From positions 60,232-80,231 of the forward strand of contig NW_014040452.1 of the NCBI RefSeq assembly GCF_001186125.1: DNA of 20,000 bases. The letters are read 5' to 3'. The first letter of the stretch is position 1, and every line of letters begins with the position of its first letter. This DNA comes from Sphaeroforma arctica JP610 (Eukaryota). The position numbers and the translations under genes were made by a program. Under the pieces are notes generated by a model that saw nothing but the letters and a program-made list of their open reading frames with translations, searched no databases and was not told the DNA's origin. This document shows positions 1 through 20,000 of the stretch, piece by piece.

Positions 1-1
1 G

Positions 2-465
2 CTCAGGGACCAACTCAAAGGCCTCAATACCACCATGCCTAAATACTAACACATCTGCTCCCTCCTTCAATCCCTGCCAGACAGCTTCCAGCTCATCGCA
101 CAGGATATCATGGCCACTACCGACATCAATGCCTCAATGCCAGTGCAGTACTCAATAGCTCCTCTCTCTATGGCGTAGTCAGTACTCGCTTTCAATCACG
201 TGGTCATGGCACCGATACCCCCAGGCGCCCACCCATTGGCATAAACTCTACCACCGGTAACTGCGCCGCCTATACACAACCTGGCCACAATGCATATGAG
301 TGTCCCAACACTACCTGCCGCCGATGTGGTAGCAAAGACCACAAAGGGAATACCTGCACCACCACAGGCAAACTCACATGCGACCATTGTAGACACTCCA
401 CCGGCCACACGACTGCAGCGTGTATTCGCGGCAAATGCAACTCATCTACCACTGCCACCAACTGA
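2..465 (+). pseudogene. gag: Copia gag C-terminal remnant (UBN2-type capsid end plus nucleocapsid zinc knuckles)
   Basis: Frame 2 from 2 reads LRDQLKGLNTTMPKY*HICSLLQSLPDSFQLIAQDI (copia gag 'LL.SLP.S[FY]' motif). Frame 1 from 262 reads CAAYTQPGHNAYEC, CRRCGSKDHKGNTC, CDHCRHSTGHTTAAC. TGA at 463-465 is in the same frame as the downstream protease. Confidence 0.85.
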
Positions 466-534
466 GATGCCAGGGTAACGCGCGCCACCCACCCCAACCT
501 CTCCTCCAATACCACCCTCCCAACCCACTATACT

Positions 535-978
535 GTGCAATCTCTCACTCTGCGCGCAAAGCCCCGCACCGATACCGCCTTCATCGACTCAGGGACAGAT
601 ATCTCCATCGTCACCTCCACCGATCACCTCACCGACCTTCAGTCCGGCACATATATTATTGAACTGGCTGGCGGCTCTACTACCACCACATACACACGCG
701 GTACCATCCCTGGCATCGGCCCTGCCTTCGTGCTACCCACCGCTGCCCATCAATCTATCCTCTCCGTCCGCAACCTCCAACGCAATGGCTATACAGTCAC
801 TTTCCCCGAGATCAACACACCCAATAATCCCGGCGAGTGTCACATCACCTACGGAACTGACACCATTCAGATCGTCACCGAAGCCGCCGGTCGCTACATA
901 CTCAACGCCTTCCAAGCTGAGAACCTCACGCTTCGGACACCAGTCCACACGCGCCACCAAAGCTATGGCTATTGCTAA
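535..978 (+). pseudogene. pol: Copia aspartic protease and start of GAG-pre-integrase region
   Basis: AFIDSGTDISI (DSG at 586-594), IELAGG flap, SILSVRNLQRNGYTVTF and GRYIL are typical copia protease-region motifs. The ORF ends RHQSYG, resembling the 'WH.RLGH' motif. Confidence 0.9.
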
Positions 979-1012
979 CAACCTCCCCATCAAACCGCCA
1001 ATAGCCTACTGC

Positions 1013-1455
1013 AACGATTACCAACTCGCACCCGATCTCTTCGAAGACCACGTCCAAAAACCCTTCGGTCTCATCGACATCGACTTGTTTGCATCCAAAC
1101 ATAACAAGCAAGTACCCGCTTACTGTACTGAAGACTACATCGACAAAGTCACGCCCTACCACGATACATATAAACAAAACTAGCACCAACCCAACAAGAA
1201 GCTCTACGGCAATCAACCATGGAAGAACTTCTTCAAAAGCTGTCGCAAACTCGACAAAGACGCCGGCCGGGTCATCATGGTCTTCCTGTGAAACCGCGCG
1301 CCTCCTGGTGGACACAACTCATGGACCACCTCCAACCTCACGTCGAAAGTATCACATCATCGCCCAACACCTTCATCCGCCGTGGCTCCGATGGCTCTCA
1401 AGAGTTCGTTACCAATCCACCTTGGCTCTACACTGGTGTCGCTCTTTTCGGACCC
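1013..1455 (+). pseudogene. Dam-like DNA N6-adenine methyltransferase domain (phage T1 Dam/DIRS1-MT type) embedded in pol, disrupted
   Basis: Frame 2: NDYQLAPDLFEDHVQKPFGLIDIDLFASKHNKQVPAYCT...YHDTYKQN*HQPNKKLYGNQPWKNFFKSCRKLDKDAGRVIMVF. After a shift near 1285, frame 1: PVKPRASWWTQLMDH...TFIRRGSDGSQEFVTNPPWLYTGVALFGP. SAM-binding DLFAS..N at 1082-1105; catalytic-position YGNQPW at 1205-1222. Confidence 0.85.
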
Positions 1456-1533
1456 ACCAAATACGCAGTCCCCATTTCCGCCGGCCTCCAAACCGCCATT
1501 GACATCTTTATCCTCCACTCCGGCAAACCTGAA

Positions 1534-2310
1534 TGCACTTGCACCTCCTGCGCGAGAGGCAAGATGCGCAAGAAAGCCACTAGCAACAAGCCCCGTTCTC
1601 TTCCCGACATAGGCTCCGAATGGCAAGTCGACCTTGAAGGGAAATTCGAAGAAAGCTACGGGGGCCACGCCTATACTATCCGCTACTTTGAACGTACTTC
1701 TGGTCTCGAATACGAGGAAAACCTCAAGCACAAAAACGACGCCGCTGCCACCCTTGACCGCTTTTACACCTGGATTGAGAACATAGGCCGCCGTCGCATA
1801 CGCACTGTTATTGCCGACCGCGGTGGTGAGTTCATTTCCGCCGAATTCAAACGAGTGAACCATCTACATCATGCACAAATCCTATACAACGGTACTGACG
1901 ACTCTGCCCAACACGGCGGCGTTGAACGTGGTCTCCAGGCAAATAAGAAGACTGCTCTCTGCCTCATCGCCCAATGCAAGCAACTCAGACACATGTGGGC
2001 GGAAGCTAAGTCTCACGCCACCCACCTACACAATATCTCTCCTCGTGACACCAACCCCGGCCGTGCCAGCCCCTACGAGCACTTCTTCGGCCGTACACTC
2101 ACCGCCCACGTGCACGCATTACGAGTATATGGCTGTATTACCATGTTTATCGACCATGGTAACAAAGATAAGCTCCGTGAACAAGTTTGCTTCGGCGTTC
2201 TCCTTGCTCGCGATCTCTTCTCCAGAAACCCTGAAGAATACCGCATGCTCAACACCGCCACAGGCCTAGTCATCACCACACGTCACGTAACATTCAACGA
2301 AGGAATCTTC
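1534..2310 (+). CDS. pol: Copia integrase (CxxC of zinc finger, DDE core, C-terminal SH3-like region), part of ORF 1219-3627
   Basis: CTSCARGK at 1540-1563; VDL (D at 1630); ADRGGEF (D at 1816); VER (E at 1924, D-X35-E spacing); MWAEA, SPYE, LRVYGC and TRHVTFNE motifs. Confidence 0.95.
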
Positions 2311-2919
2311 CCACTTTGGAAATCACACGGGTCCAAATCCCGCCCATATTTCACCGAGGACCAAATCTCCAAGGTTAACACATATCGTGACACTCTCCCA
2401 TCACTCCCCACGGATCCACAAAGCGAATCCACTGACCCCGAGCCCACGCTCACTCACGAGCCGCTCACCACACCCAGTTCACACACAGAGGACATGCCCT
2501 CCACCAACCCCATTTCAGCAACCTCCGACAACCCTGTATCCCCTGATCTCCATGAGCGCCTCCAAGCCGCCACTCAGCGTGTCGCTCGCTCCACAAAGTC
2601 AACACCTACTGCACGGCAAGCGGACAAGGCACACATTAGCACTGACGCACACCACACACAACAACCTGCCAAAGCCGCCCAACTCGACCGTGCTGCTCAG
2701 GAACAAGCATGCATCCTCGGCAACGCATACAATGACAGGCTACAACAACACATCCGTAAACGTCCCAACTCCCGTGAACTACGCAACCTTCTCATCGACA
2801 CATGTGACAACACACATCACACCGGCATACCTGCCATTACGTCCAACCCTCCTCCACTCACGCGGAAAGTACGTAAGCATGTCTACAGTGTGTGCGAATC
2901 TATACAAAACTCACCAATC

Positions 2920-3960
2920 ACCCCTACTACCATCAACCAAGCACTGAAATCCCCTGAAGCTGACCTCTGGCGCGCGGCCATTCAACGCGAGCTTGACAGC
3001 CTCCACAGTACCGGCACAAACGTCCTTTGTGATGCCACTGACCTCCCACCTGACGTACTTACCGTCACATCTAAGTGGGTCTTCAAGATCAAGATGATCA
3101 ATGGCGTCATCGACAAGTACATGGCTCGGCTAGTCGCTCGCGGATCCACACAAACCAAGGACGTCAACTTCACGGAAACCTACGCACCCACCTGCACTCA
3201 CGACAATCTCCGCACACTCCTCGCTATTGCCGCCAACCAGGGCTGGCACACAAAGCAGATGGATGTCAACATCGCATTTCTTCACGCTGATCTCGACCAC
3301 CCGATCTACATGAAAGCTCCATCGGGCCCCGCACAAATCGGCCTTGTCCCTTCCAAAATCCTCGAACTCAAAAAGTCCCTGTACGGGCTCAAGCAGTCCG
3401 GCAAGCTCTGTTTCTCACTGATCAAATCCAAACTTCTCTTCTTCGGCTTCACCCAAGCCCACACTGACAGATGCCTCTTTCACATCCGCACCCCCACATA
3501 TAACTGCACAGTGCTTATATATTTCGACGACCTCATTATCTGCGGCTTTACCCAAAAAGATGTGGACAAATTCAAGCGACAACTCCTTGCCGTCTTCGAC
3601 TGTTCCATACTCGGAGAGCCCGCCTAGCTATTAGGTTGTCGTATCGTCACCAACGACATATCCACTAGCGTTGTCCAGACCTCCTACATCGACGAGGCCG
3701 TCCAACACTTCGGCCTTGAGTCTGCCCACGCCGTCCACACGCCCCTCCCTGCAACTACCCTTTCCGCCCACCATGGCCCGCCCTTCCCCTGCGCGTACCG
3801 CGAACTCGTCGGCACTCTCCTCTACCTATCCATCCTCGTCCGTATTGACATCACCTTCGCCGTGAACACTCTTTCGCGATTCCTCAATAACCCCAGCGAG
3901 GACCGCTGGAACGTAGCATGCAGAGTCCTACGCTACCTCAAAACACACCCAACACTCGGA
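2920..3960 (+). pseudogene. pol: Copia reverse transcriptase (RVT_2 type) with one in-frame stop
   Basis: PTTINQAL..W..AI..EL.SL, KWVFKIK, ARLVARG, QMDVNIAFLHADL, LKKSLYGLKQSG and YFDD (3520-3531, normally YVDD). After TAG at 3625-3627 the same frame continues LLGCRI...YRELVGTLLYL...RIDITFAVNTLSRF. Confidence 0.95.
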
Positions 3961-3999
3961 CTCACATACACAAAGTGTCCACAACCCCTTTCCACCGAC

Positions 4000-4593
4000 G
4001 CATACACAGACTCAGACTATGCTAGTTGCCCTGACACACGTCGATCAACGACAGGCTACGTCATCCGTGTTTGCAACACACCCGTTATCTGGAAAAGCAG
4101 GCAACAGAAAACAGTCAGTACCAAGCCCGCTGAGGCAGAGTACTTTGCCACCAGTGAGGCCGCCAAACACATACAGTGGCTGCGTAACTTCCTGTCCGAA
4201 CTCAACCTCGCATCTGACAGCCCGACCACACTCTTCTATTGCGATAACAAGTCTGCTGTCCACGTAATTACCAACACGGGCACGCCAAAACAACTAAAAC
4301 ACATCGACATCCGTGTGCAAAATATCCGCGATCTGCAGGAACAAGGCGTGATTGACACCAAATACGTCGCCACTTCCGATTACATCGCAGACTATCTCAC
4401 CAAAAGCCTGCCACGCCCCGCACACAGTAAACATACCAGTTCGACGCTTACCCCGGTGCAAGATCCCGACGCTCGTGCCGATGCCACACCTACCACCAAC
4501 CTCATCGCAGCCTTTTCTCACTCCAGCGAATTCGAACACACACATATGGCTAACACTATCTTTCGAGTTTGTTTCCTACATGAAGCTAACTAG
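4000..4593 (+). pseudogene. pol: Copia RNase H and C-terminal tail of pol
   Basis: AYTDSDYA, RRSTTGY, WKSRQQ, EAEY, YCDNKSA, KHIDIR, IADYLTKSL (to 4410); stop at 4591-4593. Confidence 0.95.
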
Positions 4594-4754
4594 ATCCAGG
4601 AGAGTTACACACATGGTCCAACTTCCCGACTTTCTATCACAACACACCACATTGGCACCAAATCCAGTGAGAGGAGAGCCATCCATCTCATACTTCCGAA
4701 CCCAACCTCGCTTCACATCGCACGCGCTTCACACCACATTTGGTTTTCAAATTC

Positions 4755-4761
4755 AGGAGAG
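4755..4761 (+). promoter_or_regulatory. Polypurine tract (plus-strand primer)
   Basis: AGGAGAG immediately precedes TGTTGG, downstream of pol. Confidence 0.7.
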
Positions 4762-4933
4762 TGTTGGAGCAAATTTAAAACCCAAACTAACCCTAGAGAT
4801 ATTTGGTGTCAGAGTGTCAAAGTGTCATGTTGAGCAAATACAGCATGGTACACACGCCGTAGAATATTGTGAATATGTACATATTAGACCTACAATATGA
4901 TAACAAACTTACTTGTAAATATATGTTCTAACA
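4762..4933 (+). repeat. Probable 3' LTR (~172 bp)
   Basis: Starts TG directly after the PPT and ends CA. The termini TGTTGGAGCAAAT / ATATGTTCTAACA form a 10/13 inverted repeat. Composition switches from C-rich to AT-rich. The 5' LTR is not in the window, so the right end is unconfirmed. Confidence 0.65.
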
Positions 4934-4989
4934 AAATGTTTATTCAATTTATGGTCTTAGTATCATAGCACTTACATCCCCACACATCT

Positions 4990-5720
4990 CTACAGCTGCG
5001 AATCTCAGGCGAAGTAGTTTCCAACCTAGATAAACTTATACTCAAACGAGATGTCACTGTCTGCAGCAGACGCTCGGCACCAGCTAACTCCAGACCGTAC
5101 AGACGACGAAATCGTCTATAGTTTACCGGCTCGTCAGGTGCTGAACAACTTACTCAGTTCTTAGGCACTACACTGTGGACACTAGTTCACACCGTTCTTG
5201 AGCTATTAATCATCCCTTGTCTGTTATAGTCCCTATTTCTGCAGAGGGTATCCAGTACTCGCTCGAGCATCAGTCCTCATACCTAGCCTACCATGATCCG
5301 GGACATAAAATTCACTACCAATTTCGACAGTTGAACGCCATTCTCCAACGGGAGATCTGTGATCAAGCTCGTACTGAAACATGGCACCTGGTAATACGTA
5401 ACTACAAGATATCGCATCGAAATATATAGATACAGTCTTTGAAGCACGGTCAGCATCCACTATAATCGCCAAGCTCCTTTGGTTAATGCACGCATTTTGG
5501 TTCACCATCGGTACTTTCCCTATAGGCGGCTTTTGCAGTTTTCCATGCCCTGTACACACTCCAGTTACCTTCACCTCATCACACTCTGGGTGTGTCGACT
5601 GGATTCCGCGTCGCCTCACAGGCCCCATTCCATCTACATCAAATTCGGTTCTCTCACATCTTGTGAAAAGATAGGCTTGAATCCATATCGTTACCATAAA
5701 CTTGCATTTAATATAGTTCC
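4990..5720 (-). mobile_element. Highly degenerate reverse-transcriptase relic, probably DIRS/Ngaro (tyrosine-recombinase retrotransposon)-like
   Basis: Minus-strand fragments in the expected order: RYGFKPIF; EFDVDGMGP; GKVPMV; SIYFDAI; EIGSEFYV...LGMRT; VNY/IDDFVVC (~5098-5126, across a frameshift); YLGW about 30 codons later. Many stops and shifts. Confidence 0.4.
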
Positions 5721-6764
5721 TACCTCTCATGCAAATCATCAGCATCTCTTAACAAGAACAGGCGCTGACTTCCCAGTGCTAATCCACGCCATTATTTTTA
5801 CATTCCAGATTATCCAGGTGCTTTTACAACAGCACAGCGAGCACTCTACCCTCCCACATCAGCTACATCTATTCGCCCCTATCACTCGATATGTATCCCA
5901 GACGATCGCATCTTTTCTATAGGCCTCGACGTCAGACACAATCTTCTTATCGTTGGCTTTAACCCGACCGCCTATTACCCCAGTTCATACTAAAATGGTA
6001 CTCGTTGTGCCCTCTCCAGAACTAAGTGCACATACTCGATTAACCCTCTTCTGTGCCTACTTCCAAGCAGCATTTTGTAATGAAGGCTACATTGGAAGGC
6101 CTTTCTTTTAGCGATGGTATACACACTTTTACTTTTGATGCCTTTTAATTATGATACCAGCCGTTCCACGTCTGGACTGTATTTACGCTCACCTTATATA
6201 ACAATAAATTTTGACAAAGAGAACAAGCGCAGTAAGCTGATGTCAATTTCAATGCAGAGCCAGTTTCAACCCGCAGAGGTACACTTTTCAAAAGCAATTC
6301 ACTCTTTATGGTGTCATTTACTTCAAATGTTGGTATCAGATTTTACTGCAATTTGAACGTATCGATCGCCTGAATGGTATATTTAAATAATAGCTGTGCT
6401 CTTAGTAGAGCAAGATAATATTTTAAGGTAGAGATCCAAGTATACTACGTCTTTCTTTGTAAAGTTAATATCAAGAACGCAAGACTCATGATATACTCAG
6501 GAAAATTTTGTGTAACATTTGTACAGCAACGCAACAAGCCCGTTTCAATATGTATAAGGATCCTGCTCGCAGGGCCTACCTACCTGAATTTTGATTCTCA
6601 ACCGGAATGATTTGATTGAGCGATAAGGAAACTATTTTGTATTCAAGTGTGAATGAGAGTTTCTATATAATCATCCAGAATCAAGCTCTTGTCGATTGGA
6701 ATCAATCCTGCTGCTTTTGATATGCAGTCAACACCTGTCGTAATGTTTCATTGGACCCGACATA

Positions 6765-7258
6765 CAACATAGATTAGCAATTAAAATTTGCATTAACGTT
6801 TGTTCTATCGATATTGTTTCTGACTGACAGATACACACTTACTTAGCCCTCGCAATTGAGTGGTTTGCTGTGAACAGTAGGCGCATGATAGAAGTTACAT
6901 TCAGAAATTTGATTGTCCTTTTAATACACTCTGCTGTCATTAATCCACAGCTGATTTGATCTAAATTATAGCTCGTTAAGAATGATAAAATTCAAGGTAG
7001 ATATTCGAACATGTTTCGTCCCTATCTGCCATTGATGTGATGCCGGTTCTATTCAGCATTTACGCTCACCCATAGCAGATGTAAATACTGAAAATCGATT
7101 AGCGTGTGCGTACATCAATTTGCATTATTTTTTTGGATTTGCAGCCGCATCTTTCCAACACAGATTAGCAATTAAAACTCGCATTAGAGCCCGTTCTATT
7201 GGAGTTGTTTTTCTTCTTCTTATAATTGAATGGTTTGCTGTGAACAGTAATCGCATGA
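6765..7258. repeat. Diverged direct repeat pair (6765-6888 and 7156-7258)
   Basis: Shared CAACA[T/C]AGATTAGCAATTAAAA and an identical 19-mer TGGTTTGCTGTGAACAGTA (6861, 7231). Confidence 0.85.
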
Positions 7259-8170
7259 CAACAGATACAGACAGAAATGGGACTAAAGCTCCTCGAGTAG
7301 ATCTGATATCATACATCACGACGTCTCACAGGTAAGGAAGGCTCGCCGCCAATACTACTATCGACTTGTTAGGAGAGATATTCTCATGACGGACCGAGAC
7401 AAGCCTCTCATGCAAGCTTTACCCCTTGCCGTGAACATACCCAAATCCGCCTTTGTGACATGGTAGCAACCAACACGTTCCTGTTCAAATTGCTTGACTA
7501 TCGTACTATTGGATGTCTCTGTTCAGTGTGTCCCGGAGATAAGACTTTTGCTTCCAGTCACTTTACTTGTATCAGTATCAAAATGAGGCGTATTCTGGCG
7601 GGCCCTAACCTACCGCCAATTTGACGGACTCACTACAACAGCTACATAATAGAATCGGCAAAGCTACCACGACATCTGGGTTCTCTGCGAACATCTCGGG
7701 AGTTTCCTTCTCCATGAACAGCTGGCACCAATATACCCTCATCCAATATTGGTCAATAGTTTGATGTCACATCTTGGCACAATACTCTGCTGAAGTAATA
7801 TTTCCAGATTTCAGTACAGACTCATATTCTTGACTTGTGATACCGCCTTTGATACTTCCCGATGAGACTATCCAGTATATTTCAAATGCATCAGTTGTGT
7901 GGCGTGATATCGGGCAGCCTCCAACTTTGCTCCGAAGCAGAATTCGTTCAAAAATACTCAGACTAGCTCAGCTCAGATTACCACAACGAAAGTGGGCCAG
8001 CTTTATTCCACACAGTGGTACCTGATTTTTAGCTTCCCCCAATGGTGGAAGTATTCTGTATCAATCGTCGTGAATGAACACGCCGTATGTCCTCTATTGT
8101 TGCGTCACTCACCCCGAGCTCCTCTCAGCAGTTCGACAATCTTAACTTCCCTTCAATCTTCCCAGAACGT

Positions 8171-8230
8171 CTACAACGAATATGAAGTCTGATGTGAATG
8201 CTACAACGAATAGGAAGCCTGATGTGAATG
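8171..8230. repeat. 30-bp tandem duplication
   Basis: CTACAACGAATATGAAGTCTGATGTGAATG / CTACAACGAATAGGAAGCCTGATGTGAATG, 28/30 identical. Confidence 0.95.
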
Positions 8231-8374
8231 TAGACATAACTAAAGGGTTTTAGGGTTTTAATAGATTTATCCCTACTATACTCTCCTGTCATTGATCCGC
8301 AACCGACTAGATCCAAATCCTGGCTGCGCCATTGGTAAGAATAATAAAAAATCAAGCTATATGCCATCGGTGTG

Positions 8375-9035
8375 ATACCGGTTCTATTCATCAGATGCAT
8401 ATGTGATTTACGCTCATATCATTGCAGATGTGAATAATGAAAATTGATTACCATGTGTGTCTGCATTGATATGAATTTGTAACCTTTCGATTTACAGCCG
8501 ACAGGTTTCAACACAAGGCCCTCTTTGAACCCGATAGACAACGCAATAAAAGTCCTATAAAAGCATAGCAGCTTTCCCAATGGTATTGCTACTATTCGAC
8601 AGATTTTCACCAACCACGATGTTATTCTCCGACTTGGACGGTTTAGTTTAGGCTTTTAAAAATGTACAACAATAGGAAAACGCATAAACACGATGTCTTT
8701 CTCTATATTTCTACTGTCAAATACCGGTTCTGATCAACAGATGCATATATAGTATACGCTTCCTTCATTGCAGTTGTCAACAATGAAAAATAATGAATGT
8801 TTGTGGATATGAATTTGCAACCTTTCAATTTGCAACCTACAAGCTTCAACACAAGGCCACTTGGACCTGGTAAACAACATGATAACGCTTATGTGAGAGT
8901 GTCATAACATTTCCAACGGTGTTGCTACAATTTTTGAGATTTTCACTTACCACGACGCTACTCTTCGACTTGAACGGTTTGGTTAAGACTTTTGAAAATG
9001 TACAACAATAGAAAAATATACAATCGAGTCGTCTT
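8375..9035. repeat. Diverged ~346-bp tandem repeat (8375-~8700, 8721-~9035), with partial related copies at ~7028-7146 and ~9900-10085
   Basis: Collinear anchors in both copies: ATACCGGTTCT, CAGATGCATAT, GATATGAATTTG, TTCAACACAAGGCC, CGACTTG[G/A]ACGGTTT, AAAATGTACAACAATAG. Confidence 0.85.
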
Positions 9036-10141
9036 CCCCTACATGTTGATACCAATTCAAGGTAATTCTGCGTCGCATTGTGTCATGGCATCATTTTATT
9101 ATAGCATCGTCATTATAATGGTAAATTAAAATTCCGAGGTATAGCTGTTCTTCCTTGTTTGCAGTCCAAATCAACAACGAAAAGTTCATGTTGTGCCTGG
9201 TAACCAGCACATTGTAGCAATAGATATGCCAGCTTCACGTGCGGATTCTTGAGTGCTACGGGTCCCAACCCGCTATTGCATACCTGTCTGAATATTATCC
9301 ATCCACCTGAATTATTGGATTCGAACCCTAAAGAGAATACAGGAATCAAAAGTGAATGAACAAATTTGAAGAACTAAAAAAGAGGTTCGGAGTCGGGGGG
9401 TGGATTTGAACATATGATTTTATATTTGCTGCCGACAACACTGAACTCATAGCCTCTTTGGACCCAGTGAGTAGCGATAAACGACTCTATAACAGCATCA
9501 CAGTCCATTGCTAGTTGTGTTGCGTCTCATCTACAGATACGCACATACTTGGCACTCATTCCCCAACTTAATTTTAGTAATTTGTAATTAATATACAATA
9601 TAGCTATACATTGATGGAACCCAACTTAATACATCTACAATGTAGCTGTGTCTGGGACCTCGATGTATCAGACATACTATGTCTTTATTTACAGTCAATA
9701 TCGATAACGCAAGGGCAATGTTGTACCCGGTAATCAACACGATATAACTTTCATGACGGTTTCACATTCCATTACATTAGTGCTAAGGGTCTTTTGATCC
9801 CCTAGGTGGGATTCACTTTGAATCCTAGCCCGACCACTTGACTGATTTGATTCGAGCCCTAAAGGGTAAAGACTTCCAGCCGATTCGGGTGTCGATTGGA
9901 ACTTGCAGCAATTTATTATGCAGATGAAACCTTTCAAAGCAAGGCCTCCATGGACCCGGTACATATTGTAGTCTAGCACAACAAAATTGCAACCGATTAT
10001 TATTACTATAACTTCTAACTCGCAGATGCAATTCTTACTTGAACGGTTTCTTTCAGGGCATAAGAGTGTAAAATTATTAGAACGAAGTAAACCAACAGTA
10101 TTCCTTAGGCAAACTTAAGGACCTCAATCGCCTGTCGAATA

Positions 10142-10702
10142 AATCTGATTTTTACTGTGCAGTTTATATGTGCCGCATCCTAAAGCATTGGTAGAAAATA
10201 TCTGATTTTCAAGGTTAAGATACAAATATAGGTTTTATTGGCAATCGAAATCACCAAGGGGATGCTCAAATTGTACAAGGTATCCAGTACAGTGAAACAT
10301 ACATTTGATTGCATCACAGCCCGTTTTTGGAGCCGTATGCTCTCAACAAAAAAGCTTACTCACTCCGTTCCTACCCTTCAAGCTGAAGGGGCTCATAACT
10401 TTTATTGCAGTGTTTACGATTGAATCTACTTTTGCTGCGCAGTTTAACTGTGCTGCATCCTTAAAGCATTGGTAGAAACGATATGATTTTATAGGCTGAG
10501 ATAAAAATATAAGTTCTATTGACAGTTGATATCACCAAGGAGATGCCCAAATTGTACCAGATAAACAGTACAGTAAAACATACATTTGACTGCATCACAG
10601 CCCGTTTTTGGTGGCGTATGCTCTCAGCAAAATAATGCTTGCTCACTCCGTCCCTACCCTTCAAGCTGAAGGGGCTCATAACAGTAATTGCAGTGTTTAA
10701 TG
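10142..10702. repeat. ~281-bp tandem duplication (10142-10422, 10423-~10702)
   Basis: Collinear anchors: TAAAGCATTGGTAGAAA, ATCACCAAGG, AAACATACATTTGA, TGCATCACAGCCCGTTTTTGG, CCTACCCTTCAAGCTGAAGGGGCTCATAAC. Confidence 0.95.
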
Positions 10703-11036
10703 TCACATATATCACATTTCTCCTCGTCTATGCAGGTGGCGAACTCACAGCGTGGCATCGAAGTTGTGCGCTAATAATGGAAAAGGTTTACATATTACAC
10801 ACGTACTTATTCGGCATCGATTGTTTTCGTAAAGTTGCGGACCACGTTGGATTAAAGCATAGTCACGTATACTTGATTTGTAATTTCGAATCCAATTGAT
10901 ATTGGCACTATATACTGCTCGATTTTGAATTATCAATGAGTTTGAGCTTCTCTGAAACCAGAACAGATTCCACTCTAATTCTAGATCACACAGTTATACA
11001 AATATACATCAAAATAAAGCATGTATCATTGAGAAT

Positions 11037-14000
11037 TTATTGCACATGCTCAGTAGGCTTGACATATAGGTGTGTGGCTACGTTGCCCGTTGCAAAGCTG
11101 ATCGTGACATCGTCCGAAATAGAGTGGAGACTCAACTTCGGTAGTGCAATCAATCCACAGGCTAATGGACACAACTGGTAGGTGTGCGACTGACTCGACA
11201 TGGGCAATACCCTCACTTTACTATATTTGTAACCTGTGTTTGAAATGGTATGCAATAGCGATGGTATAAGAAGGCAATTACCGTCATTTCATTCGAATCT
11301 ATGATGTGGCAGCAAGAGCCACCAATAAATCCACACATCATTGTTCTCAGTGAAGGCGAAAACAATCTCAAAACCAGCTTTGTTCCGGTAAGAAAAAACT
11401 AATACCAGCGGCAGCAAAGCCAACTATGTATGCCAGCGGGCGTAGATGCGATTACAGATAAACGTGCTTATATTTTGAAGCGCCGTCCGACACTTAGTTT
11501 CTAGTCAAAACACATTGCTTGAGTGCACAGATAGCTGTATCACGATAAGCATCGTCCATATTTTCAACCTTATTGAAACGCTAATATCCGTTGGGCAAAC
11601 AGCTATGGGTCCATGGTTTTAAAGACGTTCAACCCTATTTATGCAAGCTTACGTAATCGAAGCAGCTGTAGATCGTGCTGTTTGTATGCTAGCCTTCTAT
11701 GCACATACCTGAAAACATGAATGAATCGCTGGCTTCCATTGTGAATGCCACGTGTTGTACTCTATTCGATTTGTTGAATAGCCGATGTGTAACGGTCAGC
11801 GGCGTATTGAGGAAGCCAACCGATGCAATGTCTGTGCAATTGCAGGCAAGTACAGGTAACATGCGAACTCAAATTGAATATGGTTTTGACATTAATGATA
11901 CTGAGTTTGGATTTTTATGCTTGCCCCACTCAACATCCAAACTCGACGGGCGACGCGACGCGTATGTACGGTACAGCATCCAATGCACAGTGACATAGAT
12001 GTACAAGTGCCAGATGCCGGCCATATATGTACTGCACTACTCTAAATATCATCGGGTGCGACTACACACTATTGAACAATTAGCTAAGAAAGTAGCGCGC
12101 ATACATACCTGTTTCAAGTACGAGCGGCTGCCTTTCAATTACAACTGATGGCAACAATATGACAGAGCTGCCCCGTCGATTCTCTTTTGTGCTGTAGCAG
12201 TGAAGTAAGGGACAAAATCATTAGGGTGCAAGCACTCGACTGTATAACGAATGCGTATGTCTTCTTATTAGATAAGTCACGAAGGTGGACACAGCACCGA
12301 AAGGGCTCTTCCCGTCGCGAACTGATTTGAAGACAAACTTTGCTAACTTAGACACTGTCGGTTGCGAAATTTTTTATAGTAGGGAAAAGAGCTGGGCCCC
12401 AGAAACGAAGCCCGACAGCAGGTCAAAAAATCGTGAACTATACGGATGCAGATAAACATGCCATCAACACTCAGTAGGCCGCAGTATTCATATAACACAA
12501 GTAATACCTTTTCCAGTGGATGAGCATCTCACCCACGTCCACAACCTTACTGTGTCCTACTGGCAAATCTAGATTGCACCTCAGATACAGGCATTCGCTC
12601 CAAGCGTGCTCACAATATAAATTAAAGTCTTTTCGACTGACGTGAGATGTGCCCTGCGCCATTTCTATATCTGAGGATAGCTGCAATTCAGTTGATAACA
12701 CATCGATCCTGTGCCAGCCGCAGTCACATATGGTGTGAAATTGGAGGGTAAAGTTCAGTAAGCATAAGTGAAAACGGATTGTATAAATCCGTAATTGGTG
12801 AGCGGCAAGCAGTATAAAACAAAAAGGCTCCCCAGACAAATATATGCAATAAGCTTGGCAAAAGCTCGCAACAACCGATCATCATGAGCAACTATTATAG
12901 ATAATGAAAACCTATGTGCAGTGTAGCAGCGATTTCAAGCTCCATTGAAACAATTCCCACAAGCTGTACTAAATTTACTTACTCAAACGGAATTTTGCTG
13001 ATCGCATCCACCATAACCATAAAGGTGTCTCCAGAGGCGACCGCATCCTCTCGTACAGGCCTATGGGAAATTAAATACGAGTCAGAACTCCAATAGTACT
13101 TTGTATGATTTAAAAATTATCCTAGGCATATGTATACAAATCGATTTTAGCTACTGAGCGCTCGACTAAGCGAATGCACGCCACCACACGCCCAATCAGA
13201 TCAGCCTGAGGGTTTGTTCCATGAGCAAACAATTGCCCATTATGTTACAGCGAATGATACCATGTGTAAGATGAACAAGACAGACATGCGCGCGTTCGAG
13301 ATGAACAATAAAACAACGATACGTGTACCTAAATTGGTGGGCCACCTTAGCTTGCCATTCGAACGGCTCGATGACTGTCAGTGGGAAAGAGAGCTCACTG
13401 ACAGTAGCCACCCCTTGGCACATATAAGACAACCGCACCGCCAATGCACGCTCATCCACATCTGTCAAATTATGCAGGAAGAAGGACAGGTCGTGTGTGA
13501 CACCAGACAACAGTTCAGGCAGCGGCTTCTCCAATGTGTGCGTGAGAGTGTAGTTATCTGCGTTCTGATTGTCCCTGAAATGGAAATGAGCAATAACGCC
13601 ACGAGCACGTGAGTTTAGATAAGCAGCAAAGGGACGAAAGCGAGAGCCATCTAAATGACGACAAACCATGACTGATAAAATTTCAAGAAACGACACATAG
13701 TCTGCGAGCTGGTTGCATGGTTGGTGCAGCAACAACTAAAACCCGACGTGATCGAAACGATTTTGATGTACGAGATGCACACAAGACCATGGATATCAAT
13801 CAGTATGTATCTGATACACCTGCACGACATTGTCAATGTGCACAGAAAGTTGTGCATACAACACAGAAGGAATAGCACATATAGACAAAGCCTAGTTCAG
13901 CACGCGTCGTATTGGGTACACAATGAGTCCTACATACCCATGCATTATTTCAGATTGTACGGAACCGTCGCTGCCGTTTGCAGAAATCGCGTCTGCACTC

Positions 14001-17000
14001 CATGATAGCAGGCCTCCGCGGAACAACTCGATACTCGCTCTCCTTGCAAGCGCATTCGGACTAGCACTCAGGTCCCGCGTAGACTCCCAGAGCTCGATAC
14101 GCAAATCAGTGACCATATCGTCTTCATGATTTGTCACCTGTATCAGTATGGGGCTCACTTCTCCAGTGACAGCTGTGATACTATCTAGTTCCACCATACG
14201 ACCAAAGCCATCTGAACCAAGACCCATGTATTTCCTATTTGAAACCGTTCTGGCCGTCGATTTGGACCGCGCCAGGGTCACATCAACTGCCAAGGCGTCC
14301 TCATGCGCCAAATTTTCGAGGGACAAATTGTCTGGAGTACTTCTGGGCGTCGTTGGTTTCTTTATATTCAAGTGCGAAGAAATAGCAGCTTCCAACATAT
14401 GTCCGGGAACGGGCATTTCCTTCTCTGGCACATCCGCATCTGAGGTGAATGTTATATCCACGTCATTGCTGTTGCTTTCCCTGTGCACCAGCCGCACCTT
14501 CATCTGGGATGGCCTGGGGGTGAGTCGTGCGGACCATCGCTCATTATGGAATATGCTCAACGCCTCCGAATGGCTGTTGAGGACATCGATTTCCACCCCT
14601 CTTCTCCTATCGCGCTCGTCACATATGAGACCAATACGCCTCCTCGAGTAATCCACTGTAGAATCCGCGCCCAAAGAGCCTGTTGTGCTGTTTACAAGAG
14701 TATTGGCACTCCCGCTGATGGAGCGTCTCTGAGAAGTAGCCGGCAAATCCAAGGCTATCGCATTCTTGCCGGGATTCGCACCACTGCCCAGCCCGTTGTC
14801 TGCATGGAGTATGCGTGGCTGATCAAAGACTAACCTCGGTACTAAGCCAGCGAAGTGGGTGTCGGCCTGCTCTCCTGCAACCTTGGGAACATCTAACAAA
14901 TCTAGAGTCAACTCCACCCGGGAAACCTCCAATAGACGGCTACCAGCCGCTCCCCCGGTCGCACCCATAATGAGTGTGTATGTGCGCGGCACCTCAGGAG
15001 TGAGTGTCAGGTCAGCGTATGTACGTTCATTGGCTGATACAGTACACACCACCGGCTCTGCAGACAGTGCGCTGGTGTCTACCACTGCACTCAATGGCGT
15101 GTCCTGGTGGTGTATTGTACTCCTCTCGTTTAGGGTTGCCTCTGTCATGGCGATACTAAGAGAAGCTAGCTTGATGGTCTGGGGTAGATTTGACACCACG
15201 TTGACGGACACACACACTTCGTCCACGATTGTATACGTGGGGCTTTGAATGCACACAGAACAGTTAATTATGGGTAAACACTCACTCATTGCTATTCTCA
15301 GAGCGGGAGTGCTTGCAGGCTTATCCATGCTTAACACGTTCGTAGAATCGAGTAGCTCATCGCTTGAAGCCATTGCAGGTGAATCAGATTTGTTTCCGCT
15401 GCTTCTAGCGGTGTGGCTTGCTTTCGTGATGATCCACTCCAAAGAACTATCAGCTGGTGACATCAGGGTGAGATCAGAGGACGTGGTGGGTATGAGAAGA
15501 TTCTCTGCTGACGTGCTTGAATCCACTCCCTTCTGCACGTTTATGTCCCCTAGCGCTCTGGCCAGGCGCAAACAGGCGTCGCGTTCAGCGTGTGAGCCAT
15601 TGAATGTGCGACTGGAACATTCCAACGCCAGCTGCATGGCGCGGTCAAGACGGCCTAAAGCACAAGCACACACGAGCGATGAGCGCAGTACAATGTCCAC
15701 TAGTACATCCCAGCCATCTCGTCTGTATTCTACATGAACCTGTATAACAAAGAAAGAGGCCACACAGACGCGAAGCAAACAAGTTGTCAGTCTTACCCTT
15801 ACGCGCACATACGGACAATTTATTTTGAAAAACCAAGCCAACTGTGGCATTTATATATATTACCTTTTCGTAGACTAAGAAGGCGCGTTCGTAAAGCTGT
15901 GCCCTGAGGTACTGATCGGCAATTTGAACAGCTATACACCTGAGTGATAGACATAAAACTAATGAGCAAAGGATCACCACGGGCAAGCTCAAAATAAAGC
16001 TATTTTGGGTGAATTGGAAGGTAGATAGTCGCGGAGTGAGAGCACTGGTCACCCACCGACAGCTCACAATCACACAGAATTGAGGAAAACATGCACACAC
16101 GGGTCATCGATTGCATTTGCATCCAGCATTGCACAGACAACAGTACCACCTGATATGAGCAAGCGGAGATAATCCTCCGACTGAACATACGCTATCCCTA
16201 CCTTGTCATACGTGCGCATTTGAAGCGTTTGTACTGTATGCGAGCTTGGGCAAGTAGTTCTACCACCTCATTGACAAAGTCAGCCTCTTGCATCTACAGA
16301 AAAAAACATGAGAGAAGAATGAGATCAGCAAAATAGTCAGATAAGTAAGGTCGCGTTGTAGCTACACTGACTAACTGCTAATATGCAACCGCGACAAGAC
16401 AAGAGAATGATCACCTTTTCCCCTTCCCACGTCGATTGCCTACACCCACATCTCGACGAAAGAAAATAAAAACCACTCCGTTTACAGCACAATTTGAGGT
16501 AGGCTATAATATTTACCTGCGCAGCTTGTCCGAGTACTTGTATCATCTCTTGGCCGACAAAAGTGTTCGCAGGTTTATTTTCCGAGCCATCGCGATCTAT
16601 GGAAGCCAGCCTATATAGACTTGCGGAGGCCAGATCCTGGGTACAAGTAGAGCGCAATGGTTTGTATCAGATCGGACATTGCACATGAAGTGTGACACGA
16701 TTGTAAGTATACTATCGAATTTTCTATAGCGCTTCTGCTGGTCAACGTGGAAGTACGCACAAACTGATCGGACGGTGCGCCGTAGTCTACTGAGGATAGG
16801 AATGTTGCCATTTCGAGAAGAACATCCAAGTCTAATAAATAATACACGAAAAATATATATCCGATCGGGAGTGATAAATCAGTGAAACGATGCTTTTCCA
16901 ACTAAAAAAATCTCCCGGCTCACAAGTGATTCCAAGGTTGATACGAATGAGCTACTACCGAACGATTGGTCAGAGCGAAGAAGTATTTGCTACATACAAA

Positions 17001-19281
17001 CAAGTCCGTCCAATCGGAAAGAAATCATGCGGGAGGCGGGGACGGTCAACACGCGCGCACTTACTGTGTCTACAATTTGTCGATAACAACTGTGTCTCTT
17101 GATGGCTACCACAGCTGCCTGACGCAGATAGAAACCGGGGTGATGGCTTTGGTCAGCTTGTACTGCTCCTATGGATACTGCCTGCATTACCAAAACAGAG
17201 TTAAATCCGCATAAGTGATATACGTCTCACATCGTTGCTAAATACAAATGCGGTTGTTGAGCCTTAGGATGACGTTCGAAAAGGAGGGTCGAGAAACAAG
17301 AACGTCTCAAGAAAAGCTATGGTTTGTAGAAACAGTGTTACTGTAGTCTCAGCCGATTATGAGCAAGCACTCAACACGCCCCGCAGGCTACAAACAGGCG
17401 AAGAATATATATGCTCACGAATCGCCAGTGGATTGACACGGATAGTCCGAAACACAGTGTCAGAGTTTTGTGAACTAGGCTGCAAATATATATACTACAC
17501 AGTCATACGATTGGCAGCCACCATAAAAACGCCTACCAAGCAAAAGGAAGCAGGTAATAGACTAAGAGGGCTAGCGAACATACACACGTACCTGCAAAAA
17601 GAGCTCCCCAAACACTTGATATTGTCTGCTGATCCAGCTGAGATGCCGGAACGAATCCACAATGGAATCACTGATAGCCGCCGACATGTTGGCGTGCGGT
17701 GTGGCGAGTGTGGGAACTTCTTTGAAGTGCGACAGATGGCGACGGAACAATTCTATGGCCTTCCAATGATTAAGTACTAATTGTAAACTGTATTGCGCGA
17801 AAAACAGAGCAAATAGTCATTCGACAGGAATACGATGGTACATGCAAATATACTGTATTCGGTTGTGCATATGTTCAAGTCGAACCAAACATGTGCAGGC
17901 TGCCGTCCATATGCACAATAGATAAAAAATAGCTTCTTCATCGATGCGAAAAGGTCTATGAATCAAATAAAGAAGTGCCCTAGCTTAATACCTCTGGTAG
18001 CGAGAGTAAGTATATCATCAAACTGATTGATAGCAGTCACCACACCTGCACGAGCGATGGTTGATGAGCCCTGCCATAGCTTTGATCTCATTCTTCTGCA
18101 CATGTGTCATGGACTGGCTTCGGCTCTGGCGCAGAGTCAGCAGTTCCGAGTACGCGGACGAGTAGTGGCGAATGGCCTCGTGACTGCGAGAGAGGGTTTC
18201 ATTGAAGAAGGCGAGCTTGAATTGGTGACGGATGGTATACACACTGTATCCTGGCGCTCCAGCCGGCACGCGGTGGCTGCGGATTCGCCCAGCTTGTTCT
18301 GAGTAGATTATATGAGAGATGCGCTGAGATATTAGCGTTCTGAATGTGCTTGTGTGTTTTGAGTATCTATAGTTAAGAGCGGGCTCAAGTATACCGAATA
18401 ATTTCTACCGGCATATCAATGGGCGGACTAGACCCATATGTATGAAAAATCTCATCACAATTTTTTAAATGGGTAGGTACGCCACGGGATACGAGGGTAA
18501 CCTCGAGGTGAGGTGAATCAATAGTCTAGTAAGCTAGACGCTTGTGCGTACTGAAATCGAATGCATATGCGATTTAAATTGGACATTGCATTTTAGCTAT
18601 GCAGTAAATGACTAGCGCACGTCTGCCCAGGTTCGCAAGTTATGGATGAGATTGATATAATATACATACCATCGATGGCTGCGCTAGCCAAGTCCTTGAA
18701 TACGCTGTCCAGCCGGTTGACATAGCCCTGGAATACGTCGGGATTCTTCTCTTTCTCATTTACCGGCAGAATGAACAGCGAATTCTTGCCCTCCACTTCG
18801 CACGCACGTCGAAAACTGATAGCACGCACGTCCGCCTGTGGATCATCTGAAGAACACACGACACACGACACTTGAGGAATCAGTACACGGCTCCACACTT
18901 CTGAACATCCATGTTTATATCCTTTTGTCCGTGTTTATAATCTTTCTCCTCACTACATTGCAATTAAATAAAGCCATTATTATTCCAGGTATCGCACTGT
19001 CTAGAGATCAGAAGGCACGGCATCCAAATGTATTCGACAACTACATCCACATAACGCTAGCTTATAGATCACTGAGAGCACACACCTTTGAGATATGTGA
19101 TTTGATGCAGCAACACGACCACCAGCTTACACAACCGTCCCTCCAAGCTTTTGCGCACGGCAGTCAAATGAGCGGCACATTCGGATTCCATTCGAGACCA
19201 GTATGGATCGTTCCACTCCAATTCGAAGAACACAACCATCACCGACGGTAGTGCATGCATGTGTTTGAACATCCAGTTGCT
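11037..19281 (-). CDS. TRAPPC11: Trafficking protein particle complex subunit 11 (foie gras/gryzun), multi-exon, 5' end incomplete
   Basis: Reconstructed GT-AG exons: 19086-19281, 18670-18846, 18046-18298, 17592-17787, 17065-17181, 16761-16786 (tentative), 16517-16610, 16202-16293, 15864-15939, 13938-15739, 13329-13574, 12983-13060, 12508-12708, 12109-12191, 11709-11831, 11037-11233. Phases join consistently (3957 nt, 1318 aa plus stop). Motifs matching animal TRAPPC11 as I recall it: WMFKH..LPSVMVVFFELEWNDPYW...SECA, IRHQFKLAFF, EIKAMAGLIN, WISRQYQVFGELF, HPGFY, YKRFKCARM, YRRDGW, STELQL, SDSFMFSG, LYVKP*. Confidence 0.93.
13938..15739 (-). CDS. TRAPPC11: Large central exon of TRAPPC11 (1802 nt)
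   Basis: Lies within ORF 13892-15850. Acceptor ATACAG|GTTCAT and donor CATGG|GTATGT. Begins VHVEYRRDGWDVLVDIVLRSSLVCA. Confidence 0.85.
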
Positions 19282-19560
19282 CTGCGAATATCGAAGGTTA
19301 AAAATTTCATGACAAGATATGCATGCTCCCAATTAGATTATTATTTTCAGGGGATGCTTTTGGTCTGGATATAATATTATGTGGGCAAAGAAGATATATT
19401 TAATTGGTACCATATCTGCTACTTTGAAGAGTCCACTGCCTGTTCATCTACTCCAGACAGTCGAACGGGTCACTAACCAATAAGTCCAGATGTCGAATAA
19501 AAAAAGCATCAATGACTGCTCTACATCTTTCTCTCTCTTATTTTTCCTATCACTCCAAAA

Positions 19561-19577
19561 ACAAACACACACACAAC

Positions 19578-19626
<49 letters not shown>

Positions 19627-19756
19627 CCCCGCTATGTACTCATACATCTCTTTATGAACATACATGTATGAATATATACAGATATATTAAAACATATCAA
19701 GAAACACACACAGACACACGCACACACACTGACCACACACCGACATACAGATACAC

Positions 19757-19792
<36 letters not shown>

Positions 19793-19831
19793 ACGCACAC
19801 ACACTGACCACACACCGACATACAGATACAC

Positions 19832-19869
<38 letters not shown>

Positions 19870-19880
19870 GTGTGTGTATG
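19561..19880. repeat. Compound (CA)n microsatellite with an internally duplicated ~75-bp interrupted block
   Basis: Long CA runs; CAGACACACGCACACACACTGACCACACACCGACATACAGATACACACACGCAC occurs twice (~19711 and ~19786). Confidence 0.95.
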
Positions 19881-19889
19881 TATGTTTCA

Positions 19890-20000
19890 TGACAAATATA
19901 CAAATACAAATACAAATAAAAATACAAATATACTTACATATGTATATAAATATAAATATAAATATATATATATATACTATATATATATATATATATATAT
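19890..20000. repeat. AT-rich simple repeats (AAATAC, TAAATA, (TA)n)
   Basis: Directly visible; runs to the end of the window. Confidence 0.95.

What the first reader, a model, noticed from the sequence alone, without database searches (positions are those of the whole stretch)
1013..1455. Ty1/copia retrotransposon with a DNA N6-adenine methyltransferase (Dam-like) domain built into its pol polyprotein
Seen: between protease and integrase core lies an extra ~147-codon segment. Bridging one stop (TAG 1181, probably TGG) and one frameshift (~1285), it reads DYQLAPDLFED...FGLIDIDLFASKHNKQVPAYCT...DTYKQN[W]...LYGNQPW...KL...VIMV[F]PVKPRASWW. Established: this order and spacing match the phage T1-type Dam family (Pfam Dam, PF05869) and the MT domain of DIRS1 retrotransposons (W.L...F....G...DLFAS..N.....Y...DAF...W...Y.[NF]PP[WF]...K....VI...P.....W). 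Standard copia elements have no such domain. In DIRS1 it follows RNase H, and the methyltransferases I know from dinoflagellate and charophyte retrotransposons are cytosine DNMTs. Inference: a copia family captured an amino-methyltransferase. It shares the C-rich composition of the rest of pol, so it looks like a long-term resident. Packaged with pol, it could mark the cDNA or integration site with 6mA (or 4mC) to mimic active chromatin, escape silencing or tell self from target. I cannot verify novelty without a search.
Basis: partly seen in the sequence, partly recalled or inferred. Interest (0 to 1): 0.92.

Follow-up and report, generated by a model that had tools for sequence, protein, structure and literature searches.

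The report
Copia integrase with built-in adenine methyltransferase
A broken copy of a Ty1/copia jumping gene, likely from the protist Sphaeroforma or a relative, carries a phage-type adenine-methyltransferase-like domain set between the two halves of its integrase zinc finger, a layout that sister copies and a distant second family also show and that would let the element write or read adenine methylation as it inserts.

Summary
Bases 1013-1455 encode a Dam-family (PF05869/TIGR01712-type) domain inside the pol of a decayed Ty1/copia element (profile-profile probability 90%, E 1.4e-6, motifs collinear; Pfam alone is weak, E 0.011). It is not a one-off insertion: two sister sequence types in public DNA runs carry it without this copy's stop and with length differences that keep protease, domain and integrase in one frame, and two Sphaeroforma arctica gene models with 36-37% identical integrase carry it at the same place. 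The catalytic motif is NQPW, not NPPW, so activity is open. A May 2026 preprint describes DAM-bearing LTR elements, all Ty3/gypsy-like, and never mentions copia; its E. coli activity test was negative. Earlier notes of this scan hold gypsy+Dam and copia+cytosine-methyltransferase cases on other DNA; none of my seven look-ups showed copia+Dam. Verdict: new variant of a known kind; function inferred, not shown.

The parts
262..423 (+). Three CCHC-like zinc knuckles of gag (frame 1); gag upstream is decayed and runs off the window's start
   Evidence: pattern match; no Pfam hit for 43-462
463..465 (+). Stop codon between knuckles and protease in this copy
   Evidence: state in sister copies not seen
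466..926 (+). Aspartic protease region, DSG motif at 580-597 (frame 1)
   Evidence: sequence; motif recognised from recall, no Pfam hit
926..928 (+). Break 1: this copy is 14 bases shorter than a sister contig here, which moves the reading from frame 1 to frame 2 and removes the first His of the zinc finger
   Evidence: tables 4 and 7; frame arithmetic
929..940 (+). N half (HH) of the integrase HHCC zinc finger, read RFGH in this copy (frame 2)
   Evidence: P0085 has WHDRLGH at the same place with a faint gag_pre-integrs hit, E 0.16
941..1012 (+). Linker of 24 codons
1013..1455 (+). Dam-family (PF05869 / TIGR01712-like) amino-methyltransferase domain; motif I-like DLFA 1082-1093, motif IV NQPW 1211-1222; stop at 1181-1183 and a one-base frame break near 1284 in this copy
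   Evidence: sisters lack both breaks
1534..1551 (+). C half (CxxC) of the integrase zinc finger, CTCTSC (frame 1)
   Evidence: P0033 has CNPC after its domain C half
1621..1935 (+). Integrase core with D (1630), D (1816), E (1924)
   Evidence: rve E 0.051; 4005 proteins at E<=0.001, the 13 scanned all carry rve
2107..2313 (+). Retroviral SH3-like domain
   Evidence: PF25597 E 7.6e-6
3037..3627 (+). Copia-type reverse transcriptase, YFDD at 3520; stop at 3625-3627 in this copy
   Evidence: RVT_2 E 1.2e-39
3997..4404 (+). RNase H; the frame ends at 4593
   Evidence: motifs located; PF13456 E 0.0055
4755..4761 (+). Purine tract AGGAGAG
4762..4933 (+). 3' LTR, 172 bases, TGTTGGA...TCTAACA; no second copy in the window, so the 5' LTR lies upstream of base 1
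   Evidence: other contigs turn unlike at 4761 and 4930-4934 (table 7)

Best explanation
This is a decayed copy of a Ty1/copia lineage whose integrase has a Dam-family methyltransferase-like domain between the HH and CC halves of its zinc finger, so the domain likely stays part of mature integrase and would put N6-methyladenine on the new cDNA or on the DNA at the insertion site. Shown: domain identity, its place, its presence in sister copies and in a distant second family. Inferred: the viral-type protease cannot cut the domain out without splitting the finger, so it rides on the integration complex, which supplies the DNA binding that this compact domain (motif I then IV, about 150 residues, little room for a recognition domain) would lack alone. 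In a host where 6mA marks active chromatin and AMT1 maintains it, a seed mark would help the new copy be transcribed, as the 2026 preprint proposes for gypsy DAM-LTRs. I put the architecture at about 0.9 and this writer mechanism at about 0.4-0.45.
For: Domain: (DLFA, W-ending helix, NPPY=NQPW, hydrophobic strand, WW and FI all collinear with phage TIGR01712 proteins); 15 of 16 weak phage tblastn hits of P0085 fall on the domain, 3 are annotated methyltransferase. The phage family's model matches PCIF1 (Foldseek E 3.7e-4), E. coli Dam (Z 9.0, rmsd 3.0, 118 aligned), PCIF1 (Z 8.8, rmsd 3.8, 143) and M.TaqI (Z 8.7, rmsd 3.8, 147). Residency: two sister contig types lack the stop, and contigs show +14 at 926 and +1 at 1280-1284, which together restore one frame. 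2 of the 150 best integrase hits also match the domain (E 3.3e-17, 3.9e-8), both named S. arctica, and they group with the window in an integrase tree (SH-aLRT 95). Place: H-to-C spacing 10-35 residues in 91 matches from 88 of the 150 hits, about 198 here. Constraint: 15 silent and 10 amino-acid changes among the 25 displayed differences in the domain, expected silent share 0.21-0.29, p 2e-5 to 1e-3. Asn and Trp of motif IV are kept; the active DIMT1 has NLPY (PMC10915109, passage).
Against: No activity test. Motif IV has Gln for the first Pro, whereas 160 of 160 phage rows have NPPY; contig ends suggest one sister shares the Gln and the third type is not shown. The preprint's E. coli assay of TE DAMs was negative and Iyer et al. 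call DIRS1 MTase domains likely inactive (PMC4738411, passage). 21 of 61 difference rows were hidden; if all were amino-acid changes in the domain, p would be 0.04-0.33. No single contig spans protease to integrase core, so the one-frame reading is pieced from short contigs; P0085 and P0033 are scrambled gene models, each with half of the domain. The copia domain itself was not folded. The host is inferred, not shown. The tree is a quick one with long branches and no bootstrap.
Confidence: 0.45

Rival explanations
1. One reading: the domain no longer methylates but binds adenine, 6mA or a host factor and steers integration towards 6mA-marked, transcribed chromatin, as chromodomains steer chromoviruses.
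For: Its place in integrase suits targeting; altered motif IV; negative E. coli assay for TE DAMs; apparent purifying selection would fit equally; enrichment of 6mA on DAM-LTR copies in the preprint would also follow from targeting.
Against: Asn and aromatic residue of motif IV and the DLFA motif are kept in this family, and DLFA and GN in the second. The one insertion seen lies about 9 kb from the nearest recognised host coding frame, not at an evident gene start.
Confidence: 0.3
2. The substrate is RNA or the RNA:DNA hybrid: the domain binds or methylates the element's genomic RNA or primer inside the particle, like its fold relative PCIF1.
For: Best Foldseek match of the phage family model is PCIF1, then KsgA; Iyer et al. 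place DIRS1 MTase domains with PCIF1; the preprint raises a hybrid substrate.
Against: DNA methyltransferases tie with PCIF1 in the wider search; the place in integrase points to DNA; the fold result is for the phage protein, not the copia domain.
Confidence: 0.12
3. Tolerated passenger: an old capture that is kept only because it must fold and stay in frame for the zinc finger to close.
For: Any insert inside an essential finger is forced to stay open and folded, which alone gives purifying selection; the Gln in motif IV may be early erosion.
Against: Two families only 36-37% identical in integrase keep the methyltransferase motifs rather than shrinking the loop.
Confidence: 0.1
4. One-off nested insertion, chimera or assembly artefact, never in frame with pol.
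For: This copy has three breaks between protease and integrase core; no intact full-length protein was found.
Against: Sister contigs in two DNA runs carry the segment with 10-12% differences and without the breaks; a second family has it at the same site; codon make-up matches pol.
Confidence: 0.03

Closest known systems
DAM-LTR retrotransposons (Fernandez-Moreno et al., bioRxiv 10.64898/2026.05.21.726589; whole main text read, supplements not seen)
   Same: An LTR retrotransposon with a DDE integrase and a Dam-family domain in pol; the preprint has an ichthyosporean lineage that includes S. arctica, a species with 6mA at gene starts.
   Different: All five lineages there are placed by RVT_1 trees and called Ty3/gypsy-like; 'copia', 'Ty1' and PF07727 occur 0 times. 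This element has RVT_2 and copia order, the domain sits inside the integrase zinc finger, and motif IV is NQPW instead of the Asn-Pro-Pro triplet they report.
MT domain of DIRS retrotransposons (PF05869; PMC3783388, PMC4738411, passages)
   Same: Same Pfam family of domain carried in a retrotransposon pol.
   Different: DIRS use a tyrosine recombinase, lack protease and DDE integrase, and carry MT in the RT-RNase H frame. Direct kinship of this domain to DIRS MT was not tested.
Phage N6-adenine methyltransferases (TIGR01712, phrog_111, PF05869)
   Same: Collinear motifs over about 100 residues, motif I before motif IV.
   Different: Stand-alone phage genes with NPPY in 160 of 160 rows; about 24% identity to the copia domain.
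Retrotransposon-borne cytosine DNMTs (de Mendoza et al. 2018, PMC5890265, passages)
   Same: A DNA methyltransferase captured into pol and proposed to mark cDNA.
   Different: C5 enzymes in LINE, DIRS and gypsy elements; that paper says the Symbiodinium copia elements lack a DNMT domain.
Ordinary Ty1/copia elements
   Same: PR-IN-RT-RH order, RVT_2, SH3-like domain, purine tract, TG...CA LTR.
   Different: 148 of the 150 nearest integrases show no match to a phage Dam profile, and H-to-C spacing of the finger is 10-35 residues where measured.

Membership tests
Ty1/copia | Order protease - integrase - RT - RNase H | tested here: met
Ty1/copia | RVT_2-type reverse transcriptase | tested here: met
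   PF07727 E 1.2e-39, 136.9 bits against cut-off 31.6
Ty1/copia | Two LTRs and a target-site duplication | tested here: inconclusive
   3' LTR and purine tract found; the 5' end lies outside the window and no genome is held
Ty1/copia | Compact HHCC zinc finger ahead of the integrase core | tested here: not met
   both halves are present but about 198 codons apart; this is the variant feature and does not remove the element from copia
Dam family PF05869 / TIGR01712 | Profile match over the curated cut-off | tested here: inconclusive
   only halves could be scanned: 15.8 and 18.9 bits against 28.1; no TIGR01712 hit for P0085, P0033 or the C half; local profile-profile E 1.4e-6
Dam family PF05869 / TIGR01712 | DLFA-type motif I before motif IV, with the later strand and Trp motifs in order | tested here: met
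Active amino-methyltransferase | Motif IV (D/N/S)PP(Y/F/W) | tested here: not met
   NQPW in this copy, probably in one sister; consensus from PMC7544214 and PMC10915109 passages, which also give the active exception NLPY
Active amino-methyltransferase | Rossmann-like fold of the copia domain itself | not tested
   no intact natural sequence was in hand; only the phage relative was folded
Active amino-methyltransferase | Methyl transfer from SAM | not testable with these tools
   needs a bench assay
DAM-LTR (2026 preprint) | LTR element with DDE integrase and a DAM domain | tested here: met
DAM-LTR (2026 preprint) | Ty3/gypsy-like RT (RVT_1) and organisation | tested here: not met
   RVT_2 and copia order; preprint text
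DAM-LTR (2026 preprint) | Domain nested in the eukaryotic (DIRS-derived) DAM clade | not testable with these tools
   no DIRS or gypsy DAM sequence could be fetched
DIRS | Tyrosine recombinase, no protease or DDE integrase | tested here: not met
   DDE integrase and protease motif present

The most novel reading that the evidence does not exclude
An undescribed copia lineage with an integrase-methyltransferase chimera: an independent capture of a Dam domain in the other LTR superfamily, grafted into the loop of the integrase zinc finger, so that the integration complex itself writes (or reads) 6mA on each new insertion. It would also mean that some elements counted as DAM-less controls in the S. 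arctica 6mA comparison carry a DAM.
Probability: 0.4. Interest if true: 0.8.

Novelty: new variant of a known kind. Interest (0 to 1): 0.6.

Why it matters
Dam capture by LTR elements is reported only for Ty3/gypsy-like elements; a copia case at a different site argues for repeated selection of the domain. The site is informative: a domain inside integrase has to act at the integration complex, which narrows the open question of what TE-borne Dam domains do (write 6mA on cDNA, or read it to choose a target) and offers a reason why isolated domains fail in E. coli. It also shows that the integrase HHCC finger can take a 200-residue insert. If the host is S. arctica, the culture and 6mA maps that the preprint describes make the idea testable at once.

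Tried and rejected
No genome is held for the window, so copies could not be counted. Word-index protein searches found nothing: integrase region at longer and near lengths (0 of 556 and 0 of 483 candidates) and the P0085 domain half (only itself among 9). The metagenome scan gave 2 loci at 23-24% identity; the one I read (L001) is a copia frame with an ordinary finger spacing. Viral and prokaryote scans gave one chance 10-residue hit and two blanks. The ESM Atlas gave no family for P0085 residues 55-200 and did not answer for the host gene. PDB sequence searches found no methyltransferase for P0085 or the phage profile. A MAFFT alignment of P0085, P0033 and the C half laid the two halves on top of each other and was dropped. 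Nine window frames are not in the protein collection letter for letter. No RNA holder was listed among 24 runs, which says nothing on expression. P0127 (E 0.0098 to the segment) was rejected: low score, scattered match, outside the clade. The NPPW at 1414-1425 was rejected as the catalytic motif. Four difference rows (1274, 1281, 1282, 1284) were left out of the silent/amino-acid count as alignment effects of the one-base gap; the 11 rows flanking the domain gave 3 silent and 8 amino-acid changes, i.e. no sign of constraint there. Paper searches for copia with adenine methyltransferase, Dam, PF05869 or HHCC listed no paper whose title or abstract describes such an element; the library lacks most subscription papers, Repbase, GyDB and Dfam.

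Full report
What is there. Bases 1-4933 are the 3' four-fifths of a decayed Ty1/copia element: three zinc knuckles (262-423), a protease motif (580-597), integrase core with D-D-E, an SH3-like domain, an RVT_2 reverse transcriptase (E 1.2e-39), RNase H, a purine tract and a 172-base LTR. This copy has stops at 463, 1181 and 3625 and frame breaks near 926 and 1284. The rest of the window is host DNA with a spliced TRAPPC11-like gene on the minus strand. No genome is held.

The domain. Library hits are weak because only halves could be scanned: Pfam Dam E 0.011, phrog_111 E 0.0014. I therefore built a profile from 160 phage proteins related to two TIGR01712 members. The segment, read through with X at its breaks, scored 13.5 bits against at most 4.4 for 500 shuffles. 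Profile against profile, with the two S. arctica fragments added, probability was 90.4%, E 1.4e-6, against at most 8.6% for 40 column shuffles, and the motifs lined up in order: DLFA, the helix ending in Trp, NPPY opposite NQPW, the hydrophobic strand, WW, FI. The phage profile is narrow (72-91% identity within the folded subset). A model of the phage protein (mean pLDDT 72.9; the other four models 39-45) matched PCIF1, KsgA, MmeI, E. coli Dam and M.TaqI, so the family is an amino-methyltransferase fold. The copia domain itself was not folded.

Is it part of the family? Twenty of 24 listed runs hold the stretch or part of it. Laid contigs of two DNA runs show at least three sequence types across the domain. 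Two lack the stop; a contig has 14 more bases behind 926 and another one more base at 1280-1284. These two length differences move the reading from frame 1 to 2 and back to 1, so sisters appear to have protease, domain and integrase in one frame. This is pieced from contigs of 119-248 bases; none spans the whole, and the two runs may be one strain. Of 61 difference rows 40 were shown; I dropped 4 beside the gap; 25 lie in the domain, 15 silent and 10 not (one is the stop), where 21-29% silent is expected by chance (p 2e-5 to 1e-3, ratio about 0.17-0.27). If all 21 hidden rows were amino-acid changes in the domain the signal would fade (p 0.04-0.33). The 11 flanking rows gave 3 and 8. Separately, a search of 1.84 billion proteins with the C half plus integrase found no close relative (0 at E<=1e-30), but 2 of the best 150 also match the domain: P0085 its N half (E 3.3e-17) and P0033 its C half (E 3.9e-8). 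Their sources name both as Sphaeroforma arctica. Their integrases are 36-37% identical to the window's and group with it (SH-aLRT 95; quick tree, 124 rows = window plus 123 of the 150 hits with over 70 aligned residues, 127 columns, long branches). So at least two distant families share the insert, consistent with one old capture. The host is inferred from this alone. Proteins below rank 150 were not seen.

The site. Copia integrase begins with a zinc finger, WHxRLGH then CxxC (recalled; measured here as 10-35 residues apart, median 28, in 91 matches from 88 of the 150 hits). In the window RFGH is at 929-940 and CTCTSC at 1534-1551, about 198 codons apart, with the domain between. The loose contig end at 927 supplies a His three residues before the Arg-Phe-Gly-His in a sister (my reading). 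P0085 has WHDRLGH before its domain half and P0033 has CNPC after its half. The domain is thus an insert in integrase, with linkers of about 24 and 26 codons.

Catalysis. Motif IV of amino-methyltransferases is (D/N/S)PP(Y/F/W); the first residue and the backbone carbonyl between the prolines bind N6 and the aromatic stacks on the base (PMC7544214, PMC10915109; passages). Here it is NQPW. The window-type contig ends at 1216, exactly 30 bases past the last sister difference at 1186, which in a 31-mer graph implies one sister is identical over 1187-1217 and so also has Gln (inference); for the third type 13 of 28 differences are hidden; P0085 breaks off after GN. Asn and Trp are kept and the active DIMT1 has NLPY, so activity is possible but unproven.

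Mechanism. Because the domain lies between zinc ligands, it likely remains on mature integrase and reaches the cDNA ends and target DNA. I favour a writer that seeds 6mA which a host AMT1 would maintain (0.45), over a reader that steers insertion (0.3), an RNA-directed role (0.12), a tolerated passenger (0.1) and an artefact (0.03). The seeding model is the preprint's, proposed for gypsy elements; applying it here is inference.

What is known. DIRS elements carry a PF05869 domain (PMC3783388, passages), thought likely inactive by Iyer et al. (PMC4738411, passages). 'Copia', 'Ty1' and PF07727 do not occur. Its supplements were not seen and could list such elements. Its screen used E 1e-5, which the halves scanned here do not reach. 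PMC5890265 and PMC6338049 (passages) describe no Dam in copia. Searches listed no paper whose title or abstract does; searches were for context. Repbase, GyDB and Dfam were not available. Earlier scan notes show gypsy+Dam and copia+C5-methyltransferase cases on other genomes, unchecked by me; none of seven look-ups showed copia+Dam.

Verdict. A real feature and a new variant of a recently described kind: the superfamily (copia) and the site (inside the integrase finger) are not described in what I could search. Function is open. Interest 0.6.

Noticed in passing
window 13892-18934, minus strand: Spliced host gene; exon 18021-18404 matches TRAPPC11 (PDB 7b6h, E 1.3e-5). The 652-codon frame 13892-15850 probably belongs to it but had no Pfam or PDB hit.
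   Followed up: partly
window 6765-10700: Several pairs of degenerate direct repeats with spacings of about 280-390 bases (families D2, D3, D5-D9) in A+T-rich DNA with few long frames; possibly old non-coding repeats or a decayed transposon.
   Followed up: no
window 463-465: Stop between the gag knuckles and the protease, in frame with both; a mutation or a read-through site. The sister state was not among the rows shown.
   Followed up: no
window 1414-1425: A second NPPW in the C half of the domain; aligns to the phage 'fdlpxw' stretch and is GPPKW in P0033, so not the catalytic motif.
   Followed up: yes
window 17268-17780, plus strand: 170-codon open frame ending in a CxxC-like motif, opposite the host gene; only a faint Pfam hit.
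   Followed up: partly
window 19545-20000: CA-rich microsatellite with an exact 79-base duplication (19704-19782, 19779-19857) and a TA run at the window's end.
   Followed up: no
P0103, P0051: Two copia-type polyproteins among the hits carry a Tudor-like domain (PF21743) between integrase and RT, another chromatin-type accessory domain in copia.
   Followed up: no
window 4400-4593: The pol frame runs about 60 codons past RNase H; some other contigs differ by one base at 4576.
   Followed up: no
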